Assembly (NCBI GenBank): GCA_013003535.1
Contig: JABDIY010000009.1
Location: forward strand, 13,451-77,450
From: Acidimicrobiales bacterium
GTDB taxonomy: Bacteria > Actinomycetota > Acidimicrobiia > Acidimicrobiales > SZUA-35
Length of the DNA: 64,000 nt
Reading direction: 5' to 3'
The notes below the pieces were generated by a model, which saw nothing but the letters and a program-made list of their open reading frames with translations, was not told the DNA's origin and searched no databases. The position numbers were made by a program, and so were the translations under genes. This document shows positions 1 to 64,000 of this stretch, one piece after another. The number at the start of each line of letters is the position of its first letter. Within the stretch, counting starts at the first letter, position 1.

Positions 1-12
1 CAGACCGACACG

Positions 13-453
13 GTGGGGCTCCTCCGCACGAACCACCGCTTACGCGCAATCGACGGTTCGCTGATATTCGAATTCGACCATGTTGACCGAGGCCTTCCGG
101 TCCAACATGCGCTTGCGGCGCTGTATGCCGCCGGGCAGCTCCCGGCAACTGCACGTGAGGTGGTCTTCGACGGGTTGCGAGACGCCCTCGTGTGGGGGAA
201 GTCCGTGGACGAGCGGTTTATCAGCGCCGTCATGGGCGGCGGAAGTGGAACCATCACCGACCTCAGCTCGTGGAACGACCCCGTCTCATGGGCGCTCGAA
301 ACCCTAGGGCTCGAATCGAACCCCAGCAAACGAACTGTGATGAAGCGATACAGAGGACTGCTGCGGGAGGCCCACCCCGACCATGGCGCCGAGGAACAAG
401 AGGCGGCGGTCCGAATCGCCGAATTGGGCCAAGCCCGCGATCTCCTGCTCTAA
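13..453 (+). CDS. J-domain (DnaJ-like) protein; may continue upstream of the window
   Basis: C-terminal J-domain signature KRYRGLLREAHPDHG...ELGQARDLL with the HPD tripeptide. The frame is open back to nt 1. Confidence 0.6.
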   Translation: MGLLRTNHRLRAIDGSLIFEFDHVDRGLPVQHALAALYAAGQLPATAREVVFDGLRDALVWGKSVDERFISAVMGGGSGTITDLSSWNDPVSWALETLGLESNPSKRTVMKRYRGLLREAHPDHGAEEQEAAVRIAELGQARDLLL

Positions 454-485
454 CACCGGGGCGGTTCGGTGCGCAGCTGCTCGCC

Positions 486-1055
486 TTAGATGCGCGCGAG
501 CCATTCTTGAACTGCAGCGATGATTTCCGGATCGTGACCCTTGGGGTCATGGCCTGAGCCAGGACCGGTCAGCCAGAGCTCCGTTACATCGCCGGGGATC
601 TTGGGCATGTGTTTGGCGAATTCAGCCGGGGTGCCAAACGAGTCCTTGCTTCCTTGCACCAGCAGCACTGGCAGGTCGAGAAGAGGAAAGTGGTCCACCC
701 GTAGCTTCTCTGGCTTCCCGGTGGGATGTAACGGATAACTGAGCAGTAACAGTCCCGCCACCTCCGAACCTTCGGCTATGGACATGCTGGCCGCCCGACC
801 GCCCATACTTCGGCCGCCGATCACGATTTCGTGAGCGGCGACCTTCCAACGCTTTGCGGCCGCAGCCACGGCCTCGTCTACGGCATCCATGAGCTTTGGC
901 ATCCGATCCGGCGGTCGCCGACCCGGACCTTTTTTTCTGTAGGGGAAGTCGACGCGGCTCACTGGAATTGCAAGCTCCTTGGTCAGAGCTAAGAACAGCG
1001 GGTGGTTCTTGTCGCCACCCGCACCGTGAAAAAGGACGAGCCCCTTGGCAGTCAT
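486..1055 (-). CDS. alpha/beta-fold hydrolase (dienelactone hydrolase / KANL3-Tex30-like)
   Basis: HGAGG oxyanion-type motif, nucleophile elbow GGRSMGG, C-terminal GSGHD. About 190 aa, a typical size. Confidence 0.7.
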   Translation of the reverse strand: MTAKGLVLFHGAGGDKNHPLFLALTKELAIPVSRVDFPYRKKGPGRRPPDRMPKLMDAVDEAVAAAAKRWKVAAHEIVIGGRSMGGRAASMSIAEGSEVAGLLLLSYPLHPTGKPEKLRVDHFPLLDLPVLLVQGSKDSFGTPAEFAKHMPKIPGDVTELWLTGPGSGHDPKGHDPEIIAAVQEWLARI

Positions 1056-1060
1056 GGCCG

Positions 1061-1876
1061 TCAGTCCGGGATAATTGTAGATGCGATGTTAGGCGGGGCT
1101 GGCGGAAACTCCATGTTCAGGCCGTCCAGCGTCTGCACCAGAATTTCGCTGATCGCCATGTTGCGATACCACTTTCGGTTGGCCGGCACCACGTACCACG
1201 GCGCATTCTTGGTACTCGTCTCGTTGAGGGCGTCCTCGAAGGCGTCCATGTAGTCCTGCCACCTCTCCCTATGGGCCAGATCTCCGGGATCGAACTTCCA
1301 GTTCTTCTCCGGTTCATCCAACCTCGCTTGAAGGCGTTCCTTCTGCTCGTCCTTATCGATGTGCAGCATGATCTTCACGATCGTCGTCCCCTCGTCGACC
1401 AAGAGCTGTTCAAAATTCCGAATGTGATCATAACGCTTTGACCACACCGCCTTCGGCGCAAGATCCATCACTCGGACAACGAGCACATCTTCGTAATGGC
1501 TGCGGTTGAAGACCACCATCTCTCCGTTGGCGGGGGTCCGAGCGTGGATCCGCCAGAGATAATCATGCGCCAGCTCGAGGGCTGACGGCTTCTTGAAGCT
1601 CGCAACCTTGACCCCGGCCGGATTCACTCCATCCAGTACATGACGGATCGTGCCATCCTTGCCGCCGGCATCCATCGCTTGGAGCACCAGCAGCACACGA
1701 TGTTTCCCCTCGGCGTAAAGGAGTTCCTGAAGCGCCTCGAGCCGCGTATTGAGCTGGAGCGTTCGGGCCTCCGCTTCGTCCCGTTCGCCATCCCACCCAA
1801 TGGTCTCTTGGGGATCGATCCGATTCAGCTTCACCTTGTCGCCGGGCTTCACTTGCAACTTGGAGATGTCGAACAT
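1061..1876 (-). CDS. ppk2: polyphosphate kinase 2 family protein
   Basis: P-loop MDAGGKDG. The single-domain length and sequence pattern fit the PPK2 family. Confidence 0.85.
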   Translation of the reverse strand: MFDISKLQVKPGDKVKLNRIDPQETIGWDGERDEAEARTLQLNTRLEALQELLYAEGKHRVLLVLQAMDAGGKDGTIRHVLDGVNPAGVKVASFKKPSALELAHDYLWRIHARTPANGEMVVFNRSHYEDVLVVRVMDLAPKAVWSKRYDHIRNFEQLLVDEGTTIVKIMLHIDKDEQKERLQARLDEPEKNWKFDPGDLAHRERWQDYMDAFEDALNETSTKNAPWYVVPANRKWYRNMAISEILVQTLDGLNMEFPPAPPNIASTIIPD

Positions 1877-1906
1877 CGGTCCAGCGTAGATGGTCCGGTC
1901 GCCTCC

Positions 1907-2218
1907 TCACATCTGAACAGCGACCTCGAACTCGAGCAGCGTGGCCCCCATGGACACCGGCGCCTTCGGTGCTTCGCCGCCCTGGGCATGGGCGTTTCGG
2001 GCCCCGTCACCATCACGCCACGCCGCATAGGACTCCTCGTCAGCCCAACGGGTGTAGACGAACCACCGCTTCTCCGCCTCACCGGTGGGCCGGAGCAACT
2101 CAAACCCCTCGAACCCAGCCACGTCAGACAGGCCACTCATCCTGGCGGTGAACCGTTTGACGATTTCGTCCCCAGCATTTGGTGGAATTTCCAGCGCATT
2201 GATTTTCACTACTGCCAT
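1907..2218 (-). CDS. antibiotic-biosynthesis-monooxygenase (ABM) domain protein, MhuD/IsdG-like
   Basis: MAVVKINALEIPPNAGDEIVKRF...GFELLRP...LLEFEV closely parallels my recollection of mycobacterial MhuD. 103 aa. Confidence 0.7.
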   Translation of the reverse strand: MAVVKINALEIPPNAGDEIVKRFTARMSGLSDVAGFEGFELLRPTGEAEKRWFVYTRWADEESYAAWRDGDGARNAHAQGGEAPKAPVSMGATLLEFEVAVQM

Positions 2219-2337
2219 CGCATCAGCCTAGGCATGCGGGTCACCCGACTGAGAATCGATCGGCGACAACACAACCATCGTGGCAGATCCCGAAGACAAC
2301 GAGTTTTGAGGGGCTGGGGAGTACCTTGCGCCTCGAG

Positions 2338-3336
2338 CTAGCCGAACCCGATCGGGGTTATCTTCCGGAGCTTCGCCGGCTGATGATGGGCCTCGATGAA
2401 ACGCACCGTGCCAGAGCGGCCACGCATCACGATGCTCTGCGTTGTTATTCCGCCCCTGCTGTAGCTGACGCCTTTCAACAAGTCACCCGTGGTGATCCCG
2501 GTTGCTGCGAAGAAACAGTTCTCCGTGCTGATGAGATCGTTGAGCCCGAGGATTGCATCGGGATCCTTGCCCTCATCGATCGTGGCCTGCCGCTCTTCCT
2601 CGGTTTTGTGCCACAGCCGACCCTGGAGATCCCCACCCATGCATTTCAATGCCGCTGCAGTGATCACACCTTCGGGCGTGCCGCCTACCCCGAAGAGGAT
2701 GTCCACTCCGGAATTGGGCGAGGCGCAGGCGATGGCGCCTGCCACGTCGCCGTCGGAGATCAGCCGGATGCGAGCCCCCGCCTGACGGATCTCAGCAATC
2801 AGGTCAGCGTGCCGGGGCCGGTCGAGCACCACCGCCGTGAGATCAGACACGCTGAGGCCGCGGGCTTTGGCCAACGCTGTGAGGTTGCGTTCCACCGGCA
2901 GACGAATATCCACGATCCCGGCCCCACTAGGACCAACTGCGATCTTGTCCATGTACACCGCCGAACCCGGATTGAACATAGTGCCGCGTTCGCTTGCCGC
3001 GATCACCGCTATCGCCCCCGCTCGACCCTCCGCGGTCAGAGTGGTCCCATCGATCGGGTCAACTGCGATGTCGCAGAAAGGTGGCTCGCCGTTTCCCACC
3101 ATCTCCCCATTGAAGAGCATCGGAGCTTCGTCCTTTTCACCTTCACCGATTACGACGATTCCGTTCATCTCCACGCCGTCGAGTACGTGGCGCATCGCAT
3201 CAACCGCGGCCTGGTCCGCAACCTCCTTCTGACCCCGGCCGACGTGGCGAGCCCCCGCCATTGCCGCCGCCTCGGTTGTCCGCACCAACTCGAGCGCGAG
3301 GTTTCGTTCCGATGTCATCCGTGGTTCGTTCATCAC
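2338..3336 (-). CDS. glpX: class II fructose-1,6-bisphosphatase
   Basis: Full-length GlpX-like sequence (GEGEKDEAPML, DPIDGTT, GVGGTPEGV). Confidence 0.9.
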   Translation of the reverse strand: MMNEPRMTSERNLALELVRTTEAAAMAGARHVGRGQKEVADQAAVDAMRHVLDGVEMNGIVVIGEGEKDEAPMLFNGEMVGNGEPPFCDIAVDPIDGTTLTAEGRAGAIAVIAASERGTMFNPGSAVYMDKIAVGPSGAGIVDIRLPVERNLTALAKARGLSVSDLTAVVLDRPRHADLIAEIRQAGARIRLISDGDVAGAIACASPNSGVDILFGVGGTPEGVITAAALKCMGGDLQGRLWHKTEEERQATIDEGKDPDAILGLNDLISTENCFFAATGITTGDLLKGVSYSRGGITTQSIVMRGRSGTVRFIEAHHQPAKLRKITPIGFG

Positions 3337-3344
3337 GTAACAAG

Positions 3345-4349
3345 CTAGTCGGACAAGCCCTGCTCGCGCGTGGGATCATTCCCCCGCTTCCGCCTTGCAG
3401 GAGGCAAGCCCTCCAGGTCTTTCAGCAAGCGCTCGGCATGCGACGGGTCTTCAACCCCAGGATGGAACAGAGCAGATGAAATCGCCTCGCCCGTAGCTCG
3501 CGGCCTCGGGTCGGCCGGGTCGGGGAACGCCTCGCCATAACTCACCAAACCCTGCGACGGCTCCCGGACGGCCCCGGCTTTGGCTCCCACCCGCTCAAAT
3601 CGCTCGATGAGGGACCACTTGGATCCAACCAGCTGATGCGTTCCGCGCCGGCGAAAGAACAAACGCAGCAACAGCGCAAGACCAATGAGCACCGCGACCA
3701 CCAACAAGATGAGCCACCAGCTCAGAGACGAATCGTCGGGAGGTGGGGACGCTGGCAAGGGGTTCAGGTCGCCTGGCGTTCCCTCACCACCGGAGTCGAG
3801 CCCGAAGAACTCCGAGAGCCGCTGCCAAAGTCCGTCAGCCGAGGAATCTCGAGGCGCGTCACCTGGTAGAGAACCTGGGCCTTCTGCGGATGGAGAGCGC
3901 GGACTCAAAACCCAGTCACCCAAGAGGAGACTTACCAGTCCAACACCTACGGCCCCCGCAAGAAGTGAGAACAAACGACGAAGGGAGGGTCTCCCGAGGC
4001 TCGAGACCGCAGCTATCGCCAAGAAGACCAGTGGAGCCACCCCATGAATGCGGAGCCCGCCATCGGTTGAGCTGACCACAATGACCATCACCACAAGAGC
4101 TACCGACACGGTGCGCAGAACCAAGGGAACTCCAACAGCCACCAGCAGCACCGCGAGGAGAGCGAAGCCGATGGTCAAGAGCAGACCCCGGCCAAGGACC
4201 GCCTCAGGCCAGACCACAAACAGCGCAACTGCGGCAAGAGACAACGAAACGGCCTCAGCGTTGTCAACGCCACGCAATCGGCGCCAGAGTTCACCGGCAC
4301 CCCCGGGTCGGTTCACAATTTCACCACCAGCACCCCCGGGTCGGTTCAC
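3345..4349 (-). CDS. multi-pass membrane protein, third member of the MoxR/DUF58 operon (possibly DUF4129-type C-terminus)
   Basis: Several hydrophobic helices. GTGA overlap with the upstream DUF58 gene. The start lies inside a 33-bp tandem duplication, so an alternative GTG at 4316 is possible. Confidence 0.5.
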   Translation of the reverse strand: MNRPGGAGGEIVNRPGGAGELWRRLRGVDNAEAVSLSLAAVALFVVWPEAVLGRGLLLTIGFALLAVLLVAVGVPLVLRTVSVALVVMVIVVSSTDGGLRIHGVAPLVFLAIAAVSSLGRPSLRRLFSLLAGAVGVGLVSLLLGDWVLSPRSPSAEGPGSLPGDAPRDSSADGLWQRLSEFFGLDSGGEGTPGDLNPLPASPPPDDSSLSWWLILLVVAVLIGLALLLRLFFRRRGTHQLVGSKWSLIERFERVGAKAGAVREPSQGLVSYGEAFPDPADPRPRATGEAISSALFHPGVEDPSHAERLLKDLEGLPPARRKRGNDPTREQGLSD

Positions 4350-4351
4350 AA
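4286..4351. repeat. 33-bp tandem duplication (two copies, 22-nt exact core gcacccccgggtcggttcacaa)
   Basis: The exact core occurs at 4297..4318 and 4330..4351. It encodes VNRPGGAG twice at the N-terminus of the 3345..4349 ORF. Confidence 0.8.
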
Positions 4352-5374
4352 GTTCACCTCTACCTTCTCCAGGGTCACCATCACATGGGGACCGGAGACG
4401 GTCACGTCGATGTCGGTGGGTCTGGCCAGGGACAACCTCTTGAGCAGATCGATCTCATCGATAACCAGCCGTTCCACCAACCGTGCCTCGAGCCCCGTCT
4501 TCGGCAATGGACGTTTCTTGTCAACTCTTCGGGCTGCCAACAACCGAGCGCGCTCCAATGAGCCAGAAAGCTCCTCGGTTGCCAGCCGTAGCGACCTTCC
4601 GCTGCGCAGAACTTCCTCACAAATTGTCCTGGTCACCGCCAGCGAACTCAACACCATCCGGCGCCCTGTCACCGAACCTGAATTGGCTGGATCCATGGAC
4701 ACAACCACCAGAACCTCGTCCTCCTGCACCTGTTCATCGCGAACGTGCAGTTGAGTTGTCCGAGCCGTTGCCGACCAATTGACCCGGCCCATTCGGTCTC
4801 CTGGCACATATTCTCTGAGACGGTCCAGATCATGCATCGTGCTCATATGCGGAACCTCCACCAACCGCTCGCCGGCGTCCGGACCGCGGCATATCAACTG
4901 AGGGACGGGACGATGTGCCTTTCGTTTCGCCTCCACGAAACCAAATAACCGAAAGGCCTCAGTGAATTCCAACGATGAAACGGAATGTGGATTCCACCCG
5001 TCCAAGGCCACCGTTCGAGGTGTGCGGGCCGGAACAGGATCAATCTGGGGATCGGTGTTGCGCAGCGGAGCAACCTGCACTGTGGCATTATGCGGTCCCG
5101 CCATCTGGTGAACACGGACCGTTGGCGGGTGAGCGGTGTCCCCCACAGTCCGAAAAGGAGTTACCGCGAAACGTACTCTCCGCAACCCCACCACAGACAA
5201 GACAAGATCAACCAACCCCGCAATCATCAAGCTGGCCCCAGTGGCCAGGACCACGGCGGTCTCACTACGGCCGATGTACACAACCATCAAGCAACCCATG
5301 AAGCACGCCCAACCCATCACCGTCGGGCGGACCGTTGTGCGGCCGCGCAGAACTGATGGTTCAGCGGCTAGCAA
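4346..5374 (-). CDS. DUF58 domain protein (MoxR partner)
   Basis: Motif VNWSATARTTQLHVRDEQ is typical of DUF58. N-terminal TM helices. Overlaps the MoxR gene end by 14 nt. Confidence 0.8.
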   Translation of the reverse strand: MLAAEPSVLRGRTTVRPTVMGWACFMGCLMVVYIGRSETAVVLATGASLMIAGLVDLVLSVVGLRRVRFAVTPFRTVGDTAHPPTVRVHQMAGPHNATVQVAPLRNTDPQIDPVPARTPRTVALDGWNPHSVSSLEFTEAFRLFGFVEAKRKAHRPVPQLICRGPDAGERLVEVPHMSTMHDLDRLREYVPGDRMGRVNWSATARTTQLHVRDEQVQEDEVLVVVSMDPANSGSVTGRRMVLSSLAVTRTICEEVLRSGRSLRLATEELSGSLERARLLAARRVDKKRPLPKTGLEARLVERLVIDEIDLLKRLSLARPTDIDVTVSGPHVMVTLEKVEVNL

Positions 5375-6275
5375 CCGGGACTTCCACCGAGCGGATGATT
5401 CCGCGGATCACGGACTCGTCGAACTGTCTAGGGAGGCGATGGATGAGCACGTGCGGTGCCGCCGCCTGCACGTCTTCCGGTGCCACGTAGGACCGTCCTG
5501 AAATCACGGCGTGGCCACGGGCGACATCGGCCAAAGAAGCCGAGGCCCGAACACTCAACCAAACCTCGCCGTCCACCTGACGGACGGCATCGACGATATT
5601 GAGTACGTACTCCACGATCGAAGGAGCCATCGGGAGGTTTCGGACATGAAGCATGAGGTCAACGAGTTCGGGTCGCTCAAGCACCGCCGTCAGCCCGCCG
5701 AGGTGGGCGAAACCAGCACTCCCGGACAAGATGGCCCGCTCGCTTTCCCGTCCCGGCAGGCCGAGCTTCGTCATCAGAGCAAACCGATCGAGCTGGGCAG
5801 GGACGAGTGGATGCGTACCGCCCCCGCCGGGAGGATTCTGCGTGGCAATGACCATGAACGGCTGCGGCAATTGAGCGGTTGTACCGTCCACCGTGACCTG
5901 ATTCTCCGCCATCGCTTCGAGCAGTGCCGATTGCGCCTTTGGTGTAGCCCGATTGAATTCATCCACCAAAACCAGAGAGGCGAAGATGGGGCCGGCTCGG
6001 AACGGCCATGAGGCGTCGGCGGGATTGAAGACATGGATACCCGTGATATCGGTGGGCAACAAGTCCGGTGTGCCCTGAATACGAGAAGTATCCAGGCCCA
6101 ACGTGGTTGCCAGAGCTCGCGCCAGCACGGTCTTACCGACGCCCGGTCGGTCCTCCAAAAGCACGTGGCCACCGCTCAAGAGCGCCGCCAAAATCAGCGT
6201 AACCGCGTCTCGTTGGCCGGCGATGACGCGCTCCACGCTGGAAACGATTTCCTTCAGATGCTCGTGCTGCGCCAT
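5361..6275 (-). CDS. MoxR-family AAA+ ATPase
   Basis: GHVLLEDRPGVGKT Walker A, VLVDEFNR Walker B. ATG at 6275 gives the usual ~20 aa before the GQ motif. The ORF is open up to a GTG at 6401, so the start is uncertain. Confidence 0.85.
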   Translation of the reverse strand: MAQHEHLKEIVSSVERVIAGQRDAVTLILAALLSGGHVLLEDRPGVGKTVLARALATTLGLDTSRIQGTPDLLPTDITGIHVFNPADASWPFRAGPIFASLVLVDEFNRATPKAQSALLEAMAENQVTVDGTTAQLPQPFMVIATQNPPGGGGTHPLVPAQLDRFALMTKLGLPGRESERAILSGSAGFAHLGGLTAVLERPELVDLMLHVRNLPMAPSIVEYVLNIVDAVRQVDGEVWLSVRASASLADVARGHAVISGRSYVAPEDVQAAAPHVLIHRLPRQFDESVIRGIIRSVEVPVASR

Positions 6276-6426
6276 TGCCCAAGCATCGTAGGGTCCCGCC
6301 GATACGTTTGCCGTCCAGACGGTTGGGTCGTTGCCTCTGCTTTGCCTCACGTCGCTTCCCCGCTGCACCTCACGTCGCCCGTCAATGTCTCTATTGACCA
6401 CCGCCGTGGTCGGTTGGAAAGCAGCG

Positions 6427-6819
6427 TCAGCTAGCTGCCAGTTCGATTCGGAGTTCCGCCCACTTCTTGTCGGCCATGGCGAATGCGTCGAGGTCGTCGG
6501 TACTCAGCCGAGACACTGCGTCGGCCAGATCGTCGTTGGCCGATTTGACATCGATGTCTTCGGCTGGCACAGCCAGATCGGAGAGCACTGTGACCTTGTT
6601 GCCGGCGACGGACACAAAACCCCCGCGAACGGCAAAGCGCTTCACGGTCCCCTCGGCCTCAGTGACTTTGATCTCGCTGGTCTGCAACGAGCCGATGAAT
6701 GGCTCATGGCCGGTCAAGAAAGCGATGTCGCCGCCCCCACGCGTCCGAGCTGTAACCATGGTGCCTTCACCGGAGTAGAGGACCGATTCGGGAGAAACAA
6801 ACTCAATCGTAAAAGACAT
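6427..6819 (-). CDS. atpC: F1 ATP synthase epsilon subunit
   Basis: 130 aa directly downstream of atpD. Epsilon-like beta-sandwich sequence. Confidence 0.9.
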   Translation of the reverse strand: MSFTIEFVSPESVLYSGEGTMVTARTRGGGDIAFLTGHEPFIGSLQTSEIKVTEAEGTVKRFAVRGGFVSVAGNKVTVLSDLAVPAEDIDVKSANDDLADAVSRLSTDDLDAFAMADKKWAELRIELAAS

Positions 6820-6859
6820 CAGTGGACCTCAGTTCACTACGGAAGGCGAAGCAATGTGA

Positions 6860-8350
<1,491 letters not shown>

Positions 8351-9253
8351 TTAAGCGGCGTCTTCTTCGAGGGCCTCGGCACCACTGACGATCTCCATGA
8401 TCTCGGTGGTGATTGACGCCTGGCGGGCCCGGTTCATATCTCGGGCCAGTTTGGTGATCAGTTCTTCAGCGTTTTCAGTTGCGGCCTTCATGGCCCGCTG
8501 ACGGTTGGCGTGCTCAGAAGCCGCGGCCTCGAGCAGAGCCGCGAAGAGACGGGCTTCCACATACTGAGGAAGCAAATCCTCCAGCACGCCTTCGGGGGAA
8601 GGTTCAAAGCTGAACCCGGCCAAGGCCGAAGCTTCGCCACCGCCCGCTTCTGAGATCGTCTCGGTGGATTCCAACGGAAGAAAGCGCCGTACCACGGGTC
8701 GTTGGGTGCCCAGGGACACGAATTCGGTGTAGATGAGCTCGACCTGGTCGACTCGTCCGTTGTCGAAGAGGTCCCGAACAACACGTGCTACGCGGCGGGC
8801 GTCCTCGTACGTGGGGTTGTCGGTGAACCCGGTAAAGGATCTTTCGATTTCGAAGCCTCGGAACGTGAAGTAGTCCTTCACTTTCCGCCCGACAGAGATG
8901 ATCTTGTAATCGCCACCATCGGCACGGTGTGCCTGGATCTCACGCTCGGCGGAGCGAATCACGGCCGAGTTGTATGGTCCAGCCAGACCACGATCACCGG
9001 CGCACACGACAAAGGCCACGGTGTGAGGGTTCTCCACCTGACGAAGGAGCGGATGATCAATGTCGGCCCCGCCGGCGGCGAGATTCTCGATCACGCTGGT
9101 CAACTGCTCGGCATAGGGTCGGGCCGCATTGGCCCGCTGCCGGGCGCGAGTCACCCGGGTGGCCGCAATGAGTTCCATGGCGCGAGTGATTTTCTTGGTG
9201 TTCTTCACGCTGCCGATGCGTCGGCGGAGTACTCGTTCGGCGCCACCTGGCAT
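8351..9253 (-). CDS. atpG: F1 ATP synthase gamma subunit
   Basis: KKITRAMELIAATR N-terminus and ITTEIMEIVSGAEAL C-terminus. Confidence 0.95.
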   Translation of the reverse strand: MPGGAERVLRRRIGSVKNTKKITRAMELIAATRVTRARQRANAARPYAEQLTSVIENLAAGGADIDHPLLRQVENPHTVAFVVCAGDRGLAGPYNSAVIRSAEREIQAHRADGGDYKIISVGRKVKDYFTFRGFEIERSFTGFTDNPTYEDARRVARVVRDLFDNGRVDQVELIYTEFVSLGTQRPVVRRFLPLESTETISEAGGGEASALAGFSFEPSPEGVLEDLLPQYVEARLFAALLEAAASEHANRQRAMKAATENAEELITKLARDMNRARQASITTEIMEIVSGAEALEEDAA

Positions 9254-9256
9254 TGG

Positions 9257-10876
9257 TTAGGCCCCCACCCGGGATACATCGGTTTCGGGCAAGGTGGTAG
9301 GTGCGTCGACCAGTTTCCGTTGTGCTTCGGCCTGAGCCTTGGCCTCAGGTGTCATGGTTTCGTGGGCTGTGCCCTGGAACTGGTCGGTGAAGGCGGCAAT
9401 GGCAGCTTCGAGAGCCTCTTCGTCCGGAACCTTGCCGGTACTGACGATTGCACTGAGAATGTCGCCGTGGCGCGAGCGGAACCAGTCGAGAATTTCCTTC
9501 TCGTACTTGGCGACGTCTACAACCTCGACACCGTCGAGGTAACCACGGGTACCCGAGTACAGCAATACAACCTGCTCCTCCACCGGAACCGGTGCGCTGA
9601 TACCTTGCTTCAGCAACTCGGTCAGGCGGTAGCCCCGATCAAGCTGTGCCTGTGACACGGCATCGAGATCGGAACCAAAGGCTGCGAAGGCTTGGAGTTC
9701 ACGGAACTGCTGAAGATCAGATTTCAACGTGCCAACGGCGCTCTTCATCGCCTTGATCTGGGCGGCGGATCCAACTCGACTCACCGAGATGCCAACATCT
9801 ACTGCGGGACGAACACCGGATTTGAAGAGGTCATCCTGCAGATAGATCTGACCGTCGGTGATCGAGATCACGTTGGTAGGAATGAAGGCTGATACGTCGC
9901 CGGCTTTGGTTTCGATCACCGGCAACGCGGTCAGCGAGCCAGCGCCCCGCTCCTCAGACAGTTTGGCGGCTCGCTCGAGGAGGCGGGAATGGAGATAGAA
10001 CACGTCGCCGGGGAAGGCTTCACGACCGGGCGGGCGGCGCAGCAACAGCGAAACCTGGCGATACGCCTCGGCCTGCTTGGAGAGGTCGTCGTAAATGGCG
10101 AGGGCGTGGCCGCCGTTGTCCATCCAGTGCTGGCCCATGGCACAACCGGAATAGGGGGCGAGGAACTTGAACGGAGCGGGGTCAGACGCCGGGGCGATGA
10201 CCACCACCGTGTATTCCATGGCGCCATGCTCTTCGAGGTTTGCCACGGTCTGAGCGACGGTGGACGCCTTCTGCCCGATGGCTACATAGACGCATTTGAT
10301 TCCGGCGCCCTTCTGGGCGAGGATCGAGTCGATGGCGATGGTGGTCTTGCCGGTTTTGCGATCCCCGATAATGAGCTCACGTTGTCCTCGTCCGATCGGG
10401 ATGAGCGAGTCGACCGCTTTGATCCCGGTCTGCACCGGCTCATGAACTGGCTGACGCCCGGTGATACCGGGAGCCTGAACTTCCATGCGCCGTTGCGTCA
10501 CATTGGTGAGCGGGCCCTTCCCATCGACTGGTTCGCCCAGCGTGTTCACCACTCGGCCGAGAAGGCCGTCGCCAACGGGAACCGAAAGAATCTGGCCGGT
10601 GGCCTCTACGTTCTGGCCCTCTTCAATGCCATCTACGTCGCCCAATACAACGGCACCGATACTGGCCTCGTCGAGGTTCAACGCCAAGCCGATGGTGCCA
10701 TCCTCGAATCGCAACATCTCGTTGACGGCCACGTTGGGCAGTCCCCCGACCCGGGCGATGCCGTCTCCCACTTCGACGACCTTGCCGACGGTGGAAGAGG
10801 AAACGTCGGTGCTGAACGAGTCCAGATTTTTCTTGAGCGCACTAGCAATCTCGCTCGGGTCAAAGGTGAGTGCCAT
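9257..10876 (-). CDS. atpA: F1 ATP synthase alpha subunit
   Basis: GDRKTGKT P-loop and a conserved alpha-subunit sequence. Confidence 0.97.
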
Positions 10877-11398
10877 TTACAGCGCCTCTCGCATCTTGTT
10901 GATTCGGCTTCGGACGGTGCCATCGATCACGATGTCACCAAGGGTGGTGACAACGCCGCCGACGACGGAGGGGTCGATTTCGGTTTGCAGTTCTACGGGG
11001 CCGCCGGCTTGCACAGCCAGCGCTGCGCTGAGACGAGCCTGCTGATCGGCAGATAGGGGAACGGCGCTGCGGACAACCGCCAGACGCTTGCCGGAAGATT
11101 TGGCTGCTTTGCCAACGAACGCATCAACGATCTGGCTGAGATCGCCAGCCCTACCAGCGTTTACCAGCAGGCCGATGATCGAGCGGGTGGTATTGGAGGC
11201 CTTCCCCGCCAGCAGGTCATCGACGATCTGGTTTCGTGTATCTGCGGGCAACAACGTGTTTGCCAGTGTGGACCGCAACTCGTTGTTGTTCTGAAGCTCC
11301 TTGGAGAACGACAGCAGCTCTGAACGGGTTCCGCTTACGTCTCCCTCAGCCGTGGCGATGGCCAAAATGGCATCGGCATAGGAGTCGGTTGCGCTCAT
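10877..11398 (-). CDS. atpH: F1 ATP synthase delta (OSCP) subunit, free-standing
   Basis: 173 aa, OSCP-like, located between the b and alpha genes. 4-nt overlap with atpF. Confidence 0.85.
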   Translation of the reverse strand: MSATDSYADAILAIATAEGDVSGTRSELLSFSKELQNNNELRSTLANTLLPADTRNQIVDDLLAGKASNTTRSIIGLLVNAGRAGDLSQIVDAFVGKAAKSSGKRLAVVRSAVPLSADQQARLSAALAVQAGGPVELQTEIDPSVVGGVVTTLGDIVIDGTVRSRINKMREAL

Positions 11399-11928
11399 CG
11401 GTTGCTCGTTTCCAGGGACGAAATGTAAGAATCAATGAGGCCACTCTGTGAACCAGCGTCAAGTCTTTCCGCGACCAGTGCTTCGGTGGAGGCCCGGGTG
11501 AGCGAGGAAATCTCTTCCCGCAGATCGGCGATGGCCTGGCGGGTTTGATTCTGTATGTCGTTGGTAGCCCGTTCCTTCATCGCGGCAGCTTCGGCATTGG
11601 CCCGAGCTGCGGTATCTACCCGCAGTCGGGTAGCGGTCTCGGCTGCCTCAGCCTTGATCCGGGCGCTCTCGGCACCGATGTCGGGGGCACCGGCAGAGGT
11701 GGCCGAGAGGCTCTGTTCCGCTATCGCTCTTGCCTCGTTGGCCGCATCAAACTCTTTCTGGATTCTTTCTGTCCGGCCGTTCAGCCCCTTCACAATGGCC
11801 GGGCCGGCCTTCCAGATAAGGAGTCCCAGAACGACGAAGAACGCCGCTGACCCCCAGTAGACCTCATTGATGTCGCTGGCGAGTTGATACCCATTTGGGC
11901 CCTCTGCAGCAAAGATGCCGAGATGCAT
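11395..11928 (-). CDS. atpF: Fo ATP synthase subunit b
   Basis: One N-terminal TM helix followed by a long Ala/Glu/Arg-rich helix. ATG at 11928 is preceded by AGGAA. The longer track ORF would overlap the b-prime gene. Confidence 0.8.
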   Translation of the reverse strand: MHLGIFAAEGPNGYQLASDINEVYWGSAAFFVVLGLLIWKAGPAIVKGLNGRTERIQKEFDAANEARAIAEQSLSATSAGAPDIGAESARIKAEAAETATRLRVDTAARANAEAAAMKERATNDIQNQTRQAIADLREEISSLTRASTEALVAERLDAGSQSGLIDSYISSLETSNR

Positions 11929-11935
11929 GAGTTTC

Positions 11936-12457
11936 CTAACCCCGTTCGGAGATGATGCGGTTGACGACACCCATGGCGGATGCAGCGTCGACCGGTCGAT
12001 TGATTACCCGTGATGTTGCCTGAGCGGTGAGTTCAGCCACGTGAGACCCGACTCCACTCATTGCTTCGGTGCGAGCGGCGTCGATTTCGGCGGTAGCCAG
12101 TTGGCGCATCGCGTCGATCTCGGTCTGGGCACCGCCGATGATTTGACTCCGCTCCGCCTCTGCCTCGAGCCGGGCGGCTTCGATGATTTGAGCTGCTTCG
12201 GCGCGGGCAGGAGCGAGAGCGTCGGCAACCACCGCATCGGCATTGGCGACCTTGGCCTCGGCAGCCTTGGCTGCATCCCATTCGTCACGAAGTGCCTGAT
12301 CGCGATCTTCCATGGTTCGCTGCACCGGCGGAAGAAGCACGTAACGCATGAGGAGGTAGAACAACGCAAACATGAGTCCGCCCCAGAACATCTCTGGGAT
12401 GACCGGCAGAATCGGGTTGGCAGCTTCCTCAGCGGATTCGGCGGCTAATAAGAGCAT
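11936..12457 (-). CDS. Fo ATP synthase subunit b-prime (second b-type stator subunit)
   Basis: Same architecture as b (TM helix plus a charged Ala-rich helix). Sits between the c and b genes. Confidence 0.75.
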   Translation of the reverse strand: MLLLAAESAEEAANPILPVIPEMFWGGLMFALFYLLMRYVLLPPVQRTMEDRDQALRDEWDAAKAAEAKVANADAVVADALAPARAEAAQIIEAARLEAEAERSQIIGGAQTEIDAMRQLATAEIDAARTEAMSGVGSHVAELTAQATSRVINRPVDAASAMGVVNRIISERG

Positions 12458-12472
12458 TGGTGGTGCCCCGCT

Positions 12473-13592
<1,120 letters not shown>

Positions 13593-14045
13593 CTAACGAT
13601 GCTCCTTGGGCTTCAGGCCGGGATAGGCCATGGAGGCGGATACATAACGAAGTTCCCACACCAGCAAACCCAGGTGGGTGACAATGAGGGTAATTCCCAT
13701 CGGGACGATTCGGACCCACTCTTGTCCGGCAACTGCAGTTATCGCCAAAAAGATCAAGCCCAATCGTAAGCCAAAGCCGCCGAGCGCCGCGCCGAAGACC
13801 AACGCGAAGTTGATTTGAGCGGCTTTGCCGATGAGCCAGGCGGCGAGGAAGAAATTGACGGTAACGATCGCTAAGGCGTACACGACCGAGGCCACACCCT
13901 CCACGCCACCGATCAGCGCGCCGACCAGAACAACGACGGGAAGAAGGAAAATCGATCGCTTCACCATGTCCATGGCCACGGAGAGGGCCGGTGACGGACC
14001 GTCGAGATGGTCGACCGGTGTAGGTCGGTTCTCTACCGCGGTCAT
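13593..14045 (-). CDS. atpI: AtpI-like small membrane protein
   Basis: 150-aa hydrophobic protein immediately upstream of atpB, as in other actinobacterial atp operons. Confidence 0.5.
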   Translation of the reverse strand: MTAVENRPTPVDHLDGPSPALSVAMDMVKRSIFLLPVVVLVGALIGGVEGVASVVYALAIVTVNFFLAAWLIGKAAQINFALVFGAALGGFGLRLGLIFLAITAVAGQEWVRIVPMGITLIVTHLGLLVWELRYVSASMAYPGLKPKEHR

Positions 14046-14335
14046 CGCTGCTGCCGCTCGTTGGGTCCATCGACCAGCTGACGCTCATTTGCCAAGAGTT
14101 CCAACTGTTGCTTGAACCGGTAATACAGCGAGAATGCCGCACCGAGAAATCCAAACGCGCTGAGTGCGAGAACGAAGAACGGCGTGGTGTTCAACCATCG
14201 ATCGACGCCGTAGCCCAGGAATCCCATGATCAACGCCGAGAGCACCAGTTCGTAACCGCCAGTGCTTTGGAGGAGCGTTTCGGTGAGTTTGGTGGGTCGA
14301 GTGGTGTCAGGCATATCGAGGAGCGAGCTGGACAT
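14042..14335 (-). CDS. AtpZ/AtpR-like (ATPase_gene1 family) small membrane protein
   Basis: 97 aa with two TM helices, first gene of the atp cluster. 4-nt overlap with the next gene. Confidence 0.5.
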   Translation of the reverse strand: MSSSLLDMPDTTRPTKLTETLLQSTGGYELVLSALIMGFLGYGVDRWLNTTPFFVLALSAFGFLGAAFSLYYRFKQQLELLANERQLVDGPNERQQR

Positions 14336-14423
14336 TAAGAGCCAGCGACGGCGAAAGGCTATCTGGCTGGGCGAAGCATCCCACGCATTTCAGCGAGGGT
14401 GAAATCACTCCGATACAAAGTGC

Positions 14424-14618
14424 GTGAAAGTTCTCCTTCATCCCGGCGGTGCTTTGCTGATCTTGGCTCTGGTTGCGTTCCTCGTGTGGTTGGTCACCCC
14501 AAGTATCTGGGTGATCGGGGGCGTCGTGAGACTACTGGCGTTCTTCACCATGGTCTTCGGGATCGTCGGGGGCGCGTTTCTAACATTCTTTGCGAAGAAA
14601 GCGGAAACGTCGCAGTGA
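14424..14618 (+). CDS. 64-aa two-TM membrane protein (paralog 1)
   Basis: GTG start. MKVLLHPGGAL...FGIVGGAFLTFF. Roughly 45 percent identical by eye to the next ORF. Confidence 0.5.
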   Translation: MKVLLHPGGALLILALVAFLVWLVTPSIWVIGGVVRLLAFFTMVFGIVGGAFLTFFAKKAETSQ

Positions 14619-14670
14619 CGGGCAACATGCCTGCTTTTCCCGCAATGCAGTTGTGTTCTATCCTGGCGCC

Positions 14671-14865
14671 ATGAAGCCACTTCTACATCCTGGCGGCGCT
14701 CTCTTCGTGATGGCGGGGTTAGCTTTTTTCGTTCGCCTAACAGCCCGGTGGATCCCCTTCCTCGGCGGCTTCATCTCTACCGTTGCGCTGTTTGCCATCG
14801 TCTTCGGAGTCCTCGGCGGGATCTTCCTCACTTTTGTGGTTCGCAAGAGTGAGAGTCCTGCATGA
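14671..14865 (+). CDS. 64-aa two-TM membrane protein (paralog 2)
   Basis: ATG at 14671. MKPLLHPGGAL...FGVLGGIFLTFV. ATGA overlap with the M48 peptidase gene. Confidence 0.5.
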   Translation: MKPLLHPGGALFVMAGLAFFVRLTARWIPFLGGFISTVALFAIVFGVLGGIFLTFVVRKSESPA

Positions 14866-15848
14866 CGAATCTTCTGCCCGCGGACCGCATCAGGTTCCCC
14901 AACATTTCTTCGGCTGCGTGGGAACACTCCACCGACCGCGCCGCCTTGCACTCACTGCAATCGATTCCCGGTTTCGACACCGTGATTCGCAAGGTCATCG
15001 GCGCAATCGGTGAGCGCAATATCAAGCTCATCTTCACCGCCCAGGCGCTCGAGGTGGGCCCGGTCCAGTACAGCGACCTCTACGAGCTGCTCGTCGAGGT
15101 GTGCGAGACACTTGATCACCCGGTCCCCCGCCTCTATGTGTCTCAAACCCCGTTGGCAAATGCCGGCGCGGTCGGGGTGGACAATCCGTTCATCGTCCTC
15201 AACAGCTCGCTCATCGAACTTTCCTCGCTCGACCAGATTCGGTTCGTCTTGGGGCACGAGGTTGGCCACATCATCAGCGAGCACTCCCTCTACCGGACGC
15301 TGTTGTTCATCCTTCTCCAGTTTTCTGGTTCTGTCCTGCCCGTGATCGGCCAGGCGGTCACGCCGATCACCTTGGCGCTACTGGAATGGAATCGCAAGGC
15401 CGAAATTTCTTCGGACCGCGCCGGGCTTCTGGCCAGCCAAGACCTCGATATGGTGGTTTCGGCTCTCGGGGTAATGGCTGGCGGCATCCGTGGCAGTGAG
15501 GACCAGATCAGCGTCGCAGCGCTGCGAGATCAGGCAGCGGAGTATTCCGACACCAGTGGGCTCGACACATTCTTCAAATTCATGGCCACCGCCGGGCGAA
15601 CCCACCCCTTCCCCGTCATTCGGGTCAACGAGATCGATCGTTTTGCGGCGGGGGAGGACTACTCGTCAGCCCTGGCCGGAAACTACGTTCAACGGGGCGA
15701 CGAGCCACCGTTGCGTGACGATGTTGCCGCCGCCGGCGCCGGATTCTCCGATTCCGCCCAGACCGTTTTCACCCAGGCAGACGAGTACGTGAACGACGCA
15801 TTAACCAATTTCGCAGCTGCCCTTCGCCGCCGAGCCAGAGGCGGGTAG
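14862..15848 (+). CDS. M48-family zinc metallopeptidase
   Basis: HEVGHI (HExxH) followed by a hydrophobic segment and EISSDRAG. Confidence 0.8.
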   Translation: MTNLLPADRIRFPNISSAAWEHSTDRAALHSLQSIPGFDTVIRKVIGAIGERNIKLIFTAQALEVGPVQYSDLYELLVEVCETLDHPVPRLYVSQTPLANAGAVGVDNPFIVLNSSLIELSSLDQIRFVLGHEVGHIISEHSLYRTLLFILLQFSGSVLPVIGQAVTPITLALLEWNRKAEISSDRAGLLASQDLDMVVSALGVMAGGIRGSEDQISVAALRDQAAEYSDTSGLDTFFKFMATAGRTHPFPVIRVNEIDRFAAGEDYSSALAGNYVQRGDEPPLRDDVAAAGAGFSDSAQTVFTQADEYVNDALTNFAAALRRRARGG

Positions 15849-15854
15849 AGCCGC

Positions 15855-16970
15855 TCAGGTCTGACCGCCGTCCGGACGCCAGATCCCGGGGGCAAAGATC
15901 GTGAAAAGCACCAGGCTGAGAGCGGCTACGCCCACGGGAACGATGGCATCACCCGATCCTTCGTTGTAGACGGGCCACAGGACAAATCCCGACAGGAGCG
16001 CAGTCCAGGCCCACAGGATGAAGACGCTTCGTCCGTGGCCGTGGCCCAGTCGCATGAGGCGATGGTGCAGGTGATCCTTGTCTGCGGTTGCGAGCCCCTG
16101 GCGCCGGGTGGCACGGCGCACGATTGCGAAAATGGTGTCGAGGATGGGAACTCCGAGAATCACCAAGGGGATCACCAAAGGTGCGTAGAAGAAGAACGTC
16201 TGCCCACTGAACGGGTCGCGCGTTCTTCCCCCCACCGCCATGGTGCTGGCCGCCATGAGTGTTCCTAACAACAAAGCGCCGCCATCGCCCATGAAGATCT
16301 GGGCTGGGTGAACGTTGTAGGGCAGAAAACCGACGCAAATGCCAAAAACGGTGATGAGCAAGAGCGGACCGAGCGTGGAAATGAGCAGCCCGACCTCCAG
16401 TAGCTTCACCGCGTAGAAGAAGAAGGCGAGAGCTCCGATTCCTACGATGCCCGCTGCCAACCCGTCTAAGCCGTCGATGAAGTTGACAGCGTTGGCCATA
16501 CCCATCACCCACAACACCGTGAGCAAATAGGCCAGTCCGGGGTCCACGATGATCGGGTCCACGAACGGGATTCGGAAGTAGATGATGCTGACCCCTCCGA
16601 AATACAGGGCGCTCCCTGCCAACACAAGACCCATGGTTTTGGCTGGTGCGGAGATATCCCGCAGGTCATCGAGGACACCGACGCCGTAGGCGATGATTCC
16701 GCACGCCACCACCGCGAACGGTTCGCTCGTACCCGAGAATGCTTCCGGGAACCAACCGGACACCGAAGCCACCAACATCGCCAGGAGGAAACCCACGAAC
16801 ATCGCTCCGCCGCCCAAAGTAGGGGTGGGTGCCAGATGGACTCCACGCTCTGTTGGCAGGACTTCCGCCCCCTGTTTCGATGCGAACTTCCGAAAGAACG
16901 GCACGGTGAGTCCAGACCCCAGGGCCGCAACCACCCCGACCAGCAGAAACTTCACGAGGTCGAGTTCCAT
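15855..16970 (-). CDS. wecA: UDP-GlcNAc:undecaprenyl-phosphate GlcNAc-1-phosphate transferase (MraY/WecA family)
   Basis: NAVNFIDGLDGLAAG motif, about 10 TM helices. Occupies the same position as rfe/wecA upstream of atp in Mycobacterium. Confidence 0.85.
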   Translation of the reverse strand: MELDLVKFLLVGVVAALGSGLTVPFFRKFASKQGAEVLPTERGVHLAPTPTLGGGAMFVGFLLAMLVASVSGWFPEAFSGTSEPFAVVACGIIAYGVGVLDDLRDISAPAKTMGLVLAGSALYFGGVSIIYFRIPFVDPIIVDPGLAYLLTVLWVMGMANAVNFIDGLDGLAAGIVGIGALAFFFYAVKLLEVGLLISTLGPLLLITVFGICVGFLPYNVHPAQIFMGDGGALLLGTLMAASTMAVGGRTRDPFSGQTFFFYAPLVIPLVILGVPILDTIFAIVRRATRRQGLATADKDHLHHRLMRLGHGHGRSVFILWAWTALLSGFVLWPVYNEGSGDAIVPVGVAALSLVLFTIFAPGIWRPDGGQT

Positions 16971-17029
16971 CGCCCCGAACGATAGTCCGCCACGGGGTCA
17001 CGACTGCTCTACATGCGTGTGGTCAAGCG

Positions 17030-18163
17030 CTAATCCTCGATCTGAGCGGCGATCGCTCGGGTGGCGTCGATGAACTCATCCACCATGTCCACCACCACTT
17101 GCCGAGCTGGCTTCGACCGGTTCATGTCGCCCACGATCTGGCCAACGAAATAGTTGGCCAACTGTTCGGCGCCAGTCCCGGCCGTGTGGGCGGCCCGGTC
17201 AATCCGCCGGATAGCGTCATCTACCAGCATCGGCTGCATCGGCATACCCAATGGTGCCGGATTGGCCGGATTCTCCCATTCGTCGGTCCAGGCGGATTTC
17301 AGCATCCTGGCATGTTTGCCAGTCCGGGACCGGGAACGGATCGTGTCTGAGCTGGTGGCAGCCAGGAACTTTTGCTTCACGGCCGGGTGGGTCTCGGCTT
17401 CTTCGGTGGTCAACCACACCGATCCGCACCACACACCTTGGGCACCGAGGGCCATCGCTGCAGCCATCTGCCGACCGCGCCCGATGCCCCCGGCGGCCAG
17501 CACCGGAACCGGCGCAACCGCGTCAACTACCTCGGGAATGAGCACCATCGTGCCGATCTCGCCCGTATGGCCGCCGGCCTCGGACCCCTGAGCGATGATC
17601 ACATCAACTCCGGCGTTCACATGACGCTGCGCGTGTTGGGCCTTACCTGCCAGCGCGCCGACGATGCGGCCTTCTTCCTTGACCCGCTGCACCATGTGTT
17701 GGGGTGGAGGACCAAGCGCGTTCACCAGGAAGATGGCTTTGCGGGCGAGAGAGATCTCCAGTTGTGTTGTGGCACGGTTCAACGAGAAGGCGACATCTCC
17801 GGTCTGAGCCATGAGACGGCCGTCATCATCGGGCACCTCCGGCACCCCGTAGCGGGCCAGGATGTCAGCTACGAACGTCTTGTGCTCGGAGGGAATGAGC
17901 TTTTCTATCTGTTCCGCGGTGTAGCCACCCTCATCATCACCGAGGTACCGGGCGGGGATGATCAAATCGACGCCGTATGGCCGGTCTCCGACCTCGGCCT
18001 CGATCCAATCGAGGTCGATCTCCAACTGTTCATCAGAATGGGCAACCGCACCCAGAACTCCCATTCCGCCGGCTTTGGTTACTGCCGCAACCACGTCTCG
18101 ACAATGGCTAAACGCAAAAAGGGGAATATCGATACCGAACAATTCGGTGATGTCATTCTTCAT
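17030..18163 (-). CDS. nitronate monooxygenase (NMO) family flavin oxidoreductase
   Basis: MKNDITELFGIDIPLF...IIAQGSEAGGHTG. ATG at 18163 was chosen because the longer ORF runs into glyA. Confidence 0.85.
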   Translation of the reverse strand: MKNDITELFGIDIPLFAFSHCRDVVAAVTKAGGMGVLGAVAHSDEQLEIDLDWIEAEVGDRPYGVDLIIPARYLGDDEGGYTAEQIEKLIPSEHKTFVADILARYGVPEVPDDDGRLMAQTGDVAFSLNRATTQLEISLARKAIFLVNALGPPPQHMVQRVKEEGRIVGALAGKAQHAQRHVNAGVDVIIAQGSEAGGHTGEIGTMVLIPEVVDAVAPVPVLAAGGIGRGRQMAAAMALGAQGVWCGSVWLTTEEAETHPAVKQKFLAATSSDTIRSRSRTGKHARMLKSAWTDEWENPANPAPLGMPMQPMLVDDAIRRIDRAAHTAGTGAEQLANYFVGQIVGDMNRSKPARQVVVDMVDEFIDATRAIAAQIED

Positions 18164-18269
18164 GAAGGAAGTGTTCCCGATGCCTGGCGGTACTGCAAAC
18201 CATGATCTGGTACCACTGGAGTTCGCATTCGGCAAGCGGCCAAACCATCGGGAGATGTAGCCTGATGCG

Positions 18270-19511
18270 ATGCCTTGGCCAATAGTGAACGACACCGTCT
18301 ACAACGAAATCGAAGCCGCCGAAATCGAGCGTCAGAACACCGGGTTACAGCTCATCGCGTCGGAAAATTTCGCTTCACCCGCCGTCATGGCAGCCACCGG
18401 TTCGATCTTCACCAACAAATACTCCGAGGGTTATCCAGGCCGTCGCTACTACGGCGGGAATGCGATCGTCGACCGCGCCGAACAACTGGCGATCGACCGG
18501 GTCAAGGAACTCTTCGGCGCCGATCATGCCAATGTGCAACCCCACTCCGGCGCCAACGCCAACATGGCTGTCTATCAGGCAGTGCTGAAGCCTGGCGACA
18601 CCGTGTTGGGACTGAGCCTGGACCACGGTGGGCACCTGACCCACGGCTCACCGGTCAACGCCTCCGGGATCCAGTACGACTTCATCGCCTACCGCCTCAC
18701 CAAATCCGACGAACGCATCGACATGGATGAGGTGGCCGATCTCGCCAAGAAACACAAGCCAAAGATGATCGTCACCGGCGCCACTGCGTACCCCCGGATA
18801 ATCGAAGCAGGGCCGTTCCGCGAAATCGCCGACAGTGTTGGTGCTCATTTGATGTTCGACGCCGCGCACGTTGCCGGTCTGATCGCCGGCGGGGTCTTTC
18901 CCAATCCTGTCCCGCATTGCGACATCGTCACCTTCACTACCCATAAAACGCTGCGCGGCCCGCGCGGTGGCTGCATCCTTAGCCGTTCCGAACATGCCAA
19001 GGCCATAGACTCCGCGGTGTTCCCCGGGCAGCAGGGCGGTCCTCAAGAACACAGCATTGCGGCCAAAGCCGTTGCCTTCGCCGAAGCTCTGACAGATGAG
19101 TTCAAGACCTATTCGGCTCAAGTAGTCGCCAACGCCCAAGCGCTCGCCACCACCCTGGGCGAGGAAGGGTTCCGACTCGTGAGCGGTGGCACCGATACTC
19201 ACCTGTTGCTGGTGGACCTCCGAGCTTTCGACGAGGACCTCACAGGCAAAGAGGCGCAGATCGTTCTCGACGAGGCCGGCATCACATTGAACCGCAACAC
19301 GATCCCCGACGATCCCCGCTCCCCGTTCGTAACCTCGGGGATTCGCATTGGCACGCCGGCGGTCACCACTCAAGGGATGAAGGAACCCGAGATGGCACAG
19401 ATCGGATCGCTTATTGCCCGCACCCTTCGCAACAGGACCGACGCCAACGCCGTAGCCGGGTTACGGGAGGAAGTTCGCTCCCTCTGCTCCAACTTCACGC
19501 CCTATCCCTAA
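18270..19511 (+). CDS. glyA: serine hydroxymethyltransferase
   Basis: [32 protein letters not shown] (PLP lysine). Confidence 0.96.
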
Positions 19512-19551
19512 GGCGAGGGCTGTCCCGTCACCAACTGGATACATTCATCTC

Positions 19552-19983
19552 ATGACCATGACGATTGCGGTTGGTTCTGATCATGCAGGATTCGCGTACA
19601 AGGAGATGATCGCCAAGCATCTCGGGGCTACCGGATACGAGGTGCTCGACGTTGGCACAAACTCCACCGACCGGGTGGACTACCCCGACTACGGCAAGGC
19701 CGTCGGCGAAGCTGTGATCGCCGGGAAAGCCACCTACGGCATGGCGGTGTGTGGCAGTGGAATCGGCATCTGTATCGCAGCCAACAAAGTGGCCGGCATC
19801 CGGGCGGCGACGGTGCATGATATGACAAGCGCCCGGCTGTCCCGGGAGCACAACGACGCCAACGTCATGTGCGTCGGTGAGCGCTTCTTGGGCCCCCAGG
19901 TCGTCCTCGACTGTGTAGAGGCCTTCCTGGCGGCAGAGTTCCAGGGCGGCCGCCATGCGGCCCGCGTCGCCAAACTGGGTTAG
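19552..19983 (+). CDS. rpiB: ribose-5-phosphate isomerase B
   Basis: IAVGSDHAGF...CGSGIGICIAANK. 143 aa. Confidence 0.9.
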   Translation: MTMTIAVGSDHAGFAYKEMIAKHLGATGYEVLDVGTNSTDRVDYPDYGKAVGEAVIAGKATYGMAVCGSGIGICIAANKVAGIRAATVHDMTSARLSREHNDANVMCVGERFLGPQVVLDCVEAFLAAEFQGGRHAARVAKLG

Positions 19984-20034
19984 GCGGAGGCGCATCCGGC
20001 ACTTGTCTCCCATGCAGCGGCCTATTCTTACTAG

Positions 20035-21102
20035 GTGCTCGAACGCTTGGACTCGTTGTTGTCGGAACATTCCGAGGTCGAGTCGCGCCTCGCCGACCCG
20101 ACCATCGTCAGCGATCAGAAACGCTTTGTGGAGATGTCCCGCCGTTATGCGGAACTGAGCAAAGTGGTAGAGGTCGGAGTAGCGCTTCGGAACCGATTGG
20201 AAGACCTGGAGACCGCAACCGAGATGCTCACCGAACTCGAGGGCGATGACCGAGAGGAAATGCGGACCGAGGTCAACGAAGCAACCGCCGATATCGAACG
20301 CTTGGAAACCGAATTCCGGCTGCTCCTCCTACCACCAGATCCCAATGAGGGTCGAAACGTGATCATGGAGATCAGGGGCGCCGAAGGCGGCGAGGAGGCC
20401 AACCTCTTCGCTCGTGACCTGTTCGAGATGTACCAGGCCTACGCCGCCGGCAAGAAGTGGAACTTGGAGGTCATGAACTCCAACCCCACAGATAAGGGCG
20501 GCTTCAGCGAAATCACCTTTCGGCTGTCCGGCGACGAGGTTTGGCCCCGGATGAAGTTCGAGGCAGGCCCCCACCGAGTCCAGCGGGTCCCGGTCACCGA
20601 GTCTCAGGGACGGGTCCATACGAGTTCCGCCACCGTGTCGGTGCTTCCCGAGGCTGATGAGATCGATCTGGAGATCGATCCGGGCGATATCAAGGTTGAC
20701 ACGTTCCGGGCCAGTGGGGCGGGGGGTCAGCACGTCAACAAGACCGAGTCGGCAATTCGAATAACCCACCTCCCCACAAACGAGGTGGTCTCGATGCAGG
20801 ACGAAAAGAGCCAGCTGCAAAACCGGATCCGAGCGATGGCCGTTCTCCGCTCCCGGCTCCTCAAGCTGGAGCAGGACAAAGCTGCCGCCGACGCCTCCGC
20901 CCAGCGTAAGGACCAGATCGGATCAGGTGGGCGCAGTGAAAAGATCCGAACCTACAACTACAAGGAGAACCGGGTGAGCGACCATCGGATCGGCCTCACC
21001 ATTCACCAGCTCGACAAGGTCCTGGCCGGGGATCTCAACGAAGTCAGTGATGCGCTCATCATGGACGAGCGCGCCCGTCAATTGGCTAAAATCGAGGAGT
21101 GA
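20035..21102 (+). CDS. prfA: peptide chain release factor 1
   Basis: GGQHVNKTESAIRITH (GGQ motif). Identified as RF1 by overall sequence similarity and by its position immediately upstream of prmC. Confidence 0.97.
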   Translation: MLERLDSLLSEHSEVESRLADPTIVSDQKRFVEMSRRYAELSKVVEVGVALRNRLEDLETATEMLTELEGDDREEMRTEVNEATADIERLETEFRLLLLPPDPNEGRNVIMEIRGAEGGEEANLFARDLFEMYQAYAAGKKWNLEVMNSNPTDKGGFSEITFRLSGDEVWPRMKFEAGPHRVQRVPVTESQGRVHTSSATVSVLPEADEIDLEIDPGDIKVDTFRASGAGGQHVNKTESAIRITHLPTNEVVSMQDEKSQLQNRIRAMAVLRSRLLKLEQDKAAADASAQRKDQIGSGGRSEKIRTYNYKENRVSDHRIGLTIHQLDKVLAGDLNEVSDALIMDERARQLAKIEE

Positions 21103-22010
21103 ATCCCGTCTTGGCCAAGGAACTGGACGGCGCAATGAACGACCAAACCATTACATGGCAAGAGCTTCTCGCCGAGACCACCCAACGCCTCGTCGAAGCC
21201 GGCGTTGACGAACCCGAAATATCGGCCCGCCGGATCGTAGAGGAAGCTTCGGGCTGGGACGGCGCCGATCTCGGGGTTCATCTGGGCGACCTGGCTACCG
21301 AAGGCACCGTGGCTCATCTCGATTCCATGCTGAGCCGACGGCTCACCGGCGAACCGCTGCAGTACGTAGTGGGGCGGTGGGCGTTCCGGTCGCTCGATCT
21401 GATGGTCGATGCGAGGGTATTGATCCCCCGACCCGAAACAGAAGAAGTGGCGGGCCTGGCAATCGCCCATGCCAGGCGAGTGGCCGGGACCGGAATTCCG
21501 CCAACTGTAGCCGACCTCGGTACCGGCACAGGCGCCATCGGTCTCAGTATTGCGACGGAGATCCCACAGGCGACCGTGTACCTGACCGACGCCTACGAGA
21601 ACGCACTAGCAATCGCTCGAGCCAACACGGCCGGGATCGGCCGCCACGCCGTTCGGGTCAACATTCGCCACGGCTCGTGGTTCAAGGCTCTCCCCGATGA
21701 CTTGCGTGGCTCGTTTCATGTCATCGTGTCCAATCCACCGTATGTCGCCACCACTGATTCGCTCCCGCCGGTAGTCGCCGACTGGGAACCGGCGACCGCC
21801 CTTTTCGCCGGCGACGATGGGTTGGTCCACCTGACAACGCTCGTTCAGGAAGCACCAGATTGGCTGGCGGAGTCCGGGGTCCTCGTGCTGGAAATGGCGC
21901 CGGGGCAGACCACCAAAGTCGTCGAAATGTGCTTGGAACGGGGCTTCTCGTCAGCGGAGGTCCATTCCGATCTCTCGGGGACTCCCCGAGCCGTCGTGGC
22001 CATCCAGTAA
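21099..22010 (+). CDS. prmC: release factor glutamine N5-methyltransferase
   Basis: DLGTGTGAIG SAM motif and NPPY. GTGA overlap with prfA. Confidence 0.9.
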   Translation: MNPVLAKELDGAMNDQTITWQELLAETTQRLVEAGVDEPEISARRIVEEASGWDGADLGVHLGDLATEGTVAHLDSMLSRRLTGEPLQYVVGRWAFRSLDLMVDARVLIPRPETEEVAGLAIAHARRVAGTGIPPTVADLGTGTGAIGLSIATEIPQATVYLTDAYENALAIARANTAGIGRHAVRVNIRHGSWFKALPDDLRGSFHVIVSNPPYVATTDSLPPVVADWEPATALFAGDDGLVHLTTLVQEAPDWLAESGVLVLEMAPGQTTKVVEMCLERGFSSAEVHSDLSGTPRAVVAIQ

Positions 22011-22098
22011 AGACCCTCTCCGGTTCCTAGGGATCGGTTCGTTGCAGTCAATAACGCCCACCATGCGGCAGTGAATGACTGCAGTTGGCCGGAGCGTC

Positions 22099-22872
22099 TT
22101 ACCAGGGCGACGGGAGTGCTCGGGTTCGGATCCCGACAGATGCGGCAATCTCCTCGGTTGCCGGGAAGCGATCCAGTTCGGTTGTAACGATCACTGTTGC
22201 TGCGGGGGTGTGACGCAGCTGATAGTCGGATGCCACCGGGACCGCCTCTGGATCGACGCCGGCCACAAAGACATACAGCGTGTTGGTAGACCGGTCGATG
22301 GCGGCAGCTGGTTCCGGACCTAGCTGCAGGACGCGACTGTCTAGAGGTGGAAGCATCTCGAGAATTCCCGCATTCAGAAGCGACGGATCATGAAATGCTG
22401 CGGACCGGAGCCATCGCTGCCGACCCTGCCGATTGAGGGGATGGCCCGGCGCACCAGAGCTTCGTATCGACCGAGCAAAGTCTGCTGCCTTAGCGAGGAA
22501 TTCCGAGGGGTCGGTACCGGAATGCACATACCCATGGAGTTCACGATCGGCGGTCCCCACACCGATCTCCAGTTGCCCGGTAATGGCATCGGAGCGGGCG
22601 ATTTCCAGCCCCCGGACCTCGGCGACGAGCCGACCGAAATCGTCTACGACGTCCGCACCGACAGATTCGAACAGTGCCCGGTGGGCCTCTGCTGGCGAAC
22701 CGATGGGAGGAACCTCAGGCAACGGTTCCGCCTCTACCGGTTCGATCGAGGTCTGCTCCAGGGTCCAAACCGAAATCCCTTCGAATGACTGGGCCTGCCG
22801 TGCCAATGCACCAGCCCTGGATTCGGGGGAGACCACAACGACAGGGCTTGAATCCGAACGGGCCCACATCAA
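22099..22872 (-). CDS. hypothetical protein (start uncertain)
   Basis: 257-aa ORF with balanced composition and a TTG/ATG start. The frame stays open another 68 codons upstream without a canonical start codon. Confidence 0.45.
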   Translation of the reverse strand: MMWARSDSSPVVVVSPESRAGALARQAQSFEGISVWTLEQTSIEPVEAEPLPEVPPIGSPAEAHRALFESVGADVVDDFGRLVAEVRGLEIARSDAITGQLEIGVGTADRELHGYVHSGTDPSEFLAKAADFARSIRSSGAPGHPLNRQGRQRWLRSAAFHDPSLLNAGILEMLPPLDSRVLQLGPEPAAAIDRSTNTLYVFVAGVDPEAVPVASDYQLRHTPAATVIVTTELDRFPATEEIAASVGIRTRALPSPW

Positions 22873-23063
22873 TACACTCCCCAGACCGAAAACCCGGAGA
22901 TCGGACCCGTCGTCATCGACCCGCTCAGGAAGCAGGATGGCACGGCGTTCACCGTCGGCAACGGCTGCCGCGAAAGGACACGTAACCGCCTCGGGATGGG
23001 TACCGAACCGGTTACGGATGACCGCCGCAATGATGGGTGCAGCGAGGTGAGAAGGTGGAGTGG

Positions 23064-23324
23064 TCAGCTCTTGTTCTTACGACTACCGAAGCGACGCTCG
23101 AAGCGCTCGACCCGACCAGCGGTGTCAACGATCTTCATGGTGCCCGTGAAGAACGGGTGGCTGGCTGCAGAGATTTCTACCTTGTAAAGAGGGTAGGTCT
23201 CGCCATCGGTCCACTCGATCGTCTGATCGGTTTCGATCGTGGATCGTGTGAGAAATGCGAAGTTGTCAGCCGAAGAGTCCTGAAAGACTACGGGACGATA
23301 TTCGGGGTGGATTCCTGACTTCAT
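23064..23324 (-). CDS. rpmE: 50S ribosomal protein L31, type B (no Cys zinc ribbon)
   Basis: [16 protein letters not shown]...HPFFTG. 86 aa. The track ORF up to 23558 is an artefactual extension. Confidence 0.9.
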
Positions 23325-23361
23325 AAGACCGACGAGCGTATCGCCATCGCGACCGGTTCCC

Positions 23362-25029
23362 TTACTTGATCGCTCCGAGCATTTCAGCATTCGATGCAGT
23401 CTGGCCGATCTTTTCCAGGAGCGTGGACATCGTTTCCAATGCGTCCTCGCCGGCCACCGAAGCCCGCAGCTGGGAAACAAGCTCGGCCTCGTCGGAGTCG
23501 AACAGTTGATCCTCGGCCCGGTTGAAGGAGGCAGCGGCGTCGATGGCGGGGAACACACCCCGGTCGGCGAGGTGACGAGAGAGGCGAATCTCTGCGGTTG
23601 CCGTTCCCCGAAACTCGTCGAGAATCAGTTCATCGACAGGCGATCCAGTCTCAGCGGTGACGGTGGCGACCATGGTCAGGGATCCACCTTCCTCGAGCGC
23701 CCGGGCCGCTCCAAAGAAGCGCTTTGGAGGGTAGATTGCCGAAGCGTCCACTCCCCCGCCCAGAAGACGTCCGCCTCCTGGTGCGATGAGGTTGTATGCC
23801 CGAACCAGCGCGGTGATTCCATCGACCAGCATCACGACATCCTGACCTTCCTCCACCAGCCGTTTGGCGCGCTCGACGGCCATCTCGGCAATGGCGACCT
23901 GTTCTTCAGGGGGTCGGTCGAAGGGGCTGGCGATCACTTCGCCGCCATCCAATCGACGGCTGAGATCCGTGATCTCTTCCGGACGATCGTCTAGCAACAT
24001 CACGATGAGGTGAGCATCCGGATGGTTGGCCTGCACGGAGACGGCAATGTCAGCCAGGAGGGTGCTGGCGCCGGTCTCGGGTGGGGCAACGATGAGGGCT
24101 CGCTGACCCTTGCCCAGCGGCACGAGGAGATCCAGTATTCGACCGCCGATGGATCCCTCGGCCTCGAGCGGCATTGCCTCGTTTGGAAAGACCGGTGTGA
24201 GATCCTCGAATCGTGGCCGTTCCTTGGCCACGGCAGGAGCTTTGCCGTTGATGAGGTCCAGCGAGTGGAGGGCCGCGTTTCGTTCGTTTCGGGCGGCCGG
24301 ACGGGCCGACCCACCAACGTGATCACCTTTGCGGAGGCCGTAGACCCGTACGGTCTTGAGCGGTACATAGACGTCTTCAGGTGACGGAAGCGCTCCGTCT
24401 ACCCGCAAGAACCCATACCCCTCGTCTCGAAGGTCAAGATTCCCGGCTACCGCTTGCGGTTCGACGGTGACCGCTTCTTCTTCGCGATCACGGCCCCGGC
24501 CGCGCCGCCGACGTCGACGGTTTCCGTCCTCCTCCTCATCCTTGGCCACCTCGTTGCGGGTGTTTCCTTCATCGGTGCTGGCGTCTACTCGGTTCGGATC
24601 GTCGGTTGCGGTGCCACCTTCGGTTTTGCCGCCTGCCCCCTGGTTCCGGCCGCCACCTTGGTTGCCGCCGCGGCCACCTTGGTTGTTACCACCCTGGTTG
24701 GTAGATCGGTTTGGCTGATTGCGCCCTCGTGGTTGGTGTGATGACGAAGCTCCACGATCGGGTGTGTCCTCGTTTTCGTCGGCCTCTTCCCGGCTCGGCG
24801 CGCCAGTTGACTCGTCAGCTCCATCTGAACTGTCAGACCCGGCTTCGCTCTGCTCACCTGGAGCAGCGCTACCGGCATCGGCGGTCCCGGTGAGATCGAG
24901 CACCATCGTTATCAGATCGTCCTTCTTGGCACGGCTGGAGGGCTTGCCTCCAAGGGCCGTGATGATCGTTTGCAGTTCGCCACGATCCTTCTTCTGCAGG
25001 TCGGCGCGACCGACGACGGCATCACTCAC
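23362..25029 (-). CDS. rho: transcription termination factor Rho with an N-terminal low-complexity insertion
   Basis: Rho_N ([13 protein letters not shown]), RNA-binding and RecA-type ATPase core (PPETGAST). GTG start preceded by AGGAGA. Confidence 0.95.
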
Positions 25030-25100
25030 GTTGAGATTCTCCTGTGAATTTTCTCTCGGATGGCGTAGGTGGCAGTGTTGCCAGGTAGCGCCGGAATGCG

Positions 25101-26507
25101 CTACGCGTGCTTCTCGCCAGACCCGGACTGTAGCGGCAGATACGGCCGAATGGCGCCAAGATCGTTGGGAACCGAATGGAATCGTTCGGGCAAGTTCATG
25201 AGATCACCCGCTCGGTCGGGTACCTCCGGCGTCACGCCGGTGGCCTCAGCAACCGCAGCCCCGAACTTGGCAGGGTGGGCGGTGCCCAAGACGATGAGTG
25301 GTACATCAGGATCGCGCCGCCTATTACGGCCAACATGAAGAGCGACTGCCGTGTGAGGATCGACCAGGATTCCCAGTTCGGAGTGAACTCTCCTCATTTC
25401 GGCCAGCGTGCCATCATCATCGAGGCGCCCACCGTCGAACTCTTCCCGGATTCGATCCATCCAAGCGTCCGGAACCTGGACGGTGCCAGTGGCCCGGAAC
25501 GTGGAAAGCAGTTCGGTGACCGCGTCGCCGTCGCCTCCGGATGCTTCGAAGAGGAGTCGTTCGAAGTTGCTTGATATCTGGATGTCCATGCTCGGGCTCA
25601 GCGACGGAACTACGGATTCAGCTACGAGAGCGCCCGATTCTAGGACCCGTGTGAGGACATCGTTGCGGTTGGACGCCACGATCAACTGGTCGATCGGGAG
25701 CCCCATGTGTTTGGCATACCATCCCGCCAAGACGTTGCCAAAGTTGCCGGTGGGCACACTGAAACTGACCGCAGCACCCGAAGGCGAAACCCGCCGAGCA
25801 GCACTGACGTAATACGCGGTTTGGGCCATGACGCGAGCCCAGTTGATGCTGTTGACAGCGGCCAGCCGAGCACCGACACGGAGATCGGCGTCACCAAAGG
25901 CCTCCTTCACCAGATCCTGACAATCGTCGAAGTTTCCTGCGACCGCGAGATTGGTGATGTTGGGCGCGTCGACCGTGGTCATTTGCCGCCGTTGGATCTC
26001 GCTCACGCGACCCTCAGGATGAAGAATCACCACCTCCACCCGCTCGCGGTTGGCGAGGGCATGAATCGCCGCAGATCCGGTGTCACCCGACGTCGCGCCG
26101 ATCACCGTGACCCGCTCGTCGCGTTTGGTGAGCTCGTAATCCAGCAACCGGCCCAGCAGCTGCAATGCGAAGTCTTTGAAGGCCAGCGTGGGGCCAAATG
26201 ACAGGTCGCAGAGCCACTGGTTGTGACCGAGGTCGAAGACCGGCGCCACCGCCGGATCAGAGAATCCTCGGTACGTATCGGTGACCATGGCCACGAAATC
26301 AGCCCGACCAATAGACCCCTCCACGAAGGGCCACATGACAGCTATGGCGATCTCGGAATAGGAGAGCTCGTCTGTGATTCCTTCGCCCAACTCCGGGATC
26401 TCTGTTGGCACGTACAGACCACCGTCTGTGGCCAAGCCGGCAAGGAGAACGTCAGCGAAGCCAAGTTCGGGGGCCTTGCCCCTCGTGGAACGATAGGTGA
26501 TGACCAT
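25101..26507 (-). CDS. thrC: threonine synthase (long form)
   Basis: YRSTRG N-terminus, FGPTLAFKD PLP-lysine motif. 468 aa. Confidence 0.95.
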   Translation of the reverse strand: MVITYRSTRGKAPELGFADVLLAGLATDGGLYVPTEIPELGEGITDELSYSEIAIAVMWPFVEGSIGRADFVAMVTDTYRGFSDPAVAPVFDLGHNQWLCDLSFGPTLAFKDFALQLLGRLLDYELTKRDERVTVIGATSGDTGSAAIHALANRERVEVVILHPEGRVSEIQRRQMTTVDAPNITNLAVAGNFDDCQDLVKEAFGDADLRVGARLAAVNSINWARVMAQTAYYVSAARRVSPSGAAVSFSVPTGNFGNVLAGWYAKHMGLPIDQLIVASNRNDVLTRVLESGALVAESVVPSLSPSMDIQISSNFERLLFEASGGDGDAVTELLSTFRATGTVQVPDAWMDRIREEFDGGRLDDDGTLAEMRRVHSELGILVDPHTAVALHVGRNRRRDPDVPLIVLGTAHPAKFGAAVAEATGVTPEVPDRAGDLMNLPERFHSVPNDLGAIRPYLPLQSGSGEKHA

Positions 26508-27790
26508 TACTGACCGATCACCCGCAGAACGCTCCCGACGCCTCGTACCACCTTCATTCCTTTGAATGCGGTGAGGGTCTCGCGCAGGTTGCGCTCAGGA
26601 GCAGCGTGCGTGATGAAGACCAGACGAGCGGTGCCGCCGTTCGCATCGTGCTCGACATCATGGAGATCATGCTGTTCCATGGTGCGGATGGAGACACCGT
26701 GCTGGCCCAATGCTCCAGCGACCTGAGCAAGGACTCCAGCGGCATCGGTGACCTCGAGATTCACATAGAAGGCGCTGGGGAGATCGTCGATCGGTTTGAT
26801 GGGCACGCGCGGTCCTACCGACACCGGACGATGCCCGCCCTGGCGTAAGGCTGCGGACGCCTCCAACACATCACCCAGCACCGCCGAGGCGGTCGGGGCC
26901 CCACCGGCTCCCCGGCCGTAGAACATCAGTTCCCCACTGGCAGCACCCTCTACAAAGACAGCGTTGAAGCTGTCTCGAACGCTCGCCAAGGGATGAGAAT
27001 TGGGAACCATCGCCGGGTGGACCCGCACCCCAACGGACTGTTTGCCGTCTACGAGAAACTGTTCTGCAATGGCCAGCAGCTTGATTTGATGACCGAGACG
27101 CTGGGCGAAATCGATGTCGGTAGCCGTGATACTGCTGATGCCCTCGTGGTAGACGTCACCAGCAACAACATCGGCGTTGAAAGCGATCGAGGCCATGATC
27201 GCAGCTTTGGCACCCGCGTCGAATCCTTCCACGTCAGCGGTGGGGTCACGTTCGGCATATCCAAGTCGTTGGGCTTCGCTCAACGCAGCGGAGTAGTCGG
27301 CGCCGTCCTCGGTCATCTTGGTGAGGATGTAGTTGGTTGTGCCATTCACGATGCCGGTGATACGGGAGATATCTTCGCCAGACAAGCTGGCACGGAGGGC
27401 ACGTACGATGGGAATGGCTCCGGCCACGGCCGCCTCAAAGAGCAGGTCAACTCCAGCGTCATCCGCGACCCTCATGAGTTCTGCCCCGCAGTTGGAGATC
27501 AACTCTTTGTTTGCGGTGACTACGGGTTTCCCGGCCTTGAGGGCCGAAACGATGAGCGACTTGGCCGGTTCTATCCCGCCGATCACTTCCACCACGATGT
27601 CCACATCGTCACGGTCCACTACAGCCTGGGCATCGGTGGTGAGAAGCTCCGATGAGATAGCGGCCGCCCGAGCCTTGGTGGCGCTTCGGACCGCTACCGA
27701 ACGGAGCGCAAGATCAGGTTGGTCGGCCAGCAGCGTTGCCAAGGCACCTCCGACGGTCCCACAGCCCAGCAATCCGATTCCCAGAGTCAC
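26507..27790 (-). CDS. hom: homoserine dehydrogenase
   Basis: GLLGCGTVGG NAD motif and a C-terminal ACT-like region. 1-nt overlap (TAATG) with thrC. Confidence 0.93.
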   Translation of the reverse strand: MTLGIGLLGCGTVGGALATLLADQPDLALRSVAVRSATKARAAAISSELLTTDAQAVVDRDDVDIVVEVIGGIEPAKSLIVSALKAGKPVVTANKELISNCGAELMRVADDAGVDLLFEAAVAGAIPIVRALRASLSGEDISRITGIVNGTTNYILTKMTEDGADYSAALSEAQRLGYAERDPTADVEGFDAGAKAAIMASIAFNADVVAGDVYHEGISSITATDIDFAQRLGHQIKLLAIAEQFLVDGKQSVGVRVHPAMVPNSHPLASVRDSFNAVFVEGAASGELMFYGRGAGGAPTASAVLGDVLEASAALRQGGHRPVSVGPRVPIKPIDDLPSAFYVNLEVTDAAGVLAQVAGALGQHGVSIRTMEQHDLHDVEHDANGGTARLVFITHAAPERNLRETLTAFKGMKVVRGVGSVLRVIGQ

Positions 27791-27885
27791 TGGCTCATCC
27801 TAGTGCCACCGCCCCACCTGACCCCCGGCACAAACGGCCTGCGCTGGCTCGGAACTCTGACTTCCTGATCCTTGAACCGGTTCGG

Positions 27886-29622
27886 TTAGGGCGGCATCGT
27901 GTCGGTGGCCAATATGAATTCGACGGATTCGCTGAATCCGATCATGACCTGGCCCCGTGTGAGGACGCCCGTCTCCAGTGTTTCCAGCCAAAACGCTCGA
28001 CCCTTGACATCTGGGACCCGCCCCAGGACGTTCTGGTACACGAGATCGACGAACTGGCCGTTGTCCAGATTGCCGTAGGTCCCAACGAACTCAGCGGACC
28101 GGGCGAACTCGCCGCTCAAAGCCCCCAGGTTGGCACCGTTGGCGATTTGTTCGAGCCAGAAATCCAGGCCCCCTTGGTCTGCGCTCCTGTTGAAGTAGGC
28201 ACGATAGAGACGCTCGATCTGGTGCCCGAGCGAAGGGCCCGGCGCGGCGGTTTCGGTCCGATTCAGGAACTCCTGGCTTTCGGAAAACCCGATCATCAAT
28301 GAACCCCTTGTCATGCCAGATTGGAGTTGCCCCAACCAAAACGCTCGACCCGAAGCGTCGGGGGGCCGGCCCAAAACATTGGCATACACGAGATCTACGA
28401 AACCACCATCGCTGAGGACTCCGTAGGTGTTCTCGAACTCCGTCGATGCGGCGAACTGCGCCGAGATGGCGCTGAGCGAAGTGCCGCCAGCTCGGAATGT
28501 GGTCCAATAGGAAAGGCCTCTGCTGTCGGGCTCGCGGTCGAGATAAGCGAAATAGAGCCGCCGAATTTGATCACTCAATTGCGGGCCCTCGAGACTGCGC
28601 CGATCAATGATCCGTATCTCGGGGCCGTTGAGATCCATCAGCTCCAGAATCGTGTCGCCGGTGCCTCGAGAGGTCAACAATGCAGCCCCGCTGAGAGAGG
28701 CGTCGCGGGGCCGTCCCAGCGGTGACGCCCCCGACGCTTGCAGATAGGTGAGTTCGCCGCTGGTTCGCCACCTATAGAGCTCATCATTGCTGTTGAAGAG
28801 CACGCTGGTGGCATTGCCGGCCAACACCACCGGAGCTGCTGATGCCTGGCTGGGCTGGGGATACCCAACCTCGGTGGGGGTGGAACCGTCGGTAGTGGCG
28901 ATGCTGAAGCGCACCGGGTCTGTGGCGGCCAGCGCTTGGACAGAAGCATCGGCCGAAAGGCCGGCCAGTTGGGTCAAGGGCGAAAAACTTGCCACTCCGG
29001 AACTCACTGCCACCTGACGGATCGATTCACCCGAGCGAAAGAAGGCGGCCTGACCGTTGGGGATGACAAAGACGTCGTGAGCTTCAGGTCCGAGCGCCGG
29101 TGTCACCGTGGCCGAGAATGACCGAACCCGGGTGGCGGTCCAGATCCGCATGATTCCCGATGTTCCGCTGACCTGTTCTGTGTAAACGACAACTGCGCCG
29201 GACTGGCTCAGCGCCATGTCCGTGATCCTGCCTCCGTTGCTGGGGAGCGCCACGCTCTGACCGGTGGCGCGACTCCATCGCAGCGGGAGGCCACCGGAGC
29301 TGTAGACCACGGTTTCACCGCGATCGGATACGCCAAACGGCACCGCATCCACGTCGCCCAGGAGAATGGTGTTGTTCATGCCCACGTCAAAGAGCCCAAC
29401 CCGACCGCCGGGCCGGTCATAGAGAACAAACCGCCCATTGCCCGACAGGTCCGCGAACGAGTTGTTCGCCGCCGACCCTACAAATCGGGGGGTGACCCGC
29501 ATTCGCAGGGAGGCCAGCGAGTCGACCGGGGCAGTAGCCGCCCCGACGGGAAGTGCCAGCCCTGCCACAGCTGCCAGTACCACGACCAAAATCAGAGTCA
29601 GGCGACGCATAGATTTCATCAT
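27886..29622 (-). CDS. secreted protein: N-terminal propeller-like region plus three C-terminal DUF4214 repeats
   Basis: Signal peptide MKSMRRLTLILVVVLAAVAGLALPVGA. The pattern (I/V)xRLYxAY(L/F)xRxxDxxGLxxW...L(V)YxNVLGRxPDxxG(R)xFW occurs three times. Confidence 0.7.
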   Translation of the reverse strand: MMKSMRRLTLILVVVLAAVAGLALPVGAATAPVDSLASLRMRVTPRFVGSAANNSFADLSGNGRFVLYDRPGGRVGLFDVGMNNTILLGDVDAVPFGVSDRGETVVYSSGGLPLRWSRATGQSVALPSNGGRITDMALSQSGAVVVYTEQVSGTSGIMRIWTATRVRSFSATVTPALGPEAHDVFVIPNGQAAFFRSGESIRQVAVSSGVASFSPLTQLAGLSADASVQALAATDPVRFSIATTDGSTPTEVGYPQPSQASAAPVVLAGNATSVLFNSNDELYRWRTSGELTYLQASGASPLGRPRDASLSGAALLTSRGTGDTILELMDLNGPEIRIIDRRSLEGPQLSDQIRRLYFAYLDREPDSRGLSYWTTFRAGGTSLSAISAQFAASTEFENTYGVLSDGGFVDLVYANVLGRPPDASGRAFWLGQLQSGMTRGSLMIGFSESQEFLNRTETAAPGPSLGHQIERLYRAYFNRSADQGGLDFWLEQIANGANLGALSGEFARSAEFVGTYGNLDNGQFVDLVYQNVLGRVPDVKGRAFWLETLETGVLTRGQVMIGFSESVEFILATDTMPP

Positions 29623-29677
29623 CCACGATCACCGGCCGGTGCGCGGGGACACCCCGCCTCACCTGCCGATGCCTCCA

Positions 29678-30193
29678 TCAGCTTGCGATCAGTCGTTCCA
29701 CACCAGCACGGAGTTCCTCGCCACGGACCGCACCATAGGTGGTGAGATCCGTGGTCCCGTCGTCGTTGATGAACAGAAAGGTCGAACGTCCGCTGGTTTC
29801 GAACTGTTTCCAAAGCGAACCGTCGACATCCTGGATCTGAGGGAAGTTGGAAGTGCCGGTGTCATCGATGAACTTCTGGACCGCCGCCAGATCGGACGGG
29901 TCGGAGATTCCGATGAACTTCACGTCATCTCCGTATTCGGCTTCGACCTCTGCGACCGCAGGGCCCTCTGCTCGGCACGACGTTCACCATGGTGCCCAAA
30001 ACCAGACCACCAGGTCCGAGTTGCGATAACTCGCAAGATCGACGGTTTCGCCGGTCACCGTGGAGAACTCGCCGGTGAGCTTTTTTTCCACCGAAGCTCC
30101 GGCTGCTGCTGGGCTCACTACGGCCTCCTCGGCACTTGCACCGCAGGCAGCAAAGAGCAAAGACAGAGCAATGATGAGCCGGGTCGCCTTCAC
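29678..30193 (-). CDS. TlpA/ResA/DsbE-like thioredoxin-fold lipoprotein interrupted by an in-frame TGA at the CxxC motif (candidate selenoprotein, or pseudogene)
   Basis: Track ORFs 29984..30259 and 29678..29923 share one frame. Read-through gives WFWAPW-[TGA 29984..29986]-TSCRAEGP.... Lipobox LLFAAC follows a GTG at 30193. Confidence 0.5.
29953..29974 (-). promoter_or_regulatory. hairpin 9 nt downstream of the in-frame TGA (SECIS-like candidate)
   Basis: mRNA CGAGCAG-AGGGCC-CUGC-GG-UCG: 7 bp with a 2-nt bulge and a G-rich 6-nt loop starting 16 nt after the UGA. Confidence 0.3.
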
Positions 30194-30303
30194 GCAGGTC
30201 ACGTTAGCCCGCAGCCTTCGCTGGTGGATGTCACCCTGACAGCAGGTGGCTGCTGCCAACCATCGGTTTGAATGTCAACACCAAGCCCATCGCGACAAAA
30301 CCC

Positions 30304-31575
30304 TTAGGTGAGATCGGTGGTGAGCAGGTCAGCGAGCGTTTCGCGGCGCACAACCATGCGAGCGTCGCCGTTTTCACAGAAGACCACGGGCGGGCGAAGC
30401 ACCTTGTTGTAGTTGCTCCCCATACTGTGGCCGTAGGCGCCGGTCACCGGGGTAGCTAGTACGTCGCCCACAACGGTGTCCGCAGGCAGCAAACCCTCCC
30501 GGACCAAAATGTCGCCACTCTCGCAGTGTTTACCCACGATCCTGGCATGGAATGGCCGTTCGGCAGCGACTGCCCTGGGGAGGAATGTCTCGTAGCCGGA
30601 CCCATAGAGAACGGGCCGAGGGTTGTCGCTCATTCCCCCATCGACCGCCACATAGTTGCGGATGCCATCAAGCCGCTTGATCGTCCCCACGGTGTATGCC
30701 GTGATCGCGGCGCCTGCCGCAATGGAACGGCCAGGTTCGATCCCCAACGTCGCCGTGATGCCGGCCTGCGCCGCCTCACGCTTCAAAATCTGGCCCCACT
30801 GACGGATGGTGGGGGCCTCCTCGCCTGCTACATAGGGAACTCCAAGACCGCCACCGACCACCAGCTCGGCGAGACCGAATGGCTCGGAGAACTCGGCGAG
30901 CACCTGCAACGATTGGGCGAAGCTTTCGACACGAAAGACCTGCGAACCGATGTGGGCATGGATACCGACCAGGTTGACAGCTTCGGACGCACCGGCCCGT
31001 TCGACCGCTTTGGCTGCCACCCCGGTGCTCACTGTGAAGCCGAATTTGGAATCATCCTGGCCGGTGGCGATGAACTCATGGGTGTGCGCCTCCACGCCGG
31101 GCGTGACCCGAAGAAGCACCTTGGGCGGGCCATGGCCCTGCGCATGCAATGAGTCCAGCCGATTCAGCTCGTCGAAACTGTCCACCACGATCCGGCCAAC
31201 GCCCTCCCTGATCGCCATCCTCAGCTCGGCCACGCTCTTGTTGTTGCCATGGAATACGAGGTCGGCGGCCGGCACGCCCGCCGCTCGAGCGATATGGAAC
31301 TCTCCTGCCGTGGCGACGTCCAGCGTCATGCCCTCATCGTTGGCCAGTTTCGCCATGGCTTTGCAGAGGAACGCCTTCGTGGCATAGGTGGCGTGCCGGC
31401 CAAAGAGCTCTACCGCATCACGACAGCGCTGCCGAAGATGGGTTTCGTCGTAGATGAACAACGGGGTTCCGTATTCATCAGCGAGATCGAGGACGCTGCA
31501 CCCGCCGATCACCAGTTCACCAGCATCACCCAGCTCAGACGAGTCGGGAAGAAGCTCCCACGGAACTGGTTTCAT
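30304..31575 (-). CDS. lysA: diaminopimelate decarboxylase
   Basis: TPLFIYDE, YATKAF (PLP Lys), CESGD. ATG at 31575 was chosen because the longer ORF overlaps argS. Confidence 0.93.
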   Translation of the reverse strand: MKPVPWELLPDSSELGDAGELVIGGCSVLDLADEYGTPLFIYDETHLRQRCRDAVELFGRHATYATKAFLCKAMAKLANDEGMTLDVATAGEFHIARAAGVPAADLVFHGNNKSVAELRMAIREGVGRIVVDSFDELNRLDSLHAQGHGPPKVLLRVTPGVEAHTHEFIATGQDDSKFGFTVSTGVAAKAVERAGASEAVNLVGIHAHIGSQVFRVESFAQSLQVLAEFSEPFGLAELVVGGGLGVPYVAGEEAPTIRQWGQILKREAAQAGITATLGIEPGRSIAAGAAITAYTVGTIKRLDGIRNYVAVDGGMSDNPRPVLYGSGYETFLPRAVAAERPFHARIVGKHCESGDILVREGLLPADTVVGDVLATPVTGAYGHSMGSNYNKVLRPPVVFCENGDARMVVRRETLADLLTTDLT

Positions 31576-31589
31576 CGCAGGGAGCGTAG

Positions 31590-33194
31590 CTACATCTCCT
31601 CGGGGGCGTTGACCCCGAGCAAATCCAGTCCGATGGCAAGCCCGATCCGCGTTGCTTCGGTAAGCCAGAGCCGAGCCTGTTGAAGGTCGGGATCCACATC
31701 CGACCGGAGGATCGGGCAGTGAGCGTAAAAGCTGTGGAAGTTCCCGGCCAGGCCGCGCACCCATGTGGTGATCCGGTGGGGTGCCCGGTCACGGGCGGCC
31801 CCCGCCAAGATCTCCGGCAGTTCATGGAGATCGCGCAACACCGCTACTTCGTTGGGATCAACCAGGCCAGACAGATCGGTCTGGGCGAGGTCGCCCAGAA
31901 CGATGTTCCGCTTGGCCGCCTCTCTACCAATTGCGTGAATTCGAGCGTGGGCGTACTGAACATAGAAAACCGGGTTCTCGCCGGCCTGGGCCTTCCACAC
32001 GTCGATATCTATGGTTTGGGCCGTATCGATGGACTGCAGAAGGTAGGCGAAGCGCGTAACGTCCGGCCCGAGGTCGTCGATGAGTTCGTCGACCGCGATC
32101 ATCGTCCCGGTTCGTTTACTGAGCTTCACTTCCTCTCCACCGCGCATGAGGCTCACGTTCTGACCGATGATGGCCTCGTACTCGTCTGCTTCGTGACCAA
32201 GCGCAAGCAGGGCGGCTCGCATCCGGGGAACATAGCCATGATGGTCCGCTCCCAAGATGTCGATCACGAGATCGCCACGGTTGTATTTGTCCCGGTGGTA
32301 GGCAACGTCAGGCAGAAGATAGGTGTAGTCACCATCGGACTTGATCAGAACCCGATCTTTGTCGTCGCCGAACTCGGTGGTAGCCAACCACACGGCATCG
32401 TCCTTTTCATACACATAGCCCGATTGACGAAGAGCGATCAGCGTGTTCTCCACAGCGCCGCTCTCGACCAGAGCGTTTTCCCTGCTCCAGGTGTCGAAAT
32501 GCACATGCATCGACGCCAACGACTCCTCCACCTCCTGCAGCGCCCGTTTGATACCCCACTCCGTAGGGTCAGCCGTTGCCGGCATCTCGGCGGCCCATTC
32601 GGTCACGTACTCACCCTCGTAGCCACCGGCGGGTACGGGAATTCCATCCCGGCGGGCCACCAGACTCTGTCCGAACAACACCGTTTGGGTGCCCCGGTCG
32701 TTTACGTAGAACTCTTTGTGCGGGATGTACCCACAGCGTTCCATGATCCTGGCGAGGCTGTCTCCGAAAACGCCCCAACGACCTCCACCAGCATGGAGTG
32801 GGCCGGTTGGATTGGAGCTCACAAACTCCAAGTTGACCTCGAGCCCATCACCGACATGGAGCCGGGCATAGTTCTCAATGCCCTCGGCGACCACAGTGCG
32901 AAGAACGTCGTGAACCCACGACGGTGACAGAGTGAAGTTGATGAAGCCGGGACCGGCGATCTCCAACTTCTCCACATGCGGCAGCTCGGCCTCCACGAGA
33001 ATGGCCATGAGTTCTTCACCAAGCTGCCGCGGGTTTTTCTTGAGCGACTTGGCGCACACCAGAGAGGCGTTGGTACTCCAATCACCATGATCGGGGTTGC
33101 CGGGCCGTTCCACGGTGACAGCTTCTGGAACCTCAGCAACACCAAGGGTCTGCAAGGCATCTCTTACGGCTTCGAGGATCTGGGAGCGGACCAT
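31590..33194 (-). CDS. argS: arginyl-tRNA synthetase
   Basis: SSNPTGPLHAGG (HIGH-type) and a class I ArgRS sequence throughout. 534 aa. Confidence 0.95.
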   Translation of the reverse strand: MVRSQILEAVRDALQTLGVAEVPEAVTVERPGNPDHGDWSTNASLVCAKSLKKNPRQLGEELMAILVEAELPHVEKLEIAGPGFINFTLSPSWVHDVLRTVVAEGIENYARLHVGDGLEVNLEFVSSNPTGPLHAGGGRWGVFGDSLARIMERCGYIPHKEFYVNDRGTQTVLFGQSLVARRDGIPVPAGGYEGEYVTEWAAEMPATADPTEWGIKRALQEVEESLASMHVHFDTWSRENALVESGAVENTLIALRQSGYVYEKDDAVWLATTEFGDDKDRVLIKSDGDYTYLLPDVAYHRDKYNRGDLVIDILGADHHGYVPRMRAALLALGHEADEYEAIIGQNVSLMRGGEEVKLSKRTGTMIAVDELIDDLGPDVTRFAYLLQSIDTAQTIDIDVWKAQAGENPVFYVQYAHARIHAIGREAAKRNIVLGDLAQTDLSGLVDPNEVAVLRDLHELPEILAGAARDRAPHRITTWVRGLAGNFHSFYAHCPILRSDVDPDLQQARLWLTEATRIGLAIGLDLLGVNAPEEM

Positions 33195-33288
33195 AGGTAG
33201 GCCCAGACTCTAGTGGACGCCCAGCGAGGACCGGTTCGACGAATGGCGAGTAGGACAACGGTCCCCCCTGGTACCCTCTACAGGCCCC

Positions 33289-33360
33289 GCCCTCGTAGCT
33301 CAGGGGATAGAGCATCCGCCTCCGGAGCGGTGTGCGCAGGTTCGAATCCTGCCGAGGGCG
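33289..33360 (+). tRNA. tRNA-Arg (anticodon CCG)
   Basis: Manual cloverleaf: acceptor GCCCTCG/CGAGGGC, D arm GCTC-AGGGGATA-GAGC, anticodon loop CTCCGGA, T arm GCAGG-TTCGAAT-CCTGC. No encoded CCA. Confidence 0.9.
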
Positions 33361-33496
33361 CGCTGATTTGTTTGACTTCGCTCGCCCAGGCTCGTACCTC
33401 GCCGAGGGGTCGCTCCGTGGCTCGCTACCACTCAACCGGAACAAAAAGAGGCGAATCGTACAAGACAGTTTTCGTGGGAATCCCCACAATGGAGGT

Positions 33497-36400
33497 ATGT
33501 CGTCTGTTCATGGTTCCCCCGCCCGCGCCAACCCGACTTCAGCGCAGCCCAACCTCCACGCTGAGGCCGCCATCGATCTGGTGAAGTCCTGGCTACGGGA
33601 AGCCGATGCCGTCACAACTCGAACGGAGCGGACGACAAATGACCGACTTCGTGGACTCCTCGACGACCCCGACGGCACCGCATTCGCCATGCGGTTCGTA
33701 GATCGAGTTATCCGGCCCGAAAGCAATGGGGTAGCGGCGGCTCAGTTGTCGTCGTTGGTGAAACGCCACGCCCTTCCGAGGTTTCTGTCGCCGATCGACA
33801 AGCTGCTGCTTCAGGCCGGTGCCCGCCTCGCCCCAGTCCTACCGGGGATTGTGATGCCCCTCGCCCAGCAACGGATGCGCCAGCTCGTCGGCCATCTGGT
33901 GGTGGACGCGCGGCCCCAACCCATGGCCAAACACCTCAAGAACCGGAGCGACGAGGGCTTCACGCTGAACGTCAACCTACTCGGCGAAGCGGTGCTGGGA
34001 CATGGCGAAGCCGATCGTCGACTGAACGCCGCCCACGATCTCCTCAACCAGCCCAATGTGGACTACGTGTCAGTGAAGGTCTCGTCGATCGTGGCCCAGC
34101 TCCCTCACTGGGATCACGAAGCTGCGGTGCTACAGGTCAACCAGCGGTTGCGACCACTCATGCTTCAGGCCGCCACCAGTTCACCACCCAAATTCATCAA
34201 CCTCGATATGGAGGAGTACCACGACCTAGAACTGACGATCGCCGCATTCACCCAACTGCTCGACGAACCTGAGCTCCACGGGGTCGATGCAGGCATCGTG
34301 TTACAGGCCTACCTTCCGGACTCGTTCGACGCTCTTCAGCACCTCGTGCAGTGGGCGACGGCGCGTCACCGCCGCACCGTCCGCGGTGTCCCGGGCGGCA
34401 GCATCAAGATTCGCCTGGTCAAAGGGGCGAATCTCGCCATGGAAAAAGTGGAGGCCGAAATCCACAATTGGACCCAGGCGCCGTATCGCTCCAAGACCGA
34501 GGTGGACGCCAACTACAAACGGTGTTTGGACTGGGTGTTCACTACCGAACGGACCGAAGCCGTGCGAATTGGCGTAGGCAGTCACAACCTGTTCGACGTG
34601 GCCTGGGCCCACCTTCTCAGCCAGGAGCGGGACGTTGCTGATCGGGTTGAGTTCGAAATGCTTCAGGGAATGGCGGCGGGGCAGGCCCGATTGGTTCAGA
34701 AAGCCGCCAACGGACTTCTGCTCTACACGCCCGTGGTCAAGCCCAGCGACTTCGACGTTGCCATCAGCTATCTCTTCCGTCGTCTCGAAGAAAACTCCTC
34801 CGACGACAACTTCATCCGCCACTTGTTTGCCTTGACGCCCGAATCGGCAGCGTTCGCCAAGGAGGCCGAGAAGTTTCGCACCGCCCTGGCCAATCGCTGG
34901 GCGGTTGGGACCGGTGCGCAACGCCTTCAGGACAGAACGACCCGATCGGACACCGTATCGGCCTCGCCATTCCGAAACAGCGCCGACACCGATCCGGCCC
35001 TTGCCACCAACCGCCGCTGGGCTCGCGAAATCGTGAACCGCCCGAACGAGACCGCTCATGCGCCGATCACCACCTCCTTAGAAGAAATCGACCGCCTCAT
35101 GGAGGCGGCTCGCTCCGCCCAGCCAAAGTGGGCGGCGCTGACCGCCGATACCAGACGGACGATCCTTCACGACGTCGGTCGACAATTGATGGATCGCCGG
35201 GCGGACCTTCTGGCGGCGATGGTCCACGAGGGAAAGAAGACCATTCAGCAAGCAGACCCTGAAGTGTCCGAAGCGATCGACTTCGCCTTCTGGTACGGCG
35301 ATCACGCCGCGGATCTCACCCGCCCCGCAGGCTCAGCCGACGTCGCTTTCAAGCCGCTCGGCGTGGTGGCGGTCATCCCGCCGTGGAACTTCCCGGTGGC
35401 GATCCCCGCCGGTGGTGTCCTTGCGGCGTTGGCCGCTGGTAACTCGGTGGTGTTCAAACCAGCCCCCGAAACCCCTCGATGTGCCGAGATCGTGGCGGAA
35501 TGCTGCTGGGCGGCCGGCATCCCTGACGACGTCCTGAAGTTCGTCCGGACCCCCGATGACCATGTGGGTCGGCATCTGATTACCCACCCGTTGGTGGGCG
35601 GGGTGATTCTCACTGGAGCGGAAGAGACGGCCCGCCTGTTTCAGTCGTGGAAACCAGAGATAAAACTGTTCGCAGAAACCAGCGGAAAAAACGCTCTGAT
35701 CATCACCCCTAACGCAGACCTCGATTTGGCCGTGAAGGACCTCGCCGATTCGGCATTTGGTCACTCGGGCCAGAAGTGTTCCGCCGCCAGCCTGGCGATC
35801 TGTGTTGGCGGAGTGGTCGACTCCGAACGGTTCCGCCGGCAACTGGTTGACGCCGTCCAGTCGTTGGCGGTCGGGAACCAAACCGACCTCGTCACCACGA
35901 TGGGCCCGATGATCCATCCTCCGGAGGGCAAACTCCTCCGAGCACTCACCACCCTCGAGCCGGGGGAAAGTTGGTTGATCAAACCCGAACGATTGTCCGA
36001 TGACGTCTGGAGTCCGGGCGTTCGATTAGGCGTGAAATCCGGCTCATGGTTCCACATCACTGAATGCTTTGGCCCGGTACTGGGAATCATGACTGCGGAC
36101 ACACTCGACGAGGCCATCCAACTGCAGAACGCCACTGCCTTCGGTCTGACCGGCGGGATCCACTCCCTGGATCCGGCGGAAATCGAACAGTGGCAGGACA
36201 CCGTGCAGGTTGGAAACGCATATGTGAACCGAGGCATCACCGGGGCGATGGTGCAGCGCCAGCCGTTTGGCGGTTGGAAACACTCTGCCATCGGCCCCGG
36301 TGCGAAGGCTGGCGGTCCGAACTATGTGAACCAGTTGGGCACCTGGCAACCGATCGAGGATTCCAGCACCGACGCAGCAAGACTCGAGGCGGCCCGCCAA

Positions 36401-36802
36401 AGTGACGATGCCGCATGGGCGAATGAGTTCTCAGTGGAACACGATCCAACCGGCCTGCGGAGCGAATCGAACGTTTTCCGCTATCGGCCACTCCCCCGCC
36501 TCGGTTTGGTTATCGGTGAAGATGCGCTGGAGTGGGAAATGGACCGGGTGCGGTCCGCAGCCCGTACCTGTGGAGTTCCCATGGTGGAGGTACCCCCAAC
36601 CATCACCGATTTCGTTTCGGCCGGCATCGAACGCGTTCGAGTACTCGGTTCGGTTCCAGTTGCGTTCCGCGTGGCGGCCACCGCCGCCGGGGTTCACCTG
36701 GCCGACGATCCGGTGACCACTGACGGTCGGATTGAATTGCTGCATTACCTACGGGAGCAGGCGATCAGCCGGACCTTACATCGCTACGGCAACCTGTTGT
36801 AG
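33497..36802 (+). CDS. putA: bifunctional proline dehydrogenase / 1-pyrroline-5-carboxylate dehydrogenase
   Basis: PRODH barrel region followed by an ALDH domain (FGHSGQKCSA catalytic Cys). The ORF N-extension overlaps the tRNA, so the ATG at 33497 is used. Confidence 0.88.
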   Translation: MSSVHGSPARANPTSAQPNLHAEAAIDLVKSWLREADAVTTRTERTTNDRLRGLLDDPDGTAFAMRFVDRVIRPESNGVAAAQLSSLVKRHALPRFLSPIDKLLLQAGARLAPVLPGIVMPLAQQRMRQLVGHLVVDARPQPMAKHLKNRSDEGFTLNVNLLGEAVLGHGEADRRLNAAHDLLNQPNVDYVSVKVSSIVAQLPHWDHEAAVLQVNQRLRPLMLQAATSSPPKFINLDMEEYHDLELTIAAFTQLLDEPELHGVDAGIVLQAYLPDSFDALQHLVQWATARHRRTVRGVPGGSIKIRLVKGANLAMEKVEAEIHNWTQAPYRSKTEVDANYKRCLDWVFTTERTEAVRIGVGSHNLFDVAWAHLLSQERDVADRVEFEMLQGMAAGQARLVQKAANGLLLYTPVVKPSDFDVAISYLFRRLEENSSDDNFIRHLFALTPESAAFAKEAEKFRTALANRWAVGTGAQRLQDRTTRSDTVSASPFRNSADTDPALATNRRWAREIVNRPNETAHAPITTSLEEIDRLMEAARSAQPKWAALTADTRRTILHDVGRQLMDRRADLLAAMVHEGKKTIQQADPEVSEAIDFAFWYGDHAADLTRPAGSADVAFKPLGVVAVIPPWNFPVAIPAGGVLAALAAGNSVVFKPAPETPRCAEIVAECCWAAGIPDDVLKFVRTPDDHVGRHLITHPLVGGVILTGAEETARLFQSWKPEIKLFAETSGKNALIITPNADLDLAVKDLADSAFGHSGQKCSAASLAICVGGVVDSERFRRQLVDAVQSLAVGNQTDLVTTMGPMIHPPEGKLLRALTTLEPGESWLIKPERLSDDVWSPGVRLGVKSGSWFHITECFGPVLGIMTADTLDEAIQLQNATAFGLTGGIHSLDPAEIEQWQDTVQVGNAYVNRGITGAMVQRQPFGGWKHSAIGPGAKAGGPNYVNQLGTWQPIEDSSTDAARLEAARQSDDAAWANEFSVEHDPTGLRSESNVFRYRPLPRLGLVIGEDALEWEMDRVRSAARTCGVPMVEVPPTITDFVSAGIERVRVLGSVPVAFRVAATAAGVHLADDPVTTDGRIELLHYLREQAISRTLHRYGNLL

Positions 36803-36845
36803 GGCTACCTCCGGCAAGGAAGTTATCATTCGGCCAGCCGGCTGA

Positions 36846-38273
36846 TCAGTCCGGCCAACTGGCTTCGATCTCGTCGAGGAACTCATAGGCATCGATCGTC
36901 CCACCGGCAAAACCCACCGAGGCTCGCAAGAAGACGTCGGAGCCGATTTGGGCCGGCATCAATTCTGACCCATCGAACCGGAACGGATTGGCACTCACCA
37001 GGATCGCTGCCATTTCTCGGTCGATCGTTGTCCCGTACAGATCGAGGTTGTGCAATTGGTGAGCGCTGAGATACGCACCACTTCCAGCCAAGATGCGGTT
37101 GTTGGCGAAATCGGGTGCCGCCATGTACGCCAGAAGAGTCATGGTGGCACGGTCAGAACTGAGGGCGGACGCAAAGGTCCCGGTCCCCACCACCACATTC
37201 CCGAAGCCTTCATCGACCACCGGAAAATGGAAGGCAGAGAGATCCAGACCGGCTCCGAGGTTCGCGCCGTCGGCCCGGTAGGTGATGGCGATCGAACTGC
37301 GCTGGCGGTGCATGACACACTTGCCGTCCACGTGATTCTGAGCTGCTTCTGTGAACGAAATCGTGTTGATCGCGTTTCGCCGATACACATTCCCGGGAGC
37401 GAACCACATATCGCCCACCCGGTTCACCACGGAAACCACCCGCTCATCGTTGAATGGGACCTGGTGATTGACCCAGCTGTCATAAAACGCGGGGCCCTCG
37501 ATCCGAATCATGTAGTCCTCGATCCAATCAGTTGCCGGCCAACCGGACTTTTCGCCAGCGGCCAAACCAATGCACCAGGGAGTGAGGCCATCGGCCTTGA
37601 TGCGTTCCACCAGCGCTTCCAGCTCGGCCAAGCGTTGCGGAATCTCATAGCCTCTGGCCTCGAACTCCCTGGGCGAGTACCACACGAGGCTGGTTACGGT
37701 CGCCGAAATGGGGACACCGTAGGTACGGTTGTTGAGCGACACCAACGATGACCAAAATGGATCGAAACCGGCGGCAAGTTGCCGCCGGATGAGCCTCGGC
37801 AACGGAACGAGGTCCCCCCGACCGGCGAGATCTTGCAAGCGATTGGGGTGGGCGGTAATCACCACGTCCGGAGCGGACCCCGCTTCGATCATCTCGTCCA
37901 CAAGTTCATCGGAATTGACCGCCCCGACATAGTCGACCTCGATTCCCGTGGCCGCGGTGAAACGCCGAAATGCGAACGTCAAACTCTCAGCGCCACCACT
38001 CACCTCGGGGCCAAAGACTGTGACCGAGGCTCCCGGAACGGAGTCGAGCTGGTCCAGCGCCGGCTGTTGCGGATCGAAGCTGGAATCAGAGAACTGGGGG
38101 ATGCGTATCTGCGGATTCAAGATGAGCTGCGGAACCGCGATGGTGGTAGCCGAGGGTTCGGCGTTCCTCACCTCCGCAGTGCCCACACCCAGGGCAGCGT
38201 CGAACCTCGATGGTTCAACAGTGCAGGCGGCTGCACTCAGAACCAGACACGCAACGACCGCCAATCGGCTCAC
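36846..38273 (-). CDS. extracellular solute-binding lipoprotein (family-1, sugar-type SBP) with no adjacent permease or ATPase
   Basis: Signal plus lipobox MSRLAVVACLVLSAAAC. SBP_bac_1-like length and pattern. GTGA overlap with the upstream channel gene. Confidence 0.75.
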   Translation of the reverse strand: MSRLAVVACLVLSAAACTVEPSRFDAALGVGTAEVRNAEPSATTIAVPQLILNPQIRIPQFSDSSFDPQQPALDQLDSVPGASVTVFGPEVSGGAESLTFAFRRFTAATGIEVDYVGAVNSDELVDEMIEAGSAPDVVITAHPNRLQDLAGRGDLVPLPRLIRRQLAAGFDPFWSSLVSLNNRTYGVPISATVTSLVWYSPREFEARGYEIPQRLAELEALVERIKADGLTPWCIGLAAGEKSGWPATDWIEDYMIRIEGPAFYDSWVNHQVPFNDERVVSVVNRVGDMWFAPGNVYRRNAINTISFTEAAQNHVDGKCVMHRQRSSIAITYRADGANLGAGLDLSAFHFPVVDEGFGNVVVGTGTFASALSSDRATMTLLAYMAAPDFANNRILAGSGAYLSAHQLHNLDLYGTTIDREMAAILVSANPFRFDGSELMPAQIGSDVFLRASVGFAGGTIDAYEFLDEIEASWPD

Positions 38274-39799
38274 GATCTGCTCCGCCTGCTGGTGGGCTTG
38301 GCACCATTGGGCTCCTCGGGGGAATCGGCGGGCTTGATACGAGAAACCGCCGCCCTCCTGCTCTGCACGATTCCTTGGATCTCGTCAGCGAACGTGATGT
38401 TCACACGTGCGATGTTGTCCACTGCGGTTCCCGAGATGATGACCGCCTCCACGTCGGTCAAGGCACGGATCGTGAGCAGATTGGGTTTCGTGCCCAGCAT
38501 CGATTGCTCACCGAAAACCTCCCCCTTTGTCAGCGTCACCACCTCGTTCGCTTTGTTGAGCCCAACCGCAGTTCCGCTCAGGATCAAACCCAACCCGCGG
38601 CTTCCACCACCTTCCACCTGAAGCAGCTCGCCGGCGGCAAAGGTGAGGATGTGGTTGGCGTCGGTCGTACGGTCGGTTTCCTCGCTGAGGAGTTGCTCAT
38701 TCGCCAACGTTTCCGCGACGGATTCGGGAATCGTCGATCCCGACAAAGCCCGAACTCGCCGCTGCACCAGTTCTGGCTGTTCTTCGGTTGGAAGGGCTCC
38801 CGCATCGTAATTGTGGAGGGTTCGAATGGGGAATGGGATCGTGATCTCGTGCCGCTTGGCGGCATACCAGATTCGGGTCATGAAATGACTGCGGACCGTC
38901 GGCATGATGTCGAAGGACTCCATACGCAAGTACACCTGGTAGCCGATCGAGAAGTCGTCGTAGCTGACGCACCGAATATCAACTTCGCTCTCTGGCACGA
39001 GGTGCGGCGTCCCCCTGATGACCTCGGTCAGCATTGCCCGAACCTTGTTCGGCGGATCGTCATAACTGAAACCCAGATTCACAACTTCGATGTGATCCAA
39101 CTCTGGCCTGGAGTTGTTGATTATCAGTTTGGTTCCAAACACGATGTTCGGGACCACTATGAGGTCCTCCTGACGATTGCGGATCCGAACGGTCCGCCAG
39201 TTGATGTCGGTGACCTTTCCCTCCACTCCGTCGATGTCGATCCAATCGCCTACAACGAATGGTTTCTCGCTCAGAATTGCTATGCCCCCCATGAGACTGG
39301 CGAGCGTGTCCTGCATGGCGAGGCCAAATACCAACCCGCCTAGACCGAGGGCGGCGAACGTGCCTGTGATGCTGAGGCCCCAAATCATGGACAAGATGGC
39401 CAGCGAGCCCACGAAAAGCAAAGCGACACGGGCGATGTCTACGAGGAGACGAGGGGCCTGACTGAAGAGGTTGTACTCTCCTCCGGCCGTCAGGAATTCC
39501 CGCACCAGCGACAACAACACTGCGAGCCCAAGAACCGCAGCAAGCGTGCCAGCCACCTGCACGACCATGCTTGGGCTGTCGCCTGAGCGCAGCTCCAGCA
39601 CCCGCTGCATGAACAGCACGGCAACAGCCAAGGGGAGAAACACGTTTCGCAGGAGCCGGACCGGCCGAACGAATCTGTTGTTTCGCCGCTCCAGTCGGCG
39701 GATGATCTCCCCGAGCAGAATAGCCGACAGGGGAAACCCGATCACGAGGATCGCACCCCATTGGAACCACGCCTCGGAGAAGAGTGAGCGACCCAGCAT
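38270..39799 (-). CDS. MscS-family mechanosensitive channel with a C-terminal cyclic-nucleotide-binding-like domain (bCNG-type)
   Basis: GLAMQDTLASLMGGIAILSEKPFVVGDWI...VPN MscS core. C-terminal beta-roll with FGE. ATG at 39799 is preceded by GGAGGA; a TTG at 39826 is also possible. Confidence 0.85.
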   Translation of the reverse strand: MLGRSLFSEAWFQWGAILVIGFPLSAILLGEIIRRLERRNNRFVRPVRLLRNVFLPLAVAVLFMQRVLELRSGDSPSMVVQVAGTLAAVLGLAVLLSLVREFLTAGGEYNLFSQAPRLLVDIARVALLFVGSLAILSMIWGLSITGTFAALGLGGLVFGLAMQDTLASLMGGIAILSEKPFVVGDWIDIDGVEGKVTDINWRTVRIRNRQEDLIVVPNIVFGTKLIINNSRPELDHIEVVNLGFSYDDPPNKVRAMLTEVIRGTPHLVPESEVDIRCVSYDDFSIGYQVYLRMESFDIMPTVRSHFMTRIWYAAKRHEITIPFPIRTLHNYDAGALPTEEQPELVQRRVRALSGSTIPESVAETLANEQLLSEETDRTTDANHILTFAAGELLQVEGGGSRGLGLILSGTAVGLNKANEVVTLTKGEVFGEQSMLGTKPNLLTIRALTDVEAVIISGTAVDNIARVNITFADEIQGIVQSRRAAVSRIKPADSPEEPNGAKPTSRRSRS

Positions 39800-41934
39800 C
39801 AGACTTTTTCCTCCGTCCAGAGCCAAGCTTCGATGAAGTGACCGTCAACGTTGAGCGATTCTGCTGGAACGAACGAGAATCGCTCTGCCAGCGAATCGGC
39901 GAGCCCTTTCTCCACCAGCAGCGTGCCGGGTGCCGCAGCATCGGCCAAACCAGCCGCATCGCTCACCGGATCGCCCCAGATCTCGAAGCTAATTTGGGTG
40001 CTTCCCACAATTCCCGCCTCGACATTCCCCGAGGCCACGCCGATCTGGAGCTCGAGGTTCCAATCATTGAATTTGCTCAGCGCTTCCAGTTTTGCATCGA
40101 GCGCTACCGCGAACTGCATGGCTCGTTGTCGTTGATCGAGCCGGGGCTCCAACAACCCACAGACGGCGATATAGGTGCTGCTGCCGCCCCTGATCTTCTC
40201 GACCCCGTTGGCGGCCGCCACCTCATCGAAGCTCCCGATCACCTCATCGAGCAGGTCCTTGGCGTCTTCCACGGAAGCTGTTCGTGCATAACGGCTGAAT
40301 CCGCTGAGGTTGGCCACGACCACAGCAACGTTGGGGTACTCGTCGACAACGTTGGTCTCTCCCTTGCTCACCCGCTCGGCGATCTGGGAGGGCATGAGGT
40401 TGAGTATCAGCGACTGCATTTCGGCGGTTTGTGCTTCGATGATATGGCTCTGTTCACGCATTCCGGAAACCATGTGATCGATCGACGCCGCCAGCTGGCC
40501 CACCTCGTCTCGACCCGACACAGGAACTTCGCTGTTCAGATCCCCCTTTGTCACACCGTCGGCCCACTCGATGAGCGCGGTGACCGGACGGATGAGTCGG
40601 GTGGCTATGGGCATGGCGAGTCCGGTGAGGAACAAGACGATCAAGCCGGTGGCAGCCAGAAGAGCCCGCTGAAGGCTGTTCACCGGTGCCTCCGCCTCCG
40701 ACAACGCTTGCTCAGAAATGATGGCCCAATCCAGACCGGCAGGGATATCCAGTGGTCCATAGCTACTGAGGGTGACCCCGCCGTGATATGTCTCGATCAC
40801 GTCGATCCCAACCTCGCCGGCCAGCCCACGCTGGGCGGCGGCGGTTCGAACCACTTGACGAAGGACGGTATTTCCGCTCGCCACGGTGTCGGACCCGTCC
40901 TCCGATCCCGTCGCATCGATCGCAGCGCGGAACGCGGTGGGGTCCTCGACCAGCAACCGGGACTGCGATCGCATCATCAGATCCGAGCCCACCAGGTAGG
41001 CCTCCCCGGTCTCACCAAAGCCAGCTTCTTCCCAGTTCCCGTCGGCCGTCATCACCGAATCGATTTGGTCGACAGGGATTTGGAACGCCAGAACACCCAA
41101 GAGGCTTTGATCAACCGGGTTGAATATCGGTGCCGCGAGAAAAGCCACTGGGGCATCCAGGGAGGGCCGGTAGAACCCGTAGTCGGAGAAGGTGACAAAA
41201 CCGGGAACGGGATTTCGTAGAACCTGTTCCACCAGTTCGGCCAGCGAAGTACGGCCCCATGGGCCGGACGAAAGGCTCGTTGCGAAGTCGACGTGCTTCT
41301 CGACCGTGTAGACGATGCGCTTGGTGTTCGGTTCGATGATGTAGATGTCGCCGTAACCGAATCGATCGGCAAAAGTTCTCAGCGAGGGGTGATAGCGGGA
41401 ATGGACGCGGCTGTAGAACGAGCCGTCATCGGCTTCATCGATGGCCCGCCGCCTCAATGCAGCATTGTCGATCGTGTAGAAGTGCTGGAGGTGAACCGCC
41501 ACCGGATCCGTTGGTATGTACTGCTCGGCTTTGAGCTCCGCAGTTCTCGCGTCAGCTGGCAAACGGACCAAGAAATCCTCATAAAACGTTTGGCTGGACT
41601 CGGTCCAAACGGGATCGGGAGTTTGTCCAGCCAGCTGTTCGGCTGCAACGGCGAACTCGGCCGCTGCCGTCGCCATGCTCCGGTCCTGACTTAGCGTGGC
41701 CGCCTGGTCCTCCACCAACTGAAGATAGCGCTCGATCAGTTCGGCACGGGTCTCGCGCTGCGCTACCAAATCGTCCTCTACCAGCTCGCTGATCGCCCGC
41801 TGGCCCCGCTGAAAACTGATCACTCCTACGACCAGAACAGAGATGATCGCAACGCCCAAGACCGTTATCAACAGTTTGGACTTCACACTGAGATGTCTGA
41901 TCACCAGCTTGATAGTACTGCGACGGGAAATCAT
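39799..41934 (-). CDS. membrane receptor: extracytoplasmic Cache-like sensor, HAMP, degenerate class III cyclase-homology domain
   Basis: Two TM helices flank a ~300-aa sensor. HAMP (DEVGQLAASIDHM). The CHD aligns with Rv1625c but the catalytic residues are replaced. Possible starts at 41973 (GTG), 41934 (ATG) and 41886 (GTG). Confidence 0.8.
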   Translation of the reverse strand: MISRRSTIKLVIRHLSVKSKLLITVLGVAIISVLVVGVISFQRGQRAISELVEDDLVAQRETRAELIERYLQLVEDQAATLSQDRSMATAAAEFAVAAEQLAGQTPDPVWTESSQTFYEDFLVRLPADARTAELKAEQYIPTDPVAVHLQHFYTIDNAALRRRAIDEADDGSFYSRVHSRYHPSLRTFADRFGYGDIYIIEPNTKRIVYTVEKHVDFATSLSSGPWGRTSLAELVEQVLRNPVPGFVTFSDYGFYRPSLDAPVAFLAAPIFNPVDQSLLGVLAFQIPVDQIDSVMTADGNWEEAGFGETGEAYLVGSDLMMRSQSRLLVEDPTAFRAAIDATGSEDGSDTVASGNTVLRQVVRTAAAQRGLAGEVGIDVIETYHGGVTLSSYGPLDIPAGLDWAIISEQALSEAEAPVNSLQRALLAATGLIVLFLTGLAMPIATRLIRPVTALIEWADGVTKGDLNSEVPVSGRDEVGQLAASIDHMVSGMREQSHIIEAQTAEMQSLILNLMPSQIAERVSKGETNVVDEYPNVAVVVANLSGFSRYARTASVEDAKDLLDEVIGSFDEVAAANGVEKIRGGSSTYIAVCGLLEPRLDQRQRAMQFAVALDAKLEALSKFNDWNLELQIGVASGNVEAGIVGSTQISFEIWGDPVSDAAGLADAAAPGTLLVEKGLADSLAERFSFVPAESLNVDGHFIEAWLWTEEKV

Positions 41935-42946
41935 GGGCGGCAACAACCGACGCCTGATCCCATTGTGCTTCACTATTCAGATCGACCCCATCTCAGCCTC
42001 TGCAACCCGTGCCGGTCTGCTTTCACTTCTCGGATTGCTCGTCGTCGGCCTGTGCGTCGTGGCATTACCAGGCCTTCTTTCTGACGACGATCAGGCGGGA
42101 AATTCTGTCCCCGCCCAGACAGCCAGCACATTCACGAGCACCCAATCGACAGATCCTCAGAACGGTCCTTCAACAACATTGCTGGCCACAGCTCGGATTA
42201 GTGCTGAGGGAATCGTGCTCGACGGCCTGGTATCGACCGAAGGCCAGCGAGATGCTCTCGTGGATGCGGCGCGTCGCCGCGTGGGTCCGGCACTTGTCGA
42301 GGACCAACTCGCGGTGGCAACGGGCCTGACCTCCTCGGAAGGACGCGACAACGGCGTGGTTGCTCTCCAGAGCTTCATTACGGGTGTACCGGACGGGGTG
42401 ACCGTGGCCGCCACTACATCGGTAGATCAGCTATCGGTTGTCGGCGAGGCGACCGACGCTGTAGCAGCGGCCGGCGTTGAGCGGGCCCTCACAACCGCTA
42501 TCGCCAGTTCCCCCGGAATGGAGAGCACGAACACCGTTGAAGTTCCGCCGCCGCCACCCCCCACCGAAGCCGAACTTCGAGCCGCCGCCCAAGATGAACT
42601 GACCAACTTGAATACCCTGCTCGCCGCTGAGGTCCTCTTTGCCACCAGCTCGAACGAACCGACCGAAGAATTCAAGGCGCTCTTGGACCGGGTGCCGGAT
42701 CTGCTGACCCGCCATCCGTCAGTAACGGTCGAGATCGTGGGCCACACCGACGACCGGGGATCTGAAGGCGGCAATCAGAAACTCAGCGATCAACGGGCGC
42801 GGGCAGCTGTGGACTACCTGGTGACAGTTGGGGTGGACCCGGCCCGGCTCAGCTCCAGGGGCGCCGGCGAAAGCGAACCGATCGCCACCAACTCAACTCG
42901 CGACGGGCGCGCCGCCAATCGCCGGGTCGAGCTCGTCGCCCGCTGA
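41933..42946 (+). CDS. OmpA/MotB-domain protein with an N-terminal TM anchor
   Basis: C-terminal VEIVGHTDDRGSEGGNQKLSDQRA...NRRVELV peptidoglycan-binding domain. Start uncertain (ATG 41933 or TTG 41963). Confidence 0.75.
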   Translation: MGGNNRRLIPLCFTIQIDPISASATRAGLLSLLGLLVVGLCVVALPGLLSDDDQAGNSVPAQTASTFTSTQSTDPQNGPSTTLLATARISAEGIVLDGLVSTEGQRDALVDAARRRVGPALVEDQLAVATGLTSSEGRDNGVVALQSFITGVPDGVTVAATTSVDQLSVVGEATDAVAAAGVERALTTAIASSPGMESTNTVEVPPPPPPTEAELRAAAQDELTNLNTLLAAEVLFATSSNEPTEEFKALLDRVPDLLTRHPSVTVEIVGHTDDRGSEGGNQKLSDQRARAAVDYLVTVGVDPARLSSRGAGESEPIATNSTRDGRAANRRVELVAR

Positions 42947-43001
42947 CGCCACTCCACTTCGATGCCGGCGCCCCATCCCCACATTGTGACTACCGCTTTC
43001 G

Positions 43002-43724
43002 TCAGGGTTGGGTGAGTGCAGTGAGCGCAGCCTCGATCATCGTGTCCACGGCATCCACCACTACTGAGCGATGGGGGTCATACCCCTCCATCGACTCGTC
43101 GCTTGTTGCAAGCGGGTTCCCATCGACGGCCAGAATCGCCCCCGCTTCAACCGAAGCCAGCGATGCCGCAACAAACAGTGCGGCGCACTCCATCTCTACT
43201 GCCACACAGTTGGCTCGCTGCCACAATGGAAGATTGGATCCCAGCACCTCGGAGGGGTAAAAGACATCACTCGTGAGCACGATGCCAAGATGGGCCGATG
43301 GGACGGCTGAAAACAACCGCGCTGTGACGGCAGGATGGGCGACCGCCGGATACTCCAGTGGCGCTACTCCCCTGCTGTAACCGTCGCCGCGTACAGCCCC
43401 GGTGGCGATCACGAGGTCGCCATCGGTCACGCTGGCCTGGAGACCTCCACACGTGCCGGCCCTGATGATCCGGGTGGCTCCGGCTTTGATCACTTCACTG
43501 AAACAGGCGCCCGCGCCGGCCGATCCAACGCCATGGCTGACCACCACAACCGCTGACCCATTCCAGGTGCCCGAAAAGCTGTGGTATTCGCGGTTCGCAG
43601 CGATGGGTTTCCCCGCCGTGAGGCGAGAGGCCACCTTCTCTGCTCGGGCGGGATCGCCGACCACGAGTACTGCAGAGGGGAGGCCGCTGACCGGTAGACC
43701 GGTGATGGGGAACGATGTACTCAC
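43002..43724 (-). CDS. nucleoside phosphorylase, PNP/UDP-1 family
   Basis: VLVVGDPARA...SHGVGSAGA...RAGTCGG...VEMECAALF. Confidence 0.8.
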   Translation of the reverse strand: MSTSFPITGLPVSGLPSAVLVVGDPARAEKVASRLTAGKPIAANREYHSFSGTWNGSAVVVVSHGVGSAGAGACFSEVIKAGATRIIRAGTCGGLQASVTDGDLVIATGAVRGDGYSRGVAPLEYPAVAHPAVTARLFSAVPSAHLGIVLTSDVFYPSEVLGSNLPLWQRANCVAVEMECAALFVAASLASVEAGAILAVDGNPLATSDESMEGYDPHRSVVVDAVDTMIEAALTALTQP

Positions 43725-43751
43725 ATTGGCAATGTAGAGGCGGCAGTGGCC

Positions 43752-44729
43752 TCACGGATAGGGCCAGCCGTTGGCTGAGCAGCCGTGGAGGCTCTTGGTC
43801 TGTTGTTGCATGACCGGGGCGGGTCCGCTCCCAGGGCAGCTTTGGTGGCCAAGACCCAAGAAATGGCCGACCTCGTGATTTATGACGTACGCCCGATATT
43901 CCGACAACGGCGCAGTCCAGTGTTCCACTGCACCGTTCCAACGGTCGACGTTGATGTTGATGTTCCGTCCGTTCCGACAGGAGAGCGTGCCGTTGGTGCG
44001 CAGTGGAGCGCAGCGCCGGTCCACCGTGGCTGGAGATGCGATCAGAATGGCGATATCCGAACGCTGATCGTCGTCGGTCCGCCGCAGCCTGAGGTCGAAT
44101 CGAGCTATCCAACTCCGGTGATCGGCCAGGATTGATTGCACCTCGAGCGTTGTTTGGTCAGTGGGAAGGCCCAACCCGGCTTCTACGGTCACCGAGAACG
44201 ATGTCACCGGGCCGGTTCCGAACCCGAAGGTGAACGGATCGAGATCAGCGGGCTCCCCCAGGAAACTATATGTTCGGACGAACTCTGGTCCGGCGGCGAA
44301 ATAGCGCATCACAGCTCCGCGCGTAAGAGCTCCAGTCGAGAGCAGATCCTGCCAGTAGGACAGGCCACTGCTATCGGGCTCTCGAAACAGGACATTCCGG
44401 TAGACGAGGTTGAGGAACTCGCCGTCGCTCGGCTGACCGTAGCGGTTCTGAAACTCTGGTGACGTCGCAAAGAACTGGGCGATCTCGTCGATGCTGGACC
44501 CTGCGTTGTTGATCTCGATCCAATACCGGGCACCAGAGAGGTCTGGATGACGTTCAAAGAATGCGAAATACAAGCGGAGAACGTCAGCGTTCGAGGCGCG
44601 AAAGAATTCAGAACTGGTGATCTGGTCCAATTCCGATGGGGTGGCGGCAACGGGGGCGGTGCCGTGATTGGTTGAACCAACGACTGCCAATCCCACGCAA
44701 ACGACCACCTTGCGCAGGGTCCCGAACAT
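43752..44729 (-). CDS. secreted DUF4214 domain protein fused to a metzincin-type zinc protease domain (DUF3152-like)
   Basis: Signal peptide, one DUF4214 repeat, then C-terminal HEVGHFLGLGH plus PVMQQQ (Met-turn-like). Confidence 0.7.
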   Translation of the reverse strand: MFGTLRKVVVCVGLAVVGSTNHGTAPVAATPSELDQITSSEFFRASNADVLRLYFAFFERHPDLSGARYWIEINNAGSSIDEIAQFFATSPEFQNRYGQPSDGEFLNLVYRNVLFREPDSSGLSYWQDLLSTGALTRGAVMRYFAAGPEFVRTYSFLGEPADLDPFTFGFGTGPVTSFSVTVEAGLGLPTDQTTLEVQSILADHRSWIARFDLRLRRTDDDQRSDIAILIASPATVDRRCAPLRTNGTLSCRNGRNININVDRWNGAVEHWTAPLSEYRAYVINHEVGHFLGLGHQSCPGSGPAPVMQQQTKSLHGCSANGWPYP

Positions 44730-44805
44730 CGTCCAACACTAGTTCCGGGCGACGCCCACCTCGGGTTTCTGAACGTTGCCTTCAGCGCGCCGGATCTGAA
44801 CGTGC

Positions 44806-46956
44806 TCAGAATGATCGAAGCGTGAACGGAAGAACGGGGCCCGAACCGGCGTGGACCAGAGCGTTGGCGGCAACCGCCAACGTCCAGCGGCTTATGCTCT
44901 CGTCGTCGATGAGAAGAACCGGTCCCAGCGGCAGCTGCGAGGCCAACTCGGGAGTGGCCCGGATGCGGGCCAACGCATTGTGGGCCTGGTGGGCAGAATT
45001 GGACATCTCGCTTTGGAATGGGAGGTCGTGGTCTATTTGGGTCAACGCCCGGTGAATCGGCAGCTTTCCCAGCGAACCCAAGGCGTCGGCGACGGCGTCG
45101 ATCACGGGTTGACGCCGACGCGACGGCATAGGACAGATCCAGGTTGGTCGCTGGTCCCAATTCCAGCGCTTCAAAATGCTGGCGCACGCCCGGGCCATCT
45201 CGGTACTCACCTCCACCGGCTCCCCAGACTCGGCAGCATCGATCAGCTGTTGCACCAGCGGGTTCCAGCCACCGTCGCCCAACCGGGCGAGAGCTCTGCC
45301 GACACCAGCGCGATAGTCCGCCTTGATGGTGCCCTTCACACCAGGGACGCCGGTTGGCCACTGTTTACGGGGTTCGATGATCACGTCGGCTCCCCGAAGA
45401 ACGTCCGCAGCCTCCGCTACCTTGATCTGGTCTGGCGGGGACTGCCACGAGTGATTCGTGCACTGATCACAACGCCCGCAGTCCGCAGCTTCGGAATCGT
45501 CAAGCGACTCTCGGAGGTAACGAAGGCGGCAGCCATCACGCGACGCCCAATGCAGCATCTGATTGGCCTCATCCCGCCGCAGTTCACGGCGAAGTTCGGC
45601 CGCCTCGGCGTTGTAGACCCACGGCTCACCAGTGCGGACCCAGCCACCAGGCACCCGCTCTACCGCCCCGTCAACGTCGAGAATGCTGAGAAGTATCCCC
45701 AAGCGGCTGCGGCCGAGGTTGGCGGCGACTTCGAGCTGACCGATGGACGTGGGCTCCACGGAGTGGAGGTTGTCCAAAACCGCGAAGCAGATGTCTTCAG
45801 GCGGTAAGGAAACCGACTCGAACCAGCGCCACACCTGGGCATCTTCTTGGGGGCGCGGGACAGCGATCACCTCGGCGGTGCTGATCGCCCGCCCGGCCCG
45901 CCCGATCTGCTGGTAGTACGCCACGGGGGATGGTGGCAGCCCGAGATGGATACAAAAAGCCATGTCGCCCTTGTCGAACCCCATCCCCAGTGCGGACGTA
46001 GCCACAAGGGCTTTGAGCTGGTTTGATCGAAGTTGATCTTCCAGCTCCAGCCGCCGGGCTGGTTCGACACCCCCGGAGTAGGCCGCCGCCGCGATCCCGA
46101 CCGAACCGAGCCATTTGGCGGTGGTCTCAGCTTGGGCAACGGTGAGGCAGTACACGATCCCGGAGCCATTGAGCGATGGCAACGTCTGGGCCAACCAGGC
46201 CAAGCGGTGGGCGTCGTCAGGGAGATCGACCACCGAAAGGTGGAGTGACGCTCGATCGAGCGAAGTCCGCAGCACAAAAGTGTCCTGGCCCAGCTGGCTG
46301 GCCACGTCGTCGGTCACCCTCTGATTGGCGGTAGCCGTAGTGGCCAGTACCGGTGTGGATGAGGGGAGATCGTTGAGCAGGGTTCGCAACCGCCGGTAGT
46401 CGGGACGGAAATCGTGCCCCCAGTCTGAGATGCAGTGGGCCTCATCACACACGAGGGCAAAAGGACGGGATCGAACGGTGGAAAAGACCCGCTCGCGGAA
46501 TCGATCGTTGGCCAGCCGTTCCGGGGAGATCAGGAGAAGATCGACCTGGTCGGCGATCACCGTTCGTTCGATCTCGGACCAAGATTCAAGGTTGGACGAG
46601 TTGATGCTGACCGCCCGTAGGCCCAGCAGTTCTGCGGCGGCGACCTGATCTCGCATCAGGGCCAGCAGCGGCGACACCACCACAGTTGGCCCCCAGCCTC
46701 GGTCCCTGAGGATCCGGGTTGCAGAAAAGTAGACCGCTGATTTTCCGAAGCCGGTTCGAGCTACCAGCAGCGTGCGCCGTCCGTCTACCAACATTGCCCC
46801 AAGTGCGGCGAGTTGCTCAGGGCGGGGTTCCGCATCGATGCCGGCCAACACTTTTACGTGCTGGGCAAACTCCTCCTCCACTTCTTCCCCCGTCGGGAGG
46901 GAGGGGTGTTGGGACGAGGGGGAAGAAGTGGAGGAGTCGGTCATTGAGGGGGCCAT
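44806..46956 (-). CDS. RecQ-like DNA helicase of the RqlH type (helicase core, 4-Cys zinc module, ComF/PRTase-like C-terminal domain)
   Basis: ARTGFGKS, DEAH (VCDEAHCISDWGHDFRPDY), QQIGRAGR, CRLRYL...CGRCDQC. C-terminal VLLIDDESISRWT resembles a PRTase fold. Confidence 0.85.
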   Translation of the reverse strand: MAPSMTDSSTSSPSSQHPSLPTGEEVEEEFAQHVKVLAGIDAEPRPEQLAALGAMLVDGRRTLLVARTGFGKSAVYFSATRILRDRGWGPTVVVSPLLALMRDQVAAAELLGLRAVSINSSNLESWSEIERTVIADQVDLLLISPERLANDRFRERVFSTVRSRPFALVCDEAHCISDWGHDFRPDYRRLRTLLNDLPSSTPVLATTATANQRVTDDVASQLGQDTFVLRTSLDRASLHLSVVDLPDDAHRLAWLAQTLPSLNGSGIVYCLTVAQAETTAKWLGSVGIAAAAYSGGVEPARRLELEDQLRSNQLKALVATSALGMGFDKGDMAFCIHLGLPPSPVAYYQQIGRAGRAISTAEVIAVPRPQEDAQVWRWFESVSLPPEDICFAVLDNLHSVEPTSIGQLEVAANLGRSRLGILLSILDVDGAVERVPGGWVRTGEPWVYNAEAAELRRELRRDEANQMLHWASRDGCRLRYLRESLDDSEAADCGRCDQCTNHSWQSPPDQIKVAEAADVLRGADVIIEPRKQWPTGVPGVKGTIKADYRAGVGRALARLGDGGWNPLVQQLIDAAESGEPVEVSTEMARACASILKRWNWDQRPTWICPMPSRRRQPVIDAVADALGSLGKLPIHRALTQIDHDLPFQSEMSNSAHQAHNALARIRATPELASQLPLGPVLLIDDESISRWTLAVAANALVHAGSGPVLPFTLRSF

Positions 46957-46965
46957 GAAGCAACG

Positions 46966-48258
46966 CTAGTCAGAGGTTGTGACAGCGGCCTCGTAGATCA
47001 CGTCGTCCACGGATCTGTCAACCTCGATTACGCCGAACCCGTCGCCGCCGTCGATGGTCAAGACCGGGCCGTCTTCGATTTCGTGGTTGAAGACGGCTTT
47101 GGTGCCATCAGCTACTCGGATCGTTTCGTCGCCTTCGAGCAGAAGAAGTTGCCTGCCGGAGGGGATGACCTCTACTCGATATGCGTTCGGCAGATTCAGC
47201 TCAATTATTCCAGCTCCCAGGTCAACCGGATAGGTGTAGTCCTCGCTGAGATCGAGACCTCTGAAATCAAGTCCCACGTGCCCCACCCCGAACCCAACCT
47301 CAGGGACTGGAGGACCCTCGGGGCTATCCACCGAGTCGATCTGGAGAGACACCGATCCAAACCCGTCATCGATGGATGAACCTATGACGGCCGCCCCGAT
47401 CACCAGCAGCAGGGAGAGAATGCTGGCGGGAATCAACGCCCAGGCCGGCCGACGAAAGAAGAGGCTGGCTATGAATCCAAAGACCGAGAATCCTAGGAAC
47501 ACCGCAGCGAACGCGATCACACCAACTCCCGAGCTGGTGATCAACATCAAAACACAGACCAACAATGCAGCACCCAGGGCCGCCGAGGTGATCGGTGCCC
47601 GGCGGCGTCGGCTCCGTGTGACAACGTCGGCCTCGGACTTGGCAAGGGCCCAGTGTTCGGGCTCGTGGGCCATCGACGCAACCGGGTCGGACCATGCTTC
47701 GCCAGTCATGAGGCGTTCAGCCTCGATCAACAGCGGATCTCGATCGTCATCAACCGGCGCCCCGGGCGCGGCTGGTGGTGGCGGTGGGGCCACCGACGCC
47801 GAGCCAGCGGGGCGTTCAGCTTTTGGGTACTGCCCTCCCAGAGCCTTGCGGGAATCGTTGTCCTGCATGAGCAAATAGACGCCACCGCCCACGAGCGCAG
47901 CAGGAAGGAGTAAGCCGAGGGAAATGGTGGCCGTCCCGCTGATGGCACCGATGGCGAACAGGGCGAAGATGCCGCCGGCGATCAGCCGGGCAGGGTTTTC
48001 AGAGAATGCCAAGGTGTCCAATCGGGGATCGTCCTCGTCGGGAATGGCCAACCATGCCGCGATGTAGGCCAGGAAACCGGCGCCACCGAAGAGGAGGCTC
48101 ACGACGAGTGCGATGCGGATCCACTTGGTCTCAATGCCAAAATAGTTGCCGAGACCTTTGGCGACGCCGGCAACCGAGCCGGAGTTACTGCGCCGAAGCC
48201 GTTTCGGAGACGCTGCGGGATAGCCGGTGGGTGTTGAGGATTCAGTAGATGTTGTCAT
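46966..48258 (-). CDS. PspC-domain membrane protein
   Basis: LRRSNSGSVAGVAKGLGNYFGIETKWIRIALVV...AWLAIPDE is a PspC domain, followed by multiple TM helices. Confidence 0.8.
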   Translation of the reverse strand: MTTSTESSTPTGYPAASPKRLRRSNSGSVAGVAKGLGNYFGIETKWIRIALVVSLLFGGAGFLAYIAAWLAIPDEDDPRLDTLAFSENPARLIAGGIFALFAIGAISGTATISLGLLLPAALVGGGVYLLMQDNDSRKALGGQYPKAERPAGSASVAPPPPPAAPGAPVDDDRDPLLIEAERLMTGEAWSDPVASMAHEPEHWALAKSEADVVTRSRRRRAPITSAALGAALLVCVLMLITSSGVGVIAFAAVFLGFSVFGFIASLFFRRPAWALIPASILSLLLVIGAAVIGSSIDDGFGSVSLQIDSVDSPEGPPVPEVGFGVGHVGLDFRGLDLSEDYTYPVDLGAGIIELNLPNAYRVEVIPSGRQLLLLEGDETIRVADGTKAVFNHEIEDGPVLTIDGGDGFGVIEVDRSVDDVIYEAAVTTSD

Positions 48259-48313
48259 GCATTTATCCTCCTCTTAGCGCCAGCAGCCGGGGATCGGGAA
48301 GTTCCTTGATCCG

Positions 48314-48343
48314 ACCCTGAGCTCATCAGGGTGTACTCAGGGT
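48314..48343. promoter_or_regulatory. heptamer array ACCCTGA-n5-TCAGGGT-n4-TCAGGGT in the divergent PspC / kinase promoter region
   Basis: Exact heptamers at 48314..48320 (inverted), 48326..48332 and 48337..48343. Confidence 0.4.
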
Positions 48344-48352
48344 AGAACCCCG

Positions 48353-49735
48353 ATGCCTCCCCGGGGCTCACGTGCGACAATAGAGGTGATGTCCACAAGC
48401 CCCCCTCCACCGTCGCGGTCCGGCTTCGCCGGGTGGTCCTTCGGTGTCGATGGATCCACTGGCAACTGGAGGCTGCCCAGTCTGGAAAACGACGAAGCCG
48501 TCATTGGAGGGGTCGCCAGTGGGATCGCCGCCGAGCTGGGAGTGCCCACCTCATGGATCCGAATGGCATTCGTGTTCCTCTTCGCACTGGGAGGGTGGGG
48601 GGCTTTCGTCTATGCCTTCGCCTGGGCAGGACTGCATTGGGCTCGCACGGCTGATTTTGCCGAGATTCGCTCGGGACCGGTTGAACCCCGTGGTCGCTCC
48701 GAGCAACAGCGGCGCCTGGCGGTAATGCTGATCACCGGTGGTGTGGCCTTGGCCAGCGCAACGCTGATGCCCTTGGGCTCCGACGTTGGCTTCGCGGTCG
48801 GTTTCGTCATAGTGGGATTGGGTTTGGCGTGGCGAACGAGCACCAGCACCAACAGCTCCGATGCTCCCATGCCGGGACGGATCCGTATCCGCCAACTCCT
48901 CGGCGGACTAGCCCTCGTGGTTGGCGGGCTGTCCATCCTGCTGCTACAACTCGGCCCGGGGAGTACCAGTACGTTCGTCGTCGGAGCCGCACTCATTGGG
49001 CTGGTCGGCACGATCGTGGTTTCGGGACCGTGGATCATGCAGGTCCTGAGCGATTTCGATTCTGAGCGGCAGGCGCGGATTCGGTCCGAGGAGCGCGCCG
49101 AGGTGGCAGCCCATCTGCATGACTCGGTCCTGCAAACGCTGTCATTGATTCAAAAGGCCGAAGATCCTCAGATAGCAGCCAACCTGGCCCGCCGCCAGGA
49201 ACGAGAATTGCGGAACTGGCTGGATCCCAACCGGGCATCGCGAATGGGCGGCTCCATTCGGGGCCAGCTGGATGAGATGGCCAGTGATCTGGAAGAGCGG
49301 TACGGAACGCCGGTGGAAGTGGTTGCGGTCGGCGACGCCCTGGTGGATCCGGCGATCGCAGCTCTCTTGAGGGCCACACGGGAGGCCGCGATCAACGCAG
49401 CACAACACTCGGGCACCCCCCGGGTAGACATCTTCGTGGAGGTTGGAGAAGACCACGTTGAGCTGTTCGTCCGAGACACAGGATCGGGCTTTGACCCCGA
49501 GGCGGTCGACGGCGATCGGCGTGGGGTTCGAGAATCGATCGTCGGCCGGATGGAACGGGCTGGCGGCAGCGCGCTCATCACCTCCGAAGCGGGCGAAGGC
49601 ACTGAGATCGAGCTACGGGTTCCGTTGTCGGCTGAAGCCGAAGCTGAACCCGGGCCGGTACCAAAGCAACGAGCGAGTCGTTCGAGTCCGAGACCGGCGA
49701 AGCGACGGCGCGGCCGGAGAAAGCAAAAGACATGA
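48353..49735 (+). CDS. sensor histidine kinase with an N-terminal PspC domain (LiaS/NarX-type HisKA_3)
   Basis: PspC domain (IGGVASGIAAELGVPTSWIRMAFV), TM helices, H-box AAHLHDSVLQTL, HATPase. Alternative ATG at 48389. Confidence 0.8.
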   Translation: MPPRGSRATIEVMSTSPPPPSRSGFAGWSFGVDGSTGNWRLPSLENDEAVIGGVASGIAAELGVPTSWIRMAFVFLFALGGWGAFVYAFAWAGLHWARTADFAEIRSGPVEPRGRSEQQRRLAVMLITGGVALASATLMPLGSDVGFAVGFVIVGLGLAWRTSTSTNSSDAPMPGRIRIRQLLGGLALVVGGLSILLLQLGPGSTSTFVVGAALIGLVGTIVVSGPWIMQVLSDFDSERQARIRSEERAEVAAHLHDSVLQTLSLIQKAEDPQIAANLARRQERELRNWLDPNRASRMGGSIRGQLDEMASDLEERYGTPVEVVAVGDALVDPAIAALLRATREAAINAAQHSGTPRVDIFVEVGEDHVELFVRDTGSGFDPEAVDGDRRGVRESIVGRMERAGGSALITSEAGEGTEIELRVPLSAEAEAEPGPVPKQRASRSSPRPAKRRRGRRKQKT

Positions 49736-50376
49736 CCTATGCCCCCAAAGTGATTCTCGTAGATGACCATGACATGGTGAGAGCTGGGGTGGCTGCCCAA
49801 CTGGGAGACCGCGTCCAGATTCTCGGGGAAGCCGGCGATGTCGGTGAAGCGGTCGAGCTGATTCTGGATCGAGTGCCCGAGGTTGTCTTGTTAGACGTTC
49901 ACCTCCCCTCTGGCACAGGTGCCGACGTGATCACCGGTGTTCGAGCGGGCGGGGGCGAAGAAGTCCGTTTCCTGGCGCTTTCGGTCAGCGACGCGCCCGA
50001 CGACGTAATCGCCGTGATCCGAGCCGGAGCTCGTGGCTATGTGACCAAGTCCATCAGTGGCGACCAGCTCGCTGATGCGGTCGTGCGCGTTGCCGAGGGG
50101 GATGCGGTCTTTTCGCCTCGCCTGGCCGGGTTTGTGATCGATGCATTCAGCGCCACGCTCCCGACTCCCGAGGACCCAGAACTGGACCTTCTTTCTCCTC
50201 GGGAACAAGAAGTGATGCGGCTGCTCGCCCGAGGCTATGCATACAAAGAAATCGCCAGACGGCTGACCATCAGCATCAAGACTGTGGAAACTCACGCATC
50301 GAGCGTCCTCCGGAAGCTACAGGTCTCGAACCGCCACGAACTCACGCGATGGGCGGCCCGGCGACGCATTCTCTGA
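49732..50376 (+). CDS. NarL/LuxR-family response regulator
   Basis: Receiver domain (ILVDDH...LLDVHLP) plus a LuxR HTH (LSPREQEVMRLLARGYAYKEIA). 4-nt overlap with the kinase gene. Confidence 0.9.
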   Translation: MTYAPKVILVDDHDMVRAGVAAQLGDRVQILGEAGDVGEAVELILDRVPEVVLLDVHLPSGTGADVITGVRAGGGEEVRFLALSVSDAPDDVIAVIRAGARGYVTKSISGDQLADAVVRVAEGDAVFSPRLAGFVIDAFSATLPTPEDPELDLLSPREQEVMRLLARGYAYKEIARRLTISIKTVETHASSVLRKLQVSNRHELTRWAARRRIL

Positions 50377-50394
50377 TGTCAGAATCGCCAACCA

Positions 50395-51102
50395 TCACCA
50401 TGTCGAGCGCGACAGAACCCCGCCGTCCACGACGAGGTTGGCGCCGGTGATCCAGGCGCTCAGATCCGATGCCAGAAACACAACGGCGTTTGCAACATCG
50501 AGCGGTTGCCCCAGCCGGGCCAGCGGTGCCGCGCTGAGATACCGATTGACGCCGTCCGGCCAGCCCTCTGCAAGACCCTGGCGGTCGATCAAGCCTGGAC
50601 TCACGCTATTCACCCGAATACTTCTGTGACCCAGCGCGGCGGCGGCAGTTCTGGTGTGCATGATCACTCCCGCTTTGACAGTGGAATAGTGCGCATGCCC
50701 CATGGCCGGCTGCAGACCTTCGATACTGGCGATGTTCACGATCGCTCCCCCGCCTGACATCAGCTCGGCTGCCGCCTGTGTTACGTGGTGAACCGCAGTC
50801 AAACCCGCCGCCACCACACCGTCCCACTCCTCGCCCGTTATCTCGGTGAACGACGAAACCGGTTGGAGCGCCGCATTGTTCACGACGATGTCCAACCGGC
50901 CATGCTGGGCGTAGGCCCGCCTCAACACCGATTCGACGACCTGGGGATCACCAAGATCACCCCCATCGGGCCCGGTCCGCCCCGAATGGCGGTAGACAGA
51001 CGCGCCGGCATCGGCCAAACGGTCAGCTATTCCTGCGCCCAGTCCCGCTGACGCCCCCGAAACAAAGGCGACCTTTCCTTCCAGGTCAATCACGACTGCC
51101 AT
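50395..51102 (-). CDS. short-chain dehydrogenase/reductase (FabG-like)
   Basis: VSGASAGLG Rossmann motif, NNAA, YSTVK catalytic motif. Confidence 0.85.
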   Translation of the reverse strand: MAVVIDLEGKVAFVSGASAGLGAGIADRLADAGASVYRHSGRTGPDGGDLGDPQVVESVLRRAYAQHGRLDIVVNNAALQPVSSFTEITGEEWDGVVAAGLTAVHHVTQAAAELMSGGGAIVNIASIEGLQPAMGHAHYSTVKAGVIMHTRTAAAALGHRSIRVNSVSPGLIDRQGLAEGWPDGVNRYLSAAPLARLGQPLDVANAVVFLASDLSAWITGANLVVDGGVLSRSTW

Positions 51103-51143
51103 GGGCTCATTCCTAGCGCACCCGCTGATCTAACCTGGACGTT

Positions 51144-52211
51144 GTGCAGTCGTCTTCGCAGAAATTTCGAACGATCGAATGGAACGACGGCGTGGTCATT
51201 CTCCTCGACCAGACCAAACTTCCAGCCAAAGAGAACTATCTACAGATTTCCGACGTCGACGGTCTGGTCCGAGCTATCAAGCGACTGAGCGTTCGTGGCG
51301 CTCCAGCGATCGGCGTTGCCGGCGCGTACGGTGTGGCGCTGGCGGCCCGGCAGTTTCCTCCGGCCAAAAAGCCCAAGGAGTTTGCTGCAGCAATTGAACA
51401 AATCCGGACCGCCCGACCAACTGCGGTCAATCTCGAAAAACGAGTGACCGAGACGATGGCCGCCATCAACCGTTCCAGTGACTCCCCGGCCGATGCTGCT
51501 CTTCGGGCCGCTCACGCCATACGAGAGGAGGAATTGCAATCGTCAACCGAAATGGGCGAACGGGGTGCCTATGCGGTTCTCGACCTCTGCGGCGGGGGGC
51601 CTATCACTGCGATGACGATCTGTAACACTGGCGGGCTGGCAACCGTGGAACGGGGCACGGCGCTGGCGGTCATCCAAACGTTGCATGAACTAGGCCATCT
51701 CGCCGAAGCCATTCCTCTGGAAACTCGACCGCTCCTCCAAGGCGGCCGCCTCACCACCTGGGAGCTCCAGCGGATGGGCGCAAATTACCGATTGATCGTG
51801 GATTCGGCCGGACCATTTCTCCTGAGTCGGGGTGCCGCCGACGTGGTCCTGATCGGTGCCGACCGGATTGCCGCCAACGGCGACACCGCCAACAAGATCG
51901 GCTCCTACTCACTGGCGTTGGGGGCCCGCGAAGCCGGTGTCCCATTCATAGTGGTGGCCCCCGAATCCACCGTGGATTTCGAAACGGCCACCGGTGCGGA
52001 GATCAAGATCGAGGATCGGGGACCGTTGGAGGTCACCTCGATTCAGGGACACGAGATCGCCACCGCCGGCAGCACCGCGATCAACCCGGCATTCGACGTT
52101 ACTCCCGCCCGGCTGATCACAGCGATCGTGACCGAAGCCCGCGTAGTTCGCCTTGACCGGGGCGAAACGCTCGACCCAGTCGACAGTCTTCGGCGCGAAG
52201 AGATCGAATGA
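51144..52211 (+). CDS. mtnA: S-methyl-5-thioribose-1-phosphate isomerase
   Basis: eIF-2B-related fold: VRGAPAIG, TRPTAVNL, CNTG, GADRIAANGDTANKIG. Confidence 0.9.
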   Translation: MQSSSQKFRTIEWNDGVVILLDQTKLPAKENYLQISDVDGLVRAIKRLSVRGAPAIGVAGAYGVALAARQFPPAKKPKEFAAAIEQIRTARPTAVNLEKRVTETMAAINRSSDSPADAALRAAHAIREEELQSSTEMGERGAYAVLDLCGGGPITAMTICNTGGLATVERGTALAVIQTLHELGHLAEAIPLETRPLLQGGRLTTWELQRMGANYRLIVDSAGPFLLSRGAADVVLIGADRIAANGDTANKIGSYSLALGAREAGVPFIVVAPESTVDFETATGAEIKIEDRGPLEVTSIQGHEIATAGSTAINPAFDVTPARLITAIVTEARVVRLDRGETLDPVDSLRREEIE

Positions 52212-53536
52212 CCCGCACGGCCTGGCGTCTCGTGGCCGACCGGATCATTCCGGTGGAGCCCGGCGGGATCATCTCGCCAATCGACGGTTCGCGACCGGCG
52301 ATCGATATCGACCGATTCGGCGTAATCGTGGGCTGTGGGCTGGAGGCCAACCTCCCACCCGCTCCACCGGACCGGCGAACAGTCGGCGGTCTTTTGATGC
52401 CCGGCTTGGTGAATTCGCACGCCCACACGCCGATGACCCTGATGCGATCGGTTGGTGACGGACTCCCGCTGCGAGCCTGGTTAACCGATGCGGTCTGGCC
52501 GCGAGAGGGGATCATGTCACCCGACGACGCCTTCGCCGGCATGCTGTTGGGCTCGGTGGAGATGCTCCTCGCCGGTGTCACCACGAGTTGTGAAATGTAT
52601 TTGTACGAAGAGGAACTGGTGCGAGCGGTTGATCAGACCGGAGCGCGAATGGTCATCACGCCGGGCGTTCTGGCCGTGCTTCACGCCAGCAGCTTTGGGA
52701 CCGGCGCAGATCGGGCCGAGGCGATCCGGGAATTCGCTGCGCTCCATCACGACCCGGCTTCACGCATCACCGTGGGCGTTGGTCCCCACAGCACATATGA
52801 CTTGAAACCCGGCCAGATCGGTGAATTGGCCTCGCTCGCCCGGGACCTGGACAGCTTTGTCCACGTCCACCTGGAGGAAACACAGGTGGAACGGCAGCAA
52901 GTGATCGCTGACTACGGCAAACCGGCCACAGAAGTCTTGGCTGAGGTCGGCGTCTTCGACGGTGCGGTGCTCGCCGCCCACGGGGTCTGGCTCAGCTCGT
53001 CCGACCGAAAAATCTTGTCGCACGCCAACGTCTCCATCGCCCACAACCCGGTGTCCAATCTGAAACTCGGCTCGGGGATCATGCCGCTGGTAGAAACGCT
53101 GGCCGATGGCGTTCGGGTGGGGTTGGGTACGGACGGGCCTGCCTCCAATGACAACCTCAGCCTGTGGCAGGAACTTGCGCTTGCCCCACTGTTGTCCCGA
53201 GGCACGAACCACAACTCGCAAGCCATCTCGGCCGACCAGGCCCTGCGGTTGGCAACAATCGACGGGGCCCGAGCCCTGGGACTGGATGTGGGGCGGCTGG
53301 CACCAGGATGCCCGGCCGACATCATTCGTCTCGATCTGGACCACCCTTCCTTGGCTCCTGCACTGGAAGAAGACTTGGTAACGAGCGTGGTGTTCGCCGG
53401 CGGACCTCATCTCGTTACCGACGTCTGGGTGGCGGGGATGCAGGTGGTAGCCGAGCGGGGCATGACAACAGTGAATACAACAGCGATCGTGGCCGATGCC
53501 AAGAAGCGAGCGCAGAGGTTGGCCCGTGAATCCTGA
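52208..53536 (+). CDS. mtaD: amidohydrolase, 5-methylthioadenosine/S-adenosylhomocysteine deaminase-like
   Basis: GLVNSHAHTPMT metal motif, HLEE, GTDGPASN. 4-nt overlap with mtnA. Confidence 0.8.
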   Translation: MTRTAWRLVADRIIPVEPGGIISPIDGSRPAIDIDRFGVIVGCGLEANLPPAPPDRRTVGGLLMPGLVNSHAHTPMTLMRSVGDGLPLRAWLTDAVWPREGIMSPDDAFAGMLLGSVEMLLAGVTTSCEMYLYEEELVRAVDQTGARMVITPGVLAVLHASSFGTGADRAEAIREFAALHHDPASRITVGVGPHSTYDLKPGQIGELASLARDLDSFVHVHLEETQVERQQVIADYGKPATEVLAEVGVFDGAVLAAHGVWLSSSDRKILSHANVSIAHNPVSNLKLGSGIMPLVETLADGVRVGLGTDGPASNDNLSLWQELALAPLLSRGTNHNSQAISADQALRLATIDGARALGLDVGRLAPGCPADIIRLDLDHPSLAPALEEDLVTSVVFAGGPHLVTDVWVAGMQVVAERGMTTVNTTAIVADAKKRAQRLARES

Positions 53537-53972
53537 TCAACTGATCGAGGCGTTGGGTTTGGAGCCGTTGGAACCGGAAGGTGGCTGGTGGAGTCAGAGC
53601 CACATCGACGAGCATGGGAGCACCATTCACTACCTACTCAGGAAAGGTGAGTGCTCGCTCCTCCACCAACTTCCCGGTCCCGAGGTCTACTTCTACCAGG
53701 CGGGCGATCCGCTGGACCTCCTGGTTCTCCACCCCGATGGCCGGACCCAGCGAGTGGTGATCGGCCCGGACCTGGATTCCGGCGAAGCATTCCAATTCAA
53801 GGTTCCGGCGGGCTGTTGGCAGGGGTCAACTTCCACCGGTGCCTGGACCCTGGTGGGCACGGCGATGGCCCCCGCCTTTCGCATTGAGGACTATCGCGCC
53901 GGCGTGCGAACCGAGCTGACAAGGTCCTACCCGGACGTTACTGCTCGCATTTGCGAACTTACCGACGCCTGA
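53526..53972 (+). CDS. cupin, DUF985 (cupin_5) family
   Basis: LGLEPLEPEGGWW N-terminal signature. GTG at 53526 overlaps the mtaD stop. The ORF also opens at 53496. Confidence 0.6.
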   Translation: MNPDQLIEALGLEPLEPEGGWWSQSHIDEHGSTIHYLLRKGECSLLHQLPGPEVYFYQAGDPLDLLVLHPDGRTQRVVIGPDLDSGEAFQFKVPAGCWQGSTSTGAWTLVGTAMAPAFRIEDYRAGVRTELTRSYPDVTARICELTDA

Positions 53973-53993
53973 AGTTGGCCGATAGGTAGCCCT

Positions 53994-54668
53994 ATGACCG
54001 AAGCATTCGCGGGAGACAAGAAGAAGGGGCAGTCGCTTCTTGGTCCGGTGGAGCGTCGGGCGATCAATTGGATGATCCCGCGCATACCGAGACCGATCAT
54101 GAGTCATCACCTCACGGCCCTCACCGCCGTGTGGTCCAGTCTGATCGTGGTATTCGGGTGGTTGGCCACGAAGAATCTTCAGTGGCTGCATGGTGTATCG
54201 GTGATGGTCTTCCTGCAATGGCTCACCGACTCATTGGACGGATCGTTGGGGAAATACCGGAAGCAGGGACTGGTGAAATGGGGGTTCTTCGCCGATCACC
54301 TCCTGGACCTGATCTTTGCGGGCAGCGTAGTGATCGCCTACTCGTTCCTGGTGGAGGCCCGCTGGCTGCAATTCCTTTTCTTGATCCTGCTCTTGGTCAC
54401 CTGCGCCACGATGGCCACCAGCTTCCTCAGCTTCGCGGCCACCAACCAATTCCAGATCGCGTACTACGGACTCGGCCCAACCGAGATCCGCATCGGCTAC
54501 ATCGCACTGAACACATTCGTTGCCGCGGCAGGCACGGCGATCTTCTCATGGGGGGTGCCAGTGGTCGTAGCGATCAACCTCATGGCGTTCTTGATTCTGG
54601 CCGGTCAAACCAGCAAGAATCTGTGGGCCATCGACTACGAGGCCAATGTGGACGGCAACCCTCGCTAG
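53994..54668 (+). CDS. CDP-alcohol phosphatidyltransferase family membrane protein
   Basis: DSLDGSLGKYR...FFADHLLDLIF matches the D-x2-D-G-x2-A-R...D-x3-D pattern. Multi-pass. Confidence 0.75.
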   Translation: MTEAFAGDKKKGQSLLGPVERRAINWMIPRIPRPIMSHHLTALTAVWSSLIVVFGWLATKNLQWLHGVSVMVFLQWLTDSLDGSLGKYRKQGLVKWGFFADHLLDLIFAGSVVIAYSFLVEARWLQFLFLILLLVTCATMATSFLSFAATNQFQIAYYGLGPTEIRIGYIALNTFVAAAGTAIFSWGVPVVVAINLMAFLILAGQTSKNLWAIDYEANVDGNPR

Positions 54669-54676
54669 TGGTTCGG

Positions 54677-55573
54677 TCAGGCGGCGCGGTCGAGAATCGA
54701 TCGGAGCGGCTCGCTGAACCGTATGTCCAGACGTTTCTCCCCGGTGAAGGCCACCCCCGGCTCCAACTTGCCTGGTGCTCTATACAAGAAGACGCTCGTG
54801 GTGATCGGATTGGGCTCGGTCTGCTGACAGAGAACCGAAAGCGTGAGCATTCGGGCCACCGCGTCCTGCACGTTGACGAGCGTCCGAATTGGACTGACGT
54901 AGGTGATGTGGGCGGTAGGGCAGCTGACGAGTGCGCCCAATTCGCCCACGGGGTCCGGCAATCGGCTACTCAGATCCATGACGATCCCACTGGTGAACAT
55001 GCCTCCGTCGAAGCAAGTTATCTGGGGGTAGGTCTCGGGGAGATCGAAACGCTCGATCCCGCTCTGGCCAACCGAAGCTTCGGTGGCAACCCGCCAGACC
55101 TCCTTCTGATCCACCGGCCATTTCCGAATCTTGCCGGCGGCGAGCGGCATGCTGCCCAACTCGTGGTCGAGGGCAACCACGAGATCGGTTTGGGCATCGA
55201 TCGATCGGGCCAGCAGCTTCCATCCGGGATTCCAGCTTCTCTGGAGCCGAACGCGGAGCCGGGGACGAACCCACTCCCAGTCATTCATCTGTTGCTCTAG
55301 GTCTTTGGGCTTGAACTGATCGAATGATGCGAAAAAGTTGTAGAGAGCTCGGCGCTGCGTTTCCAGGTCACACTCAGCGGTCGCCATCGCAATGTTGGCG
55401 ATGTTGAGGTAGGCCCCGCTGGGCATTTCGAGCGTCCCGGCCAAATAGTTCAAGGTGACCTGATCAGCCCATCGGATGGTGGCGATCTCGCACACCATGT
55501 CCCAGTAGTCATTGGCTGCATCGGCATTACTGAATGGTTGGGCCCATTCGGGCAACAGGTGATCGTCGGTCAT
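54677..55573 (-). CDS. hypothetical protein
   Basis: 298-aa ORF from the ATG at 55573, with normal amino-acid composition and no recognisable motif. GC looks lower than in neighbouring genes. Confidence 0.45.
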   Translation of the reverse strand: MTDDHLLPEWAQPFSNADAANDYWDMVCEIATIRWADQVTLNYLAGTLEMPSGAYLNIANIAMATAECDLETQRRALYNFFASFDQFKPKDLEQQMNDWEWVRPRLRVRLQRSWNPGWKLLARSIDAQTDLVVALDHELGSMPLAAGKIRKWPVDQKEVWRVATEASVGQSGIERFDLPETYPQITCFDGGMFTSGIVMDLSSRLPDPVGELGALVSCPTAHITYVSPIRTLVNVQDAVARMLTLSVLCQQTEPNPITTSVFLYRAPGKLEPGVAFTGEKRLDIRFSEPLRSILDRAA

Positions 55574-55704
55574 TGGTGGTCTCCACACGTTGTGATTGCT
55601 TAGTACGGCGGAACCTGCATCCTTAGCGTAGTGTAAACACACGTAATTGATGTAATTTGAAAGCAGTTTATCTTCTATCAAGCTGAAATTTCTCGTGGCA
55701 CACT
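55574..55704. promoter_or_regulatory. AT-rich divergent intergenic region
   Basis: About 70 nt (tagtgtaaacacacgtaattgatgtaatttgaaagcagtttatcttctatcaagctgaaatttc) far below the surrounding GC. Contains GTAATTGA / GTAATTTGA direct repeats. Confidence 0.4.
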
Positions 55705-56793
55705 GTGGGCGTGCCAATGCCCGACGTCGTCATTCGCGCCGGACGATTACTGGACGGCAGTGGCCTTCCAGCAGTAACCGCCGACATCGCCATTCGGGAC
55801 GGGGCGGTGGCCGAGATCGGTCGAGTTCGAGATCGTGCTCATCGCATCATCGACGCGGACGGAGCGTTGGTGATACCGGGCCTTACGGCGCTGATGCCGC
55901 CGCCTTCGGTTGCGCCGTTTGATCGCAACGCCGCTCGCCACCTTGCGCCGGGCGTAACCACGGTGGTGGAGGAACTCCCGGCCTCGGCTACAACCGCTGA
56001 TGCGGTCGCCGCCTATCTTCACCATTTGCGAGCTCAGCCGGCGCTGCTCAGCCGGGTGATTTTGGCCAGTCATCACTTGTTCCGGGCGGCGGTGATGGGC
56101 AACAAGATCCGCGATGAGCTGGCTTCGTCCAACGCTGATATCGAAGCGATGGGAACACTCCTTGGAGATGCCCTCGATCTCGGAGCGAGGGGTGTTCTTC
56201 TTGCACCGGATGCTCCCCACTCGGAGCGGGTTGCGGTCATCGAAGAGTTGGCGCCCCGCTGGAGCGAACGCTCAGGCGAGCAGCCCGTGGCGGTCATGAT
56301 TCCCACGCACTACGACGAAGACCTTGACGAGGCCCTCCACCACGCCCGACGCATCCTCTCATTGTCCGATGCCACACCATCGGTGAGCTGTTCAGTGATC
56401 ATCAGCGTTCCCGAACCGGTGGATGACCCAAACATCGGTTCCGCTCTTTCCCCAGGTTCGGAAACCACTGTTGAAATCCTCATCGAGGCCCTTTCCACAG
56501 GTCGAAGCGTCCCCGGCCTCGGGCTCAACCCGCTGGCTTTTTTGGCGGGGCACTCCCCCGATTCGACCCTTGATCTCCCGGCTCTGATCGAACGCCTCGC
56601 GGACACGGCCGCACTGGTCGGATTGAAGAATCGAGGTGTCATAGCCTCCCACAATCCCGCTGACATCAACATCATCGACCGCACCCACCTGACCGACGAT
56701 TTGTCTGCGGGGGTCGTCAGCACACTGGTGTCAGGTACCGAGATCGTCAGCTTCGATGAGCTCACCGGTGAAGCTCCAGGTCAACTTCTCTGA
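55705..56793 (+). CDS. N-acyl-D-amino-acid deacylase-like amidohydrolase lacking the HxH metal motif
   Basis: N-terminus VVIRAGRLLDGSG...IAIRDGAVAEIG...IIDADGALVIPG and C-terminus GLKNRGVIA...ADINIID...TGEAPGQLL are family-typical. No His follows PG. Confidence 0.6.
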   Translation: MGVPMPDVVIRAGRLLDGSGLPAVTADIAIRDGAVAEIGRVRDRAHRIIDADGALVIPGLTALMPPPSVAPFDRNAARHLAPGVTTVVEELPASATTADAVAAYLHHLRAQPALLSRVILASHHLFRAAVMGNKIRDELASSNADIEAMGTLLGDALDLGARGVLLAPDAPHSERVAVIEELAPRWSERSGEQPVAVMIPTHYDEDLDEALHHARRILSLSDATPSVSCSVIISVPEPVDDPNIGSALSPGSETTVEILIEALSTGRSVPGLGLNPLAFLAGHSPDSTLDLPALIERLADTAALVGLKNRGVIASHNPADINIIDRTHLTDDLSAGVVSTLVSGTEIVSFDELTGEAPGQLL

Positions 56794-56821
56794 CTCGGAC
56801 CAACTTCACTAGGTTGAGTTC

Positions 56822-57739
56822 ATGGAAATCCTTCGCACGCCCGACGAACGTTTCTCCGACCTCGCCGACTTTCCGTTCGAACCGAACTACGTAGAGGTCA
56901 ACGCGGAGCCTGGCTCGGACCAGAAGCTGCGGATTCACTATCTGGATGAAGGCCTGCGCACCGGTGCGCTGGTGTTGTTGATGCACGGCGAGCCCTCCTG
57001 GAGCTATCTCTACCGCAAGATGATTCCCATCCTGGTAGAAGATGGCTTCCGGGTGGTGGTCCCGGACCTGCCCGGCTTCGGCCGGTCCGACAAACCGGCC
57101 GCCACCAGCGACTACACCTACCAGCGGCTGGTGGATTGGATGGAGGCGGCACTCATCGACCAACTCGACCTGGATGACATCACGATGTTCTGCCAAGACT
57201 GGGGCGGGCTGATCGGACTTCGACTGGTGGCTGCTCATCCCGAACGTTTCCACCGAATCATGGTGTCGAACACGGGACTCCCCACCGGCCACGGCGAACC
57301 ACCCCAGGCATTCCTGGACTGGCAGCGGTTCAGTCAGACCGTAGACAAGTTCCCGACGAGCGGGATTATCAACGGCGGCTGCGTCAACGAGCTAACTCCG
57401 GCTGAATTGGCCGCTTATGATGCGCCGTTCCCCGATGAGTCATTCAAGGCCGGTGCCCGCGTGTTGCCTTCGCTGGTCCCCACCAGCCCTGACGACCCTG
57501 CCCACGACGCGCAGATCAAAGCGTGGGAGGTACTGCGCAGCTTTCACAAGCCGTGCCTCACCGCCTTCAGCGACTCCGATCCGATCACCCGGGGTGGTCA
57601 GGCGGTATTCCAGAAACGTATCCCGGGCGCCCACGGGCTTGCCCATGTAACGATTCTCGGCGGTGGGCACTTCCTCCAGGAGGACGAACCCGCCCAGATC
57701 TGTACTCACTTGGCGGATTTCGTGGCGCAGCTCAATTAG
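56822..57739 (+). CDS. haloalkane dehalogenase (HLD-I, DhlA-like)
   Basis: RTPDERFSDLADFPFEPNYVEV, HGEPSWSYLYRKMIP, nucleophile motif CQDWGG, C-terminal GGHFLQED. Confidence 0.85.
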   Translation: MEILRTPDERFSDLADFPFEPNYVEVNAEPGSDQKLRIHYLDEGLRTGALVLLMHGEPSWSYLYRKMIPILVEDGFRVVVPDLPGFGRSDKPAATSDYTYQRLVDWMEAALIDQLDLDDITMFCQDWGGLIGLRLVAAHPERFHRIMVSNTGLPTGHGEPPQAFLDWQRFSQTVDKFPTSGIINGGCVNELTPAELAAYDAPFPDESFKAGARVLPSLVPTSPDDPAHDAQIKAWEVLRSFHKPCLTAFSDSDPITRGGQAVFQKRIPGAHGLAHVTILGGGHFLQEDEPAQICTHLADFVAQLN

Positions 57740-58524
57740 GCGGACCGGCTCTTGCCGAGGAGCCAGAAAACCGAAAACCAGAACACCATGATGATGGCGG
57801 CGACGATGCCGTCCATCCAGAAATGATTGGCCGTCACCATCACCACCCACCAGGTGAGCACAGCATGGCTGACGCCGATCACCTTCACCCACCATCGGGA
57901 AGCGAACCGTAAGGTGAGAACGCCGACAAAAAGCGCCCACCCCACGTGAATTGATGGCATGGCCTGGAGCTGCCCAATCGACTCCCGGCCAAGAGCGGAA
58001 TACACCGACTGGTTGTAAACGATCGCCGTATCGATCATCCCGGTGACGTCCACAAAACGAGGCGGGGCGACCGCAACGAGCTGAATGAGAAGTGATGTGC
58101 CCGTGAACAACGCCATCTGGGTGCGGAACGCCGGGTAGGAATCCCGGTGGCTGTAGAACATCCAGAGGAGAACCGCCCCGAATGCGGGAACGTGCGCAAC
58201 GGCGTAATAGATATTGGCCGCTTTCACCAACCACGCCGACGGCAGGATCATCTCCTGCAACCAGTCCTCGCTGGGCAACCCGATCCACTGTTGGAACTCC
58301 CATAGGCGTTCGCCTCGCTCGATTGCCTGATCGGCCCCAAACGCCTGGATACGGCCGCCGAGATTCCAGATGGCATAGAGCCCCGACACGATGCTGAATT
58401 CACGAGCGAAAGACCGGGTGAACTGCCACGCCGGTTTCTCGGTGTTGATGAGGCCGATGAGGTACCAGACGACTAAGGCCACAAGGGCCCCGCCCAGCCC
58501 CCAACGCCAGCTGAGCCACTTCAC
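57736..58524 (-). CDS. PAP2-superfamily membrane protein (PAP2_3 / Aur1-like)
   Basis: AMPSIHVGWA and TANHFWMDGI motifs, about 6 TM helices. Convergent 4-nt overlap with the dehalogenase gene. Confidence 0.7.
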   Translation of the reverse strand: MKWLSWRWGLGGALVALVVWYLIGLINTEKPAWQFTRSFAREFSIVSGLYAIWNLGGRIQAFGADQAIERGERLWEFQQWIGLPSEDWLQEMILPSAWLVKAANIYYAVAHVPAFGAVLLWMFYSHRDSYPAFRTQMALFTGTSLLIQLVAVAPPRFVDVTGMIDTAIVYNQSVYSALGRESIGQLQAMPSIHVGWALFVGVLTLRFASRWWVKVIGVSHAVLTWWVVMVTANHFWMDGIVAAIIMVFWFSVFWLLGKSRSA

Positions 58525-58610
58525 CGATCGGATTCTACCCGGGCCGTACCTTACGGCTCGGGCACCGCCGACATGTGCTCCCGGAATAGGGGGCTCCTAT
58601 TCTCAAGGTC

Positions 58611-60032
58611 GTGCCATCCTCGCAACCAAACCTCCTGTTCATCATGAGCGACGACCACGCCGCCCACGCCATCGGCGCCTACGGCAGCGTGATCAACCAG
58701 ACCCCCCACCTGGACCGCATCGCTGATGGAGGAATGCTGTTCAACTCCTGCTTCTGCACCAACAGCATCTGCACCCCGAGCCGCGCCGCCATCCTCACCG
58801 GCAATCACAACCATGTGAATGGCGTAACCACGCTGGACACGCCGATGGACAACCGGTTGGAGACGTTCCCCAAGCTGCTCCAGCGCGCCGGTTATCAGAC
58901 AGCGATGATCGGCAAGTGGCACCTGGGTCACGGCCCGCAGTACGATCCCACCGGCTTTGACTTTTGGCGGGTACTGCCCGGTCAAGGTCACTACCACAAT
59001 CCGGTGATGCTCCAGGCTCGAACGGATGGCGAGCCGGGTTATGACGTTCTGGAGCGCAGTGGTTACGTGACCGAACTCATCACCGATGACTGCCTCGAGT
59101 GGCTTGGCGCAGTCGACAGCGAGCGCCCGTGGCTGCTCCTCTGCCATCACAAAGCTCCGCATCGCACATGGGAACCGAGCAAGAAACACTTCACTTTGTA
59201 TGACGGAATCGAGGTCCCCGAGCCACAAACCATGTGGGACGATCACGAGACACGCGCCCAGGTGGTGCAGGCCGTGGAGATGCGCCTGATGGACCTGGAT
59301 CCGATCATCGACTTGAAATCACCGGTCCCTGCTGGGCTATCCAGAGCTGAGGAGATCAGGTGGCGGTATCAACGCTACATCAAGGACTACCTACGGACGA
59401 TCGCCAGCGTGGATGACTCTGTTGGCCAGTTGCTCGATTATTTGGAGGCCACCGGTCAGGCCGAGAACACGGTGGTGGTTTACACCAGTGACCAGGGGTT
59501 TTTCCTCGGAGATCACGGCTGGTTTGACAAACGGCTGATGTATGAGGAATCACTCAGGATGCCGTTCATGGTGCGCTACCCCAGGCTGATCGAGCCCGGT
59601 GGTGTGCACGAGGGAATGGTCACCAACGTGGACTTTGCCCCCACCTTCCTGGAATTGGTCGGCATTGAAGCTCCAGCCGAGATGCAGGGTCGGAGCATTG
59701 TGCCGCTCTTAAAAGGAGAACTGCCCGACGACTGGCCGTCGTCCATGTACTACCGCTACTGGATGCACAACGACGGTGCGCATCGTGTGCCGGCGCACTA
59801 CGGGGTCCGGACCGTGACCCATAAACTGATCTGTTACTACAACGATCCGCTCGGACAACTAGGGGCGAACGGGCCGGCCAGTGCAATGGAGTGGGAACTG
59901 TTCGATTTGGAGGCCGACCCGTTCGAAATGGTCAACGTTGCAAACCGGCCAGAGTATGCAACTGTACGAAATGAACTCGAAAGAGAGTTGGCCCGCCTGC
60001 AACAAGAACTCGGCGACACGCCGGCTCTCTAG
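58611..60032 (+). CDS. formylglycine-dependent sulfatase
   Basis: LLFIMSDDH and CTPSRAAILTG (C-x-P-x-R). GKWHLG. Confidence 0.9.
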   Translation: MPSSQPNLLFIMSDDHAAHAIGAYGSVINQTPHLDRIADGGMLFNSCFCTNSICTPSRAAILTGNHNHVNGVTTLDTPMDNRLETFPKLLQRAGYQTAMIGKWHLGHGPQYDPTGFDFWRVLPGQGHYHNPVMLQARTDGEPGYDVLERSGYVTELITDDCLEWLGAVDSERPWLLLCHHKAPHRTWEPSKKHFTLYDGIEVPEPQTMWDDHETRAQVVQAVEMRLMDLDPIIDLKSPVPAGLSRAEEIRWRYQRYIKDYLRTIASVDDSVGQLLDYLEATGQAENTVVVYTSDQGFFLGDHGWFDKRLMYEESLRMPFMVRYPRLIEPGGVHEGMVTNVDFAPTFLELVGIEAPAEMQGRSIVPLLKGELPDDWPSSMYYRYWMHNDGAHRVPAHYGVRTVTHKLICYYNDPLGQLGANGPASAMEWELFDLEADPFEMVNVANRPEYATVRNELERELARLQQELGDTPAL

Positions 60033-60048
60033 TTGGACCAAAACGAAA

Positions 60049-60072
60049 GCGACCGGCCTTATGGCCGGTCGC
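60049..60072 (-). terminator. intrinsic terminator downstream of groEL
   Basis: Perfect 10-bp stem gcgaccggcc/ggccggtcgc with a 4-nt loop. On the minus strand it is followed by TTTCGTTTTGG. Confidence 0.7.
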
Positions 60073-60099
60073 TAGCAAACATTCAGCCGTTGGGCTGGG

Positions 60100-62038
<1,939 letters not shown>

Positions 62039-62050
62039 GCGTGCATGCCT

Positions 62051-62077
62051 CCAATGGCGATTAGCACTCTCAATGGA
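62051..62077 (-). promoter_or_regulatory. CIRCE (HrcA operator) upstream of groES
   Basis: TTAGCACTC-n9-GAGTGCTGA, one mismatch to the consensus inverted repeat, 13 nt upstream of the groES start. Confidence 0.85.
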
Positions 62078-62131
62078 CGAGTGCTGATTCTAGAAACATC
62101 TGAGCGAACCCCCACCCAAAATCTCGAGAAA

Positions 62132-62158
62132 TTGGCAGTTGAGCCCCGCGAGTGCCAA
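62132..62158 (-). promoter_or_regulatory. second, degenerate CIRCE-like inverted repeat
   Basis: TTGGCAGTT-n9-GAGTGCCAA with the same 9-n9-9 geometry. Confidence 0.45.
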
Positions 62159-62193
62159 TCCGGGCTCAGAGTTGAGACCGGGGTCGCCTGAAA

Positions 62194-62589
62194 TCAGCCC
62201 ATCGCCGTGGTGTGCTCGGGCTTCACGCGAACCACTACCCGCTCGTCTCCGGGCTGATGGAAGGGATAGTCATCCACGCCCATGTACTTCTTGGCCATCG
62301 AGTCGATAAAGGCATTCTCCGGATCATCGTCGATCCGCGCCACCGTGCCGCGAATTTCCAGATACCGGTATGAGTTTTCTGGGTCCGTGGCGCTCAAGGC
62401 GACGGCCGGATTGGCTTGAAGGTTGCGATACTTCTGCCGGGTCTTGGTCAGGGAGAAGGTCACGTGGCCCTCATCATCGGTGCCGGCCCAAACCGGCGTG
62501 GACTGGGGGTCACCATCGGGTCCGATCGTTGCAACGTGCCAGAAGGCAACCTTGCCGAGAATGTCTGCGTAAGCATCGGGAACTGTCAT
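62194..62589 (-). CDS. PPOX-class split-barrel flavin/F420-binding protein
   Basis: WHVATIGPDGDPQSTPVW...YRNLQANPAVALS...YLEIRG is typical of the pyridoxamine-5-phosphate-oxidase family. Confidence 0.75.
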   Translation of the reverse strand: MTVPDAYADILGKVAFWHVATIGPDGDPQSTPVWAGTDDEGHVTFSLTKTRQKYRNLQANPAVALSATDPENSYRYLEIRGTVARIDDDPENAFIDSMAKKYMGVDDYPFHQPGDERVVVRVKPEHTTAMG

Positions 62590-62665
62590 GGAACCAAACT
62601 AACAGCGGCCACTGGGGAAGCCATCAGAGGGCGCTGGCCACCGACAATGAGCGACGGCAACTGTG

Positions 62666-63676
62666 TCAAAGCCTCAGAGCGGGGGTGGCACCGGTGCTGA
62701 GGCTCGTGGGACCATCGTGGAACAATCGCCAGTGCGCGGCCGCCGCGATCATGGCCGCGTTATCCGTACAAAACTCGCGGGCGGGCACCAGCGAATCGAT
62801 TCCCCGTTCCGCGCATGCCGATGCGAACTCCGACCGAAGCAGCGAGTTGGCAGCAACTCCCCCGCCCAGACATGCCGTAGTGACCCCGTACCGATCCACG
62901 GCGGTCATCGCCTTGGTGACCAACACATCCACCACCGCCTCTTGGAACCCTGCCGCCAAAGCGTCGTTGGGCGTTTCAGGGTGTTTGCGGACGTAGTTGA
63001 TCACCGCCGTCTTCATCCCGCTGAAGCTGAAGTCCAAGCTGTCGTCCATCATCCCGCGCGGGAATTGCACCGGCGCTCCAGACCCTTCTGCCAGAAACTT
63101 CTTGGCCATGCGGTCGATCACGGGTCCGCCCGGATACCCCAAACCCAGGTAGCGGGCCACCTTGTCGAAGGCTTCACCGGCCGCGTCATCCAAGGTCCGG
63201 CCAACCACCTCGTAGTCTCCCAGGTCCCGAATATGAACGATCGAGGTGTGTCCACCGCTCACCAACATAGTGATCATGGGCACCTGGAGGTTAGGGCGCT
63301 CGAGAAACGAAGCGAACAGATGACCTTCGAGATGGTTCACCCCCACATACGGCTTGCCCCACGCCAACGCCAGCGTCTTCGCCGCAGTCACGCCTACCAG
63401 GAGTGCCCCGATGAGGCCAGGCCCGTTGGTTGCTGCGACCGCCGTCAGATCCTGCGGCGACACGCCGGCATCAGTTAAACCTTGCTCGAGCATCGCCTCC
63501 AGCATCTCCAAGTGGGCTCGGCTAGCAACCTCGGGAACAACTCCACCGAAGCGAGCATGAATTTCCACCTGGCTGGACACCACGTTGGAGAGCATCCGGG
63601 TGCCATCGGCTACAACGGACACACTGGTCTCGTCACAGCTGGTTTCAATGGCGAGAACCAGCGATCGTGGTGTCAC
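62666..63676 (-). CDS. tsaD: tRNA N6-adenosine threonylcarbamoyltransferase
   Basis: LAIETSCDETS, NHLEGH, GGVAAN. Confidence 0.95.
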   Translation of the reverse strand: MTPRSLVLAIETSCDETSVSVVADGTRMLSNVVSSQVEIHARFGGVVPEVASRAHLEMLEAMLEQGLTDAGVSPQDLTAVAATNGPGLIGALLVGVTAAKTLALAWGKPYVGVNHLEGHLFASFLERPNLQVPMITMLVSGGHTSIVHIRDLGDYEVVGRTLDDAAGEAFDKVARYLGLGYPGGPVIDRMAKKFLAEGSGAPVQFPRGMMDDSLDFSFSGMKTAVINYVRKHPETPNDALAAGFQEAVVDVLVTKAMTAVDRYGVTTACLGGGVAANSLLRSEFASACAERGIDSLVPAREFCTDNAAMIAAAAHWRLFHDGPTSLSTGATPALRL

Positions 63677-64000
63677 TGAATTGCCTCGCGCGGCAGAGCC
63701 AATCGGTCCAGGAGCTTGATATACGACGGTAGGTGGATGTCATGGGCCCAAAGAATCAAGGCATCCTCGCCGTCTTCATAGTAACTATTGCGAATACCTA
63801 CCGGTCCGAGTCGGAAGCGTCGATAGAGCTCGATGGCAGCATCGTTGCCGTCACGGACCTCGAGAGTTGCGTGGCGGGCACCTGATACGACACTGCGGCG
63901 CAGAACCGTTGCGAGGAGTCGGCGGGCAATCCCCTGTCGCTGAAAGTTGGGCGCCACAGCGATGTTCATGACGTGGACATCATCGCCAACAAACATCACC
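63673..64000 (-). CDS. rimI: ribosomal-protein-alanine N-acetyltransferase (GNAT), N-terminus outside the window
   Basis: NIAVAPNFQRQGIARRLL acetyl-CoA motif. 4-nt overlap with tsaD. The rimI-tsaD-groES-groEL order matches Mycobacterium. Confidence 0.8.
   Translation of the reverse strand, partial: VMFVGDDVHVMNIAVAPNFQRQGIARRLLATVLRRSVVSGARHATLEVRDGNDAAIELYRRFRLGPVGIRNSYYEDGEDALILWAHDIHLPSYIKLLDRLALPREAIQ

Follow-up and report, generated by a model that had tools for sequence, protein, structure and literature searches.

The thioredoxin-fold proteins most similar to the one described here that have a solved structure are MPT53/DsbE (Rv2878c, PDB 1LU4) and DsbF (Rv1677, PDB 3IOS) of Mycobacterium tuberculosis, the latter of which is annotated as a lipoprotein. 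The present protein is encoded in a 64-kb stretch of DNA (referred to as the window), and resembles both of them in the WFW[AT]PW-C-x-x-C context, in having a thioredoxin fold that carries a TlpA-like insertion, in its actinobacterial lineage and in its predicted extracytoplasmic location, at an identity of only about 35–40%. It differs from them in that MPT53/DsbE and DsbF carry Cys at the nucleophilic position, where selenocysteine (Sec) is predicted here, are without a SECIS hairpin, and have the cis-proline (QP) in place of Ser137.

Selenoproteins with a comparable active site have been catalogued under several names. The 'thiol-disulfide isomerase-like protein' family (Zhang and Gladyshev 2005), which has MGB1650493.1 and MAK15852.1 as reference proteins, falls in the same domain class (cd02966) and has the same UxxC motif, and is likened to the window protein by motif and domain only (PMC1088965, PMC13188914). 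By 2016 this family comprised five genes in only three sequenced bacteria (PMC5029168 Table S3), a count compatible with the multi-copy pattern in Acidimicrobiia considered below. Selenoproteins named Prx-like thiol:disulfide oxidoreductase or 'Redoxin family protein', whose reference members come from Geobacter and marine metagenomes, share the Pfam families (PF00578/PF08534) and the UxxC motif, the likeness being one of family and motif only. By its motif and domain class, the gene in the window belongs to an already catalogued kind, the TlpA-like UxxC selenoproteins, and it reveals no new mechanism. The selenoprotein papers PMC1088965, PMC13188914, PMC5029168 and bioRxiv 10.64898/2026.04.03.716425 do not report the features given below, namely that the protein is a predicted lipoprotein, that it is related to DsbE/DsbF, that such forms occur in at least 120 species and that their SECIS elements fall into classes. 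A full-text literature search that paired selenocysteine with DsbF or MPT53 returned no such account either.

A preliminary description of the locus had reported two same-frame ORFs split by a TGA and 20 sense codons, and the coordinates of this arrangement were confirmed on the minus strand (30259..29984 and 29923..29678). Reading through the TGA yields ...DLVVWFWAPW-TGA-TSCRAEGPAVAEVEAEYGDDVKFIGIS...FLFINDDG...LIAS, with an active site of the form WFWAPW-U-T-S-C, in which U occupies the first Cys of a thioredoxin-type W-C-x-x-C at the N-terminus of helix 1. Translation most likely starts at GTG 30193, the alternative being the in-frame GTG 30202, and the N-terminus from GTG 30193 reads MKATRLIIALSLLFAAC, a signal peptide with a lipobox. 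Of 50 long frames in the window, 23 end in TGA, which makes it the commonest ordinary stop there, and the selenoprotein gene itself also terminates with TGA. The features of the locus are collected in the table.

Table. Coordinates of the predicted selenoprotein gene and its features within the window.
Feature	Position	Strand	Remarks
Complete selenoprotein CDS	29678..30193	-	171 codons plus TGA stop (29680..29678); based on frame, coordinates and conservation relative to L247
Lipoprotein signal peptide MKATRLIIALSLLFAA, then lipobox Cys17 (30145..30143)	30143..30193	-	Read from the sequence
Thioredoxin-fold (TlpA/ResA/DsbE-like) domain, residues 45–146	29756..30061	-	Pfam and PDB 1LU4/3IOS matches
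In-frame UGA, predicted Sec70	29984..29986	-	N-terminal nucleophilic position of the U-T-S-C redox motif
Cys73 (TGC), resolving residue of UxxC	29975..29977	-	Invariant column in the homologue alignment
SECIS-type hairpin GGCCCUGC-GGUC-GCAG(A)GGUC	29945..29965	-	+22..+42 from the U of UGA; loop 29957..29954 (+30..+33); bulged A 29949
Ser137, column of the conserved cis-proline (QP of ..QPAF..)	29783..29785	-	HMMER alignment to 1LU4 and 3IOS

With Cys put at the TGA, the read-through protein matched four Pfam models, all above their gathering cut-offs: AhpC-TSA (4e-13, 49.7 bits; cut-off 26), Redoxin (2e-10, 41.2 bits; 26.6), Thioredoxin (2e-8, 34.9 bits; 23.5) and Thioredoxin_8 (30.5 bits; 27). 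The best matches among solved structures were 1LU4 (E=1e-20) and 3IOS (E=2e-20), over about 115–120 residues. The UGA lines up with the first Cys of CxxC in both of these and in 123 of 125 database homologues, which bears out the earlier placement of the TGA at the first Cys of CxxC in a TlpA/ResA/DsbE-like fold. The ResA, TlpA, StoA and DsbE (CcmG) reductases have the same fold and a membrane-anchored topology, and this group supplied the best NCBIfam similarities, far below the curated cut-offs: no NCBIfam model scored above its cut-off, the best being ResA (NF002854; 48.7 bits against 170), StoA (NF041202; 45 against 210) and TlpA (NF047696; 41.5 against 230). On these scores, the protein is the equivalog of none of ResA, StoA and TlpA.

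At the cis-proline column that typifies the TlpA/ResA/DsbE-like fold, the Ser of GRSTF aligns with the QP of MPT53 and DsbF. Pro stands there in 100 of 116 Sec forms, RS[ST]F is found in the window and in five homologues (L001, L004, L012, L036 and L102), and many Cys forms likewise have Ser in this column (QSTY type). Judged from these alignments, the missing cis-proline is subfamily variation and no ground for excluding the protein from the class. The extracytoplasmic targeting characteristic of that class is predicted from MKATRLIIALSLLFAA-C17, and at least 106 of 122 Sec-form homologues carry a lipoprotein signal of the form K/R-hydrophobic-[LVI..][AST..][GAS]C, in agreement with the lipoprotein signal proposed in the preliminary description.

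The pattern W-F-W-A-P-W-TGA-x-x-Cys was found in at least 120 species-representative genomes, almost all of them Acidimicrobiia or other Actinomycetota. Some homologues sit on complete chromosomes, among them OZ244898.1, NZ_OZ253573.1 and OZ241331.1. Chance would produce this pattern in about 0–10 genomes by a rough estimate, and its recurrence is far beyond that. Among the 118 TGA matches with a frame end inside the available DNA, all except L099 stop 91–106 codons past the TGA, and the C-terminus is similar in most of the 118. Both L099 and L118 look frameshifted after the TGA, decay thus happening occasionally. In a homologue with 53–55% identity (L001), the TGA is retained and the hairpin is identical, while the codons between them differ. 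A relative with 84% identity, from a different strain or species (L247), likewise kept the TGA. Relative to L247, the 101 codons after the TGA contain 25 nucleotide changes, no amino acid change and 24 synonymous-only codons, and the 69 codons before it contain seven amino acid changes; as far as these substitutions tell, both halves of the gene are under purifying selection. No nucleotide change relative to L247 was seen from +13 to +92. At the protein level, a single-sequence search returned six matches only, the best 120 matches of a profile search were all Cys forms, and no full-length U-containing sequence was present among the 125 database homologues.

A hairpin had also been proposed downstream of the UGA, at 29953..29974 and with its loop at 16 nt. 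A conserved, covarying hairpin does exist after the UGA, but the proposed position and loop distance were wrong: 29953..29974 is not the conserved structure, which spans 29965..29945 and has a GGUC apical loop beginning 26 nt after the UGA. This hairpin folds alone at –11.9 kcal/mol. Columns C29, G30, G31, U32, C33 and G34 were invariant (n=85 sequences), and stem cells were paired in 92% of cases versus 75.4% in shuffles and 21–57% in slid controls, with 60 stem cells changed on both sides versus 12.5 expected. The independent prediction of RNAalifold pairs positions 26–29 with 34–37. A 4-bp stem was found in 81 of 118 Sec forms versus 0 of 109 Cys forms, and the Val codon was GUC in 110 of 118 Sec forms versus 45 of 109 Cys forms. 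Two further registers of the hairpin occur in the family (class B, with an AGGUN loop at about +38..+42, and class C, with a GGUC loop at +39..+42), covariation being supported in the main class and in class B.

The E. coli fdhF SECIS also forms a hairpin immediately after the UGA inside the CDS, with an identical 4-nt GGUC apical loop and a stem bulge. Its loop lies at +22..+25 rather than +30..+33, the stem sequences are unrelated, and the bulge is on the 5′ arm (U17), whereas that of the window hairpin is on the 3′ arm (A at +38). In bSECISearch, the stem-loop is placed 16–37 nt downstream of the UGA. The window hairpin falls within this range and has a G in its small apical loop, as described for bSECIS elements (PMC1088965). 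A generic rule for bSECIS-like hairpins was passed by 79 of 109 Cys forms, and was therefore rejected as evidence. Likewise, the minimum free energy (MFE) of the 71-nt region after the UGA was not significant for its G+C content (z = –0.41) and the mean MFE was similar in Sec and Cys forms, so that thermodynamic stability alone is uninformative in such G+C-rich DNA. Rfam at gathering thresholds returned tRNA-Arg only, with no match to a SECIS family.

The gene order in the window is lysA, the selenoprotein gene, a gene for a DUF4214 protein, and hom. The surroundings of the homologue loci showed no conserved partner gene. Recurrent neighbours in one subclade were Lpd (19 loci), E2 (12 loci) and LipB/LipA (4 loci), a pattern that probably reflects synteny. 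In this general survey, neither a cytochrome c maturation gene nor ccdA was prominent among the recurrent neighbours. Across the window, 91 candidates for another in-frame TGA followed by a GGU-loop hairpin were considered, and none except the selenoprotein gene was convincing by its flanking translation. Open frames are common in G+C-rich DNA.

Because the UGA is conserved, the sequence downstream of it shows purifying selection, and the covarying GGUC hairpin is specific to the UGA forms, the apparent stop is almost certainly a real Sec codon inside one gene. Those comparative checks suggested in the preliminary description that were run all favoured Sec. This gene very probably encodes an exported, lipid-anchored oxidoreductase of the DsbE/DsbF (MPT53) type, in which Sec replaces the nucleophilic Cys of CxxC.

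The UGA might instead be decoded as a residue other than Sec, either through near-cognate read-through (Trp, Cys or Arg) stimulated by the hairpin, as downstream hairpins can do in other systems, or through a lineage-wide reassignment of UGA. In favour of such recoding, sel genes and tRNA-Sec were not found in the window or the homologue loci: ARAGORN detected no tRNA-Sec in 971,606 bases (the window plus 123 homologue loci of up to 8 kb), and tblastn searches of this DNA with E. coli SelA, SelB and SelD gave weak GTPase-domain matches only. Against it, the codon sits at the catalytic Cys of a CxxC centre, a classic site of Sec/Cys exchange, the hairpin loop is of the SelB type seen in fdhF, and TGA is the most used ordinary stop in the window. 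Moreover, related Acidimicrobiia are reported to possess the machinery, SelA, SelB and SelD being accompanied by 15, 10 and 7 selenoproteins in Ilumatobacter coccineus, I. nonamiensis and Candidatus Microthrix parvicella, respectively (PMC5029168 supplement), which, for Acidimicrobiia, contradicts the earlier remark that few actinobacterial selenoproteins other than formate dehydrogenase have been reported. In Actinomarinales, selABCD and about five selenoproteins per genome have been reported (bioRxiv 10.64898/2026.04.03.716425). We therefore regard decoding as another residue as very unlikely.

Less likely still is a pseudogene created by a recent TGC/TGT-to-TGA nonsense mutation in a normal CxxC oxidoreductase gene. 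Such a mutation needs one base change, Cys forms are abundant in the family, and the frameshifts of L099 and L118 attest to occasional decay; against this stand the same-column TGA in at least 120 species with nearly all downstream frames intact, the 24 synonymous codons beside not a single amino acid change after the TGA relative to L247, and the confinement of the covarying hairpin to TGA forms. These observations refute the nonsense mutation that the preliminary description had kept as an alternative and make a pseudogene extremely improbable.

Equally hard to credit is a pair of genes, consisting of a 69-aa lipoprotein that ends at the TGA and an independent 81-aa protein that starts at GTG 29923. 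Public gene calls do divide the locus in this way, one gene being annotated as two fragments on four contigs (L001 and L247–L249), and the same splitting probably affects the family in many metagenome-assembled genomes of Acidimicrobiia and other Actinomycetota. Neither half is a complete domain, though, since the thioredoxin fold spans the TGA in both the Pfam match and the PDB alignments, and protein-level conservation extends through the 20 codons that separate the TGA from the called start, resolving Cys included. Finally, a sequencing or assembly error at the TGA codon, the other alternative raised earlier and a formal possibility for a single metagenome-derived window for which no support was found, has a negligible probability and is refuted by two independent run-level assemblies (SRR11195980 and SRR11195981), which agree exactly over the 70-nt core, TGA included, and by the presence of the TGA in L247 and at least 120 other genomes.

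Under the selenocysteine reading, decoding would follow the known pathway of bacterial Sec insertion: the GGUC loop would bind SelB-GTP-Sec-tRNA(Sec), which would deliver Sec at the UGA, giving U70. The preprotein would be exported by the Sec translocon and then lipidated at Cys17, and this lipidation would therefore place the protein on the outer face of the membrane. There, the U70-T-S-C73 centre would cycle between the selenol/thiol and selenenylsulfide states, exchanging with disulfides or thiols of envelope proteins. Going by its homology to M. tuberculosis DsbE/DsbF, an oxidase or isomerase role may suit the protein better than that of a reductase like ResA.

A wider proposal, which we put forward tentatively and consider unlikely to hold as a whole, is that the Sec forms constitute a separate clade of DsbE/DsbF-type selenolipoproteins that has not yet been described. 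They would be a main extracytoplasmic thiol-disulfide catalyst in Acidimicrobiia, Nitriliruptoria and related groups, frequently with more than one copy in a genome, and would routinely be lost from annotation when gene callers split them. Their SECIS element would have shifted among three registers, with a GGU-containing loop retained throughout, and the window's subclade, with Ser for the cis-proline, could have a chemistry unlike that of classical DsbE/ResA, for example a peroxidase-like or oxidase one.

The reading of the locus as one selenoprotein gene corrects an annotation error by which it had been called as two. The SECIS alignment, with its invariant GGUC, covarying stem, three registers and matched Cys negatives, is usable to train or benchmark bacterial SECIS predictors and would also be useful for studying SelB recognition in Actinomycetota. 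With M. tuberculosis DsbE/DsbF as homologues of known structure, the contribution of Sec to an extracytoplasmic oxidoreductase can be approached on a structural basis. For Actinomycetota, in which most selenoproteomes consist of formate dehydrogenase alone, the gene adds a well-supported candidate for an exported selenolipoprotein.

On the minus strand, the two mechanically called ORFs (30259..29984 and 29923..29678) share one frame and, as the preliminary description stated, are separated by a TGA (29986..29984) and 20 sense codons, the codons running from GAC CTG GTG through CCA TGG TGA ACG TCG TGC to GCA GAG GTC. Read-through yields a 171-residue product (MKATRLIIALSLLFAAC...DLVVWFWAPW-U-TSC...LIAS) that ends at the TGA at 29680..29678, with GTG 30193 as its most plausible start. 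With Cys replacing the stop, the Pfam models AhpC-TSA, Redoxin, Thioredoxin and Thioredoxin_8 all scored above gathering, the match (residues 45-146) spanning the TGA as expected for the proposed thioredoxin-type fold. The lipoprotein nature also proposed held up, as the N-terminus reads as a lipoprotein signal with Cys17 and at least 106 of the 122 homologues carry a lipobox.

Because the same TGA occurs in independent assemblies and in an 83.6%-identical relative, sequencing error is ruled out. Specifically, a 70-nt core including the TGA is identical in the independent run-level assemblies SRR11195980 and SRR11195981, and the TGA is kept in ENA ERZ25039508 contig_11226 (2.05 Mb), which shares just 83.6% identity with the window over 2.2 kb; the 81-residue product of the downstream ORF is on record in all three of these assemblies. 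Comparison with this 84%-identical relative revealed 25 nucleotide but no amino-acid differences over the 101 codons past the TGA (24 codons differing only synonymously), indicating that the downstream half is translated in frame and under purifying selection, and thereby ruling out a pseudogene. Over the 69 codons ahead of the TGA, there were 26 nucleotide and 7 amino-acid differences. The TGA is therefore real, and not the error or nonsense mutation considered as the alternative. Genome-wide UGA reassignment is likewise ruled out, since long frames in the window end in TGA more often than in any other stop (23 of 50), the selenoprotein gene itself included, so that local recoding is required.

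An initial protein search returned four full-length Cys forms (homologues with Cys at the UGA position; WFWAPWCxxC) and one 99-residue fragment, whose source contig L001 reads ...DLVVWFWAPW-TGA-TSCVAEGPAVAEVEAAF... in a single frame, this orthologue having 53-55% protein identity to the window gene. A scan of GTDB representative genomes, one for each species, with the pattern TGGTTYTGGGCNCCNTGG-TGA-NNNNNN-TGY placed TGA at the same column in at least 120 stretches, with a rough chance expectation of <1 to about ten. Among the matches listed, nearly all titles were from Acidimicrobiia or other Actinomycetota, including Ilumatobacter, Microthrix, Ca. Poriferisodalis, Aldehydirespiratoraceae, Nitriliruptorales, Euzebyaceae and Egibacteraceae, and four contigs came from bins labelled Chthoniobacterales (L023), Gammaproteobacteria (L051), Acidobacteria (L072) and 'bacterium' (L044). 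The resemblance of the first three to typical Acidimicrobiia sequences suggests that they are mis-binned; L044 is divergent and carries neither main hairpin class. In the 118 of 122 matches listed whose frame end lay within the available DNA, the frame stayed open for 91-106 codons beyond the TGA in all but L099, and the C-termini of the matches listed were mostly alike (...L[IL]A[ST]). Translation past the TGA looks frameshifted in L099 (from 5980 onwards) and, locally, in L118 (around 5801..5863 and downstream), perhaps through gene decay or misassembly. Several genomes carry two Sec-containing paralogues (L067 and L071, NZ_CBDCBD010000002.1; L038 and L054, JBCCWI01; L068 and L076, JAJDTF01), one pair sharing a single contig.

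In 85 Sec forms (homologues with UGA at the first Cys of CxxC), 63 nt starting at the UGA align gap-free, and the invariant columns C29, G30, G31, U32, C33 and G34, counted from the U of the UGA, are the closing pair and 4-nt GGUC loop of a hairpin. Its stem shows compensatory changes (CUGC/GCAG, CCUC/GAGG, GCGGC/GCCGC, GUGC/GCAU, CCGC/GCGG), and the fold 24-29/34-40, bulged at 38, had 92.0% of cells paired versus 75.4% in column shuffles (reached by none of 500) and 21-57% when the 3' arm was slid as a control. Cells changed on both sides numbered 60 against 12.5 expected, and an independent RNAalifold prediction returned pairs 26-29/34-37. Moreover, the covarying pair 27-36 links two third-codon positions (CCU/GCA, CCC/GCG, GCG/GCC), pointing to a constraint on the RNA rather than on the protein. 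Between the window and the 84%-identical relative, no nucleotide differs from +13 to +92. A conserved hairpin thus does follow the UGA, but its earlier placement at 29953..29974, with the loop 16 nt after the UGA, was incorrect, that stretch being just the 5' arm and loop of the real structure. Local MFE after the UGA was not exceptional and should not be relied on as evidence.

Features of the window gene on the minus strand
Feature	Position	Strand	Remark
SECIS-type hairpin GGCCCUGC-GGUC-GCAG(A)GGUC	29965..29945	-	folds at -11.9 kcal/mol
GGUC apical loop	29957..29954	-	26 nt after UGA
Ser137 (GRSTF), cis-Pro column	29783..29785	-	Ser also in L001, L004, L012, L036, L102

As a negative control, 119 distinct Cys forms were collected from metagenomes (pattern WFWAPW-TGY-xx-TGY), of which the 109 with frames of at least 90 codons were compared. 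The 4-bp stem in the same register was present in 0/109 Cys forms versus 81/118 Sec forms, GGUC at +30..+33 in 20/109 versus 93/118, and GUC as the Val codon at the loop in 45/109 versus 110/118. The generic 'bSECIS-like hairpin' rule also picked out 79 of the 109 Cys forms and is not to be relied on. A further 28 Sec forms (class B) have a 6-bp stem (32-37/43-48; 94% paired; 10 double changes versus 1.2 expected) and an AGGUN loop, and three sequences (L031, L059, L116) carry GGCUGC-GGUC-GCAGCC 9 nt further downstream. The loops thus occupy three registers, at +30..+33 (GGUC), about +38..+42 (AGGUN) and +39..+42 (GGUC), and the SECIS seems to have moved inside the coding sequence with its GGU loop retained. 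In the AGGUN register (L017, L024, L035, L041, L073 and others in alignment A2), a second G-rich-loop hairpin lies ahead, at about +13..+28.

The best solved relatives were M. tuberculosis MPT53/DsbE (1LU4, E = 1e-20) and DsbF (3IOS, E = 2e-20), which carry WFW[TA]PWCxxC with the first Cys aligned to the UGA; ResA, StoA and TlpA followed with much weaker scores. No NCBIfam model reached its curated cut-off (ResA, 48.7 bits versus 170), which means that the protein is no equivalog of the cytochrome-c-maturation reductases. With a profile built from 28 Sec forms, full-length Cys forms numbering in the hundreds were retrieved from Actinomycetota, named at source 'TlpA family protein disulfide reductase', 'redoxin domain-containing protein' or, in Mycobacterium, 'protein disulfide oxidoreductase'. 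None of 125 proteins retrieved was a U-containing record, and gene calls in L001 and in L247-L249, contigs of further assemblies, split the locus into two fragments. While the cis-Pro (QPAF) is present in MPT53/DsbE, DsbF and 100 of 116 Sec forms, the window copy and five relatives have Ser; Ser is frequent there in Cys forms too (QSTY), the Pro pattern being missing in 63 of 109. Judged by sequence, cis-Pro-less TlpA-like proteins look like a sizeable actinobacterial subfamily.

The case for recoding is based on the conserved UGA at the catalytic position, the translated downstream half and the UGA-specific covarying hairpin with its SelB-type loop, which support the proposed selenocysteine oxidoreductase and make it very likely that the window gene genuinely encodes Sec. 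By the established bacterial pathway, SelB-GTP-Sec-tRNA(Sec) would bind the GGUC loop, a loop shared with the E. coli fdhF SECIS (MG1655) but located there at +22..+25, and UGA would be decoded as Sec70. The preprotein would then be exported and lipidated at Cys17, with U70-x-x-C73 on the membrane's outer face running a selenenylsulfide cycle in thiol-disulfide exchange with envelope proteins. By analogy, it might act as an oxidase/isomerase, as proposed for mycobacterial DsbE/DsbF, or as a reductase like ResA/TlpA. Neither selA, selB, selD nor tRNA-Sec was found within the 64-kb window or the 8-kb homologue loci, the sole window tRNA being tRNA-Arg(CCG) (33289..33361, plus strand) adjoining argS. 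Support for the Sec machinery comes at lineage level from the literature: SelA/SelB/SelD are listed with 15, 10 and 7 selenoproteins in Ilumatobacter coccineus, I. nonamiensis and Ca. Microthrix parvicella, respectively, most actinobacteria having one selenoprotein (Peng et al. 2016, PMC5029168 supplement), and Actinomarinales are reported to carry selABCD, with each genome encoding about 5 selenoproteins (2026 preprint, bioRxiv 10.64898/2026.04.03.716425).

No conserved neighbouring partner gene was found in the homologue loci. Directly downstream in the window (27886..29622, minus strand) lies a gene for a secreted protein of 578 aa that has a signal peptide and, towards its C-terminus, DUF4214 repeats. 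This gene and the selenoprotein gene are inserted into an otherwise typical argS-lysA-hom-thrC arrangement, where they separate lysA (30304..31764) from hom (26507..27790); the 84%-identical relative has the same gene order. In about 19 loci (e.g. L105, L080, L014, L057), all of a single Aldehydirespiratoraceae-like subclade, genes for dihydrolipoamide dehydrogenase (Lpd), E2 acyltransferase and LipB/LipA are found repeatedly on the opposite strand, some 1-4 kb upstream of the Sec gene, and L002 has two Lpd-like flavoproteins near a Cys form. This association is probably synteny, though it may reflect a redox link.

A 'thiol-disulfide isomerase-like' selenoprotein family was listed in 2016 with 5 genes in 3 sequenced bacteria (PMC5029168 Table S3), counts that fit the multi-copy Acidimicrobiia pattern. 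A full-text literature search combining selenocysteine with DsbF or MPT53 returned nothing relevant, and the publications consulted apparently describe neither the DsbE/DsbF relationship and lipoprotein nature of the Sec forms nor their occurrence in at least 120 species and three SECIS registers with a common GGU loop. To a specialist, the window gene would be a standard instance of the Sec/Cys pairs known among thioredoxin-fold oxidoreductases, in a lineage already known to be rich in selenoproteins.

Follow-up and report, generated by a model that had tools for sequence, protein, structure and literature searches.

The window, the whole 64-kb stretch of DNA that was analyzed, contains three minus-strand genes chained by TGATG and GTGA overlaps, which form one translationally coupled operon conserved in Acidimicrobiales. 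The genes encode a membrane receptor ending in a class III cyclase-homology domain (CHD) with five of its six catalytic residues replaced, an MscS/YnaI-like channel whose C terminus carries a CNB-like domain, and a solute-binding lipoprotein. The explanation that we favor, with roughly even confidence, is that of a three-protein sensory channel system, most likely working without a cyclic nucleotide.

The first-pass annotation had proposed this three-gene chain, and both the open reading frames and the junctions are as it claimed. The proteins deposited for this MAG (P0001, P0036, and P0133, with 701, 509, and 475 residues, respectively) place the starts at GTG 41904, ATG 39799, and GTG 38273; the outer boundary of 41973 given in that annotation is merely that of the longest possible ORF. 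The receptor/channel junction is TGATG in L001, L002, L005, L006, and L008 and TAATG in L014, and the channel/binding-protein junction is GTGA or ATGA in every other triad. Chance does not account for the overlaps, since every intact triad retains these junctions over an identity range of 92% to 39%.

Table 1. Positions of the operon, its domains and junctions, and the divergent neighboring gene, counted from the first letter of the window
Feature	Position	Strand	Details
Gene 1, membrane receptor	39799..41904	-	701 residues, GTG start; ORF, identical to deposited P0001, Pfam
Extracytoplasmic sensor domain, dCache-like	40705..41802	-	residues 35-400; Pfam, AlphaFold2, Foldseek
HAMP	40459..40608	-	residues 433-482, directly after TM2; Pfam PF00672, 43 bits (cut-off 25)
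CHD	39838..40344	-	residues 521-689; Pfam PF00211 Guanylate_cyc, 77 bits (cut-off 21.9)
CHD catalytic position N532	40309..40311	-	
CHD catalytic position S576	40177..40179	-	
CHD catalytic position G652	39949..39951	-	
CHD catalytic positions K570, E641, S648		-	
TGATG junction	39797..39801	-	receptor stop TGA (39801..39799) shares A with channel ATG (39799..39797); 1-nt overlap
Gene 2, MscS/YnaI-like channel	38270..39799	-	509 residues; identical to P0036; Pfam, AlphaFold2, Foldseek
CNB-like domain	38339..38776	-	residues ~342-487; Pfam cNMP_binding, 35.4 bits (cut-off 27.5)
Phosphate-binding cassette	38462..38524	-	G426-A446; N440 (38480..38482) at the conserved Arg position
GTGA junction	38270..38273	-	channel stop TGA (38272..38270) overlaps binding-protein GTG (38273..38271); 4-nt overlap
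Gene 3, solute-binding lipoprotein	36846..38273	-	475 residues; identical to P0133; Pfam SBP_bac_1, 60 bits
Divergent OmpA-family gene	41915..42946	+	Pfam OmpA, 70 bits; start approximate

The triad of CHD receptor, MscS-CNB channel, and solute-binding protein (SBP), whose conservation in related genomes the annotation had proposed as a check, was found in every Acidimicrobiales relative identified, down to 39% identity, an outcome in favor of that annotation (loci L001-L006, L008, L013-L015, L095, and L096; contig ends truncate the loci L005, L007, L008, and L012). Two of these, L014 and L095, carry it amid different flanking genes, and the triad is therefore more than synteny. The flanking OmpA, PNP_UDP_1, and PutA genes are likewise common to many of the relatives, namely L001-L008. 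The OmpA gene, which lies back-to-back with gene 1 in L001-L008, L012, L013, L015, and L096 and is absent at L014 and L095, is possibly an accessory partner, within the closer clade only. No further CHD or CNB genes were found elsewhere in the window.

The receptor consists of TM1, a dCache-like ectodomain, TM2, HAMP, and the CHD, in that order; its hydrophobic segments span residues 5-34 and 408-439. The sensor domain is predicted to adopt a double PAS-like fold with a long stalk helix, between the two TM helices. It matches Pfam dCache_1 at 28.7 bits (E = 1e-6), under the 45-bit cut-off, and the same family is matched by 17 of 18 homologues at E <= 1e-3. The AlphaFold2 model of this domain (pLDDT 92, pTM 0.90) finds its best Foldseek matches in the dCache domains of PctA, PctC, CtaA, TlpQ, and DctB (E ~1e-7, prob 1.0), and many solved dCache ligand-binding domains (PctA/B/C, TlpQ, DctB, and TlpC) are among the top 50; the TM scores are just 0.35-0.5 because of ~100 extra helical residues.

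The CHD matches the solved cyclases 7yz9, 4p2f, and 8buz at E = 1e-28 to 1e-32, and its residues were assigned by alignment to the first of these, the Rv1625c-type cyclase Cya. The six catalytic positions hold N532, K570, S576, E641, S648, and G652 in place of D, K, D, D, N, and R. Both metal Asp residues are lost (N532 and S576; also replaced in all close orthologues), the substrate-defining pair retains its Lys (K570) with its Asp replaced by Glu (E641), and the transition-state Asn and Arg have become S648 and G652, respectively. Because both metal Asp residues, the Asn, and the Arg are missing, the CHD of the window, judged by its sequence, cannot catalyze. The receptor shares domain order, fold, and the conserved HAMP and transducer helix ahead of the CHD with class III transmembrane adenylyl cyclases that have HAMP or Cache sensors (for example, mycobacterial Rv1625c/Cya and Rv3645-type HAMP cyclases), and differs from them in these five replacements.

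In the channel, five N-terminal helices (5-TM) precede the MscS β and α-β domains (Pfam MS_channel 1st/2nd/3rd; MS_channel_2nd 69 bits, MS_channel_3rd 33 bits) and the C-terminal CNB-like domain. The best Foldseek matches of its AlphaFold2 model (pLDDT 81) are YnaI and MscS (E ~1e-16). The CNB-like domain is predicted to form a β-barrel followed by a C-terminal helix, with pLDDT ~80-89 over residues 380-480. When its cassette is aligned to solved PKG and PKA CNB domains, F-G-E is kept and N440-L-L is found where R-[ST]-A is expected; the residues that grip the cyclic phosphate, Arg, Ser/Thr, and Ala, are thus missing from the domain. These alignments bear out the first-pass annotation in calling the receptor a pseudo-cyclase and the CNB domain degenerate.

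Of 80 genome loci, 48 have a full-length Cache-HAMP-CHD gene immediately upstream of the one for the channel; they belong to Cyanobacteria, Planctomycetota, Verrucomicrobiota, Bacteroidota, and Proteobacteria as well as Acidimicrobiales. The receptor-channel pair constitutes an old module of two genes that extends over at least six phyla. The triad, earlier put forward as the unit, thus stands as such in Acidimicrobiales and not as the core, with the pair reaching far beyond Actinomycetota and the SBP being an Acidimicrobiales-specific addition. The cassette Arg is absent in all 45 scorable paired channels, whereas 24 unpaired channels keep it and two are without it (Fisher p = 6e-17, phylogeny not corrected for); because the Arg-less/paired and Arg-keeping groups part at a single deep branching of the channel tree, this association should be counted as one evolutionary event or a few rather than as 45. 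The sister clade has a canonical cassette with fixed G, E, M, G, R, and A, whereas these residues are variable in the paired clade, where the entropy of the pocket residues is 1.2-3.2 bits. Most paired channels keep F-G-E, and an atypical ligand pocket may therefore persist in them. Their CHDs parallel this pattern, with the complete set of six catalytic residues in just 1 of ~50 (L073). Outside Acidimicrobiales, the paired CHDs mostly have both metal Asp residues, Lys, Asp, and Asn, with the Arg alone missing, and residual catalysis is possible there on the basis of these residues. P0014, which has the same receptor architecture and no channel neighbor, has canonical catalytic residues, and nine Arg-keeping channels adjoin CHASE2-type cyclases with a full D-K-D-T-N-R set. 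Hence, a degenerate CHD accompanies an Arg-less CNB domain, and a canonical cyclase accompanies a canonical one.

The dead CHD, the absent cassette Arg, and this co-occurrence all fit signaling without a diffusible nucleotide, and we infer direct, nucleotide-independent coupling of receptor and channel as the best reading. In the proposed mechanism, a solute, probably an α-glucoside-type sugar or a compatible solute, would load the lipoprotein, which would then dock on the dCache domain of the receptor. The pseudo-cyclase dimer would be reoriented by HAMP and the conserved cyclase-transducer helix, contact the CNB-like domains beneath the cytoplasmic vestibule of the channel, and shift its gating, with ion or osmolyte flux as the output. 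The CNB-like domain would here be a protein-interaction module, for which KCNH channels (EAG/ERG/ELK) offer a parallel: their CNB-homology domain is a protein-protein regulatory module after loss of the phosphate-binding Arg, and in Plasmodium PKG a degenerate CNB domain has likewise kept its fold on the kinase after this loss. The window channel resembles both in keeping the CNB fold despite the lost Arg, and differs from KCNH in that its channel part is not homologous; by analogy, we hypothesize that its CNB-like domain works like that of KCNH. MscS channels are heptameric and cyclase domains dimeric, and a simple 1:1 CHD-channel complex is consequently not obvious.

The alternative to which we give most weight, while considering it unlikely, is that the CNB-like barrel binds a metabolite rather than a 3',5'-cyclic nucleotide, with the pseudo-cyclase as a nucleotide-binding or scaffolding module and the genes linked by shared regulation or assembly instead of CHD-CNB contact. 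Other CRP/FNR-type barrels do bind ligands besides 3',5'-cyclic nucleotides, and the confident prediction of the barrel and the mostly kept Gly and F-G-E scaffold are consistent with a ligand here. However, the variability of the pocket across the paired clade argues against one conserved ligand. Metal- and adenine-binding residues in most paired CHDs outside Acidimicrobiales would fit nucleotide binding without turnover, but the missing metal Asp residues make such binding doubtful for the clade of the window, and strict adjacency in six phyla exceeds the usual need of co-regulation.

The binding protein, which its source labels "carbohydrate ABC transporter substrate-binding protein", begins with a hydrophobic segment/signal peptide and an A-A-A-C17 lipobox (Cys17). 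With AcbH as its nearest solved relative (E = 1e-14) and 33-46% identity to binding proteins named α-glucoside transport SBP, it is a paralogue of the binding proteins of α-glucoside ABC transporters. Its nearest non-triad homologues (42-44% identity) lie in ordinary operons of an SBP and two permeases (plus MalK, amylase, and LacI), the pattern to be expected if a sensor has recruited a paralogue; P0147 and P0153 are such paralogues encoded with their permease genes. The triad proteins form their own clade, with at least 48% identity among members and a conserved N-terminal extension (approximately residues 18-75) that is specific to this clade and absent from the transport paralogues. No gene for an ABC ATPase or permease turned up when the 64 kb of the window were scanned with crude motifs (Walker A plus LSGGQ, EAA loop), and none is called within ~8 kb in the loci of relatives; within these bounds, the earlier description of an orphan SBP holds.

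The protein could nevertheless serve a permease encoded beyond the window, the search having covered 64 kb of the genome. On such a transport-only account, it would feed an α-glucoside or compatible solute to a distant ABC permease, the Cache domain would bind its own ligand directly, and the operon would join it to an efflux valve merely since both serve osmolyte balance. The kinship with SBPs from permease operons agrees with this, as does the fact that the receptor-channel pair does without a binding protein in all other phyla, but the start/stop overlap with the channel gene kept in every triad, the separate clade with its extension, and the lack of nearby transporter genes within the ranges scanned count against it, and we regard it as quite unlikely. 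Moreover, SBP genes beside dCache receptor genes typically encode signaling partners, which commonly activate those receptors (PMC8050422). The binding-protein-dependent receptors reviewed there (LuxP/LuxQ, HptA/HptS, NspS/MbaA, ChvE/VirA, CosB/CosT, and GltB/PctA) include in GltB an SBP_bac_1 precedent. LuxPQ-type systems resemble the window in having an SBP gene beside a dCache-type receptor gene in an operon without transporter genes, and differ in output, which in the window is a pseudo-cyclase and channel rather than a kinase, chemoreceptor, or GGDEF/EAL domain; the table of such receptors in that review contains no cyclase-type receptors.

Less likely again is a conventional relay, in which the bCNG channel would be gated by a cyclic nucleotide still bound by its atypical cassette, with the nucleotide supplied by another cyclase in the genome or by a heterodimer of the receptor with an active cyclase subunit. 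Class III cyclases do function as dimers with complementary half-sites, as in mammalian C1/C2, but the CHD of the window is without both the C1-type (two Asp) and the C2-type (Asp, Asn, Arg) residues and thus completes neither half of a shared site, and the window contains no second cyclase. Similarly, the F-G-E of the window channel would suit a working cassette, but Asn occupies the position of the Arg that, to our knowledge, PKA, PKG, CAP, and HCN-type domains universally need for holding the cyclic phosphate, Leu-Leu follows instead of Ser/Thr-Ala, and the cassette has relaxed throughout the paired clade, in contrast to the frozen one of the sister clade. The relay draws further support from the literature, as bCNG channels are described as cyclic-nucleotide gated (Caldwell 2010 and Malcolm et al. 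2012, both cited by PMC13591265) and, in Synechococcus, cyclase genes lie next to a homologue termed "cAMP-regulated MscS" (PMC7522525). The first-pass annotation knew of no description of this combination of genes, but the MscS-CNB (bCNG) family is a known one and adjacent cyclase genes have been noted (PMC7522525); the arrangement is hence not wholly new.

Last, the reading of three unrelated genes in mere local synteny in close genomes, suggested by the flanks common to many relatives, is very improbable, being contradicted by the six-phylum pair, the triads with other flanks, and the conserved overlaps.

A class III-type cyclase gene adjoining that of a CNB-domain membrane effector is also the arrangement of Pycsar (PycC cyclase plus CNB-domain effector). 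Identity with Pycsar was rejected, since PADLOC gave weak PycC matches (20-23 bits) and no PycTM/PycTIR effector match and the catalytic Asp residues are absent. Unlike Pycsar, the window pairs a dead cyclase bearing an extracellular sensor with a full MscS channel, in a vertically conserved, housekeeping-type locus.

The channel of the window has the MscS pore and vestibule and the C-terminal CNB-type domain of bCNG channels, which are often encoded beside a class III cyclase gene (PMC7522525 and the loci studied here). The sister subfamily, with its canonical cassette and canonical CHASE2-type cyclase neighbors, fits the published description as cyclic-nucleotide gated, whereas the subfamily of the window channel is without the Arg-Ser/Thr-Ala core and its partner cyclase domain is dead. 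Because the receptor-channel pair is found again in many phyla, a cyclic nucleotide may not be needed for the receptor to act on the channel.

The region 36846..41973 of the window is filled by three minus-strand open reading frames, encoding a receptor with a class III cyclase-homology domain (CHD), an MscS/YnaI-like channel with a CNB-like domain, and a binding lipoprotein, together referred to as the triad. The proteins deposited for this Acidimicrobiales MAG fix the gene limits. The first-pass annotation had read the region as a chain of overlapping genes, and both gene order and overlaps hold, with one base common to receptor and channel within TGATG and four bases shared by channel and binding protein within GTGA; only the upstream limit changes, as the deposited receptor begins at 41904. 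The operon is flanked by a divergent OmpA-family gene upstream and a convergent PutA gene downstream. The OmpA-family start lies ~10 nt from that of the receptor (4 nt in the relative L001), so that either each promoter is embedded in the opposite gene or the transcripts lack leaders. Simple scans for promoters and terminators across 36500..42500 returned sites no more frequent than in shuffled sequence, and an Rfam search of the operon found no riboswitch or other RNA. Further along, a tRNA gene falls within the longest PutA open reading frame, and the true PutA start must consequently be further downstream. An open reading frame on the other side, adjoining a RecQ-like helicase gene, appears unrelated to the triad.

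Coordinates of the triad, its surroundings, and individual features of related loci
Feature	Sequence	Position	Strand	Remarks
Receptor	Window	39799..41904	-	GTG start; 701 aa; P0001, 100% identical to window
Channel	Window	38270..39799	-	ATG start; 509 aa; P0036, 100% identical to window
Binding protein	Window	36846..38273	-	GTG start; 475 aa; P0133, 100% identical to window
N-terminal extension after lipobox Cys	Window	38070..38222	-	Binding-protein residues about 18-68; conserved in triad binding proteins
TGATG overlap	Window	39801..39797		Receptor stop/channel start
GTGA overlap	Window	38273..38270		Channel stop/binding-protein start
Receptor and OmpA-family starts	Window	41904..41933		
tRNA gene	Window	33289..33360	+	Rfam RF00005, 63 bits
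Longest PutA ORF	Window	33332..36802		
ORF beside RecQ-like helicase gene	Window	43752..44729	-	DUF4214 repeats and DUF3152 (weak Matrixin-like) domain
Arg-less channel	L025, L026	6001..7389		Sister Pseudanabaena loci
CHD with complete residues	L073	3865..5958		Saprospiraceae
Broken receptor gene	L013	3894..5998		Long-read MAG contig
Broken receptor gene	L095	5206..7307		Long-read MAG contig

The receptor matches Pfam Guanylate_cyc (77 bits) and HAMP (43 bits); its dCache_1 match (28 bits, E = 1e-6) falls below threshold, and dCache_1 is matched by 17 of 18 homologues. The AlphaFold2 model of the ectodomain (pLDDT 92, pTM 0.90) has its best structural matches, at probability 1.0, among the solved dCache ligand-binding domains of PctA, PctC, CtaA, TlpQ, and DctB, with TM scores of only 0.35-0.5 because the domain contains ~100 extra helical residues. 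The CHD was aligned with the solved Rv1625c-type cyclase Cya and with mammalian cyclases, and then carefully re-aligned. Against Cya, the catalytic D-K-D-D-N-R set corresponds to N532-K570-S576-E641-S648-G652, with both metal ligands and both transition-state residues replaced, in agreement with the earlier description of a pseudo-cyclase. Orthologues at 56-88% identity are all degenerate at the same catalytic positions, with the remainder of the CHD well conserved: the domain is a maintained pseudo-enzyme rather than the product of a gene in decay. Judged by these residues, catalysis would be excluded in the Acidimicrobiales triad.

All three MscS modules and a cNMP_binding domain (35 bits, above the cut-off) are recognized by Pfam in the channel, the model of which (pLDDT 81) includes five N-terminal helices and is best matched by YnaI and MscS (E about 1e-16). 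The phosphate-binding cassette of its CNB-like domain reads F-G-E-Q-S-M-L-G-T-K-P-N-L-L-T-I-R-A, where alignment with the PKG and PKA CNB domains places N440-L-L in the position of R-[ST]-A, the cyclic-phosphate clamp; the domain is thus degenerate, as had been proposed. The N-L-L heads a conserved stretch, N-L-L-T-I-R-A-L-T-D-V-E. No further cyclase or CNB gene was found in the 64-kb window.

The signal peptide of the binding protein ends in a lipobox (Cys17), and the protein matches SBP_bac_1 at 60 bits. Its numerous homologues with 33-46% identity bear the source-record name "alpha-glucoside transport system substrate-binding protein"; among solved structures the closest relative is no nearer than AcbH (E = 1e-14). 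The binding proteins of the triads cluster closely, each having at least 48% identity to that of the window, and share an N-terminal extension with the consensus P-Q-I-R-I-P-Q-F-x-D-S-S-F-D-P, in which R57, P59, F61, and F66 are invariant in the underlying alignment (A4), making it a candidate docking peptide. The next homologues (42-44% identity, also from Acidimicrobiia) lack this extension and are encoded beside two permeases, MalK-type ATPases, an alpha-amylase, and a LacI regulator; the triad protein is thus a paralogue of an alpha-glucoside-type uptake protein and was relocated into the receptor-channel operon. It had been called an orphan, and indeed a crude motif scan of the 64-kb window found no ABC ATPase or permease, and none was called near the triads of relatives.

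Conservation of the triad, on which the first-pass annotation had made its hypothesis depend, was observed in every recovered Acidimicrobiales relative with a long enough contig (L001, L002-L004, L006, L013, L014, L015, L095, and L096), with junctions of TGATG or TAATG followed by GTGA or ATGA; contig ends truncate the loci L005, L007, L008, and L012. Most triad loci also have the OmpA, PNP_UDP_1, and PutA flanks in common and, on their own, would be compatible with synteny. Against this stand L014 (a 4.37-Mb chromosome whose proteins are just 39-45% identical) and L095, both of which carry the triad between different neighbors. Within the closer clade the triad comes with the OmpA gene, which neither of these two loci has. 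Scanning metagenomes with the alignment of triad binding proteins yielded just two loci, each of them a triad, and added little.

In two long-read MAG contigs, L013 and L095, the receptor gene is interrupted and lies in two or three frames, reflecting either assembly error or pseudogenization. A protein of 614 aa (P0041), with Pfam CHD, MscS, and CNB matches, was considered as a natural receptor-channel "Rosetta stone" fusion and rejected: its contig, L095, comes from an error-prone long-read assembly in which pieces of the CHD gene occupy all three frames and further genes are likewise split, so that the fusion is a frameshift artefact. A Pycsar-like defense system was likewise rejected, PADLOC giving only 20-23-bit PycC matches and nothing for the channel.

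The receptor-channel pair extends well beyond the Acidimicrobiales. When genomes, one per species, were scanned with the channel alignment and the best 80 loci kept, a full-length receptor homologue (Cache, HAMP, and CHD; 29-39% identity) was found directly upstream on the same strand in 48 of the 80, usually at a spacing of 18-120 nt. The hosts include Cyanobacteria (Acaryochloris marina MBIC11017, Synechococcus, Cyanobium, Pseudanabaena, Leptolyngbya, and others), Planctomycetota including Kuenenia, Verrucomicrobiota, Bacteroidota (Maribacter and Saprospiraceae), and Proteobacteria, besides Acidimicrobiales. Clustering of the open reading frames within 2.5 kb of the 48 pairs revealed no conserved third gene outside Acidimicrobiales, which marks the binding protein as a lineage-specific addition. 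Four cyanobacterial loci (L022, L028, L065, and L074) have in common a response-regulator/GAF/histidine-kinase hybrid gene that lies just upstream of the pair.

Among loci scorable for both features, the cassette Arg is lost in all 45 channels paired with a Cache-HAMP-CHD receptor; in unpaired channels it is kept in 24 and lost in two. The Fisher p value of 6e-17 overstates the independence of the loci, since the Arg-keeping channels form one clade in a neighbor-joining tree. Within that clade the cassette residues G, E, M, G, R, and A are invariant, and the same positions vary among paired channels with entropies of 1.2-3.0 bits. The two unpaired exceptions, L025 and L026, contain a 185-aa open reading frame and no cyclase-homology gene within 6 kb upstream of the channel; the pair may have split in this lineage. 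The cyclase residues follow the same division. The complete set of six catalytic residues survives in only one of ~50 paired CHDs, that of L073, although the channel of this locus lacks the cassette Arg; most cyanobacterial paired CHDs read D-K-D-D-N-[A/G/H] or D-K-D-D-K-[G/A]. Canonical catalytic residues are also present in P0014, a protein of the same receptor architecture with no adjoining channel. Nine Arg-keeping channels from Planctomycetota, Gemmatimonadota, and Acidobacteriota (L044, L047, L076, L079, L081, L082, L083, L085, and L087) lie near CHASE2-like class IIIb cyclases, a type different from the receptor, and D-K-D-T-N-R is complete in 9/9; this is probably a genuine cAMP-gated arrangement. 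Pocket and enzyme thus match in state, canonical with canonical and decayed with decayed, the window's clade being the extreme case of the decayed combination. On this comparison the bCNG family, to which MscS-CNB channels belong, falls into two: channels with a canonical cassette (and a canonical cyclase where one is nearby) versus Cache-HAMP-linked channels in which both "enzyme" and "ligand pocket" have decayed.

This comparative pattern is well supported; the key mechanistic step is one that we infer. We propose, as a reading that is quite possible although somewhat short of probable, that a widespread "bCNG" subfamily (in Cyanobacteria, Planctomycetota, Verrucomicrobiota, Bacteroidota, Proteobacteria, and Acidimicrobiales) is not nucleotide-gated, and that the decayed cyclase domain of the Cache-HAMP receptor is a mechanical output directly gating the MscS-like channel via its CNB-homology domain in a one-step relay, Acidimicrobiales having additionally captured a sugar/compatible-solute binding lipoprotein as extracellular input. 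By analogy with LuxP/LuxQ, HptA/HptS, NspS/MbaA, CosB/CosT, and GltB/PctA, the solute-loaded lipoprotein would dock on the dCache domain; the review of these binding-protein-dependent systems (PMC8050422) lists no receptor of cyclase type. The signal would then pass via HAMP and a conserved transducer helix to the pseudo-cyclase dimer, which would act directly on the CNB-like domains of the channel. KCNH channels carry a CNB-homology domain, which the CNB-like domain under the proposed dimer action would resemble. As the channel is the sole effector in the operon, the output must be ion or solute flux, and the kinship of the binding protein with alpha-glucoside carriers suggests, speculatively, a link to sugar or compatible-solute balance.

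One alternative is a conventional cAMP relay, in which the atypical pocket binds a nucleotide made elsewhere. Residual catalysis in other phyla, together with L073, keeps it alive for the wider family, but the relaxed cassette and the dead enzyme oppose it. It is possible instead that the beta-barrel binds an unknown small ligand, although the residues of its pocket differ from one member of the clade to another. If the binding protein feeds a distant permease, as it may, the model would lose its first step and no other. Chance adjacency of the triad genes is excluded by the pair in 48 of the best 80 loci, the different flanks of L014 and L095, and the conserved junction overlaps.

The bCNG family has been known since 2010, and according to a 2026 review its physiological role and the part of cyclic nucleotides in gating are not understood, and no structure exists (PMC13591265). 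Cyclase genes adjoining a "cAMP-regulated" MscS were mentioned in passing for Synechococcus genomic islands (PMC7522525). The combination, of which the first-pass annotation knew no description, is therefore known as far as a bCNG channel with an adjoining cyclase is concerned; three further elements, namely systematic loss of the cassette Arg in a cyclase-linked subfamily, dead cyclase domains in an MscS-CNB context, and a binding protein attached to the receptor-channel pair, were not found in the searchable literature, the founding bCNG papers aside.

The subfamily split offers a concrete, testable reason why nucleotide experiments on bCNG channels may confuse, and the comparative pattern makes a long-open question on these channels directly testable, the Acidimicrobiales triad being the cleanest case because catalysis is excluded there as far as sequence can tell. 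Direct control of a channel by a receptor, coupled through a pseudo-enzyme, is possibly a new bacterial signaling logic. The triad would add cyclase-type receptors to the sensors activated by binding proteins and would tie extracellular sugar or compatible-solute sensing to an osmolyte valve.

What the first reader, a model, noticed from the sequence alone, without database searches (positions are those of the whole stretch)
39802..40332. Class III cyclase-homology domain with all four canonical catalytic residues replaced
The C-terminal 177 aa align without gaps to the recalled Rv1625c catalytic domain. FADIVGFT becomes VANLSGFS (metal Asp to Asn, codon 40309..40311). EKIKVSGDSYM becomes EKIRGGSSTYI (second metal Asp to Ser, 40177..40179; purine-selecting Lys to Arg). 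YDVWGDAVNVASRM becomes FEIWGDPVSDAAGL (transition-state Asn to Ser at 39961..39963, Arg to Gly at 39949..39951, Asp to Glu). A homodimer of this domain should be unable to make cAMP or cGMP. It looks like a pseudo-cyclase output domain on an otherwise intact Cache-HAMP receptor.
Basis: partly seen in the sequence, partly recalled or inferred. Interest (0 to 1): 0.68.

Follow-up and report, generated by a model that had tools for sequence, protein, structure and literature searches.

The report
Dead cyclase receptor paired with channel
A membrane sensor protein ends in an adenylate-cyclase-like domain that has lost all six catalytic residues yet is strongly conserved, and it is always encoded next to an MscS-type ion channel whose "cyclic-nucleotide-binding" domain has also lost its key ligand-binding residue, which suggests a signalling pair that no longer uses the second messenger.

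Summary
The 701-aa gene at 39799..41904 (-) encodes TM–dCache–TM–HAMP–class III cyclase homology domain (CHD).

This is not decay. The CHD is the most constrained part of the protein (dN/dS 0.04), while the ex-catalytic positions themselves drift among orthologues.

- The gene is translationally coupled (TGATG) to an MscS-like channel with a C-terminal CNB-like domain. That domain's phosphate-binding cassette has Asn in place of the essential Arg, and it has the lowest dN/dS in the channel (0.01).
- An orphan lipoprotein solute-binding protein follows (GTGA overlap).

Across 88 non-redundant related loci from several phyla, 55 of 56 channel-linked receptors have non-canonical CHDs, and none of their channels keeps the cassette Arg. 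All 28 receptors without a channel are canonical. MscS-CNB channels with a canonical cassette stand alone or sit near canonical cyclases.

Best reading (inferred): a non-catalytic pseudo-cyclase output domain passes the sensor's signal to its partner channel without cAMP or cGMP. Direct contact between the two domains is untested. I rate it a new variant of a known kind.

The parts
39799..41904 (-). Receptor gene (701 aa from GTG 41904; the longest ORF reaches 41973). Architecture: TM1, periplasmic dCache, TM2, HAMP, signalling helix, CHD. Stop TGA at 39799..39801.
40669..41811 (-). Periplasmic sensor region between the two TM helices. The Pfam dCache_1 hit covers 40960..41358 at 28 bits, below the gathering score. 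Homologues carry a precomputed PF02743 annotation.
40459..40608 (-). HAMP domain (43 bits, cut-off 25).
39838..40344 (-). Class III cyclase homology domain (PF00211, 77 bits). The fold is intact but the catalytic residues are gone. Lowest dN/dS in the protein (0.039).
40309..40311 (-). Asn in place of metal-binding Asp 1 (Rv1625c D256 position). Varies N/Q/T/H among orthologues.
40177..40179 (-). Ser in place of metal-binding Asp 2 (D300 position). Varies S/G/A/W/R among orthologues.
40189..40191 (-). Arg in place of the substrate-specifying Lys (K296 position).
39982..39984 (-). Glu in place of the substrate-specifying Asp (D365 position). This is the only one of the six sites that is invariant in the clade.
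39961..39963 (-). Ser in place of the transition-state Asn (N372 position).
39949..39951 (-). Gly in place of the transition-state Arg (R376 position).
39797..39801 (-). TGATG junction. The receptor stop codon and the channel ATG share one base, and a GGAGGA Shine-Dalgarno-like motif lies about 10 nt upstream, so the two genes are translationally coupled.
38270..39799 (-). MscS-like channel gene (509 aa). Contains MS_channel_2nd (39107..39310), MS_channel_3rd and a C-terminal CNB-like domain.
38408..38644 (-). CNB-like domain (PF00027, 35 bits). The β-roll is modelled at pLDDT above 90. dN/dS 0.011, the lowest in the channel.
38462..38515 (-). Degenerate phosphate-binding cassette FGEQSMLGTKPNLLTIRA. 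Asn (codon 38480..38482) replaces the cNMP-phosphate-binding Arg, and Leu-Leu replaces Ser/Thr-Ala.
36846..38273 (-). Orphan SBP_bac_1 solute-binding lipoprotein (lipobox ..LSAAAC). Its GTG start overlaps the channel stop (GTGA at 38270..38273). No ABC permease or ATPase gene is adjacent. Conserved in the Acidimicrobiales clade only.
41933..42946 (+). Divergent OmpA-family, peptidoglycan-binding protein (ORF from 41843; weak BON hit). Its position next to the receptor is conserved in every Acidimicrobiales orthologous locus.

Best explanation
The C-terminal domain is a conserved, catalytically dead class III cyclase domain, i.e. a pseudo-cyclase. It serves as the non-catalytic output module of a dCache-HAMP transmembrane receptor.

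The receptor is made together with an MscS-like channel from one operon, with overlapping stop and start codons. The channel's C-terminal CNB-like domain has itself lost the Arg that binds the cyclic phosphate.

Proposed mechanism:
1. An external ligand binds the dCache domain. In this clade the co-encoded orphan lipoprotein solute-binding protein probably presents it.
2. HAMP and the signalling helix re-set the CHD-like dimer.
3. That conformational change is passed to the partner channel without cAMP or cGMP, most likely by contact between the CHD-like dimer and the channel's CNB-like or cytoplasmic/TM-proximal parts.
4. Channel gating changes.

Shown:
- Loss of all six catalytic residues.
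- Loss of the cassette Arg.
- An intact predicted fold for both domains.
- The strongest purifying selection falling on exactly these two domains.
- Translational coupling.
- A phylum-spanning association between a non-canonical CHD and a neighbouring channel.

Inferred:
- Absence of cyclase activity and of cNMP binding, from established mutational knowledge of both families.
- Functional coupling of receptor and channel.
- Direct protein-protein contact.
- The role of the solute-binding protein.
For: Catalytic loss.

Intact fold: CHD model pLDDT 86.5, Foldseek TM-scores 0.67-0.90 over isolated class III cyclase catalytic domains. CNB-like model pLDDT 81 overall (β-roll core above 90), with top hits among cAMP-binding domains.

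Selection, window versus the 88%-identical orthologue:
- CHD dN/dS 0.039, against 0.085 for the whole receptor.
- CNB-like domain 0.011, against 0.080 for the whole channel.

Within nine orthologues down to 56% identity:
- The CHD has the most invariant columns: 45%, against 28-37% in the other regions of the receptor.
- Five of the six ex-catalytic sites vary.

Cassette: Arg to Asn in the alignment to PKG/PKA domains. Family alignments that recover the canonical GEM.LLTGEPR[ST]A in distant relatives place Asn at the same position.

Operon: TGATG and GTGA overlaps. The gene order OmpA-like / receptor / channel / SBP is kept in all Acidimicrobiales orthologous loci.

Family survey of 88 non-redundant loci:
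- 55 of 56 receptors followed by the channel have a non-canonical CHD, with 1-6 substitutions in many different patterns.
- 28 of 28 canonical CHDs have no channel.
- Fisher p 4e-19, not corrected for phylogeny.

No channel-linked locus keeps the cassette Arg.

Control: MscS-CNB channels with a canonical cassette stand alone. Where a CHD gene lies beside them, it is a different-type cyclase (the L142 protein looked CHASE2-like by inspection; no domain scan was run) with the full DDKTNR set.
Against: - There are no experimental data. Inactivity and non-binding are inferred from residue identity.
- No direct evidence of contact exists. The structure tool models one chain at a time and returns no contact or error map, so the complex was not modelled.
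- The mirror-tree signal is only suggestive and is confounded by shared phylogeny. Partial r is 0.53 for CHD versus CNB-like and 0.65 for CHD versus the MscS TM region.
- A heptameric MscS and a dimeric receptor are mismatched in symmetry.
- Many family members keep most catalytic residues (for example DDKDNA) and could retain weak activity, so the family as a whole may not be messenger-free.
- One linked receptor (Tychonema, L035) is fully canonical.
- The rest of this genome could not be searched for other cyclases or cNMP effectors.
Confidence: 0.5

Rival explanations
1. The pair still communicates through a diffusible small molecule. The CHD-like domain would have acquired a different catalytic or ligand-binding chemistry using relocated residues, and the Arg-less CNB-like domain would bind that product, or another metabolite, rather than cAMP or cGMP.
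For: Both domains are very strongly conserved. The cassette Glu and the overall cassette shape are retained in the window clade and in many cyanobacterial members. Glu at the former substrate-Asp position is invariant in the clade. Pseudoenzymes with migrated catalytic residues are known in general (PMC10211241, abstract listed).
Against: Both metal ligands are lost, and their positions vary freely among close orthologues (N/Q/T/H and S/G/A/W/R). That is the opposite of what a re-tooled active site would show. Substitution patterns differ widely between lineages, so no common new chemistry is apparent.
Confidence: 0.12
2. The pseudo-CHD is only a dimerisation or scaffold module, or a dominant-negative or regulatory partner for a canonical cyclase encoded elsewhere in the genome. 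On this view, adjacency to the channel reflects co-regulation, or the channel responds to something else such as membrane tension alone.
For: Class III CHDs act as dimers, and heterodimers with one degenerate half are known (mammalian AC C1/C2 and soluble guanylate cyclase, which appear among the structural neighbours). bCNG-type channels have been reported not to protect against hypo-osmotic shock, and their physiological role is unknown (PMC13591265).
Against: A fully degenerate CHD cannot complete either active site of a heterodimer. No second CHD lies in the window. Overlapping stop and start codons, and the pairing kept at 30-35% identity across phyla, argue for a specific functional link.
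Confidence: 0.2
3. The channel is still gated by a cyclic nucleotide made by other cyclases in the cell, despite lacking the cassette Arg. The receptor's dead CHD would bind ATP or GTP as an allosteric or energy sensor.
For: The domain still scores above Pfam's cNMP_binding threshold (35 bits against 27.5), and its closest structural matches are cAMP-bound domains.
Against: The cassette Arg is the hallmark cNMP contact. This is established knowledge for CAP, PKA, HCN and MloK1, which I take from memory. Here Arg-[ST]-Ala is replaced by Asn-Leu-Leu. Every channel-linked locus lacks the Arg, whereas stand-alone relatives keep a perfect cassette. The β-roll carries a deletion of about 7 residues in this clade.
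Confidence: 0.1
4. The CHD is a decaying remnant, a pseudogene-like region on its way to loss.
For: All six catalytic residues are gone.
Against: dN/dS is 0.039 and is the lowest in the protein. The reading frame is intact in orthologues down to 56% identity. 45% of CHD columns are invariant. The fold is modelled with confidence.
Confidence: 0.01

Closest known systems
Class IIIa adenylate cyclases of the Rv1625c/Cya type and mammalian membrane AC catalytic domains
   Same: Clear sequence homology (E about 1e-28 to Rv1625c-type domains; 1.7e-32 to AC8) and the same fold (Foldseek TM-scores 0.67-0.90 over isolated catalytic domains). The helical linker preceding the CHD is similar, and the register is gapless through the catalytic motifs.
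   Different: All six residues that define catalysis are replaced: two metal Asp, the substrate Lys and Asp, and the transition-state Asn and Arg. The membrane part is a 2-TM dCache-HAMP sensor rather than a 6-TM anchor.
Canonical dCache-HAMP-CHD receptor cyclases of Alphaproteobacteria (Reyranella, Enhydrobacter, rhizobia; e.g. P0014)
   Same: Same full-length architecture, alignable end to end at 30-34% identity.
   Different: These keep DDKDNR and never have the MscS-CNB gene downstream (28 of 28 non-redundant loci).
[quoted passage not shown]
   Same: The partner gene has exactly this architecture: MscS pore and β-domain plus a C-terminal CNB fold. Cyanobacterial relatives belong to the same alignable family.
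   Different: The phosphate-binding cassette lacks the Arg (Asn here; Ser, Thr and others elsewhere). The conserved C-terminal 'LLGRI..FFGL' tail of canonical-cassette members is also missing. The review states that the physiological role of bCNG channels and the effect of nucleotides on their gating are unknown. The original papers are not in the library, so I could not check whether their channels are of the Arg-less type.
Mycobacterium tuberculosis Rv2435c (dCache 'adenylate cyclase') and the neighbouring Rv2434c (membrane protein with a cNMP-binding domain)
   Same: Rv2435c is described as a cyclase with a double Cache domain (PMC4822843) of the 'mammalian type' group together with Rv1625c (PMC3961136). 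Environmental and cultured Mycobacterium loci in my survey (L081, L083, L091) carry the same receptor-plus-channel pair, with non-canonical CHDs (QDRADR, DNRDDR, DNRDNQ) and Arg-less cassettes.
   Different: Only about 30% identical to the window protein. The mycobacterial CHDs keep two to four of the six residues. I could not fetch the M. tuberculosis genes themselves, so the equivalence rests partly on memory.
Degenerate GGDEF/EAL signalling proteins (e.g. LapD-type receptors) and the CNB-homology domains of KCNH channels. These are functional analogies, not homology claims for the whole system.
   Same: Nucleotide-signalling enzyme or receptor folds that have lost catalysis or ligand binding but are kept as conformational or protein-interaction modules. 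This is established knowledge that I take from memory.
   Different: Different protein families. In this case both the 'writer' and the 'reader' of the same messenger are degenerate and genetically coupled.

Membership tests
Class III nucleotidyl cyclase (catalytically competent) | Cyclase homology domain: sequence and fold | tested here: met
   PF00211 at 77 bits against a cut-off of 21.9. PDB phmmer E 5e-28 to Rv1625c-type domains. Model pLDDT 86.5, Foldseek TM-scores 0.67-0.90 over isolated catalytic domains.
Class III nucleotidyl cyclase (catalytically competent) | Two metal-binding Asp (Rv1625c D256 and D300) | tested here: not met
   Asn (40309..40311) and Ser (40177..40179), by three independent alignments.
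Class III nucleotidyl cyclase (catalytically competent) | Substrate-specifying pair (Lys/Asp or Lys/Thr for ATP; Glu/Cys for GTP) | tested here: not met
   Arg and Glu. This matches neither the adenylate nor the guanylate pattern.
Class III nucleotidyl cyclase (catalytically competent) | Transition-state Asn and Arg | tested here: not met
   Ser and Gly.
Class III nucleotidyl cyclase (catalytically competent) | cNMP synthesis in vitro | not testable with these tools
   Needs an enzyme assay.
dCache-HAMP transmembrane receptor | TM1, extracytoplasmic double-Cache domain, TM2, HAMP | tested here: met
   HAMP at 43 bits (cut-off 25). dCache_1 reaches only 28 bits (cut-off 45) in this protein, but the precomputed annotation lists PF02743 for it and for most homologues, and the region aligns end to end with them.
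bCNG / MscS-CNB channel (partner gene) | MscS pore-lining and β-domain | tested here: met
   PF00924 at 69 bits, PF21082 at 33 bits, and NCBIfam MscS models matched in part.
bCNG / MscS-CNB channel (partner gene) | C-terminal CNB fold | tested here: met
   PF00027 at 35 bits (cut-off 27.5). Model core pLDDT above 90, with Foldseek hits to PKA-R, CRP/GlxR and HCN.
bCNG / MscS-CNB channel (partner gene) | Intact phosphate-binding cassette (G-E-x-A-L...R-[ST]-A) | tested here: not met
   FGEQSMLGTKPNLLTIRA: Glu is kept, Arg becomes Asn, and [ST]-A becomes L-L.
bCNG / MscS-CNB channel (partner gene) | Gating or binding by cAMP or cGMP | not testable with these tools
   Needs binding assays or electrophysiology.
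Rv2435c/Rv2434c-type receptor-channel pair | A dCache-HAMP-CHD gene immediately upstream of, and co-oriented with, an MscS-CNB gene | tested here: met
   Window. The same arrangement is seen in Mycobacterium, Microbacteriaceae, Cyanobacteria, Anaerolineales, Planctomycetales and Gammaproteobacteria loci.
Rv2435c/Rv2434c-type receptor-channel pair | Orthology to the M. tuberculosis genes themselves | not tested
   The third homology search was saturated by environmental mycobacterial sequences.

The most novel reading that the evidence does not exclude
A second-messenger pathway has been short-circuited. An ancestral 'receptor cyclase makes cNMP, which gates an MscS-like channel' module evolved into a messenger-free, hard-wired receptor-channel complex, repeatedly or early and in several phyla. 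In this complex the dead cyclase domain and the dead cNMP-binding domain now recognise each other directly. The result would be a two-protein, ligand-gated MscS-type channel. In Acidimicrobiales it would be fed by an orphan solute-binding protein, and the M. tuberculosis Rv2435c/Rv2434c pair would be a member.
Probability: 0.35. Interest if true: 0.85.

Novelty: new variant of a known kind. Interest (0 to 1): 0.66.

Why it matters
- **Annotation.** Cyclase-domain proteins are routinely annotated as adenylate/guanylate cyclases, and MscS-CNB proteins as cyclic-nucleotide-gated channels. This family shows that for one widespread operon both labels are probably wrong. The operon occurs in Acidimicrobiales, Cyanobacteria, Microbacteriaceae, Mycobacterium and other groups.
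- **bCNG channels.** The result offers a concrete, testable explanation for why the role of nucleotides in bCNG-type channels has stayed obscure.
- **Rv2435c/Rv2434c.** It gives a hypothesis for the long-uncharacterised M. tuberculosis pair.
- **Evolution.** It would be a clear natural example of a writer/reader pair of a second messenger becoming pseudo-enzyme and pseudo-receptor together while staying under strong selection.
- **Counting cyclases.** Counts of 'cyclases' per genome used in cAMP-signalling surveys would need to exclude such members.

Tried and rejected
1. **Register shift.** I looked for an alignment that restores the Asp/Asp/Asn/Arg set, using phmmer to PDB, MAFFT and hmmalign to a canonical profile. 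None does.
2. **Partner CHD or other CNB domain in the window.** None found in a six-frame search. Neighbouring genes are PutA, ArgRS, a decarboxylase, a phosphorylase and PspC-type envelope-stress genes, with no CRP or phosphodiesterase.
3. **Natural CHD-channel fusion.** P0042 carries Pfam MscS + Guanylate_cyc + cNMP and would have been Rosetta-stone evidence. I rejected it: the sequence shows frameshifted read-through from an indel-rich contig. L014's 'truncated' receptor is likewise a frameshift with the CHD intact in other frames.
4. **Curated family names.** NCBIfam has no model for either protein.
5. **Literature.**
   - The original bCNG papers are not held.
   - The main text of the actinobacterial cyclase survey is not held.
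   - Searches for pseudo-cyclase or degenerate CHD found nothing specific.
6. **Reaching M. tuberculosis Rv2435c.** A third homology search from a Mycobacterium locus returned only close environmental relatives in its top 120.
7. **Mirror-tree co-evolution test.** The signal is positive but confounded, so I treat it as inconclusive.
8. **Modelling the complex.** The structure tool models one chain at a time and returns no contact or error map, so the CHD-dimer/CNB complex was not attempted.
Full report
**1. The observation**

The finding lies at the 3' end of an ORF at 39799..41973 on the minus strand. The database version of the protein, P0001, starts at GTG 41904 and has 701 aa.

Pfam finds three domains:
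- Guanylate_cyc at 77 bits, ORF residues 544-712 = window 39838..40344.
- HAMP at 43 bits.
- dCache_1, sub-threshold at 28 bits.

Two hydrophobic segments flank a periplasmic region of about 380 residues.

phmmer against PDB sequences aligns the C-terminus to Rv1625c/Cya catalytic domains at E about 1e-28, and to mammalian AC8, AC5 and AC9. The three catalytic motifs align without gaps:
- FADIVGFT / VANLSGFS
- EKIKVSGDSYM / EKIRGGSSTYI
- YDVWGDAVNVASRM / FEIWGDPVSDAAGL

A MAFFT alignment with 92 relatives and an hmmalign to a profile of canonical members give the same register. Both recover DDKDNR in canonical relatives.

An AlphaFold2 model (pLDDT 86.5, pTM 0.80) matches bacterial and mammalian class III cyclase domains, with Foldseek TM-scores of 0.67-0.90 (normalised either way) over isolated catalytic domains.

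The six positions D,D,K,D,N,R read N,S,R,E,S,G.

**2. Not decay**

I compared the window with its 88%-identical orthologue, an uncultured Acidimicrobiales MAG.

| Region | dN/dS |
|---|---|
| CHD | 0.039 |
| dCache | 0.118 |
| Whole receptor | 0.085 |

The CHD is the most constrained part of the protein.

Among nine orthologues down to 56% identity, the CHD has the highest share of invariant columns: 45%, against 28-37% in the other regions of the receptor. That includes an invariant EPRLDQRQRAM..FAVA stretch.

Five of the six former catalytic positions vary:
- Metal Asp 1: N/Q/T/H
- Metal Asp 2: S/G/A/W/R
- Lys: R/K/S
- Asn: S/A
- Arg: G/A

Constraint on catalysis is gone, while constraint on the domain is strong.

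**3. The surroundings**

The receptor's stop codon overlaps the ATG of the next gene (TGATG at 39797..39801, preceded by GGAGGA).

That gene (38270..39799, 509 aa) is an MscS-like channel with a C-terminal cNMP_binding domain at 35 bits. Its stop overlaps the GTG start of an SBP_bac_1 solute-binding lipoprotein (GTGA; 36846..38273). No ABC permease or ATPase is nearby.

An OmpA-family gene lies divergently upstream. This four-gene arrangement is kept in all Acidimicrobiales orthologous loci.

**4. The reader domain is degenerate too**

The channel's phosphate-binding cassette is FGEQSMLGTKPNLLTIRA. In alignments to PKG and PKA domains and to MloK1, CAP and PKA references, the Arg that binds the cyclic phosphate is Asn. 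The following Ser/Thr-Ala is Leu-Leu.

The method recovers a perfect GEM.LLTGEPR[ST]A cassette in more distant MscS-CNB relatives, so this is not an alignment artefact.

The CNB-like domain has the lowest dN/dS in the channel: 0.011, with 99% amino-acid identity against 92% overall. It is modelled as a confident β-roll whose neighbours are cAMP-binding domains.

**5. Family-wide pattern**

A scan of one genome per GTDB species returned 80 relatives. With the metagenome contigs and the window's own locus this gives 93 loci, of which 88 are non-redundant.

Counts after removing duplicates and two incomplete loci:

| CHD | Channel gene directly downstream | No channel gene |
|---|---|---|
| Non-canonical | 55 | 2 |
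| Canonical DDKDNR | 1 (Tychonema, L035) | 28 |

- Receptors with the channel occur in Acidimicrobiales, many Cyanobacteria, Anaerolineales, Planctomycetales, Halobeggiatoa and other Gammaproteobacteria, Microbacteriaceae and Mycobacterium.
- Their CHDs carry one to six substitutions in many different patterns, including DDKDNA, DSKDNQ, SDDHAQ, EGRDSR, DQRDNR and HTNSYx.
- All 28 canonical receptors without a channel are mostly Reyranella, Enhydrobacter and rhizobia.
- Of the two non-canonical receptors without a channel, at least one locus ends just after the gene.
- Fisher p is 4e-19. The loci are not phylogenetically independent, so this is an upper bound on significance.

No channel-linked locus keeps the cassette Arg. 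The single 'R' in the table is an out-of-frame ORF.

I also ran the converse control on MscS-CNB channels with a canonical cassette:
- Two looked up individually stand alone.
- In a metagenome scan biased towards canonical cassettes, most of the 31 loci with enough upstream DNA had no CHD neighbour.
- The five loci with a full-length CHD neighbour had a different type of cyclase, with the complete DDKTNR set. The L142 protein looks CHASE2-like on reading its sequence; I ran no domain scan on these proteins.
- The one dCache-HAMP-CHD neighbour (L097) was again non-canonical (DSKDNH), with a degenerate cassette.

So writer and reader are either both canonical or both degenerate, and the degenerate pairs are the ones that are tightly linked.

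**6. Mechanism**

Established mutational knowledge says that loss of both metal-binding aspartates abolishes class III cyclase activity, and that loss of the cassette Arg abolishes high-affinity cNMP binding. I take both points from memory of the Rv1625c, mammalian AC, CAP, PKA and HCN literature.

Since both domains are nevertheless the best-conserved parts of two translationally coupled proteins, the most economical reading is as follows. The CHD-like dimer is a conformational output module of the dCache-HAMP sensor, and its signal reaches the co-made channel without a messenger.

Direct CHD to CNB-like contact is the obvious candidate but is only inferred. A mirror-tree comparison gives residual correlation of CHD distances with the channel's TM region (partial r 0.65) and CNB-like domain (0.53), and none for dCache versus the TM region (0.03). 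This is weak and confounded.

The heptamer/dimer symmetry mismatch is a point against a rigid complex.

In the Acidimicrobiales clade the orphan, operon-encoded solute-binding lipoprotein probably delivers the ligand to the dCache domain. It has weak similarity to sugar-binding proteins of carbohydrate ABC transporters (GlcS, NgcE and MalE models). This resembles other SBP-dependent receptors, but it is inference only.

**7. Rivals**

- *A re-tooled chemistry with a new diffusible ligand.* Disfavoured, because the former metal sites vary freely.
- *Residual cNMP gating in trans.* Disfavoured by the Asn-Leu-Leu cassette.
- *Decay.* Refuted by the selection analysis.

**8. Comparison with what is known**

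The CHD is a homologue of class IIIa cyclases but fails every catalytic membership criterion. The partner has the architecture of bCNG channels. A 2026 review says the physiological role of those channels and the effect of nucleotides on their gating are still unknown (PMC13591265).

M. tuberculosis Rv2435c is described as a dCache adenylate cyclase of the 'mammalian type' group (PMC4822843; PMC3961136). From memory, its neighbour Rv2434c is an MscS/cNMP-binding membrane protein; PMC11205783 calls it a membrane protein involved in cAMP signalling.

Mycobacterium loci in my survey carry the same pair, with non-canonical CHDs and Arg-less cassettes. The M. tuberculosis pair is therefore very likely a member, but I could not retrieve it.

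I found no paper describing the joint degeneracy. NCBIfam has no model for either protein. Functionally, the nearest analogies are degenerate GGDEF/EAL receptors and the CNB-homology domains of KCNH channels.

**9. Verdict**

I class it as a new variant of a known kind: a receptor 'cyclase' plus a 'cyclic-nucleotide-gated' MscS channel operon in which both nucleotide functions appear to have been abandoned while the pairing is kept.

My confidence for each step:
- The domain is catalytically dead: about 0.9.
- It is functional and under selection: about 0.95.
- It works with the adjacent channel: about 0.75.
- The coupling is by direct domain contact: about 0.4.

Noticed in passing
window 41900..41975: The divergent receptor and OmpA-like genes leave 30 nt or less between plausible start codons. 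A possible receptor ATG (41932..41934, minus strand) and the OmpA-like ATG (41933..41935, plus strand) share a CATG palindrome. The promoters must therefore lie inside coding DNA, or the mRNAs are leaderless.
   Followed up: partly
window 36846..38273 (-): An orphan SBP_bac_1 lipoprotein (lipobox LSAAAC) is translationally coupled to the channel through a GTGA overlap, with no ABC permease or ATPase nearby. It is conserved only in the Acidimicrobiales clade and is a candidate ligand-presenting partner of the dCache sensor.
   Followed up: partly
window 41843..42946 (+): An OmpA-family peptidoglycan-binding protein with a weak BON-domain hit sits divergently upstream of the receptor in every Acidimicrobiales orthologous locus. 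A PNP_UDP_1 phosphorylase often lies beyond it. There may be an osmotic or envelope link, which I did not examine.
   Followed up: no
window 38408..38644 (-); alignment A4: The window clade's CNB-like β-roll has a deletion of about 7 residues after 'SGTAVGLN'. All Arg-less channels lack the conserved C-terminal 'LLGRI..FFGL' tail found in MscS-CNB channels with a canonical cassette.
   Followed up: partly
P0042; L014:5200-6150: Two apparent anomalies in related MAG contigs are frameshift artefacts of indel-rich assemblies. One is a 614-aa 'CHD+MscS+cNMP fusion'. The other is a receptor 'truncated' at residue 448. In both, the CHD sequence continues intact in another frame.
   Followed up: yes
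L142, L144, L152, L165, L104: Some MscS-CNB channels with a canonical cassette lie next to cyclases of a different type that keep a full DDKTNR catalytic set. The L142 protein looks CHASE2-like by inspection; no domain scan was run. This may be a second, apparently functional cyclase-channel pairing, distinct from the dCache-HAMP family.
   Followed up: partly
L035 (Tychonema bourrellyi): This is the only channel-linked receptor with a fully canonical DDKDNR CHD. Its partner cassette is nevertheless degenerate (Glu to Val, Arg to Ser). It may be an intermediate or an exception worth testing.
   Followed up: no
window 46966..50376: A cluster of PspC-domain protein, PspC-domain histidine kinase and LuxR-type response regulator (envelope stress) lies a few kb away. 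The same cluster appears near the receptor in L007.
   Followed up: no
window 27886..29622 (-) and 43752..44729 (-): Two DUF4214-repeat proteins. The second also carries DUF3152 and a weak metalloprotease-like (Peptidase_M10) signature. They are unrelated to the finding.
   Followed up: no
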